Positions 1 to 64,000 of a DNA stretch of 64,000 nucleotides are shown in pieces. The stretch is taken from contig CAYTBK010000001.1 in NCBI GenBank assembly GCA_964436005.1, forward strand, positions 21,526-85,525, given 5' to 3'. Under the pieces are notes generated by a model. It worked only from the letters and a program-made list of their open reading frames with translations. It was not told the DNA's origin and did no database searches. The DNA is from an uncultured Acidobacteriota bacterium (GTDB lineage Bacteria; Acidobacteriota; JAAYUB01). Both the position numbers and the translations under genes were made by a program. Position 1 is the stretch's first letter. Each line of letters opens with the position of its first letter.

Positions 1-3
1 TTT

Positions 4-390
4 TTACTCGGCGCCCGGCTTCTTTGCGGCGGGAGGAAGCGCCGGACGGACCCGCAGGCGGCTCTCGTTGCGGATGGAAACCGTGCCCCGCTTGGCGCCC
101 CGGGGCTTGGAAACGTCCTTGGCCCGGCACATGGACACGCTGACCTCGCCTCCCTCCCGCATTTTCGAAAAGTAGGCCGCCACGGCGGCCGCCTCCTTCA
201 GGTCGGCCTTGGCAGGCTCCTCCCCGTCGGGTTGGACGCGCAGCACCACGTGGGAGCCGGGAAACCCGTGAACGTGGAACCAGTAGTCGTTGGCAGCGGC
301 CAGGCGGAGGGACAGGTACTCGTTGCCCTCGTCGTCCTGCCCGGCCAGCACCGAAAATCCTCCCGAAGTCGTGAATTCCTTGTATTTCAT
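4..390 (-). CDS. NFACT-R (DUF814) domain small RNA-binding-like protein, 128 aa
   Basis: This is the C-terminal part of the long GC-frame ORF 4..1524. A Lys-rich start MKYKEF sits at 390. The motif DYWFHVHGFPGSHVVLR is typical of the NFACT-R/DUF814 domain. The upstream 1.1 kb of the same ORF is a frame artefact overlapping the 450..1430 gene. Confidence 0.55.
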   Translation of the reverse strand: MKYKEFTTSGGFSVLAGQDDEGNEYLSLRLAAANDYWFHVHGFPGSHVVLRVQPDGEEPAKADLKEAAAVAAYFSKMREGGEVSVSMCRAKDVSKPRGAKRGTVSIRNESRLRVRPALPPAAKKPGAE

Positions 391-449
391 GAAGTTTTCC
401 CTCACCTGCCAAAATCCGGCGCCGTCTGCCCTGCCGGGACGGCGCGGAA

Positions 450-1268
450 TCAGCCCGTTTCCTTCTGCCCCCATTGACGCCTGCCTTCCTCCCACTCCCG
501 GAAAGGGGAGGCATTCAGGGCGACTCCGTGCAGGGTCAGGGCGCCATCCGGAACCGGGAGCGACGGCACCAGGACGGTGCGCCCCATGTTCCGCTTCAGG
601 TGGCCTTGTTCCCTCAGCCAGCCGCCCAGCCGGAGCATCCCCGCGTACTCGGCCAGGACCCGCAACCGCCGCAGCACCGCCTCGCTGCCCAGTTCCAGGA
701 CAAACTGCAGCAGCAAGCGCTGGCGCAGCTTCTTGCGCTTTTCCCGGGCGAGGGCCGCCAGTTCCTCCAGGGCCAGGAAAAGCCCCGGAAACGCCAGGGC
801 GTCGAGGATGACCCGTTCCGGCAGCGCCACCCGGAAAAGGCGCCCGCCATCGACGAATTCCGCCAGCCCGAAAGGGTACCGCAGCAGGTCCACCTTGTGC
901 CGCCGGATGGAAAAGCCTTCCCACTCCAAATCCGCGCCAGAACGCTCCGGCGCCACCCGGTCGATCCGGTTCCACTCGTGTGGGAAGAGCCCGTGGTGCG
1001 CCAGGGCGCACTTCCCCGTGAAATACCCTTCCGGATTGGCCACCAGGGCGCGATGGTACACCAGGGCCATGCCCGGCCGCGGCGATCCGGTCCGGGTGTA
1101 GATTCCCCGCCCCTGCGGCCGGATCTCGCCCAGACTGGCCCAATCCGAGCAGAGGCGCCAGGCCGTGGTGACGGACAGTGAAAAACGCTCGCGCAATTCC
1201 GCCGGCGAAAAGCAGGCCGGCATCTGGGTCAGCCAGGAAAGTCTTTCCAAAGACAGCGGTTTTTTCAT
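450..1268 (-). CDS. winged-helix protein with AbiEi-antitoxin-like N-terminal domain (GEIRPQGRGIY motif); C-terminal domain unknown
   Basis: ORF 450..1430. The likely start is the internal MKKPLSLERL, preceded by a GAGGA Shine-Dalgarno. The N-terminal wHTH ends with an RG-I-Y turn as in the AbiEi_4 family. There is no nucleotidyltransferase (AbiEii) partner. Confidence 0.4.
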   Translation of the reverse strand: MKKPLSLERLSWLTQMPACFSPAELRERFSLSVTTAWRLCSDWASLGEIRPQGRGIYTRTGSPRPGMALVYHRALVANPEGYFTGKCALAHHGLFPHEWNRIDRVAPERSGADLEWEGFSIRRHKVDLLRYPFGLAEFVDGGRLFRVALPERVILDALAFPGLFLALEELAALAREKRKKLRQRLLLQFVLELGSEAVLRRLRVLAEYAGMLRLGGWLREQGHLKRNMGRTVLVPSLPVPDGALTLHGVALNASPFREWEEGRRQWGQKETG

Positions 1269-1505
1269 GCGTCCTCGCGACCCGGCGGGAAGTGCGCACG
1301 CCCCCCGCGCGTCCGGAAGGATTGGATCGTTCAGCATACCAGAAAAGCCCTCCTGTTCCCAGCCTCGCCCGGATTTCCGGGAACACTTGACTTTGCCCCG
1401 ACCATGGCGTAAAAAAGATCCGGAAACCATCGGGAGTCATGCCGGACCGGAAGTATGCACCGACGGTCGCGCCCAGCGAAATGCAACCCACAGGAGGACA
1501 ATTCA

Positions 1506-2000
1506 ATGGCACAAGCCGCCGCACAGACCACCAAGCGGGAACGGGAGGGCAAATACCTGATCTACACCCTCAACAAGGAGGATTACGGGATCCGCATCAC
1601 CCAGGTCAAGGAGATCATCGGCCTCATGACCATCACCCAGGTCCCGCAGACTCCTCCCTTCGTCAAGGGCGTCATCAACCTCCGGGGCAAGGTCATCCCG
1701 GTCATCGACCTGAGGCTCCGGTTCGGCATGCCCGAGGCGGAATACAACGAACGGACCTGCATCGTGGTGGTGGAAGTGCAGACTGCCGCCAAGCGCATCC
1801 TGATGGGACTGGTGGTGGATGCGGTCTCCGAAGTGCAGAACATCCGCGACGAGGAAATCGAGGAGACGCCTTCTTTCGGCACCGACCTGAGCACCGAGTA
1901 CATCCTCGGCATGGCCAAGAAAGACGGCGGCGTAAAAATCCTGCTCGATATCGACAAAGTCCTGACGGACAAGGAACTCGAGGTCCTGGCCAAGCACTGA
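1506..2000 (+). CDS. cheW: chemotaxis coupling protein CheW
   Basis: The sequence VKGVINLRGKVIPVIDLRLRFG is a classic CheW core. AGGAGG lies 9 nt upstream of the ATG at 1506. The 5' part of track ORF 1455..2000 is excluded. Confidence 0.85.
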   Translation: MAQAAAQTTKREREGKYLIYTLNKEDYGIRITQVKEIIGLMTITQVPQTPPFVKGVINLRGKVIPVIDLRLRFGMPEAEYNERTCIVVVEVQTAAKRILMGLVVDAVSEVQNIRDEEIEETPSFGTDLSTEYILGMAKKDGGVKILLDIDKVLTDKELEVLAKH

Positions 2001-2037
2001 TCGCGAAAAGGGGATTTTCTTCCCGGCCGTTTTAGTT

Positions 2038-2072
2038 CCGGTTCCCGGAGGAAGGACTCCTCCGGGAACCGG
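2038..2072. terminator. perfect 15-bp-arm hairpin (CCGGTTCCCGGAGGA / TCCTCCGGGAACCGG) between convergent cheW and glgP; likely bidirectional terminator
   Basis: The inverted repeat was read directly. T-rich runs flank both sides. Confidence 0.6.
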
Positions 2073-2080
2073 TTCTGTCT

Positions 2081-4567
2081 TCAGGGCAGCCTCTCCAGCG
2101 GCACCGGCATGGGCGCCGCCTTCCAGATATCCTCCACGTACTGGCGGATGGTGCGGTCCGATGAGAAGAAACCGCTGCGGGCCGTGTTGAGAATGGACAT
2201 GCGGGTCCAGCGGTCCTCGTCGCAGAATGCCGCCTCCACGTCCCGCTGGCAGGCCAGGTAAGCCGGGAAATCCACCAGCAGGAGGTACTCGTCCTTCTGG
2301 ACCAGGGATTCCACGATGGGGCGGAAAGCCATGGGATCCCCCTTGGAGAAGACGCCCGAGGCGATGGCGTCCAGCGCCTGCCGGAGCTCCGGGCAGCGTC
2401 CCAGCGGCTCCGCCGGGTTGTAGCCGATGCTCTTCAGGGCCATGACCTCCGGGGCCGTCAGGCCGAAGAGGAAGAAATTGTCGGCGCCCACTTGCTCGCG
2501 GATCTCGATGTTGGCGCCGTCCAGCGTCCCGATGGTGATGGCGCCGTTCATGGAGAACTTCATGTTGCCCGTCCCCGAGGCCTCCTTCCCGGCCAGCGAG
2601 ATCTGCTCGGACAGGTCCGCCCCCGGGTAGACGATCTCGCCCTGGATCACGTTGAAGTTGGGCAGGAAAGCCACCCGGAGCTTGCCGACCGTGGCCGGAT
2701 CGGCGTTGACGGTTTCCGCGATGCAGTTGATCAGGTGGATGATGGCCTTGGCCATCTGGTAGCCGGGGGCCGCCTTGGCACCGAACAGCACCGCCCGCGG
2801 CAGGAAATCGGCTTTGGGTTCCTCCTTGATCTTCAGGTACAGGTGAACGACATGCAGCGCTTTCAGCAGCTGCCGCTTGTATTCGTGCAAGCGCTTCACC
2901 ATGATGTCGTACAGGGCGTCGGGCATGATGCGCACGCCGGTCCTCTCCTGGACCAGGTCGGCCAGGTCGGCCTTGTTCTTCCGCTTGATTTCCCGCCAGC
3001 GGGCCCGGAATTCACGATTGTCCGCCCAGGGTTCCAGCTCCTTCAGCCTGTCCAAATCGGTGGCCCAGCCGCTGCCGATGGTCTCCGTGATCAGGTCCGA
3101 CAGCCGCGGGTTGGCCATGAGCAGGAACCGCCGGGGCGTGACACCGTTGGTCTTGTTGTTGAACTTCTCCGGCCACAGGTCGTAAAATTCTGACAACGTT
3201 TTTTGTTTCAGAAGGTTGGAGTGCAGTTCGGCCACCCCGTTCACCGAGAAGGAACCGACCGCGGCCAAGTTGGCCATGCGCACGCGGCGTTCCGGCCCTT
3301 CTTCAATGATCGACATGCGGCGCAGCCGCTCCTGGTCGCCGGGGAAGGCCTTCCTGACCTCGTCCAGGAAGCGGGAGTTGATTTCATAGACGATTTCCAG
3401 GTGTCGCGGCAGGATCCGGCCGAACAACCCCACGGGCCACTTCTCGAGGGATTCCGGCAACAGGGTGTGGCAGGTGTAGGCGAACGCGCGCCGCGTCAGG
3501 TTCCAGGCGTCGTCCCACCCCAGGTGCACCTCGTCCAGGAAGATGCGCATCAGTTCCGGGATGGCCACCACCGGGTGGGTATCGTTGAGCTGGATGACCA
3601 CCTTGTCGGCGAATTCCTCCCACCCTTTCCGGGAAAACTTGATGAACCGGGACACGATGTTGCGGATGGAGCAGGCGACGAAGAAGTACTGCTGCTTGAG
3701 GCGGAGTTCCCGGCCCTGCGGCATGTTGTCGTTGGGGTACAGCACCTTGGAGATGTTCTCCGACGCCGTCTTCTGCTCGACAGCCCGGGCGTAGTCACCC
3801 ACGTCGAAGAGCTGGAAGTCGAATTCCTGGCTGGCCCGGGCCCGCCACAGACGCAAAAGGTTCACCGTGCCCGTTCCGTACCCCGGCACCAGCGTGTGGC
3901 AGGGCTCGCCGAGGACGGTCTGGTCGGGCAGCCAGCGGACCCGGAAGCGCCCCTTCTCGTCGTGGAATTGTTCCGTGCGCCCGCCGAACCCCACTTCCAC
4001 CACGTCGTCGGTCTGGGGGAACTCCCAGGGGTTGCCGTGGAAAAGCCACTCGTCCGGGCTTTCCACCTGCCGCCCGTCCCGGAAAGACTGGCGGAAGATG
4101 CCGAATTCGTAACGGATGCCATACCCCACCGCCGGGATGTCGAGGGTGGCCAGGGAGTCCATGAAGCAGGAGGCCAGGCGACCGAGCCCACCGTTGCCGA
4201 GCCCCGGTTCCGGCTCCATCTCGATCAGTTTGTCAAGGTCGAGCCCCAGGCCGGCCAGCGCTTCGCGGGCAACCTCCTTGAGACCGGTGTATTCCAGGTT
4301 CTGGGTGATCTGGCGTCCCGGCAGGTACTCCGCGGACAGGTAGTACACGAACTTGGGCCGGTTCAGGTAGTATTTGTCCACGGTCTGCCGCCACTGCCAG
4401 ACCAGGTGGTGACGGATGGTCAAGGCCAGGGCCATGTAGCGGTCGATGTCCGAAGCCGTGTAGGCGGCCTGCCCCCGGATGTAATACAGGCTGTCCTGCA
4501 TGTGTTTGCGGAAAGTCTCCACGCTCCGGTCCATGGGCTGAACTTTCGACGGAAGTTCCTTTTCCAT
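2081..4567 (-). CDS. glgP: glycogen/alpha-glucan phosphorylase
   Basis: 828 aa. The PLP-site motif [15 protein letters not shown] is present, and the fold matches the phosphorylase family over its full length. Confidence 0.9.
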
Positions 4568-4702
4568 TCACTCCTCCTGGCTTCGTATTTCGTTGCCCCC
4601 GATGATAACGCAAACGGCAAGGAAAAGCCACCAGGGCCTCGTGCCGAAAAAGGCCGCGGCATGTTATAATTCCGCCTTTATGTTTCGGCGAGAGGATGTG
4701 CC

Positions 4703-5647
4703 ATGATGAAAGCGTGCAAAAAATCGATGGTGGCCCTGTTCGGGATCCTGATCTGCTGGTCGCCGGCCCTGCTCCGCGCGGCCGACCCGCTCCCCCTCGG
4801 GGACCTGGTGCGCAACCTGTCGCAGGCGCTGCACCGGGGCAGCTGGTTCCAGGACCGGTCCACCTACTATCAGCGCCTCTATATCGAGCGGTTCAAGAAC
4901 CGCCCGGTCGAGGGCCAGGCCCTGGCGGCCTTCTACCGCCGCCTCTCCGTGGCCGAAGTCAGCCCCACCGAGAAAGGCGAAGTGATCGCCCGCCTCGTTT
5001 ACGACACCGACGGCGACATGAAACCGAAGGATGTCAAACCCAGCAGCCGGAACGTGTTCGGTGCACCCGGCTTTCTGGAACTGGTCTTCTTCCCCTTGTA
5101 CCCCGAAAACGTGGAACTCTACGAGATCCTGGATCTGGGCGCCTCCTCCATCGACGGGGTGGAAACGCGCATGGTGCGCATCCTGCCCTGGCCCGGCGGC
5201 GAGAAGAAGCCCCTGGTGGAAGGCGTCTTCCACGTGGACCCGTACACCGGCCGGCCCATCCGCCTCTCCGTCACCCGGCTGCACAACTTCGACGCCCTGG
5301 ATTCCCGGCTGAAAAAGCTGCTGGAGTTCCGCTGCGAACTGGATTACCGGACCCTCCCCAACGAGGTTTCCGTGCCGTGGAAAGGCAAGGGGAACGGCAA
5401 CTCCGAGGTCATCCGCTGGAACGGGTTCTTCAATTTCACCTTCCATGAGTGGGACTTCCGCCCGAGCGCCCTCCCCAAGTACGCCGAGGTGAAGCCCTAC
5501 TACGAGAAAATGGAGGGGTTCCGCGACCCGGCTCCCCCCGACACCCCCGCGGTGGGCAATCGTTTGCCGGACGCGACCTCGGCCGAGCCGGCCGAAGGTT
5601 CCAATGGTCCGGTGGAAGAAGACCTGCCGGAAGGGGACCGCCGATGA
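4703..5647 (+). CDS. exported hypothetical protein (N-terminal signal peptide)
   Basis: 314 aa. The signal MMKACKKSMVALFGILICWSPALLRAADP was read directly. GAGAGG lies upstream. The stop overlaps the rsmD start (ATGA). Confidence 0.6.
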   Translation: MMKACKKSMVALFGILICWSPALLRAADPLPLGDLVRNLSQALHRGSWFQDRSTYYQRLYIERFKNRPVEGQALAAFYRRLSVAEVSPTEKGEVIARLVYDTDGDMKPKDVKPSSRNVFGAPGFLELVFFPLYPENVELYEILDLGASSIDGVETRMVRILPWPGGEKKPLVEGVFHVDPYTGRPIRLSVTRLHNFDALDSRLKKLLEFRCELDYRTLPNEVSVPWKGKGNGNSEVIRWNGFFNFTFHEWDFRPSALPKYAEVKPYYEKMEGFRDPAPPDTPAVGNRLPDATSAEPAEGSNGPVEEDLPEGDRR

Positions 5648-6234
5648 GGGTTTCGGGCGGCCGGTACAAGGGCCGCCGCCTCTTCGCCCCGGCAGACCTG
5701 GACATCCGTCCGACCATCGCCCGGCTGAAGGAGTGTTATTTCAACATCGTCCGGGAACGCGTGAGCGGGGCGCGCTTCCTGGACGTCTGCGCCGGCACCG
5801 GCAGCATGGGGATCGAGGCGCTGAGCCTGGGCGCGGCGGAAGTGGTTTTCGTGGACGCCTCGCCGCAATCCCGGGCCCTGGTGGGCAGGAACCTGGCCCA
5901 GTGCGGGATCCGGGACGGGTACCGCCAGGTCACCGGTGACCTTTTCAAGGAACTTCCGAAGCTGGAACGCGAAGGCCCCCCCTTCGACCTCGTCTACTTC
6001 GATCCGCCGTACTTCCAGGGCCTGTACGAGCGGGCGCTGACGCTGATGGGCAAGGGGCGCCTGCTGGCGGTGAACGGCCTGCTCTGCACCAACCACTTCA
6101 AGAAGACCGTCGTCCCCCCGGCCGCGGGTTCCCTGCGGCTTTCCCGGGAAGTGCGCCAGGGAGACTCGGTCCTGGCCTTCTACGAACACGTCAGGGATAC
6201 TCTTTCCGAACCGGCGGCCACGTCCGAAGCCTAA
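5644..6234 (+). CDS. rsmD: 16S rRNA (guanine966-N2)-methyltransferase RsmD
   Basis: Glycine-rich SAM motif VCAGTGSMGIEAL and the DPPY motif (VYFDPPYFQG) are present. Start is at MRVSGGRYKG inside ORF 5449..6234. Confidence 0.8.
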   Translation: MRVSGGRYKGRRLFAPADLDIRPTIARLKECYFNIVRERVSGARFLDVCAGTGSMGIEALSLGAAEVVFVDASPQSRALVGRNLAQCGIRDGYRQVTGDLFKELPKLEREGPPFDLVYFDPPYFQGLYERALTLMGKGRLLAVNGLLCTNHFKKTVVPPAAGSLRLSREVRQGDSVLAFYEHVRDTLSEPAATSEA

Positions 6235-6301
6235 GCATCACTTCCGATTCGATGCCACAAACCCTCTTCGCGCTCTCCGCGCCTTCGCGTGCGCGCGTCG
6301 A

Positions 6302-7990
6302 TCACTTCTTGCCCTTGAAAAGGGACTTCATGTCCATTTTCAGGAAATCCTTGAGCTGGGCGCTCTTCTTGGTCGCGATACCGAGGGCGTGCTTCGCGGT
6401 TTCGTTCTCGGGGTCGATCTCCAGCACCCTCTCCCAGTAACGCCGGGCCCTGGACTTGAGCTGAACCTTCTCGTAGAGGAGGGCCAGTTCCAGAAGGAAC
6501 TCGATGCGGTTGGGACTGAGCTCCTCGGCCTTCAGCAGCCGCTCCTCCGCCTCCTTCAGCTTCTGGGGGAGCATGCACAGCGTCTTGCCGAGCATGAACT
6601 GGAGTTCCGGCTTCTCCGGCTCCAGCCGCACCGCCTCGCGGAAGTGCTCCATGGCGTCGAAGAACTTCTTCTGCTTGAACGCTTCCTTGCCGTGGGTGAA
6701 GTGCTGCAGCGCCTTGTGCGCCTGGTTCTCGAAGGCGCGCTCCTTCTCCTTGGGCTCGGGCGGGGCTCCCGGCGCCGAGGCCGGGGCCGCCGCCAGCTTC
6801 GGCTGGGGAGGGTGGCGCTCGTCGTACGAGGCCCGCTTCACGGGGTCCTTGAGGGTCTCGTACGCCGTCGTGATGCCCACGAAGACCGCGTCGACCATCT
6901 TCAAAAACTCCGGGTCCTTGATGCTGTGGAACAGGTCGGGGTGGAACTTGCGCGTCCGGTCGAAATACGCCTTCTTGACTTCCTCCGGGGCGGCCCCGGC
7001 CGCCAGGTCCAACACGGCGTAGTAATCGTGCTTCTCCACCAGGATGGCCATGTCGAGGACGTCTTCGCGCACGTCCTGGGGCACGGTCCCCGCCGGGCTT
7101 TCCTTCGGCGGCTCGGCCGGCCGTCGCGGTGGCGGCGCCGGTGCCGGAGGGGGAGCGGGGGGCGCGCTTTCCTCTTTCCGTTCGGCCGGCCGCGGTTCGG
7201 TCCGCCGAGGCGGAGGAGACGGCTCCTCTTTCGAAAAGACCGTTTCCTTCCGCCCCGCTCCGGACGGCCGGGCGGAACTGGCGCCGAAAGGCGAAGGGCC
7301 GGCCGGCCGCGGAGAATCAGGCGCTGCGGACGGCGGGACTTTGATGATGCCAAAAAATTGCAGTAGCAATGCGGTGCGCAGGGTCAGGTCTTCCGGCAGG
7401 GCGCAGCTCAGGACCAGGTCGTGCAACGACAGGCCGTTCTGCAGACGCGTCAGGACGAACGCCTGCTGGGGCGTCAGTGGAATCCGCGAGGCCCTGGCCA
7501 TGAAATCGGCCGGGATGTCCAGTTTGCGGGCCAGGTTTCCCAACTGCGCCCGCACGGCCGATTCCGCCAGGCACTGGGAAAAATAGGCCGACAGGACGGC
7601 CGCAGCGGAAATCTTCCCCCCACCCTCCGCGGGTTCCACCGGCGAAATGAGGAACTGGATGGAAACGGATATTCCGGGCCGGGACAGGTCGGCCAGCGCG
7701 CCGGCCAAAAAGCCCACCACTGCGGCCATGGCTTCCCTGGTGCCGGGGAAGGAGGAGAGGGAGGCCCCCTCGGGAGATTCCCGCGGCAGGGGGCTTTCGC
7801 CCAGGGGAGTCACCCCGATGCGGCCCAGGATGTCCGTGTCGAGGGAGACGATCCGCCCTGAGGCCAGCCCCAGGTGCAACCGCCGATTCTCGAAAGGCAT
7901 CTCGAGGATTCCGGAGGCGTCGTCCTCGTAGACGTTCTTGACGACCTTCAGGATGCTCCCTTCCGCAATGTCACCGCTCATCTTTCCCAT
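6302..7990 (-). CDS. J-domain (DnaJ-like) protein with N-terminal DUF4388-like domain, Pro-rich linker and C-terminal TPR repeats
   Basis: 562 aa. The J-domain is DYYAVLDL...KKAYF...FHPDL. The N-terminal [28 protein letters not shown] resembles DUF4388. The C-terminus carries TPR-like repeats. Confidence 0.75.
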
Positions 7991-9002
7991 CCAAGGATTC
8001 CAGGCGTTTTTCCAGGCTCCGGATCCGCGCCTGCAGTTCCGGGAGCTTCGGGAAAAGGAGCATGGCCCGGATGTAGAGCTTGCGGTCCGTCGCCGCCCAA
8101 CCCCACAGCGAACTGCCGGGCGCCACGTCTCCGGGGATGCCGCTCTTGGGGTAGATCTTCGCCCCGTCGCCCACCTTGCGGTGCCCGACGATCCCGACCT
8201 GCCCGGCGATCATGCAGTGAGCGCCGACCTGGGTGCTGCCGGCGATTCCGGTCTGCGACGCGATGACGGTGTCTTCGCCGACCTGGACCCCGTGGCCGAT
8301 CTGGATCAGATTGTCGAGCTTCGCGCCCCGCCGGATGATGGTGTCGTCCAAAGCTCCGCGGTCCACGCAGGTGTTGGCCTGGATCTCCACGTCGTCTTCC
8401 AGCACCACTCGCCCCGCCTGCGGGATCTTGTGGAAAACGCCCTTCTCGTCCGGGGCGAAACCGAAACCGTCCGCCCCGATGATGCAGCCGTTCTGCAGGA
8501 TTACGCGGTTCCCGAGCACGCAATTCTCCCGGATGACGCAATTGGAGTGGACGAGCACGTCGTCGCCCGCCTCCACGCCCGGGTAGACCGTGGAGTTCGG
8601 CAGGATGCGGACGCGGTTCCCCAGGCGGGCACCGGCGCCGATGACGACGTGAGCGCCGATGTGGCACGCCTCGCCCAAGGTCGCCGTGGGGTCGATGACG
8701 GCGGACGGGTGGACGAAGGGGCCTTCGGGAAGGGGCTGCGAATAGAAGAGCGGCACGGCCCGCGCATAGGACAGGTAGGGGTTGTCGGAACGGATGAGGG
8801 GCCTTCCCCAGGACGGGGTTTTCCGGCCCACGATGAATGCCCCGGCCCCGGAAGCCTTGGCCTTGGCGATCTGCTGGTCCTCGACCAGGAAGGAGAGTTG
8901 CTCGCCGCCGGCGGATTCCAGGCTCCGGATTCCGCTCAGGTCGGGATCCTCCGGACCTTCGAACGTGCATCCCGCGGCCACGGCGATTTCGCTCAGTTTC
9001 AT
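7971..9002 (-). CDS. lpxD: UDP-3-O-acylglucosamine N-acyltransferase LpxD
   Basis: Left-handed beta-helix hexapeptide repeats and an N-terminal LpxD-type domain are present. The start [11 protein letters not shown] at 9002 has a strong AAGGAGG Shine-Dalgarno. Confidence 0.85.
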
Positions 9003-9045
9003 GCTCTGTCCTCCTTCCCCGGTGTCTGTGTGCGGCTGACTACGC

Positions 9046-9051
9046 ATTATA
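9046..9051 (-). promoter_or_regulatory. perfect TATAAT -10 hexamer upstream of lpxD (minus strand)
   Basis: The minus-sense sequence reads ccgtgTATAATgcg, 45 nt upstream of the lpxD ATG. The -35 is weak. Confidence 0.3.
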
Positions 9052-9182
9052 CACGGAGAGAGAAATCTTGCGGGATGAGAAAAGAAGGCCTTCCTCCTCC
9101 GAAATGGAAATCGCCGCCCTGCGCGGTCCTGCGCAAGACGGCGATTCGGGACCTCCCGCCGGCCATCCGACGGCCGGAAGGC

Positions 9183-9344
9183 TCAGTCCGCCGGTTCGAA
9201 GTCGCCTTTCCCGACGCCGCACTCGGGGCAAACCCAGTCGTCCGGCAGGTCTTCGAACGACGTGCCCGGGGGGATGCTGGAGTCAGGATCGCCCACGGCC
9301 GGGTCATACACGTAACCACAGATCGAACACACGTACTTCTTCAT
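9183..9344 (-). CDS. rubredoxin
   Basis: 53 aa starting [15 protein letters not shown], with two CxxC pairs (CSIC...CPEC). A GAGGAGG Shine-Dalgarno is present. Confidence 0.85.
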
Positions 9345-9453
9345 CGGGCCTCCTCGCGATTGGTTTGTGCTCAAAGGATCCCCAAGGATCCCGGGGAAAA
9401 TGTTTCGATGACCCGGACGGGGAAAAGATTCATCCCCGCCCCGGTGTTCCGGC

Positions 9454-10659
9454 TCAGGCCGGGGACCCCGTCAACCGCCGGGCGATCATCCGTCCCAGCT
9501 CGACGCAGGGGAGGAGCGCCTCGGCCGAAGGAACGTACTGGACCTGTATGCCTTCCCCCACCAGCTCGACGCCCATGGCCTTCAACTGCTCGTCCAGCTG
9601 CTGGACGGTCTTCCCGGACCACCCGTAAGAGCCGAAGGAGGCCCCCACCAGGCCCTTCCGCTTCAGCCCCCTGAGGTAGCACAGGACGTCCGCCACGGTG
9701 GGGAACATCTGGTTGTTGAGGGTGGGCGACCCGACGACGAGGGCGCCCGCCTCCAGGATCTCGGTGGCCACATCGCTCCGGTGGCTCCCGGACAGCGGCA
9801 TGAGCCTGGGCAGCGCCCCGCCGGCGGCCAGGCCCTCCTCGACGGCCCGGGCCATCTTCTCGGTGCTCCCCCACATGGTGTCGTACACCACGACGGCCTT
9901 GCGGGTGGGCTTCTGGCTGGCCCACCCCACGTAAAGGTCCAGGATGCGCCCGGTGTCCTGCCGCCAGATCGGCCCATGGTCGGGCGCGATGACGTCCAAC
10001 CGCAGCCCGCTGGCGACCACCTTCTCGGCCAGCTTGAGCACCAGCGGCGAGTAGGGCAGCAGGATGTTCCCGTAGTAGCGGGCGGCCTCCTCGCGCAGCA
10101 GTTTCTCGTCCATCTCGTCGGCGAAGCGTTGGGCGGAGGCCAGGTGCATGCCGAACCCGTCCTGGGAGAAGAGCAGGTTCCGCTCGGGGAGGTAGGAGAA
10201 CATGCTGTCCGGCCAGTGGAGCATCCGCGTTTCCATGAAGTGGAACGTGAACCCGCCGGCGTCGAAGACGGAACCTTCCGCCACCGCCTCGAGCCCCGGG
10301 ATGGCCCCGAAGTGCATGGTCAGGGCCTTCACGCCCTGCTCCGAGGCCAGGATCCGCTCGGGCCGGATCGCCGCCGCCGCTTCGGGCAGGCAGCCCGAGT
10401 GGTCCATTTCCGCGTGGTGCGAAATGATGACGTCGATGGAGGCCGGGTCCACCACCGAGGCCACCCGGGCCATCATCTCGCCGAAGAAGGGTTTCTTCAC
10501 CGTGTCGATGAGGACCGTCTTCTTGCCCTGGACGAGGAAGGCGTTGTAGGTGGTGCCGCGCTTGGTGGCGTAGCCGTGGAAGTCGCGAACGCCCCAGTCC
10601 ACCGCGCCCACCCAGTGGATCCCCTCGACCACCTTCACCGCGTTGAAAACATTGGCCAT
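9454..10659 (-). CDS. flavodiiron protein (rubredoxin:oxygen/NO oxidoreductase, FprA/ROO-like)
   Basis: It has a metallo-beta-lactamase-like domain with the di-iron motif HHAEMDH plus a C-terminal flavodoxin domain. The start [11 protein letters not shown] is at 10659. Confidence 0.85.
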
Positions 10660-10687
10660 GACTCGAATCTCCCCCTTGTTGACGTTG

Positions 10688-10699
10688 GGCACCGGTGCC
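10688..10699. promoter_or_regulatory. 12-bp perfect palindrome GGCACCGGTGCC in the FDP leader
   Basis: It lies between the -10 and the FDP start codon, and is a candidate operator. Confidence 0.3.
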
Positions 10700-10711
10700 G
10701 TTCGAAAGGGG

Positions 10712-10740
10712 ATTATACCCGCGGCGGCGCCCCGCCGCAA
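10712..10740 (-). promoter_or_regulatory. putative sigma70-type promoter for FDP-rubredoxin (-35 TTGCGG, 17-nt spacer, -10 TATAAT)
   Basis: Read on the minus strand: TTGCGG-N17-TATAAT, roughly 50 nt upstream of the ATG. Confidence 0.4.
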
Positions 10741-10988
10741 CAGGGCGCCGCGCGAATGGGGGCCGTCGGCCGTACCGCCGGCCCGCCTTGATGCAATGCG
10801 CGCCCAGGCTGGTGGTCCGGTTCCCTTTGATGTGTCTGTGTCTTGGTGGCAAAGTGGCCCGGGTACCCCCGAAACGCCGCCCCGTCGCCCTACCCTGAAA
10901 AAAAGCGAAAAAGCGAAATGAATTGCATTGCACGGAGAAATCCGCTTATACTTCGTGTTTGATTTTGTTTGAGCGAGGTTTTAGCACC

Positions 10989-11990
10989 GTGAACGAACCA
11001 AAAGTCAAGATTTCCGCCATCGAGATGTTCATCCCCGAAAAAGTCCTCAACAACAAGGACTTCGAGCGGATGGTGGACACGACCGACGAATGGATCATGG
11101 AGCGCACCGGCATCCGGGAGCGCCACGTGGTGGACCGGGAGAAAGGCGAGACGAACTCCGACCTGGCCGCCGGCGCCATCCGCAAACTCTGCGAAAAGCG
11201 CGGCATCTCCCCGCTGGACATCGACATGATCATCATCTGCTCGGTCACCCCGGACATGTTCTTCCCCTGCACCGCCTGCCTGGTCCAGGAGAAGATCGGG
11301 GCCAAGAACGCCTGGGGCTTCGACCTTTCCGGCGCCTGCTCCGGCTTCCTCTTCGGCCTGGCCGTCGGCGAGAAGTTCGTCCGCACCGGGACGCACCGCA
11401 AGGTGGTGGTGGTCGGGTCGGAAGTCATGTCCTCCATCATCGACTACACGGACCGCGCCACATGCGTGCTGTTCGGCGACGCGGCCGGCGCCGCCCTGCT
11501 GGAACCGGCCGAGGACGGCGAGGTCGGGATCGTGGACACCATGCAGCGCTGCAACGGGGCCGGCGGCAAGTTCCTCTACATGCCGGCCGGCGGCAGCATG
11601 AACCCCTCCTCCCACGAAACCGTGGACAAGAAGATGCACTACGTCCACCAGGAAGGCCGCCAGGTGTTCAAGGCCGCCGTGGTGGAAATGGCCGACATCA
11701 CGGAAAAGATCATCAAGAAACACAACCTGACCCCGGCCGACATCAAGCTGTTCGTCCCCCACCAGGCGAACCTGCGCATCATCGCCTCCTGCCAGGAAAA
11801 GCTCGGCCTGCGCGACGACCAGGTCATCACCAACATCGACCGTTACGGCAACACGACCTCCGCCACCATCCCCATCTGCCTGGTGGAAGCCTCCCGCGAC
11901 GGCCGTATCCAGAAGGGCGACTGGGTTGTCCTGGCGGCCTTCGGCGCCGGCTTCACCTGGGCCAGCGTCCTGCTGCGCTGGGAAATTTAG
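10989..11990 (+). CDS. fabH: 3-oxoacyl-ACP synthase III FabH
   Basis: It aligns over its length to FabH (...MVDTTDEWIMERTGIRERH..., Cys-His-Asn triad context). The likely GTG start is at 10989 (VNEPKVKISAIEMF). The upstream ATG at 10923 would add an implausible 22 residues. Confidence 0.85.
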   Translation: MNEPKVKISAIEMFIPEKVLNNKDFERMVDTTDEWIMERTGIRERHVVDREKGETNSDLAAGAIRKLCEKRGISPLDIDMIIICSVTPDMFFPCTACLVQEKIGAKNAWGFDLSGACSGFLFGLAVGEKFVRTGTHRKVVVVGSEVMSSIIDYTDRATCVLFGDAAGAALLEPAEDGEVGIVDTMQRCNGAGGKFLYMPAGGSMNPSSHETVDKKMHYVHQEGRQVFKAAVVEMADITEKIIKKHNLTPADIKLFVPHQANLRIIASCQEKLGLRDDQVITNIDRYGNTTSATIPICLVEASRDGRIQKGDWVVLAAFGAGFTWASVLLRWEI

Positions 11991-12012
11991 TTACATCAAT
12001 TATTTAAAGCAC

Positions 12013-12050
12013 AAAGAAAGCGTCGCCCGAGCGACGCTTTCTTTCTTTTG
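12013..12050 (+). terminator. rho-independent terminator after fabH
   Basis: Perfect 14-bp stem AAAGAAAGCGTCGC / GCGACGCTTTCTTT with a CCGA loop, followed by CTTTTG. Confidence 0.65.
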
Positions 12051-12184
12051 CACGCCAGAAGGTAAAGAAGCGGGTAGACAAAGACGCAAGACCCACATCG
12101 CAACCGGGTCATTACTTCCGAGGCGATGGCCAGGCGGGGCAACGGGACGGGAATCTCTCGTTTCGACGCTGTAAGTCTTTTGTC

Positions 12185-12213
12185 TTGACAGTAAACAGCA
12201 GAACGCTTAGAGT
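12185..12213 (+). promoter_or_regulatory. sigma70-type promoter for the polysaccharide locus (-35 TTGACA, 17-nt spacer, -10 TAGAGT)
   Basis: Read directly. It lies about 105 nt upstream of the first glycosyltransferase gene. Confidence 0.5.
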
Positions 12214-12317
12214 GCGCCTTTGCAGTCAACGGATCCCCATGGAAGACCAGGCCGCTAGGATATGGGCGATTCGAGCCGGTTAGCGGCGGTTCCTGTTTTT
12301 CTGGAAGCAACCCGACC

Positions 12318-13490
12318 ATGCCAAGCGACAATCCAGCCAAAGTCTGCCATTTTTCCAGTGTTCACAACAATATGGACACTCGCCTGTTTCATCGCGAGTG
12401 CGTCAGCCTGGCCCGCTGGTACAACGTGACCGCCATCGGCCTGGGAACGGGAGAAGAAACCTGCCATGGAGTGCGCCTGGTCGGTCTCTGCAAACCGCGC
12501 AACCGCCTGTTCCGGATGATTCGGACCACGCATCAGGCATACCTCCAGGCCCGGCGGATGGAAGCAGACCTGTACCATTTCCACGACCCGGAACTGATCC
12601 CCTGGGCCTGGCGCCTGCACCGGAGCGGGAAACCGGTCGTGTACGACATTCACGAAAACATGTTCGAAAGCCTCAAAAGCAAAGACTGGCTCCCGTTCAA
12701 GACATTCTTTTCCTGGTGCTATGCGCGCATGGAAGCCTGGGCCGCCCGGCGTTTCCATTTCGTTCTGGCGGAGCGTTCCTACCAGGATGTTTACAAAATA
12801 AAATACCCGTGGAAGGGTTGCACCTTGGTCCAAAATTTCACCCCCCCGGGTTTCCTACATCATTACCAAAAGACCAAACGTCCGGTAGACCCCCTGCAGA
12901 TCTTCTACATGGGGAGTCTTGACTCGTCCTACTGCCTCGAACCCATGCTGGACTCCATCCGAGAACTCCGTCGCCGGCACCGTCCCGTCCGGTTGATATT
13001 GGTGGGGCGTTTGGAGAATCCTCTGCGTGCAGCAATGGAGCAACGATGTTGCCAACATGGGATCGGGGACCTCGTCGAGTTCTGCGGGCACCTCGATTTC
13101 CAACAAGGCTACGCCAGGTCCGTGGACTGCGCCTGCGGCTACTGTTTTGTTGGAGACAACGCCAACATGACGGAATCGGTCCCCCGCAAACTCTACGAGT
13201 ACCTGCAAGTCGGATTGCCGGTCATCAGTTCAGGCTTCCCCTTGTATCGGTCGATCGTGGAGTCCAACAACCTGGGCGTCTGCATACCGGAATGCACGGG
13301 CAACGCCATCGCCGATGCCGTGGAGCAGTTGGTGAGCGACCCGGATGAACTGAACCGGAAAGCCGCCAATGCAGTGTGGACCAGTGAAAACCGATACGAT
13401 TGGGAGACCCAGGCCCAAAAGCTGCGGGACTTGTACCAGGCGATCCTGACCGTTCGCAGGCGTGAGCATCCCGCCGGAACATGCCGGTAG
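12318..13490 (+). CDS. glycosyltransferase family 4 (GT-B, retaining)
   Basis: 390 aa with the GT4 architecture. The C-terminal EX7E-like region (ESVPRKLYEY) is present. Confidence 0.8.
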   Translation: MPSDNPAKVCHFSSVHNNMDTRLFHRECVSLARWYNVTAIGLGTGEETCHGVRLVGLCKPRNRLFRMIRTTHQAYLQARRMEADLYHFHDPELIPWAWRLHRSGKPVVYDIHENMFESLKSKDWLPFKTFFSWCYARMEAWAARRFHFVLAERSYQDVYKIKYPWKGCTLVQNFTPPGFLHHYQKTKRPVDPLQIFYMGSLDSSYCLEPMLDSIRELRRRHRPVRLILVGRLENPLRAAMEQRCCQHGIGDLVEFCGHLDFQQGYARSVDCACGYCFVGDNANMTESVPRKLYEYLQVGLPVISSGFPLYRSIVESNNLGVCIPECTGNAIADAVEQLVSDPDELNRKAANAVWTSENRYDWETQAQKLRDLYQAILTVRRREHPAGTCR

Positions 13491-13530
13491 GGCCGCTGGA
13501 TCAACCGATGGGATCCTCTCGCAACACGAC

Positions 13531-15036
13531 ATGAACACGGAAATAGCCGGTTTTGCGGGAATGATGAAGGCCAGTGGCTTGACGGGCGCGGGCAAGCTGG
13601 CAGATACATTTCTCCGGTATCTGACGCTGCTCGCCATGGCCCGCATGCTGGGCGCCGAGGCTTTGGGGATATTCATTCTGGCACGCACCACAGCCATGTC
13701 GCTCAGTACCGTGGGAAGCCTGGGAATGGGCTACGGCGCGGTGCAGCAGATCGCCTTCCATTCGGCCCGGAAAGACGAGGACAGCGTCCAACAGTGCCTC
13801 CGGATCGTCCTGTTGCTTCCCCTGCTGTGCAGCGTGGCCGTCGCCCTGGCCTTGTATGGATGCTCCGGCACCATCGCCCAGACTCTGTTCCACAAGCCCG
13901 CCCTGGCGATTCCGCTGCGTTTCCTGGCTGTTTCTGTGCCCCTCATGACCTTTGCGTACATCCTCCTGGAAGCTTTGCGCGGTTTCCATTCAATCGCCCA
14001 GCGGGTGGTCCTGGAGTTCTACCTCCTCCCCCTCTCGAATCTCGCCTTCCTGTTTCTGTTCTATGCTTTTGGTTGGCGTCTCGAAGCGGCCGTGATGTCG
14101 TTCACCCTTTCATACTTCGTCACCGCTCTGGCCGCCTGGCGCCATTTCCGACCGATGTTTCGGCGGAAAAGTCCGCACGCCCTTTTCAAAAAGGATTTTT
14201 TCTGGAGCTTTTTCCGTTTTTCCCTTCCCCTCACCTTCCTGAACCTTTTTCTGGAGATCAGGCTGCGAATCGATGTGCTCCTGCTGGGCATGCTGCGCAC
14301 GGCGGCCGACACCAGCGTGTATTTCGTCGGGGTGCGCCTCGGGTATTTTCTCTCCATCCCGCTACAAGCCTCACACATGGTTTTCGCGCCCATGATTTCC
14401 AGCGACTACGCCCGGGGAGACGTCTCTCGCATCGAATCCAACTACAAGAACATCACCAAGATGTTATTCATCGGAAGCATGTTCTGCGGAGGTTTCGTTT
14501 TACTTTTCTCCCGGGAATTCCTGACCCTGTTCGGAGAAGACTTCATCCGGGGCCTGGACGTCGTGGTGCTGGTCTGCTTAGGGCAGATCGTGAAAACCGC
14601 CATTGGCAACGCGGGCCCGATGCTGGTCATGATCGGGAAGTCCACCGCCAACCTGGCGGTCATGATTTTCACCTTGACCCTCCTGGTCCTGCTGAACCTG
14701 CTTCTCATCCCATGGTTGGGGCTGACGGGGGCCGGCATCGCCAATTTCACCGCCGTGACCTTTTCCAGCGTGCTGGAAGTCTGCCTCGTCTACCATTACC
14801 TGCACATCCATCCTTTCCGCCGGGATTTTCTGAAACCGGTGGCCGCGGCAGTCACGTCGGCCGCCCTGGTGTTCGCCGTCAAACAAGCCCTTCCATCCGG
14901 CAATTTCTGGACGGTCGCTTCGATGGCACTGTTTTGCCTCCTGTACGCCACCAGCCTCGCTCTGCTACAATTCACGCCTCAGGAACGCGACCTGCTGGCA
15001 GCGTTGAAGCGCAAAGCGCTCAAATGGACGAGGTGA
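13531..15036 (+). CDS. Wzx-type polysaccharide flippase (MOP superfamily, polysaccharide biosynthesis protein family)
   Basis: About 500 aa and polytopic (12 or more predicted TM segments). The start MNTEIAGFAG lies inside ORF 13462..15036. Confidence 0.75.
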   Translation: MNTEIAGFAGMMKASGLTGAGKLADTFLRYLTLLAMARMLGAEALGIFILARTTAMSLSTVGSLGMGYGAVQQIAFHSARKDEDSVQQCLRIVLLLPLLCSVAVALALYGCSGTIAQTLFHKPALAIPLRFLAVSVPLMTFAYILLEALRGFHSIAQRVVLEFYLLPLSNLAFLFLFYAFGWRLEAAVMSFTLSYFVTALAAWRHFRPMFRRKSPHALFKKDFFWSFFRFSLPLTFLNLFLEIRLRIDVLLLGMLRTAADTSVYFVGVRLGYFLSIPLQASHMVFAPMISSDYARGDVSRIESNYKNITKMLFIGSMFCGGFVLLFSREFLTLFGEDFIRGLDVVVLVCLGQIVKTAIGNAGPMLVMIGKSTANLAVMIFTLTLLVLLNLLLIPWLGLTGAGIANFTAVTFSSVLEVCLVYHYLHIHPFRRDFLKPVAAAVTSAALVFAVKQALPSGNFWTVASMALFCLLYATSLALLQFTPQERDLLAALKRKALKWTR

Positions 15037-15037
15037 C

Positions 15038-16042
15038 ATGATCAGGTTCTGGTTCAGCAAGGAAGCCTTGACGGGGGGGAACATATACAACCGCATGGCC
15101 ATGGACGTGCTGCGAGCGCGGGGGGTCGAAATCCGGGAGGAACTGGGCTACACCTCCTATCGGGGGAAAGGGTTCTCCTACGTCAACGGCATGTACTTGC
15201 ACTGCTGCAAGTCTAGCGGTTTGCATGACATTGACATCATGGACTATGGCACTTCCACCTGGTCCTCGCGCAGGTTCAAGGGAAGGAGAATCATCACTCT
15301 TTTTCACTACGACCCGGACGAGCAAGGCAAAGCCTGGCGTTACCGCTTTTTTTTCAAACGTTTTCTGCGCGCGGCAAAAAACGCGAAAATCGTCGTCATC
15401 TCCAGGCATTGGAAGCGGTACCTCGAAGAGCAGGGCATTGCGAATCTCGCTTTGATCCCCTGCGCCTTCGACACGTCCAGGTACCAGGCTTCCTGTCAGC
15501 GGGAGGAACTTCTTCAGCGTTTCGGATTGCCCGACCTCCCCATCGTCTACTTGGGAAAGAACTCGCGCCCCAAGACGCTATCTGCCTACCGGAGCCTGCA
15601 ACATCTGTCGGGCGAATGCCTTCTCGTGACGTCGGGACCAACCCGGGAGTTCAGCGGGCCCGTGCATCTCTCCCTGGATTTTCCGGACTACGTTTCCCTC
15701 CTGCACCATGCCTGCGTGACGGTTGTGATGCCCGACTTCGCGGAAGGGTGGAGCCGGATTGCGCACGAGAGCGTGCTGTGCGGCACACCCGTTCTGGGGA
15801 ACGGACGTGGAGGAATGGGGGAACTGCTGGAGACACTGAACCAGACCCGCATCACGCCGAGCGATTCCGCCACCCTGGTCGCCGCCGTTCGGTCAGCCAT
15901 CGCCAACGCGGGGAGGGTGCCCGAACCCGATCGGCAACGAGCCGGCGACTACGACCTCAAGGCCTTCGGCGACCGTTGGCTGGACGTGGTCTGCGAAGTC
16001 GCCGAGGGTCTGCCGGCCGGAGCGAAGGGGAAAACCCGGTGA
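15038..16042 (+). CDS. glycosyltransferase (GT-B, GT4-like)
   Basis: 334 aa. The ATG is 1 nt after the wzx stop. The C-terminal GT-B half carries an acidic motif. Confidence 0.6.
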   Translation: MIRFWFSKEALTGGNIYNRMAMDVLRARGVEIREELGYTSYRGKGFSYVNGMYLHCCKSSGLHDIDIMDYGTSTWSSRRFKGRRIITLFHYDPDEQGKAWRYRFFFKRFLRAAKNAKIVVISRHWKRYLEEQGIANLALIPCAFDTSRYQASCQREELLQRFGLPDLPIVYLGKNSRPKTLSAYRSLQHLSGECLLVTSGPTREFSGPVHLSLDFPDYVSLLHHACVTVVMPDFAEGWSRIAHESVLCGTPVLGNGRGGMGELLETLNQTRITPSDSATLVAAVRSAIANAGRVPEPDRQRAGDYDLKAFGDRWLDVVCEVAEGLPAGAKGKTR

Positions 16043-17349
16043 CAGCCCATCTATTCAAAGAAGGCCGCCTTCCCGACCAGGCCGCCTGGATCCTTTTTTC
16101 CCTCCTTCTCAACACGCTGCTGTTTAATTGCCGGTTTTCCTCAACGGTCAACCTGTACCTGTCCGACATTTTCCTCGTGGGCCTGCTCGGGCTGGCGGCC
16201 CTCCGTTGGAGATCTGTGCTGGAGCCGTCGAACCGGGTTTGGGGTTTTCTGTTCGGCAGCCTGCTCCTCTACTATTCAATCCTGAGCGTCTATGCCTGTT
16301 TCGCCCCGGGATACAAAGGCACCCTGATCGTGGGTCACTTTCGCTACCTTTTCTTCTACCCGCTGGCTTTTTTCGCCGGTCTGAGCTTCACGATCTCCGC
16401 CGCCGCCAGGGAACGATATGTGCTGTTCATCCAAGTACACGTTCTGCTGGCCATGGTTTCCGGAATGATCGGAATATCGTTCCCGGGCTTGGCCCTGACC
16501 AGCGTGTACGAGGGAGGAAGAATCGTCCCGCCGCAATATTTCATGCTGGTAACGCCGGAGACTGCGCTCCTGTGCTGCTTCCTCTTCGCCCATGCGGCCC
16601 TTTCCCTCGCGACGGGGCGCGGGGCCCGGCCCCGGCACGTCTTTTTTCTGGCGGCCAGTCTGGCCGGCATCCTCGGAACCCAGAACCGAAGCGTGCTGAT
16701 CACGTTGCTTCTGACGACCGGCCTCCTTTTCTGGGCCGGGCGCAAGGCGGGACCGGAAACGCGGACACGCCTGAAGGGGCCGCTGCTCGCCATGGCGCTC
16801 CTGCTGGGGTGTTTCAGCCTGGTCGGTTTCCTGTCCCCCCTGAGGGAAAAATTCCAGAAAAGGTTCGACGACACGATCAGTTTTTTTACCAACGAAAAGC
16901 CCTTTTTCCGCACCATCCCGGGAATACGCCTGGCGCGGAGCCTGGAGACAATCAGGGTGTGGAAAGAATCGCCCCTTCTGGGACAACGCTGGGGGGAAAC
17001 GCCACCTGTTTTCCCGATCCGGGACTGGTCCGGCAAGGTGCTTAAAACCCTCGGGGGGACATCGCACAACTACTACCTGGTTCTCCTGTACAGCACTGGC
17101 CTTGTCGGCTTCGCCCTGGTGATGCTCCTGCACTGGATACTGGGCGGGAAAGTCCGGCCAACCTCAGGGCTGGATGGTCCCAACGTCATTTCCTACGCCC
17201 TGTACCTGTTCTATGCAGGCGTCATGGTGCATGCCGTCGCTAACGTCCAATTGTACGGCCACCCGGTGTTCATCCCCGTCTTCTTCTTCCTCCTGGGTGC
17301 AGCCGCCGCTCGCTTCCCGGCCGTTGCGGAGCAGGAGGCGCAACCGTGA
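16039..17349 (+). CDS. O-antigen polymerase/ligase family protein (Wzy-like), copy 1
   Basis: GTG start overlaps the previous stop (GTGA). It is polytopic, with the Wzy_C-like motif GTSHNYYLVLLYSTGLVGFALVML. The GC-rich 5' part of track ORF 15409..17349 is excluded. Confidence 0.65.
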   Translation: MTAHLFKEGRLPDQAAWILFSLLLNTLLFNCRFSSTVNLYLSDIFLVGLLGLAALRWRSVLEPSNRVWGFLFGSLLLYYSILSVYACFAPGYKGTLIVGHFRYLFFYPLAFFAGLSFTISAAARERYVLFIQVHVLLAMVSGMIGISFPGLALTSVYEGGRIVPPQYFMLVTPETALLCCFLFAHAALSLATGRGARPRHVFFLAASLAGILGTQNRSVLITLLLTTGLLFWAGRKAGPETRTRLKGPLLAMALLLGCFSLVGFLSPLREKFQKRFDDTISFFTNEKPFFRTIPGIRLARSLETIRVWKESPLLGQRWGETPPVFPIRDWSGKVLKTLGGTSHNYYLVLLYSTGLVGFALVMLLHWILGGKVRPTSGLDGPNVISYALYLFYAGVMVHAVANVQLYGHPVFIPVFFFLLGAAAARFPAVAEQEAQP

Positions 17350-18398
17350 AGAGCTTGTTGCTGTTCGACGCGGAAGTGCAGCCATATCGCCAGCCCATCT
17401 ACGAATGGCTGGCCGGGGAGTTTGCCCGGCATGGGTACCGTCTCCACATCGTCTACGACACCCGAAGAAACCACTTGGCGGGCGGGTTGTACACCGGCGT
17501 CCGCTTCAGTTTCCGCTCTTTTCGGAGAATTGCCGCCGAACACGATTGCCGTGTGATGATCCTGTTCGTCTGGCTCCGGTACAAATTTTTGCTCCCCTTC
17601 ATGATGTACGCCCGGTGGAAGGGGATTCGCATGGTATCCTGGTGCCACGGAATTAATTTACAGAAGAAAGATCAATTTTGGGTGAACAAGCTTTACTATA
17701 TCCGGCAGAAGCTGGCCCATGCCGTTCTCCTGTACTCGGAAAGCGAGAGGAAACATGTGCGCACCAAGGCTGCCAAGGTTTTCGTCGCGAACAACACCCT
17801 GAATTTCGAGGCAATCCCGTCCATCCTGTCCTCCCGAGAGGAGTTGAAGGAAAAGTACGGTCTCGCGGGAAAGAAGGTGGTGCTGTGCGTAGGTCGGATG
17901 GACGTCAACAACCGCAAACCCCAGTACCTGGTTGACGGCTTCGAGCGGTTCCCTTTTCCGGGAGGCTTCCTCCTGCTGGTCGGGCCGGGACTTGACCCAG
18001 TCCTGGTTCGCCGAATGGAGAACCGGGAAAACATGCGCGCGGTTGGACCCATTTACGATCCCATCCCCGTCAACGAATTGTTTCGGCTAGCGGACGTGTT
18101 CTGCATGCCGGGCGCCATCGGCCTGGCGATAAACCAGGCGTTTTATCATGGGCTACCCGTTGTGCTGGAAAACGTGAATCACGGGCCGGAAGGCATCTAT
18201 TTCCAGGAAGGGCGAAATGGCCTGCTTTTCCGCGAAGGGGATGTTGAAGACATGATGGCAAAGCTGAAACAGCTTTGCAGCGATGAAGCCCTTCAGCAGT
18301 CCTTTTCCGCCCAGGCGAAAAAAACGGTGGGCCGGCAGGCCCGGATGGATCTGATGCTGGCCGGGTTTCTCCAGGCGGTCCGTTATGCAGAACACTGA
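17346..18398 (+). CDS. glycosyltransferase family 4
   Basis: 350 aa. GTG start overlaps the upstream stop. It has a GT4 C-terminal domain. Confidence 0.8.
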   Translation: MKSLLLFDAEVQPYRQPIYEWLAGEFARHGYRLHIVYDTRRNHLAGGLYTGVRFSFRSFRRIAAEHDCRVMILFVWLRYKFLLPFMMYARWKGIRMVSWCHGINLQKKDQFWVNKLYYIRQKLAHAVLLYSESERKHVRTKAAKVFVANNTLNFEAIPSILSSREELKEKYGLAGKKVVLCVGRMDVNNRKPQYLVDGFERFPFPGGFLLLVGPGLDPVLVRRMENRENMRAVGPIYDPIPVNELFRLADVFCMPGAIGLAINQAFYHGLPVVLENVNHGPEGIYFQEGRNGLLFREGDVEDMMAKLKQLCSDEALQQSFSAQAKKTVGRQARMDLMLAGFLQAVRYAEH

Positions 18399-19620
18399 CG
18401 ACGCCGATCGGATCGAGAACACGGTAAACCGGTTCGTCGGCTGGTTGCGCAGTTACGGTTACACCTCATACGACCAATTCGACTTCTGGGGATCCGCGCT
18501 CGGGGTGTTCGGGAAACGACTGTTTCTCAAGAACAAGATGGCAGCGGCCCCCCTCGTGCTGGGGTTGCAGTTGCTGGAGAGCTTCCTGCCCCGGGCCAGG
18601 TGCCTTTTCGCCACGAAGAAACGTTTCGCCATCGGTGACGCACATTTCGCCCTGGGTTTCCAGAACCGCTTCCGACTCCGGCAAAGGCCGAAGGACCTGG
18701 AAGAATCCCGGCGGCTCCTGCAGGCCCTGCTCTCTTGCGCCACCCCCACGCCCGGAGGGATGGGCTGGGGATACCCATACACCTGGGTCACCGCCTCGGT
18801 GGAATACCCGCCCGGAACCCCCTTCGTCACGGTCACCCCTTACGGCTATGATGCCCTCGTAGGAATGCACGATTTGACCGGCGAAGATCAGTGGCTGGCG
18901 GCAGCCCGGAGCGTCGCCGGTTTCGTGGCAGACGACCTGGCGGAAACCGTCCTTCCCGACGGGGCAGTAGCCGCAGGGTACGGGTTAGGGGACCACAAGC
19001 AGGTGGTCAACGCCAACGCCTACCGGGCCGCCCTCCTGCTGGACGCGCACCACCGTTTCGGCGAAACGCCCTGGCGCGACAAGGCTCTGGGCAACCTGCG
19101 CTTCGTCCTCGGGCAACAGCGTCCAGACGGGTCATGGCCCTATGCGCCTGACGAGCCGTTCATCGACCACTTCCACACCTGTTTCGTTCTCAAGAATCTC
19201 TACCGCAGCTACCAGGTCATGAAAGACCCCGACCTCTTGGCCGCGGTGAACCACGGGTACGCCTACTATCGCCGGCGCCTGTTCCGAAGCGATGGATCGC
19301 CTCGTCACTTCGCTCGGTCCACCCGGCCCAAGTTCCGCCGGATCGAGATGTACGACTACGCGGAAAGCATCCTGCTGGGCGTCCTGCTGCGGGACGAGAT
19401 CAAGAATGCCCTCCCCTTCTCCTTGGCGTTGGCAGGGCAGCTCGTCGGAAAATACCAAATGTCCGCCGGGTATTTCGTCACCAGGGTCACCCCGCTGCGC
19501 ACCCGCAATACGGTCCCCTACCTCCGCTGGCCCCAGGCCCAGTTGTTCCACGCCCTGACCGCCCTGCTCCTGGCCCTCTCCCCCAGTTGCCCCAAGATAC
19601 CGGACCAGACTGAACGCTGA
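18385..19620 (+). CDS. conserved hypothetical protein (possibly alpha/alpha-toroid, lyase/hydrolase-like)
   Basis: 411 aa. It has no TM segments and no recognisable catalytic motifs. It is Trp/Tyr-rich. Confidence 0.6.
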   Translation: MQNTDDADRIENTVNRFVGWLRSYGYTSYDQFDFWGSALGVFGKRLFLKNKMAAAPLVLGLQLLESFLPRARCLFATKKRFAIGDAHFALGFQNRFRLRQRPKDLEESRRLLQALLSCATPTPGGMGWGYPYTWVTASVEYPPGTPFVTVTPYGYDALVGMHDLTGEDQWLAAARSVAGFVADDLAETVLPDGAVAAGYGLGDHKQVVNANAYRAALLLDAHHRFGETPWRDKALGNLRFVLGQQRPDGSWPYAPDEPFIDHFHTCFVLKNLYRSYQVMKDPDLLAAVNHGYAYYRRRLFRSDGSPRHFARSTRPKFRRIEMYDYAESILLGVLLRDEIKNALPFSLALAGQLVGKYQMSAGYFVTRVTPLRTRNTVPYLRWPQAQLFHALTALLLALSPSCPKIPDQTER

Positions 19621-19629
19621 GGAGGGACC

Positions 19630-21492
19630 ATGTGCGGAATCTGCGGAATCGTCCATACGACAGGCCAACCGGTGGAAGCAATCGAAGTGCAGGGCATGAT
19701 GGACCGGCTCCGGCACCGCGGGCCTGACGGCCAGGGCCTTTTCCTGGACGGGAACACGGGCCTCGGGCACGTCCGGTTGAGCATCCTGGACCTCACCCCC
19801 AACGGTCGTCAGCCCATGTTCAGCCCTGATGGCCGCCACTGCCTGATCTACAACGGCGAAGTCTACAACGCGCCGGAACTGCGGGAGGAACTTAAGCACC
19901 GACACGACTTCCGAACCCGCACCGACACGGAGGTGGTCCTCCAAACCTTCCTGGCCTGGGGCCCCGATTGCCTCCCGAAGCTCGACGGCATGTTCGCCTT
20001 CGCCCTGTACGACCGGCAGACACGGGACCTTTTCGTCGCCAGGGACCGGTTCGGGATCAAGCCGTTCTTCTATTTCCAAGATGACCGTCTCTTCGTTTTC
20101 GCCTCGGAGGAGCGGGCCCTGCTGCCGTTCCTCCGAGAGCGAAAACCCAATCCGCAGGCGGTGTACGAATACCTGGCCTTCAACCGGACGGGGCAGGGGA
20201 ACGACTCGTTCTTCCAGGGCGTGCGCCGGTTGCCCCACGGTTGCTGCGGCATGGTCCGGGACGGTCGCCTGGCGCAGCGCAAATGGTACCGGCTGGAGGA
20301 TTCCCGCCAGGCCCCCTTCCGGGAACCCCGGGAATTCTACGAGGCCTTCGCCGGATCGGTGCGCCGCCAGTTGCGCAGCGATGTGCCCGTCGGTGTATGC
20401 CTGAGCGGCGGCCTCGACTCCTCCAGCATTGTTTCCGTCATCCTGAAGGAGGAAAACCGACGCGATCTGAGCACGTTCTCCGCGGTCTACGAGAAGGGAG
20501 ACGCCGCGGACGAGAGCGGGTTCATCCAGGAATACGGGAAAGATCTGGAGAACATGTTCTTTACCAATCCCGATGCGGACGGTCTCCTCGCTGACCTTGA
20601 CCGTTTCGTAGCCTGCCACGCCGAACCGGTGGCGACGCTGGGGCCTTACGCCCAGTTCAAAGTCATGGAACTGGCGGGTCGGCACGTCAAAGTCACCCTG
20701 GATGGCCAGGGGGCCGACGAAATGTTGGCAGGTTACCACTACTTCTTCGGCAGCTACTTCAAGGAACTGTTCACGAACTTCCGCTGGGTGCGGTTGGGGC
20801 GGGAAATGGCTGCCTATTTCCGGAAGCACCGCTCCCTCTATGCACTCCGTTACTTCGCCCTTTACCTGGCCCCCCGAAGCACGAAAGACGCCCTGAGCAG
20901 ATTCCACCACAGTCACATCACCCGGGATTTCTACCAGTCCGGAAAAAATATTTCCCGGATCGGGGCGGACCTGTACGCCCCACGCACGCTCAACGAATCG
21001 CTGCGCCAGCATTTCGAACACAAGCTGGAACACCTGCTGAAATGGGAGGACCACAACAGCATGGCACATTCGGTGGAATCCCGCGTCCCCTTCCTGGACC
21101 ACTCTTTGGTGGAACGAACCTTGGCCCTCCCCGCCGGATGGAAGATACATCAGGCCACCACCAAGTACTTTCTGCGTGAAGCCATGAAAGACATCCTCCC
21201 GGAGCGGATACGGACACGGGCGGACAAGATCGGGTTTGCCACCCCGTGGGCCCGCTGGTTCCGCGCACCCGCCTTCCGGGACAGGATTCTGGATGTTCTC
21301 CACTCCCGCACCTTCCGGGAGCGGGGGTACCTCGAACCGGAACGGTGCCTTCGGGACTACCGCCACCATTTGGAAGGGAAAACAGACATCGCCAAGGAGA
21401 TCTGGAAATGGGTGAATCTGGAACTCTGGTTCGCCGCGTTTATCGACGGCCAAGACACCCCGCAATGCCCGACCGGTCCCGCAGGGCCATGA
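19630..21492 (+). CDS. asnB: asparagine synthase (glutamine-hydrolysing) family amidotransferase, WbpG/WbpS-like
   Basis: The start MCGICGIV has the class-II glutamine amidotransferase Cys2. The synthetase domain motif is SGGLDSS. The SD is GAGGAGG. Confidence 0.85.
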   Translation: MCGICGIVHTTGQPVEAIEVQGMMDRLRHRGPDGQGLFLDGNTGLGHVRLSILDLTPNGRQPMFSPDGRHCLIYNGEVYNAPELREELKHRHDFRTRTDTEVVLQTFLAWGPDCLPKLDGMFAFALYDRQTRDLFVARDRFGIKPFFYFQDDRLFVFASEERALLPFLRERKPNPQAVYEYLAFNRTGQGNDSFFQGVRRLPHGCCGMVRDGRLAQRKWYRLEDSRQAPFREPREFYEAFAGSVRRQLRSDVPVGVCLSGGLDSSSIVSVILKEENRRDLSTFSAVYEKGDAADESGFIQEYGKDLENMFFTNPDADGLLADLDRFVACHAEPVATLGPYAQFKVMELAGRHVKVTLDGQGADEMLAGYHYFFGSYFKELFTNFRWVRLGREMAAYFRKHRSLYALRYFALYLAPRSTKDALSRFHHSHITRDFYQSGKNISRIGADLYAPRTLNESLRQHFEHKLEHLLKWEDHNSMAHSVESRVPFLDHSLVERTLALPAGWKIHQATTKYFLREAMKDILPERIRTRADKIGFATPWARWFRAPAFRDRILDVLHSRTFRERGYLEPERCLRDYRHHLEGKTDIAKEIWKWVNLELWFAAFIDGQDTPQCPTGPAGP

Positions 21493-21504
21493 CCCGCCTG
21501 GCCC

Positions 21505-21541
21505 GGAAACCGGAAGCGGGCTGCCATGGCAGGGTGTTTCC
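21505..21541 (+). promoter_or_regulatory. stem-loop (GGAAAC...CTGCCATGGCAG...GTTTCC) abutting the GTG start of the DUF354 gene
   Basis: A 12-bp perfect palindrome sits inside a 6-bp outer stem and ends 1 nt before the start codon. It could occlude the RBS. Confidence 0.25.
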
Positions 21542-22717
21542 GTGAAAAAGAGAATACTGGTCGACATCAACCACCCGGCCCATGTCCACTATTTCCGGAA
21601 CTGCATCCGGCTTCTGCGCGAACAAGGGCACCAGGTGGCCATCGTCTCGCGAGACCGGTACCCGGCTCGGGAACTCCTGGAGGCCTACGGTGAGCCTTTC
21701 GTGGACCGGGGCCGGGGGGGCGGGTCCCTGGCGGGCAAGCTCCTGTACCTGCCCCGGGCGGAGTGGAAGATTTTCTCGACCGCCCTGCGATTCAGGGCAA
21801 ACCTGTTCCTTAGTTTCGGGACCCCATATCCCAACCACGTGGCCTGGCTGCTGCGCAAACCGTCCATCAACTTCCACGACACGGAAAACGCGGGGTTGGC
21901 CCTCGCCTTCACCCGGCCTTTCGCTCGGGCTTTCTGCACCCCGGCTTGCTTCGGCCGGGACTTGGGCCGCAAACACTTCCGGTTCCGGGGATACATGGAG
22001 CTGGCTTACCTGCACCCCAATCAATTTGTCCCCGACCCGACAGCCTGCCAGGACCTCGGCCTCGCACCGGCAGAACCGTATGTGATTCTTCGATTCGTCT
22101 CCTGGCAGGCCACCCACGACATCGGGCACCCAGGCCTGTCCCTGGCCGTCAAGCGCGAGGCCTTGCGGCGACTTTCTCCCTACGCCAGGGTCTTTGTTTC
22201 CTCCGAAAAAGAACTTCCCCCGGACCTGGAACCATACCGGATCCGCATCCGCCCGGAGCGAATGCACCACGTTCTTGCCGGCGCCGCCTTGCTCTACGGC
22301 GAGAGCGCCACCATGGCCTCCGAATGCGCCGTCTTGGGAACACCCGCCATCTACCTGGACAATGACGGCCGCGGCTACACCCGGGAGGAGGAAGAGCGAT
22401 ACGGGTTGGTGTTCAATTTCAAGGAAACGCCGGCGGAGCAAGCCCGGTCTTTGGACAAGGCCGAGGAACTGCTCCGGACCCCGAACCGGCCCGAGGAATG
22501 GCAGCGACGCAGGTCGCGCCTTCTGGCAGACTCAATCGATGTCACCGCCTTCATGACCTGGTTCCTGAACGAATACCCCCGAAGCGCAGAAACGCTTCGC
22601 GCCGATCCCGGGTACGCGGATGCGTTCCGGACCGGCCCTTTCAGCAGCCCGGGCCCGGAGACGTGGCCGACTCCGTTCCGGAGAGCGCAGCCCCCAATTC
22701 CACCGCCACCCGCATGA
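21542..22717 (+). CDS. DUF354 family protein (GT-B/UDP-GlcNAc-2-epimerase-like fold)
   Basis: MKKRILVDINHPAHVHYFRNCIRLL is characteristic of DUF354. The start is GTG. The Pro-rich C-terminal tail overlaps the convergent aminotransferase gene by about 77 nt. Confidence 0.7.
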   Translation: MKKRILVDINHPAHVHYFRNCIRLLREQGHQVAIVSRDRYPARELLEAYGEPFVDRGRGGGSLAGKLLYLPRAEWKIFSTALRFRANLFLSFGTPYPNHVAWLLRKPSINFHDTENAGLALAFTRPFARAFCTPACFGRDLGRKHFRFRGYMELAYLHPNQFVPDPTACQDLGLAPAEPYVILRFVSWQATHDIGHPGLSLAVKREALRRLSPYARVFVSSEKELPPDLEPYRIRIRPERMHHVLAGAALLYGESATMASECAVLGTPAIYLDNDGRGYTREEEERYGLVFNFKETPAEQARSLDKAEELLRTPNRPEEWQRRRSRLLADSIDVTAFMTWFLNEYPRSAETLRADPGYADAFRTGPFSSPGPETWPTPFRRAQPPIPPPPA

Positions 22718-23807
22718 TTTCATCCTCCCGGATGGTTCCGTCCAGGGGTAAGCTGAGCACGCCGTCCGAGAGCGTTGCGGCGACGGGGAAGGCATCGGAA
22801 TCGTAGCCCAGAAAGGCGCAGGCGGGTTGCCGATGGATAGGGACAGGGTAATGGATTCCGCAGCCGATTCCCTGCGACTGCAAGTGCCGCCGTCGGCAGT
22901 CCCGCTCGGTGGCCCGCACAACGAAGAGATGGAAGGCGGAAGACGCCAGAGCGTCCTCCTGCTCGATGACGGCGATGCCCGGCAGAGGCGCCAGCACCCT
23001 CCGGTAGAGTGCCGCCATCTCCTTGCGGTGGGCGTTCCACGCTTCCAGCCAGGGAAGCTTCACCAGCAGGACGGCTGCCTGGATCGTGTCCAGGCGACTG
23101 TTGCCCCCCAGGATCTGATGACGATACTTCTCCGTCCGGCCATGGTCCCGAAGCAGCCGGATCCGTTCCGCCAGGGCGAGGTCAGCGCAAGCGACGGCTC
23201 CCGCATCGCCGAGCGCCCCCAGATTTTTACCGGGGAAAAAGCTGAAGCAGGTGATGTCGGCGAAGTGCACGATGCTCCGCCCCCCTACCGTCGCCCCGTG
23301 GGCCTGGGCCGCGTCGCAGATCAGCGGCAGTCCGTATTCCCGGCAGATCCCGGAAATCTCCGGCAGGTAACGGGGAGAGCCGTACAGGGCCACGTAGATC
23401 ACAGCCTTGACGGCCCGGCACCCGGTACCGGACAGGGCGGCTTTCAGGAGAGCAGGGTCAAGGATGCCGGAACCAGCCTCCACGTCCAGCAGGACAGGCC
23501 GGGCGCCAGCCAGCGCGACAGCCTCGGCGGTGGCCAGGAAAGTCATGTCCGGCAGGATCACCTGATGGCCCCTCCCGATGCCCAGGGCCTTGAGCGCCAG
23601 GGTGAGCGCATCGGTGCCCGAACTCACGCCCACCACTTGGGGAACGTCCAGAAAGGCCCCGAAGGCGCTTTCGAATTCTCCGACCTCCCGGCCGTTGATG
23701 TAGCGGTTGTGGTCGAGGCAGTCCGCCAGTGCACGGTCCAGGGCCGGCCGGAGAGGCTTGTGCATCCTTTCCAGGTTCACCAGGGGAATGGAATCAGCTC
23801 TGTTCAC
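22641..23807 (-). CDS. DegT/DnrJ/EryC1/StrS-family PLP-dependent sugar aminotransferase (WbpE-like)
   Basis: 388 aa with the family fold. The conserved region around GDAGAVA is typical of sugar aminotransferases. Confidence 0.85.
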   Translation of the reverse strand: MNRADSIPLVNLERMHKPLRPALDRALADCLDHNRYINGREVGEFESAFGAFLDVPQVVGVSSGTDALTLALKALGIGRGHQVILPDMTFLATAEAVALAGARPVLLDVEAGSGILDPALLKAALSGTGCRAVKAVIYVALYGSPRYLPEISGICREYGLPLICDAAQAHGATVGGRSIVHFADITCFSFFPGKNLGALGDAGAVACADLALAERIRLLRDHGRTEKYRHQILGGNSRLDTIQAAVLLVKLPWLEAWNAHRKEMAALYRRVLAPLPGIAVIEQEDALASSAFHLFVVRATERDCRRRHLQSQGIGCGIHYPVPIHRQPACAFLGYDSDAFPVAATLSDGVLSLPLDGTIREDEIMRVAVELGAALSGTESATSPGPGC

Positions 23808-23837
23808 GATATCTATCTCGTTTAGAAATTTATATTT

Positions 23838-24371
23838 TCAAGAGAAATCCGGACAACCACCGCGAATGGGCGCAGCGGGCACATCGGCCGGTTTCGGAAG
23901 GAGACGCAGGAGACGAGCGGGGTTGCCGGCCCAAACCCCCGGTTGCGCGATGTCCCTGGTCACTACTGACCCGGCCCCGATGACCACCCCGTCGCAAACT
24001 GTGACCGGGAGCAATGTCGCGTTGGATCCGATGGAGACCCTGTTGCCGATACGGGTTGCCCGCCAGAGGGCGCGATCGCCTCCGGCCGGCCCCCCGCGGG
24101 AGAAGAGATCGTTGACGAACATCACCCCGTGCGCGATGAAGCAATCTTCCCCCACCTGTACACCTTCGCAAAGAAAGCTGTGGCTTTGTATCCGGGTCCG
24201 CGCACCGACGACAACGTTCCGCTGGATCTCCACGAAAGGCCCGACGAAGGCCCCGTCTCCTAGTGTACATTCGTAGAGATTGACAGGTTCCACCAGGGTG
24301 ACCCCTTCCCCGAACATGACGCCGCGTATGCCGCTGGAGATGATTCTAGGGTTTCCGCCGTTCTTGTCCAT
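23838..24371 (-). CDS. hexapeptide-repeat sugar N-acetyltransferase (WbpD/PglD-like)
   Basis: LbH repeats are present (VGEDCFIAHGVMF..., IGNRVSIGSNATLLP). The start is MDKNGGNPR. Confidence 0.8.
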   Translation of the reverse strand: MDKNGGNPRIISSGIRGVMFGEGVTLVEPVNLYECTLGDGAFVGPFVEIQRNVVVGARTRIQSHSFLCEGVQVGEDCFIAHGVMFVNDLFSRGGPAGGDRALWRATRIGNRVSIGSNATLLPVTVCDGVVIGAGSVVTRDIAQPGVWAGNPARLLRLLPKPADVPAAPIRGGCPDFS

Positions 24372-24376
24372 GTTCG

Positions 24377-25444
24377 TCAACCTCTCACGCCCAGACGGCA
24401 CAGCCTGGGTCGGAATGCCAGCGCGATCTCCTGCCCCGTTTCGATGGATTCGTAGATCGCGTTGATGAGGGCCAGGGATTTTCGGCCCTCCAGGCCGTCC
24501 ACCAGGGCGGGAGCGTTATTGCGCAGGCTCTCCACTACATTCCGGAGGAAGCTGAGATGGCCGAACCCATAAACGTCGGGCGGATTCTGATTGTAGCAGG
24601 TCCTGATTTCCTCGTCTTCAGGAAGAGCGGGGAAGAAGGACCAGGTCCGGATCTCGTTGACGGCGAAACCGGATATTTCCACCGTGCCGTTTTCGCCCAG
24701 GATGGAGATGGATCCTTCCAGGTCCGCGGGCCGGGTGGCCGTGGTGGCCTCCACGACGCCGAGGGCGCCACTGGCGAAAGAGATGACGGCCACACCGGTG
24801 TCCTCAGTCTCGATGTTGGCCAGCGCGGTGCGGCTCCGCGCGAAAACGGACACCGGTTCGCCCAGCATCCACTCCAGCAGGTCGATGTGGTGGCTGGCCT
24901 GATTTGTGAAAACGCCGCCGTCCATGGCCCAGGTCCCCCGCCAGGCATCGTGGTCGTAATATTCCTGCCGCCGGCACCACCGCACGCGGACGGTCCCCAT
25001 GACGATCTTTCCGAACCGTCCCCGAACCAGGGCCTCCTTCAGCTTGACCACAGGCAGATTGTAGCGGTTCTGCTTGACTACGAACAGTTTGACCCCGGCA
25101 CGGTCGCAGGCTTCGATGAGGCGGTCGGCATCCTCCAGTCGCAGGGCCAGGGGCTTTTCCACCACGACATGCCTTCCCAGCGACGCCACATCCATGGCGA
25201 TGGCAGCGTGGCTCCCGCTCTCGGTGAGGATGTTCACCGCCTCGACTTCCGGGTGCCGACCGAGCATCTCCCGATAGTCGGTGAACCATGGCACGAGATG
25301 CTTCTCGCCGAAAGCCCGGGCGCGGTCCGGCATCAGGTCGCACACGGCCGCGAGCCGGGCGCCTGGCACCGCACCGCTCAGGAGCGCGGCGTGTTTGGAT
25401 GCAATACGTCCGCAACCGACGATAGCAAAAGGGATGTCGTTCAT
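24377..25444 (-). CDS. Gfo/Idh/MocA-family NAD-dependent sugar oxidoreductase (WbpB-like)
   Basis: N-terminal Rossmann motif AIVGCGRIASKHA and the EKPLA motif are present. Confidence 0.85.
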   Translation of the reverse strand: MNDIPFAIVGCGRIASKHAALLSGAVPGARLAAVCDLMPDRARAFGEKHLVPWFTDYREMLGRHPEVEAVNILTESGSHAAIAMDVASLGRHVVVEKPLALRLEDADRLIEACDRAGVKLFVVKQNRYNLPVVKLKEALVRGRFGKIVMGTVRVRWCRRQEYYDHDAWRGTWAMDGGVFTNQASHHIDLLEWMLGEPVSVFARSRTALANIETEDTGVAVISFASGALGVVEATTATRPADLEGSISILGENGTVEISGFAVNEIRTWSFFPALPEDEEIRTCYNQNPPDVYGFGHLSFLRNVVESLRNNAPALVDGLEGRKSLALINAIYESIETGQEIALAFRPRLCRLGVRG

Positions 25445-25523
25445 CTTTATCCTTCCTTGACCCTGCTTGGGGCGGCCCCTGGTTTTCGCAGCGGATCCTG
25501 GGGCGTAGAATCTGCCCTCAGTC

Positions 25524-27527
25524 CTACTCGCTGCGGATCCGGTTGAAGAGAATGTTGTACAAACCCCAAAATAGAACCCGAATATCCGTCAGGATGGGAT
25601 GCGCTTTCTTTTCTTGAAGATAACGGATTTCCGAATCGATGTATTCCTCTACCCTTTGCGTGCGGTACGCCACATAAGGGGGGATGCATCCAGGCTTTCG
25701 CTTTTGTCTCTCTGCCCGCAACCACTCCGGATAATTCGCCAGGAAGCGGTTGCTGAGAGGGCGCACCCCCACCAGGGCCATGTCCCCTTTCAGCAGGTTC
25801 ACCACTTGAGGGATCTCGTCAAGCCAGAACCGGCGTAAGAACCGCCCCCAGGCGGTCACCCGGATATCCTCCTTGACCTTGCCCAATTCACCATATCCGA
25901 ACAAGGAGGTCACGTAACCTTGCAGGTATTCCGAGTATGGGTGCATGGTGCGGATTTTGTAGACATAAATGAGTTTCCCGCCCTTGCCCGTGCGCTGCAT
26001 CTTGAAGAGCAGGCCCGAGGCGGGTTGTCGCCCCAATTCGGGCTCCCCGGTACGGCGGGCGCAGAAATGTACCGCACTGTCGTGGAATTCGATCCCGACG
26101 ATGGAAAACCCGCAATAACTGAGCCGGCCGAAGCCCTCGGCCAGGGAGAAGACCCGGGTTCTGCCCGGCGGGAACAATTGCCGTACTCTCCGGAGTAAGA
26201 TTATTTTCGGCAACAGACGGAACCAAATGAAATCCAAGAAGTAAAGGAAATTGGCCACTGCTCGCGGATAATGCTGGACATAGTGGAGGCGGCGCAGTTC
26301 GCAAGGCTGGAAATTGCCCAGGAAAACTCCTCCGGGAACAAGCTTCCGATGGACTTCCCGCAAGTACCGGTTGAGATCCCGCTGGGTATTGAGGCGGTGC
26401 CGGTTCATGAAGAACTCCATGGTCCCGTCAGGCATTACCTCGACATTGTAGGGATTGCTGGAGTCAAGAACCTCGGCCCGTACGATATCTACGGATTCGA
26501 TGTCCACCGTTCGTTGCACAAAGGCCATGATCTCGGGACAATCCTTCAGGTAAATATGTTTCATCTTTTCGGCAAACTGGGGGGAGGCTGAATCACGTTT
26601 CTCGAAGCGGACGGGGCCGGCGAAGGCTGCCATATGCTGGGTGACAAGCACATCTACCTTCGCCGCTTCCGCCAGCTCCGGTACGCGGAAAATAGAGCCG
26701 AGCTTCTCGCCTGGTTTCCCGAAAACGTAATAAAGGGTGACGAAGGCGAGTTCCAACACAGCCACGACGAACAAGGGCAGAAGATATCTCCTGGGTGAGG
26801 AACCGGTCAGCTTGAAGATATACAAAACTGCAACGCTGCAGCAAAGCACAACGGCCAAACTCTTCACATGGGGATATATCATTTTCAGGCAACTGGATTG
26901 CCATTCCAGCCGGAAGTGATGGATCAACAAGCCAGCAAGAAGCCATATGAAATAAACATAAAAAAATGGGATGGCTGAGGGGTGCTCCTCGCCGTTCAGT
27001 CCGAATTGGTTGATGTAAGCCAAAGTGTAAAGAGCAGCGAGCGATGACAACTCAAGGCCAAAAAAAGCAAAAGAGAGAAGCCGTTCCCTCCGGCTGACGC
27101 CTTCACTGAAAAAAGGGAGGTAATCCCCAGAAAGAAAAAGGATTTCCAACAGCAGATACAGAGAGAGTGCCCCATAGATGATGAAACGTGAAAGATCGAA
27201 GAGATCCGCCACATACAGAAACAGAGAGATCAGGCCCGCCATGTACAGACAACTGGTGACAAAGGGCGCCAGTTTGTGGCTCTGGCGGCGTTCTTGATCC
27301 AAGCGACGGAATTTGTCGCATGCCAGACTGACACTGGCCCAAGCGACAATGTAGACCAACATCAACTGTAAATAAGTGAGATCGATGGCTAATTTCTTTT
27401 TCTTGAGGCAATGAGTGGCCAGGAAAGCAACGAGGAGAAGGCAGAGGTCCACCAGATACCTTCGGGCAACCGTTCTGGGTCGGCCTGATGATTGAATGGG
27501 TGCCCACGATGGTCGGAGACCCGGCAT
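25524..27527 (-). CDS. initiating polyprenyl-phosphate sugar phosphotransferase (bacterial sugar transferase family) with atypical N-terminal architecture
   Basis: The C-terminal catalytic domain reads GKGGKLIYVYKIRTM...WLDEIPQVVNLLKGDMALVGVRP (KFRTM-type motif). It is preceded by about 8 predicted TM helices and a ~190-aa soluble region of unknown function. A good SD (AAGGGAGAAAG) is present. Confidence 0.75.
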   Translation of the reverse strand: MPGLRPSWAPIQSSGRPRTVARRYLVDLCLLLVAFLATHCLKKKKLAIDLTYLQLMLVYIVAWASVSLACDKFRRLDQERRQSHKLAPFVTSCLYMAGLISLFLYVADLFDLSRFIIYGALSLYLLLEILFLSGDYLPFFSEGVSRRERLLSFAFFGLELSSLAALYTLAYINQFGLNGEEHPSAIPFFYVYFIWLLAGLLIHHFRLEWQSSCLKMIYPHVKSLAVVLCCSVAVLYIFKLTGSSPRRYLLPLFVVAVLELAFVTLYYVFGKPGEKLGSIFRVPELAEAAKVDVLVTQHMAAFAGPVRFEKRDSASPQFAEKMKHIYLKDCPEIMAFVQRTVDIESVDIVRAEVLDSSNPYNVEVMPDGTMEFFMNRHRLNTQRDLNRYLREVHRKLVPGGVFLGNFQPCELRRLHYVQHYPRAVANFLYFLDFIWFRLLPKIILLRRVRQLFPPGRTRVFSLAEGFGRLSYCGFSIVGIEFHDSAVHFCARRTGEPELGRQPASGLLFKMQRTGKGGKLIYVYKIRTMHPYSEYLQGYVTSLFGYGELGKVKEDIRVTAWGRFLRRFWLDEIPQVVNLLKGDMALVGVRPLSNRFLANYPEWLRAERQKRKPGCIPPYVAYRTQRVEEYIDSEIRYLQEKKAHPILTDIRVLFWGLYNILFNRIRSE

Positions 27528-27578
27528 GCTATACTTTCTCCCTTTTCATTGACAGATTGGATGCGGAAATCTGCTCAC

Positions 27579-28907
27579 TCAGTTGCTGGCCTGCGCAGCG
27601 GAACAAGCCTGGCCTTCGTCCCGGGAAGCGTCTTTTCCCGCCCAGACTGCATGGGAAACGGCAGCACCCAAAAGCATAAAGAATATCGGCACGGTGACGG
27701 GGTTCGAATCCATCAGGGTATTCGCACCATTGAATACCAGCAGACCGATCAGAAAAATGAAAAAACTGAAAACTGTGTCCTTGCCCATTGCCAACTTTCC
27801 ACGCGGCCAAGAGCACTGCAGGATTTTCCCAAAAAATACCATCATGACAGCAAACCCTATGATTCCTGTCTGATAAAGAATGGTCACGTAATAGTTATGC
27901 GATGTTCCATAGACGGAACGCACATAGTGCCCCTTCAGGTCGTATATCTTGAACTCCTTCATCTGCCTACCCCACCCACAACCAAGGATGGGGTATTTCG
28001 ACCACTCCCGCAGGGTAGCCACGGTGCGTCCGACACGTATTCCCAAATTGGTGTTAAAGAACGATCTTCTTCCGGATACTGTGTCTTTCGTCTCAGCGAT
28101 CCTCTTCTTGTAAAGTTGGTTCACCGAAGGTAAGAACATCGCAAGGGAAATGGCAGTCACCAGCAGTAGGGTCAGACCCGCACCGTAAAGAACCCGTTTG
28201 CGAACGGCCTTTTCCGCCCGGATACCATATCCACAGACCAGAAGGATCATGATACCGAAAACGACAATGGTGCTCCTATGCTGGCTTCCGATAATTCCCG
28301 CCAGGGAAGCGGCGAGAAATGGGGACGCGCTGAGGAAGCGGCGGCGGCGTACCGCCACGGAGACGAACTCGAAGACGAAGACCAGGCAGCAGAGAACCGC
28401 GGTGCCATGATTCACGAGCATGAAGTAGGAGGCGGGAATGCTGACCCCCCGGAAATAGACGGTGGCAGGATTGGTTCCGGCCAAAGCGAGGCAGAACAGG
28501 CCGTAAAGCACAGAGATCAGGACATGGAACCGCACGGCCCAAACCAGCCATTTCACATCCTCTCGTTCGATGACACACACCAACCCAGCCAAAAAGAGGA
28601 GTGGGTAGATGAAAAGGTTGCGGAAACGGTCCAGGATAGCCAACAGGCTACTTTCTTGGATATAACGAGCGCATAGCATCAGGAAAGTGTAATAGACCAG
28701 AAGGACGGCAAAGACGAGCAACCAGGGCCTGGCCCGGTCCCTAGTTTCCTTCTGTCGCAAGCAGACCGCGGCAAAGCCCAGGAGGGCCAGGACAAAAAAA
28801 TCCGAAAGATAGAGTTTGATTCCGACTTCAAACAGGCAGTTGCTCAGAAGGGTATTGAGCAAAAGAAAAAAAACAAGGAAGAAGCCTGCCCGCTGCATTG
28901 GCCGCAT
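27579..28907 (-). CDS. O-antigen polymerase/ligase family protein (Wzy-like), copy 2
   Basis: It is a paralogue of the 16039..17349 product (LLNTLLSNCLF, GTSHNYYVTILYQTGIIGFAVMMV) and is polytopic. Confidence 0.65.
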   Translation of the reverse strand: MRPMQRAGFFLVFFLLLNTLLSNCLFEVGIKLYLSDFFVLALLGFAAVCLRQKETRDRARPWLLVFAVLLVYYTFLMLCARYIQESSLLAILDRFRNLFIYPLLFLAGLVCVIEREDVKWLVWAVRFHVLISVLYGLFCLALAGTNPATVYFRGVSIPASYFMLVNHGTAVLCCLVFVFEFVSVAVRRRRFLSASPFLAASLAGIIGSQHRSTIVVFGIMILLVCGYGIRAEKAVRKRVLYGAGLTLLLVTAISLAMFLPSVNQLYKKRIAETKDTVSGRRSFFNTNLGIRVGRTVATLREWSKYPILGCGWGRQMKEFKIYDLKGHYVRSVYGTSHNYYVTILYQTGIIGFAVMMVFFGKILQCSWPRGKLAMGKDTVFSFFIFLIGLLVFNGANTLMDSNPVTVPIFFMLLGAAVSHAVWAGKDASRDEGQACSAAQASN

Positions 28908-29303
28908 GTTTCCCGCCGTTAAAATGACTGGTCGCTTCCGGAGCTTTCACCGACCCGCCGGCGCCGCTCACTTCAGATAATCGGAATGCTACACGAAACC
29001 GATACCATGTTCAAGATCAGTATTGAGAATGGGTAAGGTTCATTTTCCATGAGAGGCCTGGCTGGCGAGCCAATGGGCTTTCACCGGGCTTCCCAGCTCA
29101 ACCCCACACGCCCCGAAACTCCAACCTGAATTGTCCCCGCTTGCACGTCCCCCCGCCACCGAGACGCCCGCAACGCGCAATTCCCTTGCGTTTTCAGCCA
29201 GGTCTTCGTAGTCTTCCAATGCTGTCGAATGAACGCTCCGAATGTTCTTTTCTCAAGAAAACCTGTGTTTCCGACCCTCTATTTCCGCCCGAAGGTAGAA
29301 GTG

Positions 29304-31781
29304 ATGACCCGTTGCCCGGCCCGATTTTTCCGACGAAAACGTTTCCCTCGGCCCGATACCGCGAAATCCGCCCTGTCCCATGTCCTCCGGCCATCGCAGC
29401 GTTGGTCGGCGCGGATATTGATAGGCCCGCTTTACTTCTGGCTGTTATTGCTGTCCAGCGACTCGCCCCTGGCGCAAAGCCTGTTCAACGTGAAGGCGCA
29501 AAAGCAGTTGTTCCCCCCGGAGAACCAGGCGGTGACCGTGACGCCACCCGCATTTTCCTGGGTTCCCGGGAGCGGGGTCGGGGAGTACACGCTGCAACTC
29601 TCTCCCTCGCCGGATTTCCTTCCGAAGCGGACGGAAACCTGGACTGGGATCAGACGGCCGGCTTTTGTCCCCAGCCATCCACTGGCCTCGGGAAAATGGT
29701 ACTGGAGGGTCGGCGTTCAAGGAGAAAACCGCTTCGGCCCAACCCACTCTTTCATTGTTCCCAAGAACACAAAGCCGTTCCCTTTCCCCGATTGGGAAAA
29801 AGTCATCCGCAGGACTCCCCGCCGACACCCGCGGCTGTTTTTTCCCGGGGCTCGGCTGGCTCAAGCCAAGCGGTGGGCGAAAACTGACTGGAAAACCGAC
29901 CTGGACAAGCTGGAATCCCGCTGTCTCAAGGAAATGGGGAGCCCCCTCCCCCCCGAACCCGGGCCCCCGCCCCCACCAATAGCGTTAGGGCCATGGTCTG
30001 TCCAGGTGATCCAAACGACACGCCCCCCCCTGGACCTCATGGAGAACTGCGCGCTCCTCTACCTGCTTCGCGGGAACCAGAGGCTGGGGCTTGAAGCTCG
30101 GCGCATACTGCTGCACTTCTTCTCGTGGGACCCGGACGGACCCACGAGCCAATCGTCTTTCGACGAGCCCGGCATGTGGATGATGATGCGCGGGGTACGG
30201 ACCTATGACTGGACCTTCGACCTGTTCTCGCCAACAGAAAGGGACCGGATCGAAAAAGTGATGAAAAGGAGGGCTCGCCAGTTTCTGGAACGCTTGCAGG
30301 CCCTCCCTTTCGAAACCAATCCATTCAGCAGCCATGCCGGACGGCTGCCTGGATTCCTGGGCGAATGCGCCCTGGCCTTCGCCGGCGAATGGCCTGAAGC
30401 GCGCCCCTGGTTGGAGTACGCAACACTCCTGTTTTTCACATCGTATCCGGCCTGGGGCGGGGACGAGGGGGGCTGGCAGGAAGGCCCCCACTACTGGAAC
30501 GCTTATATGTCCTTTGCGTTGCACTACATTGTCGCCCTGCGCAATGCGACCGGCGTCAACCTGGCCAGAAAACCGTTCTTTGCCCAAACGCCCTTCTATG
30601 CGTTGTACACGGCCCCCCCCTACCGCCAGTTCAGCCCTTTCGGCGACACTTCGGAACGAACGTCCTTCGGCAGCGTAATGTACGCATTTTCCTCTCTTCT
30701 CCGAAACCCACACTTACGTTGGTACGCTGAACACGAGCATACGGCTTTCGGGTCGGACCTGTTGAGTCTGGCCACCTGGAATCCAGGTTTAACCGCTCGC
30801 ACACCGATAGAGTTGCCACCGGCCCGGTTGTTTTCGGACGTGGGTCTCGCTTCGATCCACACGGCTCTGGGCGATGGAGAGCAAGACATCCACTTCCTGT
30901 TGCGCAGCAGCCCCTACGGCAGCGTAAGCCACGGACACGCGGATCAGAACGCCTTTGCCCTGGAAGCCTTCGGCCGCGGCCTGGCGATTGCCACCGGATA
31001 TTACCCATGGTATGGGTCCCCGCACCACGACCGATGGACCCGCTCCACCCGGGCCGTCAACAGTCTGCTGGTCGACGGGGAAGGGCAAGCAGCCAGGAGT
31101 TGGAAAGCCCAGGGCCGGATCACGGCCTTCGCGTCGACGGACGGCTACGATTATGTGGCCGGCGAGGCGGCCTCGGCGTATGCAGGGAAGCTGAAGCGTT
31201 TCCGACGGCAAGTGGTTCACCTCCGTCCTGGTGTGTTCGTCCTCCTGGACGAGGTCCAGGCCAAGGAGCCCGCCCGTTTCCAGTGGCTGTTGCATGCCTG
31301 CCACGAGATGCAGGTGCGGGAAGGCGAAAGGAGGATTCTCGTCCGCAACGACCCGGCAGCGATGGAAGTGATCCTTCTGGAGCCTGGAGAACTGACGTTC
31401 ACGCAGACCAACCGCTATATGCCGGAACCGGAATTGCCTCCTGGCAGCTGGGAAAACACCTGGCACCTTCAGGCGGAAACCGTCCCCCGCTCTTCGACAG
31501 GGCGGTTCCTGGCGGTGCTGCTCGTCCACCGCGTAGGGGAAGAACAGAATATGCCCCAGGTTTCGCCCCTGATTGCGACCGGCGGCAGTGGCGCCATCCT
31601 GCGTTATCCATCCGGGAAAACGGACCTGGTTCTATTTCGAACAGGACCGGAAGTTCGCGGAATCCAGCATGAGGGCATCCAGACTTCGGCGGAGGTTTAC
31701 GCGGAGGGAAGGGATGAAACGGGCGCCCTCTGTCGAAAGTTCACCTTCCCGCAAAACGAAGGACGCGATGAAACCCGGTAA
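29304..31781 (+). CDS. heparinase II/III-family polysaccharide lyase-like protein, exported
   Basis: The motif HGHADQNAFALEAFG and the family architecture are present. The signal-like segment is ARILIGPLYFWLLLLSSDSPLAQS. I chose the ATG at 29304 (GAAGG SD) rather than the track start 29229. Confidence 0.75.
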   Translation: MTRCPARFFRRKRFPRPDTAKSALSHVLRPSQRWSARILIGPLYFWLLLLSSDSPLAQSLFNVKAQKQLFPPENQAVTVTPPAFSWVPGSGVGEYTLQLSPSPDFLPKRTETWTGIRRPAFVPSHPLASGKWYWRVGVQGENRFGPTHSFIVPKNTKPFPFPDWEKVIRRTPRRHPRLFFPGARLAQAKRWAKTDWKTDLDKLESRCLKEMGSPLPPEPGPPPPPIALGPWSVQVIQTTRPPLDLMENCALLYLLRGNQRLGLEARRILLHFFSWDPDGPTSQSSFDEPGMWMMMRGVRTYDWTFDLFSPTERDRIEKVMKRRARQFLERLQALPFETNPFSSHAGRLPGFLGECALAFAGEWPEARPWLEYATLLFFTSYPAWGGDEGGWQEGPHYWNAYMSFALHYIVALRNATGVNLARKPFFAQTPFYALYTAPPYRQFSPFGDTSERTSFGSVMYAFSSLLRNPHLRWYAEHEHTAFGSDLLSLATWNPGLTARTPIELPPARLFSDVGLASIHTALGDGEQDIHFLLRSSPYGSVSHGHADQNAFALEAFGRGLAIATGYYPWYGSPHHDRWTRSTRAVNSLLVDGEGQAARSWKAQGRITAFASTDGYDYVAGEAASAYAGKLKRFRRQVVHLRPGVFVLLDEVQAKEPARFQWLLHACHEMQVREGERRILVRNDPAAMEVILLEPGELTFTQTNRYMPEPELPPGSWENTWHLQAETVPRSSTGRFLAVLLVHRVGEEQNMPQVSPLIATGGSGAILRYPSGKTDLVLFRTGPEVRGIQHEGIQTSAEVYAEGRDETGALCRKFTFPQNEGRDETR

Positions 31782-32529
31782 AAATACCGTCTGGAACCGA
31801 ATCAGGCGCAAGTTGTCACGGTGGATCGCTTGCGATCCCCGCGTGGAGCAGTTTTTCACCCTGCCGTTTCGGTTCTTCGATCAACGCGGCTATATTGTCA
31901 ACGAAAGAATCATCGAGATGCCGTTCATCTTCTCGGAATTGGGCGCCAGGCCAGGGAAACTCAAGATTCTGGATGTCGGTTGCACGAACAGTTGGTTGTC
32001 CATCTCCCTGGCTTCTTTGGGTCACGAGGTCTACGGAGTCGATATGCGCTCATATTCGTTTTCTCACCCGAATCTGGTGTTCTTTCAAGGGGATGTGCTG
32101 AATCTGAAAGAAACCGGCTTCGACGCCGTTGTCGCCCTGTCGACCCTGGAACATGTGGGCCTGGGCGCCTATGGTGAAGAAAAAGGAAACGCGACGCTGG
32201 AACTTGTGCTGGACAAACTCCACCATGCGCTTCTGCCTTCCGGAAGATTGCTGATCACCGTCCCGGCTGGGCAGCCGGAGTCGGACTCATTCCAGAGGAC
32301 CTTCGCCCCGGAGGAGATCGAGGGGATCGTTAGCGCTCACAACTTTCATCTCCTGACCGGACGGTACTTCCGCAGGCACGAGAATGTCCGGTGGACCCCC
32401 TGCACTGCTGACGAAATCCTCTGCATGTCCAACCGCAGGAAGCCAGGGCAGACGGAAAGCATCGGGTCCAACGGGGTCGCCTGTTTAATGTTCCAGAAAA
32501 AGGCCTCCCACCCGGACGTCCAGACCTGA
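31768..32529 (+). CDS. class I SAM-dependent methyltransferase
   Basis: Motif I is ILDVGCTNSW and motif II/III is VVALSTLEHVG...LLPSGRLLI. The start MKPGKNTVW overlaps the end of the lyase gene. Confidence 0.75.
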   Translation: MKPGKNTVWNRIRRKLSRWIACDPRVEQFFTLPFRFFDQRGYIVNERIIEMPFIFSELGARPGKLKILDVGCTNSWLSISLASLGHEVYGVDMRSYSFSHPNLVFFQGDVLNLKETGFDAVVALSTLEHVGLGAYGEEKGNATLELVLDKLHHALLPSGRLLITVPAGQPESDSFQRTFAPEEIEGIVSAHNFHLLTGRYFRRHENVRWTPCTADEILCMSNRRKPGQTESIGSNGVACLMFQKKASHPDVQT

Positions 32530-32570
32530 GAACATCTTGAATACTGCTGTAAACAAGCCCTGGGGCCGGC

Positions 32571-33242
32571 TCAGCGCCAGACCAGCAGCCAGACGAAGCG
32601 CACGATCAACCAGGCGCTCAGCAGGGTGATGGCCAGGTTGGTCAGCCGGGCCCGGAGGGTCTTGTCCCGGGTCAGGCCGTACGAGGAGTAGGAGGCCACG
32701 ATCTCGTCCACGGAGCGGCGCCCCGCGAAGACGTCGTAGAACACCTTCGCGTAGACGAGGAAGGACACGACGACGAAGAACGTCAGCGCGACGAGGGCCT
32801 CCGCCTTGGCCGCCTCCACCCGGAAGGCGTAGAAGACGAACACGCCCATCTCCACGGCCAGGGTCGCCTTGCCCCAGTAGTTCGGGGTGATGGGCAGGCG
32901 GGCCCGCCGCGTGATGGCCACGCCCCCGGCGGCGATGAGGACGTCCTTGGCCAGCAGCATGGCCAGGGCCCAGGCCGGGAAGCCGCTGTAGACCACCAGG
33001 GCCACGCTGAGCGCGAGCACGCATACTTTGTCCGCCGCCGGGTCGAGCAGTTTGCCCACGTCCGACTGGGCGTGGAGGAGCCGGGCCAGGAACCCGTCCA
33101 GGAAGTCGCTCAGGGCGATGACGACGAGCCAGACCGCCAGAATGGTGTCCTGCCGGGCGGCCATGGCGTGGATGACGAAGGGGATGGCGGCGATGCGGAC
33201 GAGCGTCACCGCGTTGGGCAGGGTGAACAGGTTCCCGCTCAC
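32571..33242 (-). CDS. CDP-alcohol phosphatidyltransferase (PgsA-like)
   Basis: The signature is DGFLARLLHAQSDVGKLLDPAADK, i.e. DG-x2-AR-x8-G-x3-D-x3-D. The GTG start overlaps the upstream stop (GTGA). The upstream part of track ORF 32571..33986 is a GC-frame artefact. Confidence 0.7.
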   Translation of the reverse strand: MSGNLFTLPNAVTLVRIAAIPFVIHAMAARQDTILAVWLVVIALSDFLDGFLARLLHAQSDVGKLLDPAADKVCVLALSVALVVYSGFPAWALAMLLAKDVLIAAGGVAITRRARLPITPNYWGKATLAVEMGVFVFYAFRVEAAKAEALVALTFFVVVSFLVYAKVFYDVFAGRRSVDEIVASYSSYGLTRDKTLRARLTNLAITLLSAWLIVRFVWLLVWR

Positions 33243-34225
33243 CGGATCAACCCCTTGTCGCGCATGGTCTTCAGCATGCTGAGCACGACGTAGGAACACC
33301 GCGGGACCTCTTCCAGGAGGGTCCGCAAGGTTGCCCCCTCCCCGATCTTCATCCAGATCATGAGCGCGATGTCCAGGGTCTTTTCGTCCGGCCATTTCAG
33401 GGTGTTCCGGCACGGCTGGAACACGTAGGAGGGGTCGGCGATCTCCTTGAGGATGACCTTGCACTCGTCCTTCAGCCGCATGGCCTCCAGGAGCAGGTTC
33501 ATGGGCGACCGCTCGATGGGGCAGGTGCAGGCCTCCTCGTTCACGTCCTCCCCGCGGAAGGTGAAGACCCCGGAAATGTCGTCGTGGAAGATCTGGTAGA
33601 AGGCGTCTTCCCCTTCCAGCTTGCCCATGCGCGCCGTCAGGACGCGCCCCTCGGAGAAGACCACCTCCGACTGCGGCCCTTCGGGCATCTCGATGAGCAT
33701 GATGCCGCTCTGGCCCGTGTTGATGAGGGTCTGCATAACCGTGGCCAGGTCGAAGAAGTGCAGGCTGCCCTGGAGTTCCTTGCGGTGCTCCTCCACGACG
33801 ATCTGCCGGTCGGCGTGCTCGAGCCGGAACGCCAGGATCTCGCAGAGCCGACGCAGGAACAGCGGGTTTTCCTGCAGCAGCTCCTCGTACAGCTCGGCCG
33901 GGATCTCCAGCACCTCGGCGGCCTGCGGGACGCGCACCGACGCCGAGCGCGGCCGCCCCGTGATCAGGGCCATCTCGCCGAAACACTCCCCCTTGGACAG
34001 GTAAGCCACGATGGACGGCTGCCGGATCTCCTTCTTGTGTTTCTGGATCTCCACCACCCCGGTGCGGATGATGTAGAACTGGAAGGAAGTCTCCCCGTCG
34101 TGGAAGATGAACTCGCCCGGGCCGTAGCTCTTCAGCAGGCCCTCGTCGTAGACCCGCTGGATGAGTGAGTCCGGCATCCCCTTGAACAGTTCCGACTCCT
34201 TGAGAAAGCGGGTTTCTTCGGGCAT
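33239..34225 (-). CDS. cyclic-nucleotide-binding (CAP/Crp-type) domain protein with C-terminal DUF4388-like domain
   Basis: The N-terminal cNMP domain reads FGEMALITGRPRSASVRV. The C-terminal LHFFDLATVMQTLINTGQSGIMLIEM resembles DUF4388. Confidence 0.75.
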   Translation of the reverse strand: MPEETRFLKESELFKGMPDSLIQRVYDEGLLKSYGPGEFIFHDGETSFQFYIIRTGVVEIQKHKKEIRQPSIVAYLSKGECFGEMALITGRPRSASVRVPQAAEVLEIPAELYEELLQENPLFLRRLCEILAFRLEHADRQIVVEEHRKELQGSLHFFDLATVMQTLINTGQSGIMLIEMPEGPQSEVVFSEGRVLTARMGKLEGEDAFYQIFHDDISGVFTFRGEDVNEEACTCPIERSPMNLLLEAMRLKDECKVILKEIADPSYVFQPCRNTLKWPDEKTLDIALMIWMKIGEGATLRTLLEEVPRCSYVVLSMLKTMRDKGLIR

Positions 34226-34229
34226 TTTC

Positions 34230-35972
34230 CTACTCCATGCGAAGGTGCAGTTCCTTGAGCTGGCGTCCGGACACCTCGGAAGGGGCCCCCGAAAGCAGGC
34301 ACATGGCCGAGGTGGTCTTCGGGAAGGCGATAACGTCGCGGATCGAGGTTTCGCCCGCCAGCAGCATCACCAGCCTGTCGAGCCCCAGGGCGATGCCGCC
34401 GTGCGGGGGCGCGCCGTAGCGCAGGGCGTCGAGGAAGAAGCCGAACTTTTCCCGCGCTTCCTCCGGGGTGAAGCCCAGGGCGCCGAAGACCTTCTCCTGC
34501 AGGTCGGTGCGGTGGATCCGGACGGACCCGCCGCCGAGCTCCAGGCCGTTGAGGATCACGTCGTAAGCCAGGGCCTTGGCGGCGCCCGGATCGTCGAAGT
34601 CGGGGTCGGCCGGGGCGGTGAAGGGGTGGTGGCAGGCCACGTAACGCCCCTCCTCCTCGCTGAACTCGAACATGGGGAAGTCCGTCACCCACAGGAAGTC
34701 GAAGCGCGCGGGGTCCATGAGGCCCTCGCGGCGCCCCAGGTGCAGGCGCAGGCCGCCCAGCGCGGCCAGGACGGTCTTCTCCGGCCCGGCCACCATCAGC
34801 AGGGCGTCGCCCACGGCCCCGTTCACCGCGCCCACCAGGGCGCGCTTTTCGTCGTCGGTGACGGCGGCGGGCAGCGAGGAGCGCAGGGCCCCCTCCTCCG
34901 ACTTCACCCAGGCCAGGCCGCCGGCGCCGAGGTGCTTGACCACGTCCTGGAAGCCGTCCAGGTCCTTCCGGCTGTACTTGGCGCCGCCCGGGACCAGGAT
35001 GCCCCGGATCGTCCCGCCCTCCTCCACGATCTTCCGGAACACCCCGAAGGCCGACTCGCGGAAGTGCCCGGACACGTCCTGCAGCTCCAGGCCGAAGCGG
35101 GTGTCGGGCCGGTCGGACCCGAAACGCGACATGGCCTCGGCGTACGGCAGGCGCGGGAACGGGACGGGGATCTCCTTCCCGATCAGCCGGCACAGCCGCA
35201 CCAGCAGGCCTTCGATCAGCGAGTAGATGTCCTCCGGAGCGATGAAGCTCATCTCGATGTCGATCTGGGTGAACTCCGGCTGCCGGTCGGCCCGCAAATC
35301 CTCGTCCCGGAAGCAGCGGGCGACCTGGTAGTACCGGTCCATGCCCGAGACCATGAGCATCTGCTTGAAGAGCTGGGGGCTCTGGGGCAACGCATAGAAG
35401 CGGCCCTTGTGGATGCGGCTGGGCACCAGGTAGTCGCGGGCGCCTTCCGGCGTGGAGTGGGTGAGGAAGGGCGTCTCGATTTCCAGGAAGGCGTTTTCGT
35501 CCAGGTAGCGGCGCGTTTCGCCGGTCACCCGGTGGCGCAGCACGAGATTCCGCACCATGGGTGCGCGCCGGAGGTCCAGGTAGCGGTACTTCATGCGCAG
35601 TTCCTCCGAGGCCCGGACCTCGTCCTGGATCTCGAAGGGGGGCAGTTCGGAGGGGCTCAGGATCTCCACGGCCTTCCCCACCACCTCGACGCGGCCGGTG
35701 GCCAGCTCCGGGTTGACGTTCTCCGCCTCGCGCTCCCGGACGACGCCGGCCGCGCGGACCACGTACTCGCTCTTGATTTCCTCCGCCGAGGCGAACAGGC
35801 CCGGATCGTCCTCCTTGCAGAACGTGACCTGGGTCAGGCCGTGCCGGTCCCGGATCTGCAGGAACAGCAGCCCGCCCAGGTTGCGCACGGCGTGGGCCCA
35901 GCCGGTCAGGGTCACCGACCGCCCCACGTCGGCCACCGTCAATTCTCCGCAGTGATGGGTTCTCATGCTCAT
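34230..35972 (-). CDS. aspS: aspartate--tRNA ligase
   Basis: 580 aa starting [12 protein letters not shown]. Class II aaRS motifs are present ([18 protein letters not shown]; GGSVRIHR; GLDRLVMLL). The 5' extension of track ORF 34230..36821 is rejected. Confidence 0.9.
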
Positions 35973-36127
35973 GAAGTCCTCGCGCTTGCAGGTTGGGTCT
36001 GGAGGCCTCCCCCGGCGCCGGACCGGCCGAAGGCCGGGCCCCGCCCGCGGAATGCGTCCGAAAGCGGCATTGTACCACAACTGGACGGCGCATTCCGTAC
36101 ACGCTGGATTCCTTGGCCGCCCGGGAG

Positions 36128-36133
36128 TATAAT
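36128..36133 (+). promoter_or_regulatory. perfect TATAAT -10 hexamer 32 nt upstream of the 36165 gene
   Basis: Read directly as gggagTATAATccg. No clear -35 is present. Confidence 0.3.
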
Positions 36134-36164
36134 CCGTCCAAACTTCATTTTTTCTGGAGGAACC

Positions 36165-36659
36165 ATGAGACATCTGAGAACCGTTCTTCTGGCCGCCGTC
36201 CTGGCCATGCTGGGCGCCCAACTGCTGGCCGGCGACCAACCCCTGCCCAACCCCACCGCCACCCAGCCGTCCTATCCGCAGAAACTGGAATGGGACCTGA
36301 AGATCGCCCCCGACACCCTCTTCTACACCCTCTGCACGGCGCAGCGCGTCACGGACAAGAACGCCGTTTCCTGGACCGTCCCCACCCAGGGCTTCCGGGA
36401 CTTCCGGGTGGTGGTCTTCACCGCCGGCGCCGAACGGACGTCCAAGGTGGTCGCCACGCAGTTGAAAGTCACCTGCTCCGTCAAGAACGGCGAGAAGAAG
36501 TTCGACTACTTCAAGCGCGACGTGGCCATCGACACGAACTCGCCGAGAACCGACGGGGAAGCCATGCTGGTGCCCGTCTACGGGCAGGAGACCACCCTCG
36601 AGATCGAGCCCCGCAACATGAACACCGACCTGTTCGTCACCGTGTACCTGCTGAAGTAG
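36165..36659 (+). CDS. secreted hypothetical protein (signal peptide [23 protein letters not shown])
   Basis: 164 aa with a GGAGG Shine-Dalgarno. It is the C-terminal part of track ORF 34161..36659. Confidence 0.65.
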
Positions 36660-36679
36660 ACGGTTTCCGGAAATCCCCG

Positions 36680-36716
36680 GCGCCGGGCGGGGCAGCCCCC
36701 CTCCCGGCGCTTTTCC
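36680..36716 (+). terminator. GC-rich hairpin followed by CTTTTCC; putative intrinsic terminator
   Basis: GCGCCGGGCGGGG cagcc CCCCTCCCGGCGC, then TTTTCC. Confidence 0.5.
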
Positions 36717-37071
36717 TTCCTGCGTCGCTTCCCCGTTTCCGAGGCCGCCGCTAGGCGAGAGGCGGCGTACCGCGGCCCGTTGGGCGCATCCCCGTGTGCC
36801 GCGGGATAATTGCCGGCGCAACCGAGCATCGGCCCGGCAGGGCCGACGGAAAGTAGCCCGGGCGCCAGTCCCCGATTCTCTATCACCTCACCGGCGGGCC
36901 TCCTGCCGGCTACTGGGTAGGATTAACCACGAAACCACGAAGCGGCGCCGTCGGCGCCGGATCCCTGAGCCCGGGCCGCAGGCCCGGGGCGAAAGCGCCC
37001 GGAATCGCCCAGGCGGCCTGCCGGGCCGCGACCGGCCCGACCCGGGCGGAGAAACGGTCCTGGCCATGGAA

Positions 37072-37147
37072 ATCCATGCCCTCCGGGCAAAAGGCCCGGT
37101 CTCCCGTTCGTGGCCTTTGCGACCTTCGTGTTGCGGACAAACACGAA
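37072..37147 (+). repeat. imperfect direct repeat unit, copy A (~76 nt; ATCCATGCCCTCCGGGCAAAA ... GTTCGTG ... CCTTTG ... GTGTTG ... AAACACGAAG)
   Basis: It aligns block-by-block with copy B at 37467..37553, at roughly 75% identity. Confidence 0.6.
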
Positions 37148-37394
37148 GCGCACGACCAGCCACGAAGGGGGACGGCGAGGCTTGCGTTAAGATTTGCGGA
37201 CGGGAAACCGGTTGCGGGAATTGCCATGAGGCCGGGGCGCGCCTCTCCGCGTTCGGCGCTCCGGCGGCCTGCGCGCCGCACTCCTGGTTGCGCGCGGCGC
37301 GAGGCTTCACCTGCCGGCTTTTTCTCCGGCCGTCCCGGCCAGCTCGGGGGCGTGTGCGCGCATCGGCGATTCGCCACCGACGATGGATCTGGAT

Positions 37395-37458
37395 GCCCTC
37401 CGGGCAAGGATCCATCGGGGCAAACGCGCGGGCTATGGACATTCATGCCCTACGGGCA
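37395..37458 (+). repeat. two additional copies of the 13-bp dyad TGCCCT(C/A)CGGGCA (37395..37407 and 37446..37458), each preceded by AT
   Basis: Read directly. Together with 37077..37089 and 37472..37484 this gives four dyads in about 400 bp. Confidence 0.6.
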
Positions 37459-37466
37459 AAGATTCG

Positions 37467-37553
37467 ATCCATGCCCTACAGGCAAAACCCGGTTTCACCT
37501 CGTTCGTGTCCTTGGTGGCCTTTGTGTTGAGAAAAAACACGAGGCTCGCGGTG
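37467..37553 (+). repeat. imperfect direct repeat unit, copy B (~87 nt)
   Basis: ATCCATGCCCTACAGGCAAAA ... GTTCGTG ... CCTTTG ... GTGTTG ... AAACACGAGG. It contains a hairpin TGTGTT-gagaaaa-AACACA. Confidence 0.6.
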
Positions 37554-37653
37554 TTAGGCGGTGCCTGACACATTTGCCCACTTCCCCTTGCCCGGATATC
37601 GCATTCCTCAATAACTCATTTTTTATCTGTCGTTTATTTCATGCCGAACTTTT

Positions 37654-37671
37654 TTGCTAATTTTTTAGCAA
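37654..37671. promoter_or_regulatory. perfect 7-4-7 inverted repeat TTGCTAAttttTTAGCAA; candidate operator of the BlaI-family repressor
   Basis: It lies 66 nt upstream of the repressor ATG, in an AT-rich promoter region. A half-site-like TTTTAGCAG follows at 37682. Confidence 0.45.
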
Positions 37672-37736
37672 GGTGCTGAACTTTTAGCAGCGACCTGTCG
37701 TATCATATGCCGAAAACGAATGAACGGAGGTTCGGA

Positions 37737-38126
37737 ATGGCTCCCAAAGACGTGGAAACCCTGAGCCGGAGGGAACGGCAGATCATGGACGTCCTGTATG
37801 CCCGCGGCGAGGGCACCGTGGCGGAGGTCATGGAAAACCTGCCCGAAGCGCCCGGCTACTCCGCCGTCCGGGCCCTGCTCCGGATCCTGGAGGAAAAGGG
37901 GCGGGTGGTGCACCGCCAGGACGGCGCCCGCTACATCTACATGCCGGCCACCGACCGGGAAACCGCCGGCCGCACCGCCGCCAAGCGGCTGATGGCCACG
38001 TTTTTCGGGGGTTCCCCGGCCGAAGCCGCCGCCGCCCTCATCGGCGCCGCCGAGCGCCCTTTGACCGAAGAGGAATACGAATCTCTTCACCGCCTCATCG
38101 AGGAGGCGCGCAAGGAGGGAAGATGA
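37737..38126 (+). CDS. BlaI/MecI/CopY-family transcriptional repressor
   Basis: About 129 aa. The winged-helix region is RERQIMDVLYARGEGTVAEVMENLPE...RALLRILEEKGRV. The SD is GGAGG and the start is MAPKDVETLS. Confidence 0.85.
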   Translation: MAPKDVETLSRRERQIMDVLYARGEGTVAEVMENLPEAPGYSAVRALLRILEEKGRVVHRQDGARYIYMPATDRETAGRTAAKRLMATFFGGSPAEAAAALIGAAERPLTEEEYESLHRLIEEARKEGR

Positions 38127-40246
38127 CCGACGCAGCGCTCTTCATTCCCCTGGCGGAGTTCGCCTTCCGGAGTTTTCTCCTGTACGGCCTGGCCTGGGTC
38201 CTCTGGATCCGGATCCGCAAGACGGCGCCCCGGACGCGGACCATGTTCTGGACCGCCGCGGCCGTGGCGTCCCTGCTCCTCCCCGCCGCCGGACTGGCCG
38301 GGGGCGAAGGGAAGCTGGGCCTGCTGGTCACCCCCTCCTGGACGAAAGCCATCGGCGACACCCCCGCGGCGCCGGAAACGGTGCGGGCCATCCCCCACCG
38401 CAACGCGGAAGTCGCCCCCCCGGCCCGGCCCGCCATCTCGCCGGTCCAGCCGGAGGCGGTCGCCACGAAGACGCGGGGCCCCGTCCGGAAAGCCCACCGG
38501 GAAACGGCCCCGCGCCTCCTGTCGGCAGACGCGCGCAGCCTGGCGCCCCGCCCCGCCCCGGCGGTGTCTTCCGCCCCGGCCTCGTTGCCTCCGGCCCCGG
38601 CCGTCCAACCCGCGCCTGCGCCCGTGCCCGCACCCGTCCAGACCATGTCCGCCGAGTCCGTCGAATTCCTCTTGTGCTGTCTGCCCCTGATTTGGCTGGC
38701 CGGCGTCCTTTTTGCCCTGGGGCGCTGCGTGTACGCGCACATCCGCTTGAAATGCCTCATCCGCAAAACCATCGAGGCGGATGAGTTCCCCGCCGGTTCC
38801 CCCGTCGGCATCGTGCTGCGCCTGGCGGAGGCCGTCGGCGTGAAGATTCGGTTCGGCGAAAAGGTGCAGACGCCCCTGGCCGTCGGTTGGCGCCGCCCCC
38901 TGATCCTCCTCCCGACCGAGGCCCTCCTGTGGCCCCCCGAGGAGCTCCGCAGCGTCATTCTGCACGAGACGGCCCACATCCGGAACCTGGACATGCTAAC
39001 CCGACTGGCCGGAAAAGCCTCCTGCATTCTGGCCTGGTTCAACCCCCTGACCTGGAAGTCCCAGCAGGAAATGATCGCCGCCCAGGAAGAAGCTGCTGAT
39101 CACAGCGTCTTGCAGGGCGGGATCCGCCCCTCTGACTATGCACGCCAGCTCGTCTCCCTGGCCCGGGGCATGCGCACCGCCTGTTTCGCCGGCGCGGCGG
39201 CGCTCGGCATCGCCCCCCGCACACGTTTCGAGCGCCGTGTACGGCGATTGCTGCAACCCACCCATTCTCACAAGGAGCAAGTCATGAAGAGAAAATCCAT
39301 AGTCGTCATAGCGGCCGCCGTGGTCCTGGCCTTCGGCCTGGCCTGGCTCTCGCCCTTCTCGCCCCTGTCGGCCGCCTCCGCGCCCGCCAAGGCACTTTCG
39401 ACGGACACCGCATCCCTGCACCCGGAAACGCCCGGAAAACCGCCGGCCCCTCCCGCCCCGCCAACTCCCCCGGCCCCTCCGAGAGACGTCGACGATAACG
39501 ACGGCGAAGGGGACGTGAGCGAGATAGACGAACCCGACGAGCCCGAAGAACCCGAGGAAAACGATTCGGAAGAAGCTCGTCACCGGGAAGCCGAGGCCGA
39601 ACACCTGGAAGCCCAGGCCAAACAGTGGGAAGCCCAGGCCAGGAACTGGGACGCCAACGCCGAGCGCATCGCCGAATCCGTCTCCCGCTCCCTCGAGCAC
39701 CTGAAGGACCTCGGCCCCCGGATCCAGGAGCACGTCCGGCAGGCCTGCGCCCACATCCCCGACCAGGCCGCCCTGCGCGCCCAGATCGAGGAAAACATGA
39801 AGCATGTCCGGACGAAGCTCAACGACCCCGCCTTCCGGGAAAAGCTGAGACTCCAGATGGAGAAGGTGCGCCGGGAATTCCGGGACGTCTCCAAGGTGCG
39901 CGAGAAAATCCGCCAGGAGATGGAAGAGACCCTGGCCAAGCTGGAGAAGAAGGAAGCCGCCGCCTCGGCGTCGGCCAAGCCCGGGATCGCCATGGCCAAG
40001 AAGCAGGTGCGCGAAGTCATGGAGGGCCTCCTGGCCAACCCGGACTTCCCCCTGAGCGAGGTCCAGATCGACGCCCTGGAGAAATCCGTCACCGAAAGCA
40101 TCGAGTCCGCCCTGTCCGCGGCTTCCTGCTGGACGGCCCCCCCCGTGCCGCCGGCGCCCCCGGCCCTGCCGAAAACCGTGACGCCGAAGGCCAAGCCGGT
40201 TCCGCCGGCCCCTCCGGTTCCCCCGGTCCCACCGGCCAGGAATTGA
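38123..40246 (+). CDS. M56-family (BlaR1/MecR1-like) membrane zinc metalloprotease signal transducer with non-PBP C-terminal domain
   Basis: The start overlaps the repressor stop (ATGA). HETAH (HEXXH) follows TM3. After the last TM the C-terminal roughly 300 aa are Pro-rich, acidic and coiled-coil, with a PPAPP-repeat tail. No penicillin-binding motifs are present. Confidence 0.8.
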   Translation: MTDAALFIPLAEFAFRSFLLYGLAWVLWIRIRKTAPRTRTMFWTAAAVASLLLPAAGLAGGEGKLGLLVTPSWTKAIGDTPAAPETVRAIPHRNAEVAPPARPAISPVQPEAVATKTRGPVRKAHRETAPRLLSADARSLAPRPAPAVSSAPASLPPAPAVQPAPAPVPAPVQTMSAESVEFLLCCLPLIWLAGVLFALGRCVYAHIRLKCLIRKTIEADEFPAGSPVGIVLRLAEAVGVKIRFGEKVQTPLAVGWRRPLILLPTEALLWPPEELRSVILHETAHIRNLDMLTRLAGKASCILAWFNPLTWKSQQEMIAAQEEAADHSVLQGGIRPSDYARQLVSLARGMRTACFAGAAALGIAPRTRFERRVRRLLQPTHSHKEQVMKRKSIVVIAAAVVLAFGLAWLSPFSPLSAASAPAKALSTDTASLHPETPGKPPAPPAPPTPPAPPRDVDDNDGEGDVSEIDEPDEPEEPEENDSEEARHREAEAEHLEAQAKQWEAQARNWDANAERIAESVSRSLEHLKDLGPRIQEHVRQACAHIPDQAALRAQIEENMKHVRTKLNDPAFREKLRLQMEKVRREFRDVSKVREKIRQEMEETLAKLEKKEAAASASAKPGIAMAKKQVREVMEGLLANPDFPLSEVQIDALEKSVTESIESALSAASCWTAPPVPPAPPALPKTVTPKAKPVPPAPPVPPVPPARN

Positions 40247-40504
40247 TTCTGCCCCGGCGCCCCGGGCCCCGGCCCGGCGGCGCCGCCCCGAAGCCCGTCA
40301 CAAACCTTGCCTGAGCGGCGTGTTGGAATACCAACACGCCGTTTTTTCATCTTGGTGTTTTGGTGGTGAAAGGAACCCGGGCGACGGAGTCGTACTCCAG
40401 GGCGGCCTGGAGGACGGCGTCGCCGGAACTGAAGCATTCCGCTTGTGCGCTTTGTGCCTTCTGTGGTTGACTTTGACTTCCGGGCCCGCCGCGGCCCCGG
40501 AAAC

Positions 40505-40888
40505 TCACTGCTTTTCCATGACGAATTTCTGGCTGCTGGTGCCGAATTCGAAATTCATCCGGTTACCTTCGATCCGGAACCGGGCGTTGAATTTGAAATT
40601 CTCGCCCTTCTGCCAGTTCACCACGTCGCCGTCCACGGTGTAGGTGAACTCGTTCGACAGGCTCATCTTCGCGACCCGCAGTTTGCCGTCGGCCGTGAAC
40701 TCGTAAACGGTGTCCATGTTCGTGTCCGCTCCGGGGCCGCTGGCCTGGACGATCTTCCACTTGCCCACCAGCGGCGAGGCGGGGGCGGGACCGCCGCCGG
40801 CGGGGCCGGAGCCGGGTTCGCCCCTGCCGCAGGCGGGAAGGAGAACGAGAAGGGCGCACAGCGCAACGACCGCAGACAACCTGTTCAT
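40505..40888 (-). CDS. small secreted/lipoprotein-like protein
   Basis: 127 aa. The signal MNRLSAVVALCALLVLLPAC has a Cys at +1 after LPA. The SD is GGAGG. Confidence 0.65.
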   Translation of the reverse strand: MNRLSAVVALCALLVLLPACGRGEPGSGPAGGGPAPASPLVGKWKIVQASGPGADTNMDTVYEFTADGKLRVAKMSLSNEFTYTVDGDVVNWQKGENFKFNARFRIEGNRMNFEFGTSSQKFVMEKQ

Positions 40889-40899
40889 TGTTCCTCCAG

Positions 40900-41490
40900 T
40901 TACGGGAATTTCGGAATCCTGTTCCCATGGTAATGCGCCTCGACGGCGCGGGCGACGGTTTCCGGGTCCGGCAGCAGACCCCGCAGCCAGACGGGAACAA
41001 ACCGCCCGTCGTACTGCAGCAGCAAGGCATCAGGGCGGACGGAAAGGGCCCCGACCCGCCCCCACTCGTACCGCGTATCGTGCAGCCCGAATGGCTCCGC
41101 TTCGGACAGGACCAGGGCGTCGGCGTCGACCCGCAGCCCGACCCGCTCGCCGCACACGCACCCCACCAAAGCGGTCCAGAAAGAGGCGAAGAAAGGCAGC
41201 CAGACCGCCAGGCAGAGGGCGGTGGTCAACGCATCGAAGGGCGGCAGCGAGAGCAGGTCCAATGCATACGCTCCGAAAGCCAGCGAGACGAACCCGGAGA
41301 TCAGGCAGCGCGGAAAGGGCCTCTGGCGACGGAAAAACACGCCGGCCGGAACAGCGGCGACGGGCAGGACCGGGGCCTCGTCTTCCAGCGGCGCCGGGGC
41401 TTCGCTTTCCGGCGGTTCCAGTTGGCCGGCGGCCGGGGACAGGGCCGGGGCGACTTCATCCACATTGTGCGTATTCCATTCATCCTGCAT
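40900..41490 (-). CDS. hypothetical membrane protein (2 TM, C-terminal soluble domain)
   Basis: 196 aa with an acidic/Pro-rich N-terminus. It lies 11 nt upstream of the lipoprotein gene. Confidence 0.55.
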   Translation of the reverse strand: MQDEWNTHNVDEVAPALSPAAGQLEPPESEAPAPLEDEAPVLPVAAVPAGVFFRRQRPFPRCLISGFVSLAFGAYALDLLSLPPFDALTTALCLAVWLPFFASFWTALVGCVCGERVGLRVDADALVLSEAEPFGLHDTRYEWGRVGALSVRPDALLLQYDGRFVPVWLRGLLPDPETVARAVEAHYHGNRIPKFP

Positions 41491-41511
41491 ACTGTGGCCT
41501 CCTCGAGGAGG

Positions 41512-42585
41512 TTAACGCGGCTGGATGCTGCCGGTCAAGGGGATGCGGATTTCGCGTTGGCGCGGGCTGTCGGTGGCGATCACCAGTTCCCCGCTCCAGG
41601 GGCCCGGCGGGGCATCCTCCCCGACGCGCAAGGCGATTTCCAGCCCGGCCGCTTCCGGCGGGCCGCCGGCCGGCCTGGTCTCCTCCGGCTTCTCCCGTCT
41701 CGATACGCTCACCTGCAACCAGGGTGCCGTGGTTTTGGCAGAGGAAACCGAAACCGCCGGGTTGGCCACCAGGACGTAGACGCTGCGGGGAAAAGCCTGG
41801 CCCGGCGCCAGGGTGCCGAAGGACAGCGACGGGGGGTACGCGGCCACGTCCTCCAGCAGTTGGCCCTTGACGGGGATGGTCAGGGAGGGGAATTCCGGGC
41901 TGTCGAAAACGATCTTGATTGCGCCGCGGAGACCGCCGGCCGGCGCGCCCGCCAGGAGGCGCAGCTCGAGGGCAAGGGCGTCCGGCGACGTTTCCGGCAG
42001 CCGGTTCACCGCGAGGAAGGGGCTCCCCTCCACGCCGATGGAGGCCGCTTTCGGCAGCGGCCCGGCGTTGCACCGGACTTCCGCCTGCAGGGCCGGGTGG
42101 GCGAAGCGGCTCACCCGCCGGAAATCGATTTCCTTCGGCTCGCAAGCGTAGGGCGGGAGGACGGTCCCGTGCAGCTCCAGCAGGTACTCGGGCCGCCCCG
42201 GGTCGTCGCTCTGCACGTTGATGAGCTTGTTCACCGCCCCTTCGAACTCGGTGGAATCGAAAATGACGTTCACCACCGCCACGCCCCCCGGCTCGATGAC
42301 CTGCTTGGAAATGGGAGCGGCCGTGCACTCGCAGCCGGGCACCACGGCCAGGATCCGCAGGTCCGCCTCCCCCCGGTTTTCCAGGACGAAAGCGTGGCCG
42401 ATCTTGCGTCCGCGGATGACTTTGCCGAAGGCGTACTCCGGCGCCTCGCAGAAGATGGCGGGTTTGGCCGCCGGTTGCGGCGCAGCCGGGACGGCGGTTT
42501 TCTCCTGCCCGAAACAGGGGAGCGGAAGGAACATCAGGGCGGGCAGGACTCGGAACAACGATCGGAGGGAAGAAAGGGTTCTCAC
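41512..42585 (-). CDS. DUF1573 domain-containing secreted protein
   Basis: The GTG start gives the signal VRTLSSLRSLFRVLPALMFLPLPCFG. The DUF1573 core is FGKVIRGRKIGHAFVLENRGEADLRILAVVPGCECT. The 5' part of track ORF 41512..42777 is excluded. Confidence 0.7.
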   Translation of the reverse strand: MRTLSSLRSLFRVLPALMFLPLPCFGQEKTAVPAAPQPAAKPAIFCEAPEYAFGKVIRGRKIGHAFVLENRGEADLRILAVVPGCECTAAPISKQVIEPGGVAVVNVIFDSTEFEGAVNKLINVQSDDPGRPEYLLELHGTVLPPYACEPKEIDFRRVSRFAHPALQAEVRCNAGPLPKAASIGVEGSPFLAVNRLPETSPDALALELRLLAGAPAGGLRGAIKIVFDSPEFPSLTIPVKGQLLEDVAAYPPSLSFGTLAPGQAFPRSVYVLVANPAVSVSSAKTTAPWLQVSVSRREKPEETRPAGGPPEAAGLEIALRVGEDAPPGPWSGELVIATDSPRQREIRIPLTGSIQPR

Positions 42586-42815
42586 TTGTGTCTCCCAGGT
42601 CAGAGGAACTCCGCCGCCGGATGGACAGGGGAACCGCCAGTCCAGGGCTCTCGCCCTCGCGGTCCCGCCTTCCCGACAGACCTCCCGGCGGCGCTCGGCA
42701 CGGCTCCGCGGTTTCCGGCTGCTGGCGCCGCCATCATACCGGAAACGCTCCGGGAAAAAAAGAGAGCGGGGACACAAGCCCCGCTCTCGGTTCGTTCACG
42801 TGCCGACTCTTGCGC

Positions 42816-43889
42816 TTACGGCTGATTCTCGGCGAAGTACTCGTGGTTGTCGGCGTTGTCGATGGCCTGGCTGGGATTGCTCACGGCCAGGTTGTGGGCG
42901 CCGGAAGAACCGTAGACATAGTCGTCGGTGCCGCAGGTGACGTTGAAGTGGGTCATCTCATGCACCAGCGTGCCGGCCTTGCAGTCCGTACCCAGGGCGG
43001 GGGCGCTCCAGAACGCCTTGCAGACGTAGATCTTGTAGGGCTGCGTGGGGTACACGTAGGCGTAGTAGCTCTTCTTGCAGCTGCAGTCGTAGGTCACCGA
43101 CTTGTTGGTGAAAGCGTCGATGATGGAGTTGTAGTGGGTCACGACGGTGTTGAACCGGCTGGACTGGTAGGTGCCGAACCAGTAGGTGTACAGGGTGCTC
43201 CCGCTGGGGTTGGCCGCCAGGTGGTTCTTCGCCTTGGTGGCAATGGAGATCGCGTTGTTGTGCGCCGTGACCAGCGTGGACTGCTGGGCGGTGGTGCACT
43301 TGGTGTAGCCGCCGATCTTGAAGAGGGATTCGGCAGCCGGCGTCAGCTCGTCCGGCACGTTGGCGTCTTCCGGCAGGCCTTCGAACCAGAAGGTGGCCGC
43401 TTCGCCCTGGGGCATGGCCATACGGGTCACGCGTTCGGCATCGGCACCCTCGGCCCCCGCCATTTTCCCGAAGAGACCGGCCAGGCGGAAGCGGATGGAA
43501 TACTGCCCCTGCTTGGTCATGTCGTACACGTTGGAGGGGTCGAAGTCCACGGAGTAGACGCCGCCGGGAGCGATTTCCAGGTAGTCTTCCTCGGTGGGGG
43601 CGGCGCGCTTGACCAGCGGGCCGGTGTAGGTCACGGCCCCGCCGTTGCGCTGGACGGACAGGATGTTGGAATCGATGTCGTCAGAAGGCAGCTGCCACTT
43701 CAGGATATACAGGGTCTCGCTGCTGTTGTTCTGCAGCGTGAACCGCATGGTCAGCGGCTCATCGGGAGAATACCAGGGAAGTGCCTCGATTCTGCTGGAA
43801 AGGACAGGGCCGCGACCAGCCCCGAACGCCAGGCCAGCCATGGCCAGAACGAGAATCGACAACACGATGGCGGCAACCGAACGCTTCAT
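42816..43889 (-). CDS. M35-family (aspzincin, deuterolysin/peptidyl-Lys metalloendopeptidase-like) secreted zinc protease with N-terminal propeptide
   Basis: The signal peptide is MKRSVAAIVLSILVLAMAGLAFG. HEMTHF (HExxH) plus GTDDYVYG (GTxDxxYG) give the aspzincin signature, with Cys pairs. Confidence 0.75.
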   Translation of the reverse strand: MKRSVAAIVLSILVLAMAGLAFGAGRGPVLSSRIEALPWYSPDEPLTMRFTLQNNSSETLYILKWQLPSDDIDSNILSVQRNGGAVTYTGPLVKRAAPTEEDYLEIAPGGVYSVDFDPSNVYDMTKQGQYSIRFRLAGLFGKMAGAEGADAERVTRMAMPQGEAATFWFEGLPEDANVPDELTPAAESLFKIGGYTKCTTAQQSTLVTAHNNAISIATKAKNHLAANPSGSTLYTYWFGTYQSSRFNTVVTHYNSIIDAFTNKSVTYDCSCKKSYYAYVYPTQPYKIYVCKAFWSAPALGTDCKAGTLVHEMTHFNVTCGTDDYVYGSSGAHNLAVSNPSQAIDNADNHEYFAENQP

Positions 43890-44064
43890 GACGCATACCT
43901 CCTCGGACAGATTTTGTGGGTCAACTCTACGCCCCGCCTGACAAGGCTGTCAATGCCGAAAATGTATCATCCATAAAAAAAGCGCCGTCCTGTTCTGAAA
44001 CCAGGCGACCGGATGGATTGACCCTCCGCCCTCTCCCTGCTAAGATGAACGCCACACTGGAAGG

Positions 44065-45051
44065 ATGGTGCGGAGTTTGAGCGAGCCCTTCGAACTGGAA
44101 CCCAGGAGCGTCGAATTCCTTCTTGCCCGCCAGAAAGAGGGCGTCAAGCTGCTGGAATCCCTGCACAACGTGGACATCCACCTGCGCGGGAACGTGCTGA
44201 CCGTGCAGGGGGAAAGCGCCGACGTGTCGGCGGTCCGGCGCATCCTGGAGGACTTTTCCCGCCTCGCCGCCGAGGGCCACGACTTCGACCCCGACACCGT
44301 GCGCAACGCCTTCCGGGAAGTGACCGAGAACAGCAACCTCACCGTGCGCGACTTCCTGCTGCGGAAGACCTCGATCCGGGCCGGCCACCGGGTGATCGTG
44401 CCGAAAACGGGCAACCAGATCGCCTATGTCAGGGACATGCTGGCCCACGACCTGGTCTTCGCCATCGGGCCGGCCGGAACCGGCAAGACGTTCCTGGCCG
44501 TGGCCGCGGCGGTGTCGCACCTGCTGGAAAAGAAGGTCTACAAGATCATCCTGACCCGTCCCGCCGTGGAAGCCGGCGAGAAGCTGGGCTTCCTGCCGGG
44601 GGACATGCAGGAGAAGGTCAACCCCTACCTCCGCCCGCTCTACGACGCCCTCCACCACATGCTCGACTACGAGAAGGTGCAGCGGTTGCTGGAAAAGGAC
44701 GTCATCGAGATCGCCCCGCTGGCCTTCATGCGCGGCCGGACCCTGGGGGACGCCTTCATCATCCTGGACGAGGCCCAGAACACCACGCCCGAGCAGATGA
44801 AGATGTTCCTGACCCGCATCGGCCCCGGTTCCAAGGTGGTGGTGACGGGCGACATCACCCAGATCGACCTCCCCCTGGGCAAGAATTCCGGGCTGATCCA
44901 GGCGCGGGAGATCCTGCAGGAGACGGAAGGGATACGGTTCTGCTACTTCGACGACCGGGACGTGGTGCGCCACTCCCTGGTCCGCCTCATCGTCAACGCA
45001 TACAACCGATACGAAAGGTCGAGAGGGGGGGATGATGAATCTCGGGGCTGA
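44065..45051 (+). CDS. phoH: PhoH-like ATPase (PhoH/YbeZ family)
   Basis: A Walker A motif GPAGTGKT and the PhoH family core are present. Confidence 0.85.
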   Translation: MVRSLSEPFELEPRSVEFLLARQKEGVKLLESLHNVDIHLRGNVLTVQGESADVSAVRRILEDFSRLAAEGHDFDPDTVRNAFREVTENSNLTVRDFLLRKTSIRAGHRVIVPKTGNQIAYVRDMLAHDLVFAIGPAGTGKTFLAVAAAVSHLLEKKVYKIILTRPAVEAGEKLGFLPGDMQEKVNPYLRPLYDALHHMLDYEKVQRLLEKDVIEIAPLAFMRGRTLGDAFIILDEAQNTTPEQMKMFLTRIGPGSKVVVTGDITQIDLPLGKNSGLIQAREILQETEGIRFCYFDDRDVVRHSLVRLIVNAYNRYERSRGGDDESRG

Positions 45052-46141
45052 GGTCCGCAACATCGGGGTGTTTTTCGGCGGCAAGTCGGGGGAACACGAG
45101 GTGTCCGTCGTTTCGGGCGCCACCATCCTGGCCCACCTGGACCAGGCGAAGTACCGGGTGCACGCCATCGGCCTGCGCCCGGACGGTTCGCTGGCCTCGC
45201 CCGAAGAAGCCAGGGCCATGCTGCCGGAGCCTATTCCCGGCGTGCTGTTCCCGGCCGTCGACATCCGCCCCGCCCCGTCGGGGCGACTGCTGGAACTCAC
45301 CGGCACCCTGCCCGGCGGCGAAACCGTCCGCTTCGACGCCTTTTTCCCGGTCCTGCACGGCACTTTCGGCGAGGACGGGACCATGCAGGGCCTGCTGGAG
45401 ATGGCGGAGACCCCGTACGTCGGCTGCGGCGTGCTCGGCTCTTCCGCCGGCATGGACAAGGAGATCCTGAAGTCCCTGTTCCGCGACGCGGGGCTGGACG
45501 TCGTCCCCTGGAAGTGCGCTTTCCGGCCGGAGTACGAGCGGGACAAGCCCGCTTTCGAGCGGGCGGTGGAACAGGAGATCGGCTTTCCCTGCTTCGTCAA
45601 GCCCTGCCGGCTAGGCTCCAGCGTGGGCATCGCCAAGGCGCACGACCGCGCGGAACTGGGCGCCTGCCTGGAGGAAGCCTTCCGCTACGACTACAAGGTC
45701 CTGGCCGAAAAAGGCATCGACGCAAGGGAAATCGAGTGCTCCGTCATGGGCAACGCCGACGTGCAAGCGTCCCTGCCGGGGGAGATCGTCCCGTCCCGGG
45801 AGTTCTACGACTACGAAGCCAAGTACCTGGATTCCGACTCCCGCCTGCTGATGCCGGCCGACCTTTCGGCGGAGCAGACGGAGAGAATCCGCGCGCTGGC
45901 CGTCAAGGCCTTCCGGTCCGCCGGGGCGGAAGGCTACGCCCGGGTGGACTTCCTCCTGGACAAGCGCGACGGGACATTCTACGCCAACGAAATCAACACG
46001 ATCCCCGGCTTCACCGCCATCAGCATGTTCCCCAAGCTCTGGAACCTGACCGGCCTGTCGCTTCCGGCCCTGCTGGACGCGCTCATCGGGCTGGCGCTGG
46101 AACGCAACGCCTGGAAAAAGGGGCTGAAAACCACCCGATGA
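45032..46141 (+). CDS. ddl: D-alanine--D-alanine ligase
   Basis: The N-terminus IGVFFGGKSGEHEVS and an ATP-grasp fold are present. It overlaps the phoH end by 20 nt. Confidence 0.85.
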   Translation: MMNLGAEVRNIGVFFGGKSGEHEVSVVSGATILAHLDQAKYRVHAIGLRPDGSLASPEEARAMLPEPIPGVLFPAVDIRPAPSGRLLELTGTLPGGETVRFDAFFPVLHGTFGEDGTMQGLLEMAETPYVGCGVLGSSAGMDKEILKSLFRDAGLDVVPWKCAFRPEYERDKPAFERAVEQEIGFPCFVKPCRLGSSVGIAKAHDRAELGACLEEAFRYDYKVLAEKGIDAREIECSVMGNADVQASLPGEIVPSREFYDYEAKYLDSDSRLLMPADLSAEQTERIRALAVKAFRSAGAEGYARVDFLLDKRDGTFYANEINTIPGFTAISMFPKLWNLTGLSLPALLDALIGLALERNAWKKGLKTTR

Positions 46142-47640
46142 CCCAACCGCTCACGCCAGAAGACCGGGCCAGCCTGCCGCCCCCCCCCGCCGGCAACGCG
46201 TTCTGCGCCGGCTGCCGGGAGGATCTGCCCTCGCACGCCTCGCGCGTGTCCTGCCCCACTTGCGGTGCACCTTTCCACATCGCCTGCTGGCGCGCCGCCG
46301 CCCCAAAGGGGACGGAGCCGCCAGGGGAAGAGGCAGGGCCCGAAGAAGGCGCCGAAACCGGAGAAACCGTCGCCGGAACCGCCGTCCCCCCGCCCCTGCC
46401 CGGAACCGGTCCCGTTTCTCCGGCCGCCGCCCGGCCCGGGGAACCGAACGGGGAGAACGGACGGGCCGGCACCGCCTGGCCCTCGGGCCGGCTGGCGGCC
46501 ACCCGGAACGCCATCGCCACGGGCGGCTGGAAAGAGCTCTGGTACTTCATCAAGAAAAACGAAACGCTCCTCTGGTGGCTGCACAGCGGCTGGGCCCTCC
46601 TCTTCGGCATCGGTGTCATGTGGCTGGGGGCCAAGAATTTCGAATACCTGCGGATCGCCGGGTTGTACATCGTCTTCATCTGGTTCAGCAGCATCATCCT
46701 GCCCTTCGTGCTGAACCGGCTGAAGACCAGCGAGAAGTGGAAAGAACGCGTCCGGCTCGTCATCAACTACTTCAACCGCAACTTCACCCAACAGATCATC
46801 TTTTTCATCATCCCCATCTACTGGAAGAGCGCCACCGGCAACTCGCGGAACATGCTGTTCATCCTCCTGCTCGTCATCTCGGCCATCCTCTCCTCCCTGG
46901 ACATCGTGTACGACCGCTACCTCTCCGTCAAGTGGGCCTTCTTCAACACCTTCTTCGCTTTCAACATCTTCTCGGGCACCTACCTGCTCTTCACCCTCAT
47001 CTGGGGCCTGAGCAACACCATGGCGATCTACTTCAGCGCGGGGCTGGCCATTTTCGGCTTCGCCTCCCTGACCTACCGCATGTCCGGGTACTCCCGCCTG
47101 CTCAAGTGGGTGGTCATCGTCATCTCGTCCACCTGCCTCTTCCTCGCCGCCCACTTCGGGCGATTCATCATTCCCCCGGCCCCCCTGCACTTCGGCCGGG
47201 TGATCTTCGCCGAGGAGATTTTCGTGGAGAAGAACCTCGACGCCGTCGTGCGGTCGGCCCTCTCCGACCTCCCCCCCGCCAAGGAAGGCGGCGAACCCAC
47301 CAAGGTGTTCACCCTCATCCCCATCAAGGCCCCTTTGGGGCTGCGCGAAAATCTGGTCCAGTCCTACTATTTGAATGGGAAACAGATCCCGAACGTCGAT
47401 TTCGTGAAGCCGCCCAAAGACAGCGAAGCGGCGGTGAACATCCACCCCATCGGCATGGTCAACGGCGAAGTCCTTTGGAAAGTGCGCCCCCGCCCCGTGC
47501 TGGACAACCGGACAGAGCAGTACATGCTCATCAGTTTCGTCAGCCTGTACCACATCCCCCCCAAGTCCGTCCTCCAGGTGGACGTGGAAACCGAGTCGGG
47601 GCAGCTCATCGGGCGCGACGAACTGGTGGTCGAGGAGTGA
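46138..47640 (+). CDS. hypothetical polytopic membrane protein with N-terminal zinc-ribbon (CxxC...CxxC) and C-terminal soluble domain
   Basis: The start overlaps the ddl stop (ATGA). The N-terminus reads FCAGCREDL...CPTCGAPFHIAC. There is a Pro/Gly/Glu-rich linker, about 6-7 TM helices encoded in a markedly AT-richer stretch, and a ~170-aa C-terminal domain. The upstream part of track ORF 45514..47640 is rejected. Confidence 0.6.
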   Translation: MTQPLTPEDRASLPPPPAGNAFCAGCREDLPSHASRVSCPTCGAPFHIACWRAAAPKGTEPPGEEAGPEEGAETGETVAGTAVPPPLPGTGPVSPAAARPGEPNGENGRAGTAWPSGRLAATRNAIATGGWKELWYFIKKNETLLWWLHSGWALLFGIGVMWLGAKNFEYLRIAGLYIVFIWFSSIILPFVLNRLKTSEKWKERVRLVINYFNRNFTQQIIFFIIPIYWKSATGNSRNMLFILLLVISAILSSLDIVYDRYLSVKWAFFNTFFAFNIFSGTYLLFTLIWGLSNTMAIYFSAGLAIFGFASLTYRMSGYSRLLKWVVIVISSTCLFLAAHFGRFIIPPAPLHFGRVIFAEEIFVEKNLDAVVRSALSDLPPAKEGGEPTKVFTLIPIKAPLGLRENLVQSYYLNGKQIPNVDFVKPPKDSEAAVNIHPIGMVNGEVLWKVRPRPVLDNRTEQYMLISFVSLYHIPPKSVLQVDVETESGQLIGRDELVVEE

Positions 47641-47726
47641 CGCCGGCGTTGACAACCGGCCTCCTTTCTGGTAAAAGACTGCTCTTCCCGCCCGCCGGGA
47701 AACCACAAGAGACAAGGAGAGACGAC

Positions 47727-47840
47727 ATGGGCAAAGGCGATTTGAGAACCCGCCGCGGCAAGATCTACCGGGGAACCAACGGCAAGACCCGTCCGACCAC
47801 CGAGAAGAAACCCGCCCCGCAGCCGAAGAAATCCAAGTAA
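47727..47840 (+). CDS. 30S ribosomal protein THX (bTHX)
   Basis: The 37-aa product MGKGDLRTRRGKIYRGTNGKTRPTTEKKPAPQPKKSK matches the Thx consensus (GKGD.RTRRGKI.RGT.GK.RP). The SD is AAGGAGAG. It was missed as a stand-alone ORF because it lies inside the tail of frame ORF 46260..47840. Confidence 0.7.
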   Translation: MGKGDLRTRRGKIYRGTNGKTRPTTEKKPAPQPKKSK

Positions 47841-47882
47841 CCCCCGCCGGACGCAATCCCGGACAAGGACTGGACCCGCTTC

Positions 47883-47935
47883 CCCCGCTTTCGCCAGGCG
47901 GCCGCTCGCTCGGCCGGCCGGGGGCGAAAGCGGGG
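47883..47935. terminator. large GC-rich stem-loop (13-bp arms CCCCGCTTTCGCC / GGCGAAAGCGGGG around a structured spacer) between convergent THX and TonB-receptor genes
   Basis: The inverted repeat was read directly. There is no U-run, so it may be a bidirectional terminator or an RNA-stability element. Confidence 0.45.
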
Positions 47936-47947
47936 AGGCCGTCTATA

Positions 47948-50149
47948 TCAATATTTCAGCATGACCGAAACCAGGAACTGCCGCCCCTCCTGCCGGTAGT
48001 CGAAGGGGAAGGCCATGTTCTTGATCAGGTAGCACTCCTTGTCGAACAGGTTCTTGATGTTGAGCCCCACCTCGAGATAGCTGGTGATCTCGTACTTCAC
48101 GTTGGCGTCCAGGGTGAACCAGCTGGCCACCGACCGGTTCCGGTACAGGTCGAGGTCCAGGGTGACGCCCACGCCGAGGGGCAGCGTCTGCACCCCCACC
48201 TCGCTGGCCCGCCGGTTGACCTCCCCCTGGACGTGGCCACTGACGCTCCCGGTAAAGTGGTGCTTCTTGAAGACCACCCCGAAGTTGACCTTGTGGGCGG
48301 GGTCCCAGGTCAGCTTGTCCTCGCTGGCGGCGATGGTCTCGTCGAGGATGGTCTCGTCGAGGCGCTTGGCATAGGAATAGTTGAAGAAGCCGGAGAGGGG
48401 ACCGTAGGAGAAGAGCAGCTCGGTCTCCAGCCCCATGGTGGTCAGGGTGTAGATGTTGCTGCTCAGGTTGTAGTTCTGGGCGCTGTAGGCGATCAGGTTC
48501 TCGAACTTGGTGTGGAAGACGTTGAGCCGCCAGTTGAGCCGCTTGCTGATGATCCAGTCCATGGCCCCCTCGATGGTCGTGACGACCTCGGGCTGCAGCT
48601 GCTCGATGTTCGAGGCCAGGGTGTAGGTGTGGGCCCCGGCCAGTTCGGTGGGCGAAGGGGAGCGGAACGCCTTCCCGACCATGAATTTCACGGCGAAGTT
48701 CTCTTTGGGCAGGAAGACCACGGCCAGGCGCGGGCTGGCCTGCGAGAAGGTGCGGTGCTTCCGGGGCCGGTCCGGCTCGTAGACCAGCTCGTAGTCGAAC
48801 GAGTTGCGGTCGTAGCGCAGGCCGGCCGTCACCTTGAGGTGCTTGCCCAGCAGGTCGCCGGACGTGAACTGGGTGTAGAAGCCCAGGTTCGTCATGGGGT
48901 GCTTGTACAGGTAGTCCAGCCAGGGGGCCAGGGGGATGAAATGCCCGTCGGGGATGGGCGCCGCCCAGTTGTCGATGTCGACATTGGCGTTGTGCAGCCG
49001 GTCGCCGTTGTAGGTGAACCGGTCGCCCTCGAAGCCGAAGAGGATGTTGGCGTTCTTCGGCAGGTTGACGCCGACCTGGGCCCGCCAGAAGATGTCGTCG
49101 GTGTGCGTTTCCAGGTTCTCGGTCATCCCGGCCGGGTAGTACCCTCCGAAGGCGTTGTCCGGGTAGAAGCGGACGCACCAGTTCTCGTTGTGGCGCTGCC
49201 AGCGCACGAGGTACTCCTGCGTGAAGCGGCCGAGGTCCTTCGGCCGGTACTGGGCCGAGAGGATGGTCCGGCTCTCCTCCATGTCGCCGTCCCAGTCCGG
49301 GATCCACCAGAGCCAGCCGTGGGTCGTGTCGTACTGCCAGTGCTGCTGGTGGAACTGGACGGTCAGGCCCTTCAGCTTGTCCTCCCCCTCCACCTTGCCC
49401 CAGAAGTAGTAGTTCTTGCGGCGGTCCGACGTGGTGAACTTCGTCAGGTTGCCCAGGTCGTCCATCCGCCCCGAGCCGTCGTACGACAGGTAGCCGTTCC
49501 CGTCGGTCTCGTACATGTTGAACGCCATCACCCCCGACAGCCAGTTCCCCTTGCGGCCGATGAGGAAGTCGTAGATGCGGTTCCCGTTGTCCCCGATGCG
49601 GAAGCGGGCCTCCCCCAACTGGTCGACGTCCCCCGCCGACACACTGTTGATCTGGACGACCCCGCTCATGGCGTTGGACCCGTACAGGGCCGAGCCGGGG
49701 CCGCGGATGATCTCCAGGTTCCGGACGAAGGTCAGGGGGGTGATTTCCCAGGTGTACGCCGTGCCGTACTGGTTGTCGTTGACGGGTACCCCGTCCACCA
49801 GCAGGAGGATGTGGTTGTTGTTCCACCCCTCGGCGATCCCCCGGGAACTCACCGTCCGGCGGTCGTAGTCCATGCACGGCCCGAAGCCCGGCTGCCGGTA
49901 GAGGACCTCGTTGATGCTGTTCCAGCCGTAGTCGGAGATCTGCTCGCGCGTCACCAGGCTGATCACGCTCGGCGCCTCGATGGTGCGCGTCTCCAGCTTG
50001 GAGGCGCTCGTCACCTTGGTGTTCAGCAGTTCATCCAGATCGACATTCTGGATATCCTTGACCGTTTCTTCCTGCCCGAACAGAAAGAAACCTCCGGCTA
50101 GGCACAAAACGGCGACAAAAAACAGGTTGAATCTGGCAGTGTTCATCAT
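47948..50149 (-). CDS. TonB-dependent outer-membrane receptor
   Basis: The signal is MMNTARFNLFFVAVLCLAGGFFLFGQE. A plug domain and a long beta-barrel are present. The SD is AGGGAGG. Confidence 0.85.
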   Translation of the reverse strand: MMNTARFNLFFVAVLCLAGGFFLFGQEETVKDIQNVDLDELLNTKVTSASKLETRTIEAPSVISLVTREQISDYGWNSINEVLYRQPGFGPCMDYDRRTVSSRGIAEGWNNNHILLLVDGVPVNDNQYGTAYTWEITPLTFVRNLEIIRGPGSALYGSNAMSGVVQINSVSAGDVDQLGEARFRIGDNGNRIYDFLIGRKGNWLSGVMAFNMYETDGNGYLSYDGSGRMDDLGNLTKFTTSDRRKNYYFWGKVEGEDKLKGLTVQFHQQHWQYDTTHGWLWWIPDWDGDMEESRTILSAQYRPKDLGRFTQEYLVRWQRHNENWCVRFYPDNAFGGYYPAGMTENLETHTDDIFWRAQVGVNLPKNANILFGFEGDRFTYNGDRLHNANVDIDNWAAPIPDGHFIPLAPWLDYLYKHPMTNLGFYTQFTSGDLLGKHLKVTAGLRYDRNSFDYELVYEPDRPRKHRTFSQASPRLAVVFLPKENFAVKFMVGKAFRSPSPTELAGAHTYTLASNIEQLQPEVVTTIEGAMDWIISKRLNWRLNVFHTKFENLIAYSAQNYNLSSNIYTLTTMGLETELLFSYGPLSGFFNYSYAKRLDETILDETIAASEDKLTWDPAHKVNFGVVFKKHHFTGSVSGHVQGEVNRRASEVGVQTLPLGVGVTLDLDLYRNRSVASWFTLDANVKYEITSYLEVGLNIKNLFDKECYLIKNMAFPFDYRQEGRQFLVSVMLKY

Positions 50150-50263
50150 GTCCCTCCCTGACAGAATTCGTCCGGCCGGCATCGCATGCCACGACCATGA
50201 TTCTCGGCGACGGGATCAACCAGCCTGCTTCCGTTCCCGACGCCGGCCCGATCCGGGATTACA

Positions 50264-50277
50264 GTTTTGCAAAACTA
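50264..50277. promoter_or_regulatory. 14-bp perfect palindrome AGTTTTGCAAAACT in the 5' leader of the TonB-dependent receptor gene
   Basis: It lies about 35 nt downstream of the -10 and about 115 nt upstream of the start codon. It is a candidate repressor operator. Confidence 0.35.
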
Positions 50278-50312
50278 TTCAATTCTTTGCATATCAACGA
50301 AATGTGACTACA

Positions 50313-50318
50313 TTATAC
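50313..50318 (-). promoter_or_regulatory. perfect TATAAT -10 (minus strand) for the TonB-dependent receptor gene, with upstream TTGAAA
   Basis: The minus-sense sequence reads TTGAAAacgcttttccccggTATAAT. The spacer is a short 14 nt if TTGAAA is the -35. Confidence 0.4.
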
Positions 50319-50464
50319 CCCGGGGAAAAGCGTTTTCAACCAGGATGTACGCCTCACCGGGAAAATATTCTGCGTTTGAGGATTTGCCCGAAGACAACCC
50401 AGCCCCCGTTTTCCGGCTGTTCCGGAATCCGGGGGCCGTTGCGGCGGTCTGGAGCCGGCCGGGA

Positions 50465-51196
50465 TCAGGATTCGTTAGCGGGCGAACTCGGGCGGGAAGC
50501 GGGGCAGGCACGCCCCGGAGAGCAGAAAGAAGGGGGCTGGACGCCGATCTCCACGGCGACGGCCCGCGGGTCCGGGCAACTGCGCACGCCGGCCGGGAAG
50601 ACATCGTTCTTCCCGAACCCCCACGAACAGGCGACAAACTGCGTCCCGGCCTCCCGGGCCGCCTCCACGTCGAAGCAGCGGTCCCCGAAGTAGACGGCTT
50701 CCTCCGGACGGCAGGAGGACGAGGTCACCAGCATGGTCAGCAGGTCGGCCTTGTCCCCGTGCGGCATGTCGTCGTTGCAGCGGGCGTCGCTCATCCAGCG
50801 GTCCAACCCGAACCGCGAGAAGATGGCCTGCAGGTAGAGCCGGCCGCAGTTGCTGGCCACGACGCAGGGGATGCCCGCATTCCGCAACTGGTCCAGGAGG
50901 GGGAAAATCCCGTCGTAGATCCGGCCCTGACCCTCCAGGATCAGTTCCACCTCGCTCTCCTCCACCCAGACCTTGAGCAGGCCCCACTGCTCCGGCGTGA
51001 GGTCGTAGCCCAGGGCCTGGACGTACCGGCTGTTGGGCAGGCCGAGCAGGCCGAACACTTCCTCCGCATCGGGCCGCCGGAGCGACAGGCCGGGCGTCCG
51101 GGCCTCCAGGCGGGCCAGGGCCCGCCAGATGGCCGGCGCCACCAGGGCGGAGGAGTCGAAAACCGTCCCATCCAGGTCGAAAATCGCCAATTTCAC
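50465..51196 (-). CDS. HAD-superfamily hydrolase (phosphoglycolate-phosphatase-like)
   Basis: The start is GTG. Motif I is FDLDGTVFDS. The true C-terminus may be shorter than the ORF. Confidence 0.75.
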   Translation of the reverse strand: MKLAIFDLDGTVFDSSALVAPAIWRALARLEARTPGLSLRRPDAEEVFGLLGLPNSRYVQALGYDLTPEQWGLLKVWVEESEVELILEGQGRIYDGIFPLLDQLRNAGIPCVVASNCGRLYLQAIFSRFGLDRWMSDARCNDDMPHGDKADLLTMLVTSSSCRPEEAVYFGDRCFDVEAAREAGTQFVACSWGFGKNDVFPAGVRSCPDPRAVAVEIGVQPPSFCSPGRACPASRPSSPANES

Positions 51197-51257
51197 GATC
51201 GGAAACTCCAGGGTGCCGGCCGTTCGGCGCCGCCGCCGCCAGCCGGCCGGAAAGGAA

Positions 51258-52565
51258 TCAGGCCTTGCCCTTGCGGTTGCAGAAGGCCTGCTGGGCGGCC
51301 GTGTCGGCCTTCACCGCGCAGAAGTCGCCGCACATGGTGCAGACGTCGGCGGTCTTCGGCAGGCTCGACTGGCGGAAATTCTTGGCCAGGCCGGGGTCCA
51401 GGACGTGCCGGAACTGCCCTTCCCAATCCAGGTTTTTCCGGGCCTTCGACAGTTCGATGTCCGGGATCATGGCGCCGGGGAAGCCCTTGGCGATGTCGGC
51501 GGCGTGGGCCGCGATGCGCGAGGCCATCACGCCCGTCCGCACGTCGTCCAGCGTGGGAAGCCGGAGATGCTCGGCAGGGGTCACATAGCAGAGGAAGTCG
51601 GCGCCGTGCATGGCCGCCAAGGCCCCGCCGATGGCGCTGGTGATGTGGTCGTAGCCGGGGGCGATGTCCGTGACGAGCGGGCCGAGAACGTAGAACGGGG
51701 CCCCGTCGCACACGGACTTCTGAAGCTTGATGTTCTCCTCGATCTGGTGGAGCGGCACGTGCCCCGGCCCTTCGATCATGCACTGGACCCCGGCGGCCTT
51801 GGCCCGGCGGGCCAGGTCGCCGAGGATGAGCAGTTCCGAGAACTGCGCCCGGTCCGAGGCGTCGGCCAGGCAGCCGGGCCGGAACCCGTCGCCCAGCGAG
51901 AGGGTCATGTCGTACCGCCCGGCGATCTCCAGCAGGCGGTCGTAGTTCTCGAAGAGCGGGTTCTCGCGCTCGTTCCGCACCATCCACTCCACCAGGAGGG
52001 CCCCGCCGCGGCTGACCATCCCGAGGATGCGGCCCTGGTTGTGCATGGTCTCCACGACGGACATCGTCGCGCCGCAATGGACCGTGATGAAGTCCACGCC
52101 GTCCTGGCCGTGGTCCTCGATCACCTGGAACAGGTCGTCGGCCGTCATGGACAGGTGGGTGCCGTACTTTTCCCGGGAGCGAACCGCCGCCTCGTACATG
52201 GGGACGGTCCCGAGGGCGATGGACGAGTGCTCGATCATCCGGCGGCGGGTGCCCCGGATGTCGCTCCCGGTGGACAGGTCCATGACCGCGTCGGCGCCGT
52301 ATTCGATGCAGACGCGAAGCTTTTCGAGCTCCTCCGCCAGGTTGTCGTGATCGGGGGAAGTTCCGATGTTGGCGTTGATCTTCGTGCGCAGCCCTCTGCC
52401 GACGGCCAGGGGCCGCCCCAGGGAGCGGCCGGCATTCCGCGGGGCCACGACCGTGCCCGACTGGACTCCGTCCACAAGATGGCCCAGGGAAACGCCTTCC
52501 CGTTTCGCCAGATCCTCGAACCAGCCAGGGACGTCGCCCCGGCGAACTTCCTGCATAACGGTCAT
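51258..52565 (-). CDS. thiC: phosphomethylpyrimidine synthase ThiC
   Basis: It shows full-length ThiC similarity, including the C-terminal CxxCxxxxC radical-SAM-like cluster CTMCGDFC. The start is MTVMQEVRRGDV, with an AAGGAG Shine-Dalgarno. Confidence 0.9.
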   Translation of the reverse strand: MTVMQEVRRGDVPGWFEDLAKREGVSLGHLVDGVQSGTVVAPRNAGRSLGRPLAVGRGLRTKINANIGTSPDHDNLAEELEKLRVCIEYGADAVMDLSTGSDIRGTRRRMIEHSSIALGTVPMYEAAVRSREKYGTHLSMTADDLFQVIEDHGQDGVDFITVHCGATMSVVETMHNQGRILGMVSRGGALLVEWMVRNERENPLFENYDRLLEIAGRYDMTLSLGDGFRPGCLADASDRAQFSELLILGDLARRAKAAGVQCMIEGPGHVPLHQIEENIKLQKSVCDGAPFYVLGPLVTDIAPGYDHITSAIGGALAAMHGADFLCYVTPAEHLRLPTLDDVRTGVMASRIAAHAADIAKGFPGAMIPDIELSKARKNLDWEGQFRHVLDPGLAKNFRQSSLPKTADVCTMCGDFCAVKADTAAQQAFCNRKGKA

Positions 52566-53191
52566 GATCCTGCTCCTTTGCACAAATCCAGGATTTTATC
52601 CAGCTCGTCCTCGGCATGGAAAAACGTGATGCCCGCCAAGCCGGCAATCTGACAAGATAGCACGCTTTCCGCGTTGCGTGCATCAATTCCGCCAAGGGCG
52701 AACACGGGAACCGGGGACCGGGCCACCACGGCGCGGAGGCCGTCGAGCCCCAGCGTCTTGAAATCCCCCGCTTTGCAGCGCGGGGGGAAAACCGGGGAGG
52801 CCAGCACGTAATCCGCCCCGGAGGCCAGGGCGTGATCCAGTTCACGTTCGTCGTGGACCGACATGCCGATCAGGGAACCCGGCGGCAGCACGCCGCGCAG
52901 CTCGGCAGCCCCCCGGCCCATGGCGCCGAGATGAACCCCGTCGAAGCCCTCCGCAACCGCTCCGGGCGGGCCGGCATTCCACAGCAGGCGAAGTCCCTCT
53001 CCCGCCCCGCCGCCGAACAGGGCGGCCCGGGTCACGTCAAATGGCACTGCGAAAGGAGCTTTCCTCCGCAACTGAAACCAGGTGACGCCCCGCCGGGCCA
53101 AACGGGCGAAGCAGGGGAGGGGGCAACCCGCTCGGTCGGCCTCAGCCGATATGTGGTAGAGAACCGGGCCTGCCAATGCGAATCTGCCCAT
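52562..53191 (-). CDS. thiE: thiamine-phosphate synthase ThiE
   Basis: 209 aa of the TMP-TENI family (VHLG...GADYVLASPVF...GGI). Confidence 0.85.
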   Translation of the reverse strand: MGRFALAGPVLYHISAEADRAGCPLPCFARLARRGVTWFQLRRKAPFAVPFDVTRAALFGGGAGEGLRLLWNAGPPGAVAEGFDGVHLGAMGRGAAELRGVLPPGSLIGMSVHDERELDHALASGADYVLASPVFPPRCKAGDFKTLGLDGLRAVVARSPVPVFALGGIDARNAESVLSCQIAGLAGITFFHAEDELDKILDLCKGAGS

Positions 53192-53200
53192 GGCTGGCCC

Positions 53201-53494
53201 TTACTGACGGCGTCTTCCGGCCAGCAGGTACAGCGCGATGAGGATGTTCACGAGGCCCAGGCCGGTCACCGCACCCTTCAGGAAGGGATTGGCCATGACG
53301 GCGGCGACGCCCGTGTAACGCACGGCAAAGTAGTTGTTGTCCCAAATGCCTTGCCACACGGCGGACAGGAAGGGGACATGGATGTCCCAGGGCGCCATCG
53401 CCAGGAACAAACCCGCCAGCAGACCGAACGCGACGGTCACGATCTCGGCGGCCTCTCTCCACAGCAACGGGTGCTTGCTCCACCAGAAACTCAT
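53201..53494 (-). CDS. small hypothetical membrane protein (2-3 TM)
   Basis: 97 aa, hydrophobic. It is tightly packed between the TPR gene and thiE. Confidence 0.45.
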   Translation of the reverse strand: MSFWWSKHPLLWREAAEIVTVAFGLLAGLFLAMAPWDIHVPFLSAVWQGIWDNNYFAVRYTGVAAVMANPFLKGAVTGLGLVNILIALYLLAGRRRQ

Positions 53495-53500
53495 CGTGGA

Positions 53501-56500
53501 TCATCCCGCCTGGTTTTTGAGGTATTTCACTTTTTCCGCGACATCCCGGTAGCCGATGCTGATTTCCAGGATCTCGTTGCCCAGGTCCAGGGCCTTGCCC
53601 GCATCCCCCATCTTCTCGTACGCGTTCATCATGTCGTACTTCAGCGCCAGGTACTCGTGTTCCTGGTGGCCCGGGCTTTCCAGTCCGCGTTCGCACCACT
53701 TGATGGCCGACTTGTAGATGCCCTTCTCGAAGAAGCAGAGGCTGAGCATGTTGCAGGCCTGGATGAACGGGGAAGACCGGCTCTCGTCCTTCACCAGGTT
53801 GTAGGCTTTCTGGAATTCGCCGATGGCGTCGTCCGTCAGGCCCATCTCCTTGTAGGCGATGCCGAGGTTGTAATGCGTATCGAAATCCCCGTCCTCGTCC
53901 TCCCCGCTGGCCACGAAAATCTTGTTCGCTTCCTCCACCAGGTCGGCGAAGAGGCTCTGCATCCCCGCTCCGGCCTTCTGCGGACCGGCAGTGACGGCGC
54001 CCGGCAAGTCGGTCGACAGATCCGCCAGGTCGGCCCCGGGCTTCCCGCCTTCCATGTGCGGGCTGAAAATGTCGAAGTTGTCCTCGATTTCATCCGCCCC
54101 GATTCCAGCGAACATCCCCTCCGCCTCGGTCTCGCGTGCAGCCGACGCCCGCCCCTCGATGAAGGACAGGTCGGGGCTGAGCTTTCTCGCCTCGGCGCTG
54201 GGCAGGAGGATCTTCCCCTCTTCGGCGTACGGCTCCGGAGGGATGAAGTTGAACAAGTCGATGCTGACGTCGTCGGCGGAAATGTCCTGCATGAGAGCTT
54301 CATCGTCCAGATCGAGCGGCGCGGGTTCCTCCACCGGGGCCCGCGGCACGGCCGCCTTCGGGGGCGGGGCCACGGGGGAAGCGGGCCGGGTGACGGGCAG
54401 CGCCGGTTTCGGCTCCTGCAGGTCCTTCATGCCCAGAGCGCCCATGCGGGACAGCACTTCGGGGTGGTCGGGAAAAGACCGGTGCAGCTTTTTCAGTTCA
54501 TCGCGGGCGTTGTCCTGGAAACCGAGTTTCAGGTAGAAGTCCACTTCCTGCAGCCCGGTCTCCAGTTCCGGAACGAGCTGCGCGGAAGGAACCAGCGGCG
54601 CAGACGGTGGCTCCACCAGGCGTCCCCTTTCCTGGGCCCGGGGTTCCGGGCCGACGCCCAGCAGCGAAAGCAGGGAAGCGGCATCGGCGTCCTCCGAAAT
54701 CTCGCCCACCTGACGGGGGGGCGGGGAAGGTGCATTGCCGAACCCGAGCAAACTGGCATCCAGGCCGATGTCCTCCAGGGACTTGAGGGTCTGCTCCAGC
54801 CGGATGTTGATGTCGGTTTCCATCTGGGAATCCCGTTTTTTGGGCTTCACCGCCGGCGCTTCGTGCGGGATGCGGATCTCGGCCGGCTTTTCGGGAAAAG
54901 ACATGGGGGTGGTGACGGACGGTTCGGGGATCGGCGCTTCGAGGAGTTCGAACAGATCGGCTTCCGGTTCCTTCGAAGGTGCTTCCTGCCGTACGGCCCG
55001 GTTCTTCTCCGCGGCCTCCACCAGCATGGATGCATCGAAACCGTCGTCCTCCAGGGACTCCAGGACGATCTCTTCCTCTTCCGCGACCGCCCCTTCCTCC
55101 TTCGCGCCGGAAAGCTGGGAGATCGTGGCCCGCCCGGTGACCGCCGGGCCGGCTTTCCGCGGGGGAAGCTTGACCTCATCCGGCAGGTCTTCCATGCCGA
55201 GGATGTCGGAGAGGTCTTCGGACAGATCGGCGCCATCGTCCTCCAGGCCCATCCCGTGGAGGGCGCCGGTCGGCAGTTCCGCCTCCCCCCTTATCTCGAG
55301 CTTCCCCGTCAGCAGGCCGGTCGGCAGTTCCGACTCAAAACGGTTCGGATCGAGGTTCTTGCCCTCCTCGGCGCAAAACCCGGCCTTTTCGTGTTCGCCG
55401 TTCAAGGTGTAGGCGTTGACGAGTTCGAAGCAGACCGCCGCCGCCGCCTTGAGGTCCCCCTCCTCTTTCAGCAATTCCTTCAGCTTCTCGCGATACACGA
55501 CATCGCCAGGATCGGCCTGGATTTTCTCCTTGAGCTTGACTTTCGCCTTATCCCGAAGGCCGTAGCTCATCAGGAGCTCGATTTCGATGGCGGCGTCGGA
55601 TTCCTTCCGGCCGTCGAACGCCTGCCCGGAGGACAACTCGGCCGTATCCATCTGGAAAATGGACTGGCCCGGGATCTCGAAGCTCTCCTCCTCTTCCTGG
55701 GCTCCGAAAGGGGTGTACGGCTCGTCGGGGTACAGCTTCTGGAAGACTTGCCGGTGGTAGTTCTGGAACCTCTCGTTCTTCGGCTCGTACGTGAGCAGCG
55801 TCTCGAGCGTGGAGAGCGCCTTCATGTTCTCGTCCTTCTCCATGAGCGCCACGGACAGCATCTCCACCGTCACGATGTAGTTGTAGTTGTCTGAAACCTT
55901 GTGGTAGAAGTCGGCCAACCCTTCCAGAGCGGGGACGTGTTTCGGGAAAGACTTCAGGACCGACTGGTAGAAGGACTCGACTTTCCCGTTTTCCCTTTTC
56001 GAGAGGAGGTGGTTGGCCACCCGGGAAAAGACGCTCACCGCCAGGTCGGGGTCCTTCAGCCGGACGGCCGCATCGGCCAGGTCGCACATGAGACCGACTT
56101 TCGATTCGTCGGCGGCATACAGGACTTCGAAACAGCGAAGCGCGCCTTCGAGATTCTGCTCGAACAGACAGCTCTGCCCGAGCATCTCCCGCAGGGCGGC
56201 ATTGGACGGATCCTTGTGCAGGGCGCTCTCCAGCGCGTGTTTGAGGGCCCCGTATTCACGCAGCTCCATGGATATTTTAAACAGGAGCTTCAAGGCCGAG
56301 ATGCTGCCGGGATCGATCTCCAGGGCCTTGCCGATCGCGTCGTGGGCTTCGCGGAATTCCCCTTTCCGGCAGAGGATGGAAGCCGCCATCTGGAAAGAGT
56401 CGCGGGCGTTCTCACGCACGCCGATCTGGATGCTCAGGTTGGCCAGTTTCAGGTGAATGGCCGGGTCGTCGAGCGTCAGGTCGCCCAGCTTCTTGAACAC

Positions 56501-56905
56501 CTGATAGGCCTTGCTGAAATTCTGGGACTGCAGGTACGCCTTGCCGATCTCGGCGTAGTATTTTTTCGCATCGGACTGGAGACCCTCTTTCATGAAAAGG
56601 TCGGCCAGCACTTCCGTGTTCTCCATATTGCGCTGATCGCTCTTGACGATTTTCCGGTAAACGGCCAGGCCTTTTCCGTAAAAGGCTTCGTCGATGTATT
56701 TCTGGGCCGCGCGCTTGAAGTACTCCACGGCCGAAGAGGTTTTGCCCAGGGAAAGGTAGAGGTCGCCGACGGTGTTGAGAAGAGTCGGGTCGCGGGGGTC
56801 CTGCTCGAGGAGTTTCTCGTATTCCTTGACGGCCCGGTCGAGTTTGCCCGCGGCCACATAGCCTTGGGCGGTGCGCATGAGCTTTTCTCTATTGATTGCT
56901 GCCAT
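53501..56905 (-). CDS. large TPR-repeat protein (1134 aa) with long acidic/Pro-rich low-complexity central region
   Basis: TPR repeats are present at both ends (AVEYFKRAAQKY...; HYNLGIAYKEMGLTDDAIGEFQKA...). The middle roughly 500 aa are D/E/P-rich. Confidence 0.75.
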   Translation of the reverse strand: MAAINREKLMRTAQGYVAAGKLDRAVKEYEKLLEQDPRDPTLLNTVGDLYLSLGKTSSAVEYFKRAAQKYIDEAFYGKGLAVYRKIVKSDQRNMENTEVLADLFMKEGLQSDAKKYYAEIGKAYLQSQNFSKAYQVFKKLGDLTLDDPAIHLKLANLSIQIGVRENARDSFQMAASILCRKGEFREAHDAIGKALEIDPGSISALKLLFKISMELREYGALKHALESALHKDPSNAALREMLGQSCLFEQNLEGALRCFEVLYAADESKVGLMCDLADAAVRLKDPDLAVSVFSRVANHLLSKRENGKVESFYQSVLKSFPKHVPALEGLADFYHKVSDNYNYIVTVEMLSVALMEKDENMKALSTLETLLTYEPKNERFQNYHRQVFQKLYPDEPYTPFGAQEEEESFEIPGQSIFQMDTAELSSGQAFDGRKESDAAIEIELLMSYGLRDKAKVKLKEKIQADPGDVVYREKLKELLKEEGDLKAAAAVCFELVNAYTLNGEHEKAGFCAEEGKNLDPNRFESELPTGLLTGKLEIRGEAELPTGALHGMGLEDDGADLSEDLSDILGMEDLPDEVKLPPRKAGPAVTGRATISQLSGAKEEGAVAEEEEIVLESLEDDGFDASMLVEAAEKNRAVRQEAPSKEPEADLFELLEAPIPEPSVTTPMSFPEKPAEIRIPHEAPAVKPKKRDSQMETDINIRLEQTLKSLEDIGLDASLLGFGNAPSPPPRQVGEISEDADAASLLSLLGVGPEPRAQERGRLVEPPSAPLVPSAQLVPELETGLQEVDFYLKLGFQDNARDELKKLHRSFPDHPEVLSRMGALGMKDLQEPKPALPVTRPASPVAPPPKAAVPRAPVEEPAPLDLDDEALMQDISADDVSIDLFNFIPPEPYAEEGKILLPSAEARKLSPDLSFIEGRASAARETEAEGMFAGIGADEIEDNFDIFSPHMEGGKPGADLADLSTDLPGAVTAGPQKAGAGMQSLFADLVEEANKIFVASGEDEDGDFDTHYNLGIAYKEMGLTDDAIGEFQKAYNLVKDESRSSPFIQACNMLSLCFFEKGIYKSAIKWCERGLESPGHQEHEYLALKYDMMNAYEKMGDAGKALDLGNEILEISIGYRDVAEKVKYLKNQAG

Positions 56906-57527
56906 ACTTCATCATTCCTGAAACGGGCCTGAACGTTTTCCTGTGCAAGGGGCACGGTCCATGCTCTTCCAACGCTGCGAGGTGCCGTGCCGTGCCGTAT
57001 CCCTTGTGCTCCTCGAAGCCGTACTGGGGGTACCGCCCGGCCGCCTCTACCATCCACCTGTCCCGCGTGACCTTGGCCACGATGGAGGCAGCCCCGATGG
57101 CGAGAGAAAGCCGGTCTCCCCGGACGATGGGGACGCTGCGGACCCTCGACCGCAGCGACAGTGCATCCACCAGAACCACATCGGGTTCCACGGAAAGCGA
57201 TTCCAGGACCCGCTCCATGGACAACTTCGTCGCCTGGAGCACATTTATCTCATCGATGATTTCGTTTTCAACAAAATCCACACCCCAGGCCCGGGATTTC
57301 CCCGTGATTTCCGGAAAGAGCGCCTCCCGCTTGTCCGCCCGGACCCGTTTGGAATCATCGACTCCAGGCACGTGCCAATCTTTGTCCAGGACAACCACCG
57401 CCGTCACGACAGGACCGGCCAAGGCTCCCCGCCCGACCTCGTCGACTCCGGCCACCCAGCGGCATCCTTCCTCATAGAACTGATTCTCAACCGGATACGT
57501 CCAACCGCAATCAAACAAAGTGGTCAT
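56889..57527 (-). CDS. rnhB: ribonuclease HII
   Basis: AGVDEVGRGALAGPVV and DDSK are present. The start MTTLFD at 57527 has a GGAAGGAAAG Shine-Dalgarno. The track start at 57542 lacks one. Confidence 0.85.
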   Translation of the reverse strand: MTTLFDCGWTYPVENQFYEEGCRWVAGVDEVGRGALAGPVVTAVVVLDKDWHVPGVDDSKRVRADKREALFPEITGKSRAWGVDFVENEIIDEINVLQATKLSMERVLESLSVEPDVVLVDALSLRSRVRSVPIVRGDRLSLAIGAASIVAKVTRDRWMVEAAGRYPQYGFEEHKGYGTARHLAALEEHGPCPLHRKTFRPVSGMMKYGSNQ

Positions 57528-57623
57528 GGGCTTTCCTTCCATGCCTATGATACATCACTTCGAAGTAACCGAATACAAAAAAACCCGGTCGAAGCCGGGT
57601 TTACGTCAGTCCTGCGGGATTGT

Positions 57624-57974
57624 TCACTTTTCGCGGTGAACTTCCTTCAACCGGGAGGCTTTTCCTCTCAACTCTCTGAGATAATAGAGCTTCGCCCTTC
57701 TGACCTTGGCCGAGCGGATGACGTCCACTTTCTCGATGGTGGGGGTGTGCAAGGGGAAAACCCTCTCCACACCGTACCCGAAGGACTGCTTCCGAACGGT
57801 GAAAGTCTCGCTTACGCCGCCGTGCTTGCGGGCAATGACCACGCCCTCGAAGATCTGGATACGATACTTGTCGCCTTCCGGAATCTTGACGTGCACGCGT
57901 ACGGTATCGCCGATCCGGAAATCGGAAATATCGTTCCGCAGGAATTCCTGTTCAATGAAATCGAGCTTCTGCAT
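57624..57974 (-). CDS. rplS: 50S ribosomal protein L19
   Basis: It matches the bL19 family over its full length ([16 protein letters not shown]). Confidence 0.9.
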
Positions 57975-57994
57975 GTTCTAACCTCGTCGATGAA

Positions 57995-58681
57995 TTATCC
58001 TCTTTCATTTCGTATCAGATCAGGCCTTCTGGCCTGGGTCGCTTCCAGTGCCCTGGCCTCCCGCCAGGCTTTGATCCGTTTGTGGTCGCCGGAAAGAAGC
58101 ACCTCCGGAACCGCCGCCCCTTCGAACTCTGCCGGACGCGTATAGACCGGATAGTCCAGCAGGCCGTTCTCGAACGATTCGTTGACGATCGAATCGGGAT
58201 GGCCCACTACGCCCGGAACCAAACGCACGATGGCATCCGTCAGCATCATCGCGCCGAACTCGCCGCCGCTCAGGACGAGGTCTCCGACGGAGATTTCCTC
58301 ATCGACGAACGCATCGACGATGCGCTGATCAACCCCCTCGTAACGGCCGCAAAGCAGAACCATCGCCTTTTTTTCGGAAAGACGGCGGACCACCTTCTGG
58401 TCGACCCGACGCCCCTGGGGCGTGAGATAGACCACCCAGGCGCCCCCGCTTTTCTCCCGCAAGGCCCGGATGGCGGCCGCCAGGGGTTCCGGCTTGAAAA
58501 CCATTCCTTCCCCCCCCCCGAACGGCCGATCGTCCACCGTCCGATGGACGTCCGTCGCAAAATCCCGCAGGTTGACGACGTCGACCTGGACCAGGCCCGA
58601 CTTCCTTGCTTTGCCCAGCACGCCCCACGCAAAGACGCCGTCGAACATGCCGGGGAAAATGGTCAGGATGGAAATCCGCAT
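57995..58681 (-). CDS. trmD: tRNA (guanine37-N1)-methyltransferase TrmD
   Basis: SPOUT-class motifs are present (MRISILTIFPGMF; LLCGRYEGVDQR; LSGGE). Confidence 0.9.
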   Translation of the reverse strand: MRISILTIFPGMFDGVFAWGVLGKARKSGLVQVDVVNLRDFATDVHRTVDDRPFGGGEGMVFKPEPLAAAIRALREKSGGAWVVYLTPQGRRVDQKVVRRLSEKKAMVLLCGRYEGVDQRIVDAFVDEEISVGDLVLSGGEFGAMMLTDAIVRLVPGVVGHPDSIVNESFENGLLDYPVYTRPAEFEGAAVPEVLLSGDHKRIKAWREARALEATQARRPDLIRNERG

Positions 58682-58682
58682 G

Positions 58683-59213
58683 TCAGTCGTTCAACCGCCG
58701 CAACTCGTCGTAGTTGGCCACCACCACCGTGGCGGGGTCGCCGCGCTTTACGCAGACCACGTATTTCTCCACGAACGGCAACAGGAACAAGTCGCGCCCG
58801 GAGCGGATTTCCAGCATTTCCACGGAAAGGTCGGGCCTTACGTTTTCGACGGTCCCCACTTCGGCGCCCGTCTCATCGACGACCCGGGCACCGACGAGTT
58901 CGTACTGGTAGAACTCGCCGTCAGCGGGGGGAGCAAGCTTCTCTTTCTCAAAGAACAGATCGACGCGGCGAAGGCCTTCCGCCGCATCCCGGTCCCCGAC
59001 GCCTTCAAACTCCACGATCAGCATGCCCCGATGGCCTCGGAGCCGAAGGATTGTCCGACTCCCCAGGTCCACGGATTCCTGCCGGCAAGACAGCGTCACG
59101 CCAGGTTCAAAAACCCCTTCGACATCGCAGTGTACCATGACCATCACTTCGCCGCGAATTCCGTGGGGCTTTACGATTGTACCGACATGCACAAGGTCAG
59201 CCGAAACCATCAC
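58683..59213 (-). CDS. rimM: 16S rRNA processing protein RimM
   Basis: VGTIVKPHGIRGEV and a PRC barrel are present. Confidence 0.85.
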   Translation of the reverse strand: MMVSADLVHVGTIVKPHGIRGEVMVMVHCDVEGVFEPGVTLSCRQESVDLGSRTILRLRGHRGMLIVEFEGVGDRDAAEGLRRVDLFFEKEKLAPPADGEFYQYELVGARVVDETGAEVGTVENVRPDLSVEMLEIRSGRDLFLLPFVEKYVVCVKRGDPATVVVANYDELRRLND

Positions 59214-59217
59214 CAGC

Positions 59218-59448
59218 TTATTCCAGGATTTCCAAAACGAAACGCTTGTGCATCTTCATTCCGGCGGCCCCCAGAATCGTACGGACGGCGCGGGCCGTTC
59301 GCCCCTGTTTTCCGATGACCTTGCCAAGATCGGCCTGAGCGACGCGCAGTTCGAGCACCGTGGTCTGCTCACCTTCGACCTCGGTGACATTCACCTGTTC
59401 CGGATTATCCACAAGCACCTTGGCGATCATCTCCAGCAGTTCTTTCAT
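59218..59448 (-). CDS. KH-domain RNA-binding protein (UPF0109/YlqC-like)
   Basis: The GxxG loop is [14 protein letters not shown]. The start MKELLEM has an AGGAGGA Shine-Dalgarno. The track start at 59463 is a GTG. Confidence 0.7.
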
Positions 59449-59507
59449 CGCTTCCTCCTGCACGCTTGATCCACGTTGTGCCGGAAGCGCTCCGGCACAC
59501 TTCCTCC

Positions 59508-59750
59508 TCAGGCTTTTTCGGAGGATTTCTCAATCAGGTGGCTGACGGTCTCGCTAGGCTTGGCACCCTGGCTCTTCCAGTAGTTGATGCGGTCCATATC
59601 GAGGGAAAACTCCGTCTTTTCCGGCATGGGGTTATAATGACCGACGATTTCCAGGAAACGACCGTCGCGGGCCCTGGACTTTTCGATCACGACGACGCGG
59701 TAAAAAGGGCTTTTCTTAGAGCCCTTTCTTGTCAATCGGATAGCTAACAA
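59508..59750 (-). CDS. rpsP: 30S ribosomal protein S16
   Basis: [20 protein letters not shown] is present. The likely TTG start is 6 nt after GGAGG. The track start at 59756 would be 0 nt from the SD. Confidence 0.8.
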
Positions 59751-59923
59751 GGACAACCTCCAGTCAAAAATATCGGCCGGTTATCTAACCACAGGATGGG
59801 CCCGAAAGCAAGCAGTATTTCACGTCGAATTCCCTTTCTCGCTTGAGAAAGAATTTGACAGTGCAACCGGGACTGTGATATCAAAAGACCCTGCAAATAA
59901 TTCTAAGTGCGAAGGAGGAACGC

Positions 59924-60262
59924 ATGCAAATCAGTGAAAAGCAAGTCGGCGCCGTGCTGGTGCTTCAAATTCACGGGAAAATCCTGATGGGTGAAGGCAA
60001 TGTCGCCATCAAGAAGAAGATCCAGGAAAAGGTCGCCGCCGGCGTGAAGGACATCGTTCTGGATCTCGCGGAAGTTCCGTATATCGACAGCTCCGGTCTC
60101 GGCGAACTGATCAGCAGCTACACCACCATCCAGAAAGCCGGTGGCAAGCTCAAGCTGGCCAACCTGACCAACAAGATCGTCGACCTGCTCTCCATCACCA
60201 AGCTCGTCACCGTTTTCGAGTATTTCGGCTCGGTCGAGGAAGCGGTCGCCTCGTTCAAGTAG
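59924..60262 (+). CDS. STAS-domain anti-sigma-factor antagonist (SpoIIAA-like)
   Basis: 112 aa. A conserved Ser context DSSGLGEL is present. The SD is GAAGGAGGA. Confidence 0.8.
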   Translation: MQISEKQVGAVLVLQIHGKILMGEGNVAIKKKIQEKVAAGVKDIVLDLAEVPYIDSSGLGELISSYTTIQKAGGKLKLANLTNKIVDLLSITKLVTVFEYFGSVEEAVASFK

Positions 60263-60289
60263 AACGAACGGCTCTTCAACCTGCCTGCC

Positions 60290-60322
60290 AATAGCCCGGC
60301 CGCGCCGGGCTATTGTTTTTTC
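60290..60322 (+). terminator. rho-independent terminator (AATAGCCCGGC cgc GCCGGGCTATT followed by GTTTTTTC)
   Basis: Read directly. It overlaps the stop codon of the convergent TPR gene. Confidence 0.7.
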
Positions 60323-61269
60323 AGGCTGAGGTTGGTGTTCACGCGGTTCAAGGAATCCCGCGACTCCGCGTTGTCTTCCCTGCTCAGGGCCCGCTGGTAG
60401 AAGCATCTGGCGGCCTCCAGCCTCTTCAGCCGCTCCGCGACGTGGCCGCGATAGTACCAGTAGCGATACGAATCCTGAAAATGGGATTCCAGACCCTCCA
60501 GCAGCATGTCGGCCGCTTCCCACTTCTTCAGCCCGATTTCCGCCAGGGCCAGGTTGAACCTGGCTCCGGCGTAGGTCGGATACTGCCGGCCGATCAGGGT
60601 GTACAGCTTTTCGGCCTCGTCGTAGCGCTTCTCCTTCAAGGCGGTTGCCGCCTCGTCTTCCTGCAGCGCGGCCAGGAACCGCCGCGCGACGGTGGCCGTC
60701 GCCGAGGCGGCCGCCGCCCGCAGGTAGGGGAGGCCGTCGTCCACCATCCCCATCCGGATCAGGCTCATGCCCAGGCACTCGTAATCCCGCGGGAGTCCCT
60801 TGCCGTCCTGGACCACTTCCTTGAGTTCCCTGGCCGCCAGGCTGAACTTTTCCTGGAGGAAGAGCAACCAACCGCGCAACCGGTGGCAGGTCAGGACATC
60901 TTCCTTTTCCACCAGGCGGGAGGAAACCGCGTCGAGGTCGGCCAGGGCGGCTTCGTACTGGCCCAGGCGGTACCGGGCCTCGGCGGAGGCCAGGAACAGC
61001 ACGACGTCCAGGCATTGCAGAGATTTGGCCCGATCCAGCGCCCGCAGCGCCATGGAGAAATCCTCCATCCGCAGGAAGCACAACCCGGCCAGCAGGTGCC
61101 CCTCCTTCCACCCGGGATCCCGCTGAATGCCGGGTTGGAGTTCGCGAAGCGCTTCCTGGTACCGGCCGTCGCGGTACAGCTGCAAGGCCGCCTCGGCATC
61201 GGCCAGGCAACAGCCTGCACCCACGGCCGCGGCCAGGCAGAGAACGAGCATCATCCTTTGAATGGACAT
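60310..61269 (-). CDS. secreted TPR-repeat protein
   Basis: The start MSIQRMMLVLCLAAAVGAGCCLA (signal peptide) lies inside ORF 60310..61353. TPR-like helical repeats follow. Confidence 0.7.
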   Translation of the reverse strand: MSIQRMMLVLCLAAAVGAGCCLADAEAALQLYRDGRYQEALRELQPGIQRDPGWKEGHLLAGLCFLRMEDFSMALRALDRAKSLQCLDVVLFLASAEARYRLGQYEAALADLDAVSSRLVEKEDVLTCHRLRGWLLFLQEKFSLAARELKEVVQDGKGLPRDYECLGMSLIRMGMVDDGLPYLRAAAASATATVARRFLAALQEDEAATALKEKRYDEAEKLYTLIGRQYPTYAGARFNLALAEIGLKKWEAADMLLEGLESHFQDSYRYWYYRGHVAERLKRLEAARCFYQRALSREDNAESRDSLNRVNTNLSLKKQ

Positions 61270-61282
61270 GTTGACACCAGAA

Positions 61283-63571
<2,289 letters not shown>

Positions 63572-63574
63572 CCG

Positions 63575-63970
63575 TCATTCCCCGGCTATCCAGGCCTGCA
63601 GGCCTGCGCCTTCGAAACGGTTGGACAGGTCGGCCGGCCGGCCGGCCGGCAGGCCCTCGGTGGTGATGAGCTCCGGCAGTCCCATGACGTAGTCGCCGGT
63701 CGTGTCCATCTGGTTGAGAACGTTTCCGACGAACATGTTGACCGCCTCCTGGACCGTGCCCAGGACCATCTCCTCCTGCTGCTCCGGAACATCCACGCCC
63801 AGGAAGTTCGTCGTCATCAGGTTGGCCAGCGCCTGCTCGAAAGAGAAGAAGAAAATGACCGGGTCCTGGCCCGGCGCCCCCAGCTTGAGTCGGTAGCAGA
63901 TTTCCGGGCCAGGCTTCTTTTCTTCCAGCCCCTCGTCGTAGTCGGGGAAAAGGAAGAACATTTCCGACAT
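63575..63970 (-). CDS. CheX/CheC-like chemotaxis phosphatase-like protein (tentative)
   Basis: 131 aa and acidic. It is adjacent to cheD and cheB with 3-nt spacing. A CheC-family-like segment EAVNMFVGNVLNQ is present. It lies near the window edge. Confidence 0.45.
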   Translation of the reverse strand: MSEMFFLFPDYDEGLEEKKPGPEICYRLKLGAPGQDPVIFFFSFEQALANLMTTNFLGVDVPEQQEEMVLGTVQEAVNMFVGNVLNQMDTTGDYVMGLPELITTEGLPAGRPADLSNRFEGAGLQAWIAGE

Positions 63971-64000
63971 GACTTTAGAAATCGCATTCTCCAGAATCGG

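Follow-up and report, generated by a model that had tools for sequence, protein, structure and literature searches.

A probable autoregulated BlaI/M56 switch with a predicted helical external tail in an uncultured Acidobacteriota bacterium

The gene pair and its products

The window, which is the whole stretch of 64,000 nucleotides that was analysed, contains a two-gene operon encoding a BlaI/MecI/CopY-family winged-helix repressor and a BlaR1-like membrane gluzincin of the M56 family; both genes and the sites of the operon described here lie on the forward strand. The open reading frame of the repressor was called at 37707-38126. Its start codon is most likely ATG 37737, which follows a GGAGG Shine-Dalgarno sequence at 37725-37729 and fits the alignment of homologues, and the resulting gene (37737-38126) encodes 129 amino acids, a length also called on an independent assembly. 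The protease gene (38123-40246; 707 amino acids) overlaps it in an ATGA motif, with ATG 38123 placed on the stop codon TGA 38124-38126, and carries a strong Shine-Dalgarno sequence (AAGGAGG) 5 nt upstream. A strong intrinsic terminator at 40313-40344, with a 14-pair stem containing eight G-C pairs and a subsequent T run, ends the operon after these two genes. The bacterium has a G+C content of 63%. The preliminary description of this DNA had proposed a translationally coupled BlaI and M56 pair, and both reading frames, the overlap and the Pfam matches are indeed present. A possible internal start of the protease at ATG 39284 behind AAGGAG was set aside: the Lys-Glu pair that generates the motif is also found in S. 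aureus BlaR1. Analysis of the 1-kb gap upstream of the operon for structured RNA gave no Rfam match and a fold z-score of only -1.5. The host of the pair appears to be diderm.

The repressor matches PF03965 (Penicillinase_R) over the full model (positions 1-115) with an E value of 2.3e-23 and 83.1 bits, the cut-off being 22.6. It is about 57-73% identical to its aligned relatives, and 7979 of 8000 scored candidates reached E ≤ 1e-8; the named relatives come from metagenome-assembled genomes of Acidobacteriota and Planctomycetota. The closest solved structure is BlaI of M. tuberculosis (2G9W, E 0.005). Aligned with S. aureus BlaI, the repressor has Ile-Gly at the position of the Asn-Phe scissile pair, and its relatives have Leu-Asp or Leu-Glu. 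The S. aureus cut site can therefore not be transferred to this subfamily. Among the NCBIfam models, the best match was the CopY/TcrY model TIGR02698 (E 6.9e-10), as might be expected of a copper- or zinc-sensing repressor beside an M56 protein without a signalling role, yet the score of 39 bits is far from the cut-off of 122. Moreover, the repressor contains no cysteine at all and hence lacks the C-terminal CxCxxxxCxC metal site; its gene is translationally coupled to that of an intact M56 protease, genes for a copper ATPase or chaperone are absent from the vicinity, and the operator described below differs from the TACAnnTGTA cop box (PMC7253601). We regard metal sensing of the CopY type as most improbable.

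The protease matches PF05569 (Peptidase_M56) with residues 166-352 (E 1.7e-21; 77.1 bits, cut-off 31) and aligns to residues 107-305 of S. aureus BlaR1 (8EXS). In this alignment, H201 and H205 of BlaR1 correspond to H281 and H285, E242 to E322 and D246 to D326, so that the catalytic core consists of H281-E-T-A-H285 and E322-x-x-x-D326 (38963-39100), with HETAH itself (residues 281-285) at 38963-38977. The two motifs are 41 residues apart, as in BlaR1 (H201, E242, D246). Tyr261 of BlaR1 is matched by Y339, and the Arg pair in front of the fourth transmembrane helix (TM4) is also kept; the roles of these catalytic and helper residues, the definition of the motifs and the role of the external loop EL1 have been described for BlaR1 (PMC9834060). 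The assignment as an M56 protease with HETAH, made initially, is borne out by residues that align with those of a characterized enzyme. A genome scan with the whole protein returned only distant M56 domains.

Hydropathy analysis identified four hydrophobic helices (residues ~7-29, 40-60, 181-205 and 392-414) with basic clusters flanking them on the protease side. Based on hydropathy and the positive-inside rule, the protease region that separates TM3 from TM4 is predicted to face the cytoplasm. The loop between TM2 and TM3 (residues 61-175; 38303-38647) is extracytoplasmic according to hydropathy and charge distribution and occupies the position of EL1 in BlaR1; it is rich in Pro and Ala and predicted to be disordered (pLDDT < 50). 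TM4 (residues 392-414; 39296-39364) resembles a signal peptide, with MKRK followed by a hydrophobic core and an AXA-type site, and is kept in the partner protease of the comparison locus L005.

The external tail of the protease

Behind TM4, about 290 residues (415-707) form an external tail. Composition and a tandem repeat mark its first part, in which an acidic, Pro-rich spacer leads into a helix with a 7-residue repeat (residues 415-504; 39365-39634); the underlying 21-nt (7-aa) tandem repeat is located at 39581-39655. The second part is a conserved domain (residues 505-668; 39635-40126) of proline-punctuated amphipathic helices that belongs to no known family, and the third a Pro-rich C-terminal end with PPxPP runs (40127-40243). 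Overall, residues 421-707 contain 14% Pro and have a net charge of -14, with Pro-rich stretches at ~436-453 and at 661-707, where Pro accounts for 36%. The tail had been described initially as a domain of about 300 residues, rich in Pro, highly acidic and ending in proline repeats. Its size, its Pro content and the proline-rich end were recovered. The acidity, by contrast, is confined to residues ~455-500, the conserved helical part being charge-balanced, and the proline-rich end has no counterpart in the L005 partner, the sole homologue of the tail. The helical domain is 46% identical to that of the L005 partner (HMMER E 1e-21 in a local test), which carries a PEPPEAPEPPE spacer at the matching place; it was found in this one other genome only.

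Structure prediction points to a tail built of helices throughout. The AlphaFold2 model, of moderate confidence (pLDDT 68, pTM 0.41), contains helices only, both structure models being single-sequence predictions, and a Foldseek search of the tail model against the PDB returned no match at E ≤ 0.001, the best hits being designed helical bundles at E 0.085. No transpeptidase or beta-lactamase domain of Pfam matched the protease even at E ≤ 1. The NCBIfam model blaR1_generic scored 68.5 bits (cut-off 400), and this over the protease part only, while sensor_BlaR1 scored 23.5 bits (cut-off 1200). Furthermore, SxxK, SxN and KTG motifs do not occur after TM4. A divergent PBP fold, which had been named as the finding that would overturn the view of a sensor other than a beta-lactam-binding domain, was rejected on these motif and profile searches, the all-helical model and the structural comparison, and this view stands.

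Searches for other relatives of the tail were likewise negative. TonB_C (PF03544) was not detected at E ≤ 1 despite the Pro-rich spacer, the LTXXQ (CpxP/Spy) profile did not match, and the apolipoprotein A1/A4/E repeats (PF01442) scored only 13-18 bits (E 0.0017-0.07), far short of the cut-off of 90. Searched exhaustively with phmmer, 1.84 billion representatives yielded a single match (P0204) restricted to the Pro-rich/acidic part, which by its look is an EF-1beta-type acidic region and was discarded, and a profile search of a 5.8-billion collection gave nothing. These two negatives are weak for want of a positive control: the query's own protein and the L005 partner were each missed in both searches; a local HMMER run easily recovers the query at E 1e-176 and the L005 partner at the E value given above. 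A further hit from a metagenome scan (L009) was a false positive, namely the coiled coil at the C-terminal end of a valyl-tRNA-synthetase-like gene adjoining a biotin ligase. We treat the helical tail as rare and as a candidate for a new input domain.

Candidate operator dyads and their distribution

The promoter region of the operon contains the exact palindrome TTGCTAAttttTTAGCAA (half-sites TTGCTAA and TTAGCAA) at 37654-37671, with its core at 37655-37670. It had been noted before as a single site. The palindrome is real, but it is one of two dyads: a second one, gTGCTgAacttTTAGCAg (gTGCTgA-N4-TTAGCAg), is located at 37673-37690, starting 19 bp after the start of the first, and its sequence is also present in L005. 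In shuffled sequences, such dyads occur by chance 0.62 times per window if up to three mismatches are allowed. The left half of dyad 1 resembles an extended -10 element (TGcTAATTT). The -35 element upstream of it is poor, and a consensus scan of the window did not detect a sigma-70 promoter here.

We compared seven independent loci (the window, L005/L006, L008, L010/L011, L012, L013 and L015/L016), the six others encoding repressors about 57-73% identical. In all six, the operon promoter carries at least two copies of the core TGCTAA-N4-TTAGCA, which is absent from the rest of the seven loci. The 19-bp spacing of the dyads recurs in L005, L008, L013 and L015, and in L008, L010, L012, L013 and L015 a dyad half-site serves as the -10 element and follows a TTGACx -35 element at a distance of 16-18 nt. 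All seven repressors keep the recognition helix YSAVRALLRILEEKG; it is altered in a paralogue at L008 whose operator is GACGAA-N4-TTCGTC. Taken together, this is strong comparative evidence that the dyads serve as the operator, in agreement with the BlaI-type operator suggested originally from the palindrome. A limited literature search did not find the motif described.

No further dyad with up to two mismatches exists within the 64 kb beyond the operon promoter. Given the conservation of the operator at operon promoters, autoregulation is the supported output, and it is the only one, because no other site is present in the 64 kb. The initial proposal for the regulon thus holds for the operon itself; the neighboring secreted-protein cluster and the upstream repeat array, also put forward as possible members, carry no dyad, and the cluster, located downstream, is convergent to the operon with the terminator in between. 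A purely self-regulating loop would have no output, and other targets are therefore assumed rather than seen.

These data also bear on two other ways of reading the tail. The pair itself is the sole set of dyad-controlled genes within the 64 kb, and TM4, kept in L005, has the n-h-c layout and AXA-type site of a Sec signal peptide. Derepression could raise the level of the M56 protein, and signal peptidase could free the tail after TM4 as a periplasmic lipid- or protein-binding protective factor, so that the tail would be an output. Shedding of the sensor domain by signal peptidase has been proposed for S. aureus BlaR1 (PMC9834060), and the weak, sub-threshold likeness to apolipoprotein repeats would suit such a function. 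However, shedding of BlaR1 is described as turnover and not as output, and the genome outside the 64 kb may carry other targets. In addition, repressors with the same operator are paired with HEAT repeats, a SecDF P1-head domain or tails without a family, which fits interchangeable input domains better. We consider release of the tail as an output quite unlikely.

Alternatively, the system might still report cell-wall or beta-lactam damage indirectly, as has been discussed for the mycobacterial BlaIR without a sensor; the loop, the membrane or a further protein would relay the cue to the protease, and the tail would be only a spacer or dimerisation element. BlaR proteins lacking the sensor, cited for M. 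tuberculosis and M. abscessus in PMC13492132 and bioRxiv 10.64898/2026.08.03.742534, and the mycobacterial BlaI as nearest solved relative of the repressor would be in line with this, as would another BlaI/M56 pair at L008 that adjoins a beta-lactamase-family gene (PF00144). But that pair uses a different operator, and in the window no beta-lactamase or PBP gene lies beside the pair or carries a dyad. [quoted passage not shown] An indirect link to beta-lactams is accordingly unlikely.

Proposed switch and comparison with known systems

We conclude that the operon probably encodes an autoregulated BlaI/M56 ('atypical BlaIR') switch based on regulated proteolysis. By analogy with the family, the repressor, likely as dimers, would bind the two dyads on the promoter and keep the operon off. 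Four transmembrane helices would anchor the M56 protein in the inner membrane, with the zinc site (HETAH...ExxxD) on the cytoplasmic face and two parts pointing outward, the 115-aa Pro/Ala-rich loop and the ~290-aa tail with its Pro-rich/acidic spacer and helical domain. An extracytoplasmic cue other than a beta-lactam would act on these outward parts and switch the protease on. Once active, the protease would cut within the C-terminal dimerisation region of the repressor and thereby free the operon, together with any other dyad-bearing genes that the genome may contain. That the repressor binds DNA and is cleaved, that the system depends on a signal and that it has targets besides the operon is what the family would lead one to expect.

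Pairs of the BlaIR type that lack a beta-lactam sensor are now seen to form a large class of one-step transmembrane switches, most of it unexplored; the regulon is known for very few of them and the signal for hardly any. The locus adds nothing new in principle, and the comparative work provides two handles, a conserved operator and a modular input. A paired-dyad operator that often doubles as the -10 element would be common to a large repressor subfamily of soil and sediment bacteria, and complete genomes could be scanned with TGCTAA-N4-TTAGCA to read out regulons. With repressor and operator fixed and the tail of the partner swapped (HEAT repeats, SecDF P1-head, helical or family-less), the arrangement fits a plug-in design of the input. 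More tentatively, and with considerable doubt, the helical tail could be an undescribed periplasmic input domain on a proline-rich rod and the dyad the common operator of a large environmental BlaI subfamily. If so, the tail, kept at a distance from the inner membrane by the rod, would inform the cytoplasmic repressor via the M56 protease about the outer membrane, lipids or periplasmic proteins. The dyad subfamily would comprise at least 7979 relatives (E ≤ 1e-8) paired with many different tails, and for thousands of switches that are as yet uncharacterised the regulon would become predictable from sequence.

The architecture had at first been regarded as unusual, a view that we abandoned. In a 2026 survey, M56 proteins with a tail lacking an identifiable domain are the most abundant form, transpeptidase-bearing BlaR proteins make up only ~6% of ~15,000 entries, and 96% of M56 proteins are encoded near a BlaI gene (PMC13492132); a transpeptidase domain was found in none of the 82 relatives that we examined. 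The pair is therefore a fairly ordinary new member of its class. The concept of a sensor-less BlaI/M56 pair is known already, and the helical tail and the operator motif are what is specific to this locus.

With BlaI-BlaR1 and MecI-MecR1 of S. aureus and B. licheniformis, the pair shares the winged-helix repressor and the four-helix M56 gluzincin, HExxH and ExxxD 41 residues apart, the helper Tyr and Arg pair, a loop that joins TM2 to TM3 on the outside, a C-terminal part that is likewise external and follows TM4, a promoter with two putative operator dyads and, presumably, autoregulation. In contrast to these systems, it has no class-D/PBP-like sensor and no SxxK, its putative operator reads TGCTAA-N4-TTAGCA instead of TACA/TGTA, a conserved Asn-Phe cleavage site is lacking, and the repressor gene comes first, with an ATGA overlap and no adjoining beta-lactamase or PBP2a target. 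CenIR of C. difficile, the prototype of the class of M56 proteins with an unidentifiable tail (PMC13492132), is likewise a BlaIR-family pair whose protease has a C-terminal part without a known domain. The tail of CenR is shorter and predicted to be disordered, whereas the ~290-aa tail in the window has a conserved, predicted helical core of 160 residues. The CenIR regulon of ~12 genes is defined (PMC13492132), whereas only the operon is visible here, and the phyla differ, the host of the window being apparently diderm. Mycobacterial BlaI/BlaR (Rv1846c/Rv1845c) and PvmSR of P. aeruginosa are atypical in the same way and have no beta-lactam sensor, but their proteases are essentially without an external domain, in contrast to the long loop and tail found here. 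The second most common architecture, M56 with a TonB_C tail, differs in its distal module, which in the window is helical instead of TonB_C, and has the same kind of Glu/Pro-type spacer after the last membrane helix, which suggests that the Pro-rich spacer is a rod reaching across the periplasm.

Operon architecture and a conserved predicted operator

The repressor and the membrane protease probably form a BlaIR-type switch that answers an extracytoplasmic cue other than a beta-lactam. They are encoded by overlapping reading frames on the plus strand (37707-38126 and 38123-40246). The repressor most likely starts at ATG 37737, which would make it 129 aa long. This start is preferred because GGAGG lies 7 nt upstream, a 129-aa protein is called on an independent Logan assembly of the same sequence, and the N-termini of relatives agree. 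The repressor matches PF03965 (Penicillinase_R) over its full length (E 2.3e-23). Its TGA stop (38124-38126) overlaps the protease ATG at 38123, which has its own AAGGAGG Shine-Dalgarno sequence, and residues 166-352 of the protease match PF05569 (Peptidase_M56; E 1.7e-21). At 40313-40344 (plus strand) a terminator, made of a 14-pair hairpin with a T run after it, closes the operon.

Two inverted repeats lie at the promoter on the plus strand: dyad 1 (TTGCTAAttttTTAGCAA, 37654-37671), an exact palindrome, and dyad 2 (gTGCTgAacttTTAGCAg, 37673-37690), which starts 19 bp after the start of dyad 1. We compared them with six more loci, whose repressors are 57-73% identical; these come from unrelated assemblies, one of them a Blastocatellia MAG. 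All six have the TGCTAA-N4-TTAGCA dyad two or more times at the promoter of the operon; in one of them, L013, the dyads precede an additional 403-aa gene that is itself ahead of the repressor. Five of the seven independent loci share the 19-bp spacing, and the fetched loci contain no exact dyad match away from promoters. For a pattern with 12 specified bases we estimate a probability of ~6e-8 per position, which leaves practically no matches expected by chance. The predicted recognition helix, YSAVRA(L/M)LR(I/L)LE, is identical in 7/7 repressors. The perfect palindrome of the preliminary description is borne out as exact and conserved, and a second dyad has been added; both are predicted to be operators. 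CopY-type metal sensing by the repressor is a very remote prospect, since the protein lacks any cysteine.

In five loci (L008, L010, L012, L013 and L015) the left half of a dyad serves as the -10 element (TAAnnT or TAGAAT), and a clear TTGACx -35 element precedes it by 16-18 nt; repressor sitting on the dyad would therefore cover the -10. Both the window and L005, the locus of the nearest repressor homologue, have a poor -35, and a consensus scanner called no promoter. TGcTAATTT in dyad 1 looks like an extended -10, and an alternative -10 is conserved downstream of dyad 2 (TATCAT in the window, TACTAT in L005).

The Blastocatellia MAG contig, L008, bears two BlaI/M56 pairs with HEAT tails 4.3 kb apart (40-690 and 4830-5390). 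The first adjoins a PF00144 beta-lactamase-family gene and has three copies of GACGAA-N4-TTCGTC as predicted operator; the second has two of TGCTAA-N4-TTAGCA. The recognition helices differ as well as the operators, as if the two paralogous switches were insulated from each other.

The protease and its predicted helical tail

A phmmer search returned S. aureus BlaR1 (8EXS/8EXP) as the sole solved-structure match. H281-E-T-A-H285, E322, D326 and Y339 align to H201-E-Y-A-H205, E242, D246 and Y261 of BlaR1, and the Arg-rich helix preceding TM4 aligns to the R293/R294 region; cryo-EM identified these BlaR1 residues as zinc ligands and helpers (PMC9834060). Judged from this alignment the protease is intact and BlaR1-like; together with the Pfam matches, it confirms the proposed ATGA-overlapped BlaI/M56 pair with its HETAH motif. 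Hydropathy gives four membrane helices (about 7-29, 40-60, 181-205 and 392-414), and Arg/Lys clusters lie on the same side as the protease domain. From these features two parts are predicted to face outward, namely loop 61-175 (115 aa, Pro/Ala-rich, at the position of BlaR1 loop EL1) and all residues beyond 414, the tail.

No transpeptidase or beta-lactamase Pfam profile matches the protease even at E <= 1. NCBIfam models for BlaR1 and MecR1 fall well short of their cut-offs and cover the protease portion only, and SxxK, SxN and KTG are absent beyond TM4. The tail comprises a Pro-rich run (PPAPPAPPTPPAPP), an acidic patch (about 455-500), four 7-residue repeats encoded by a 21-nt tandem repeat, a charge-balanced helical core (505-668) with proline between helices, and a Pro-rich end. 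Both single-sequence AlphaFold2 models predict no structure other than helices (480-543, 548-566, 569-613, 619-638 and 646-668; tail-only model, pLDDT 68, pTM 0.41). Foldseek found no PDB match to the tail model at E <= 0.001; the top matches above that value were designed helical bundles, BAR domains and chemoreceptor coiled coils. The structure prediction called for earlier yields helices only and no significant fold match, and the claim that the tail is not a beta-lactam-binding domain is supported by profile, motif and predicted fold. Indirect signalling of cell-wall or beta-lactam effects is unlikely. The Pro-rich rod and helical domain suggest a possible reach across the periplasm. The host may be diderm, as is suggested by the nearby genes for DUF1573 and lipoprotein products and by a cluster of O-antigen type.

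The TM4 region (39266-39420) resembles a Sec signal peptide (MKRK, hydrophobic core, LSA|AS), and an in-frame ATG lies at 39284, 6 nt past AAGGAG; both features are kept in L005. The AAGGAG may be structural, because its Lys-Glu also occurs in S. aureus BlaR1. Shedding of the tail by signal peptidase is possible, and that the shed tail is the output is quite unlikely; the reading as a BlaIR-type switch with an extracytoplasmic cue is favoured.

The nearest repressor homologue (73% identical; GCA_018001935.1, contig JAGNHB010000002.1, L005) precedes an M56 protein of 647 aa. BLASTP between the two M56 proteins aligned the protease portion only (49% identity). Read and then aligned, the two helical cores share 46% identity over 164 residues, and local HMMER detects the L005 tail core at E 1e-21; the L005 spacer is a TonB-like PEPPEAPEPPE run and its protein lacks the Pro-rich end. 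Large-scale searches gave no credible further tail relative. Both protein searches also missed the query itself (P0001) and the L005 partner, which local HMMER readily recovered, so the lack of matches is weak evidence against further relatives. One of the 82 M56 relatives compared, P0016, has a similar layout (a Pro-rich run, then charged helices) with no detectable homology. The tail appears rare but real, and lineage-restricted.

Regulatory output and genomic surroundings

No further dyad with up to two mismatches occurs in the whole 64 kb (TGCTAA and TTAGCA total three each), so autoregulation is the only output supported. Of the regulon first proposed, the operon itself is retained, and the secreted-protein cluster and upstream repeat array, which give no sign of being controlled, are not supported. 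The convergent minus-strand cluster downstream (40505-43889) encodes a lipocalin-like/DUF5640 lipoprotein, a 196-aa protein without Pfam match, a DUF1573 Ig-like protein and an M35 aspzincin (Lys-specific metalloendopeptidase family) protein; these genes contain no operator site.

At L005 (3328-6000) a divergent gene of the Peptidase_S15/PepX_C type (X-Pro dipeptidyl-peptidase family) lies across the dyad-bearing intergenic region from the operon and could be co-regulated like blaZ in the staphylococcal divergon; the window has no counterpart. A small family of repeats occupies the roughly 1 kb upstream of the operon (36660-37640), where coding signal is absent. Units of 110-135 nt span 37040-37160 and 37409-37556, and 37357-37415 is a partial copy; there are four occurrences of the core TCCATGCCCTMCRGGCAAA vs 0.08 expected, and a hairpin, CTTCGTGTT...AACACGAAG, closes each full unit. 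The repeats have no Rfam match and a fold z-score of only -1.5, and are absent from L005. Farther away, 25500-32500 (G+C 49-57% vs 63% overall) is a polysaccharide-type cluster (Bac_transf sugar transferase, Wzy_C O-antigen ligase/polymerase-like, heparinase II/III-like, methyltransferase) that may have been acquired horizontally.

Relation to known BlaIR systems

Repressors sharing the TGCTAA-N4-TTAGCA operator have M56 partners with different tails: HEAT repeats in L008, a SecDF P1-head domain in L012, no confident Pfam family in L010, L013 and L015, and the helical tail in the window and L005. Tails among 82 M56 relatives include HEAT/Arm, TPR, ankyrin, TonB_C with CarboxypepD_reg, and DUF3738, and none of the 82 has a transpeptidase domain. 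A limited literature search found no description of the operator sequence or the helical tail; the well-conserved operator and lineage-restricted tail are useful by-products of this analysis.

The observation is confirmed and its interpretation borne out in part: the main idea of the preliminary description holds, but an M56 protein without a beta-lactam sensor is the normal case for the family (PMC13492132). In that survey of about 15,000 entries and 254 architectures, the commonest is M56 followed by a region without identifiable domain, TonB_C is second, and true beta-lactam sensors are third (about 6%); a BlaI homologue, usually upstream, lies within five genes of about 96% of M56 proteins (PMC13492132). 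CenIR of C. difficile is a BlaIR pair without transpeptidase domain (PMC13492132, J Bacteriol 2026), PvmSR of P. aeruginosa is another atypical pair (2026 preprint, bioRxiv 10.64898/2026.08.03.742534), and both papers cite a mycobacterial BlaIR without sensor. Varied stimuli feeding one shared mechanism is the conclusion drawn for BlaIR systems (PMC13492132), and the pair described here is a further member of this known, abundant class.
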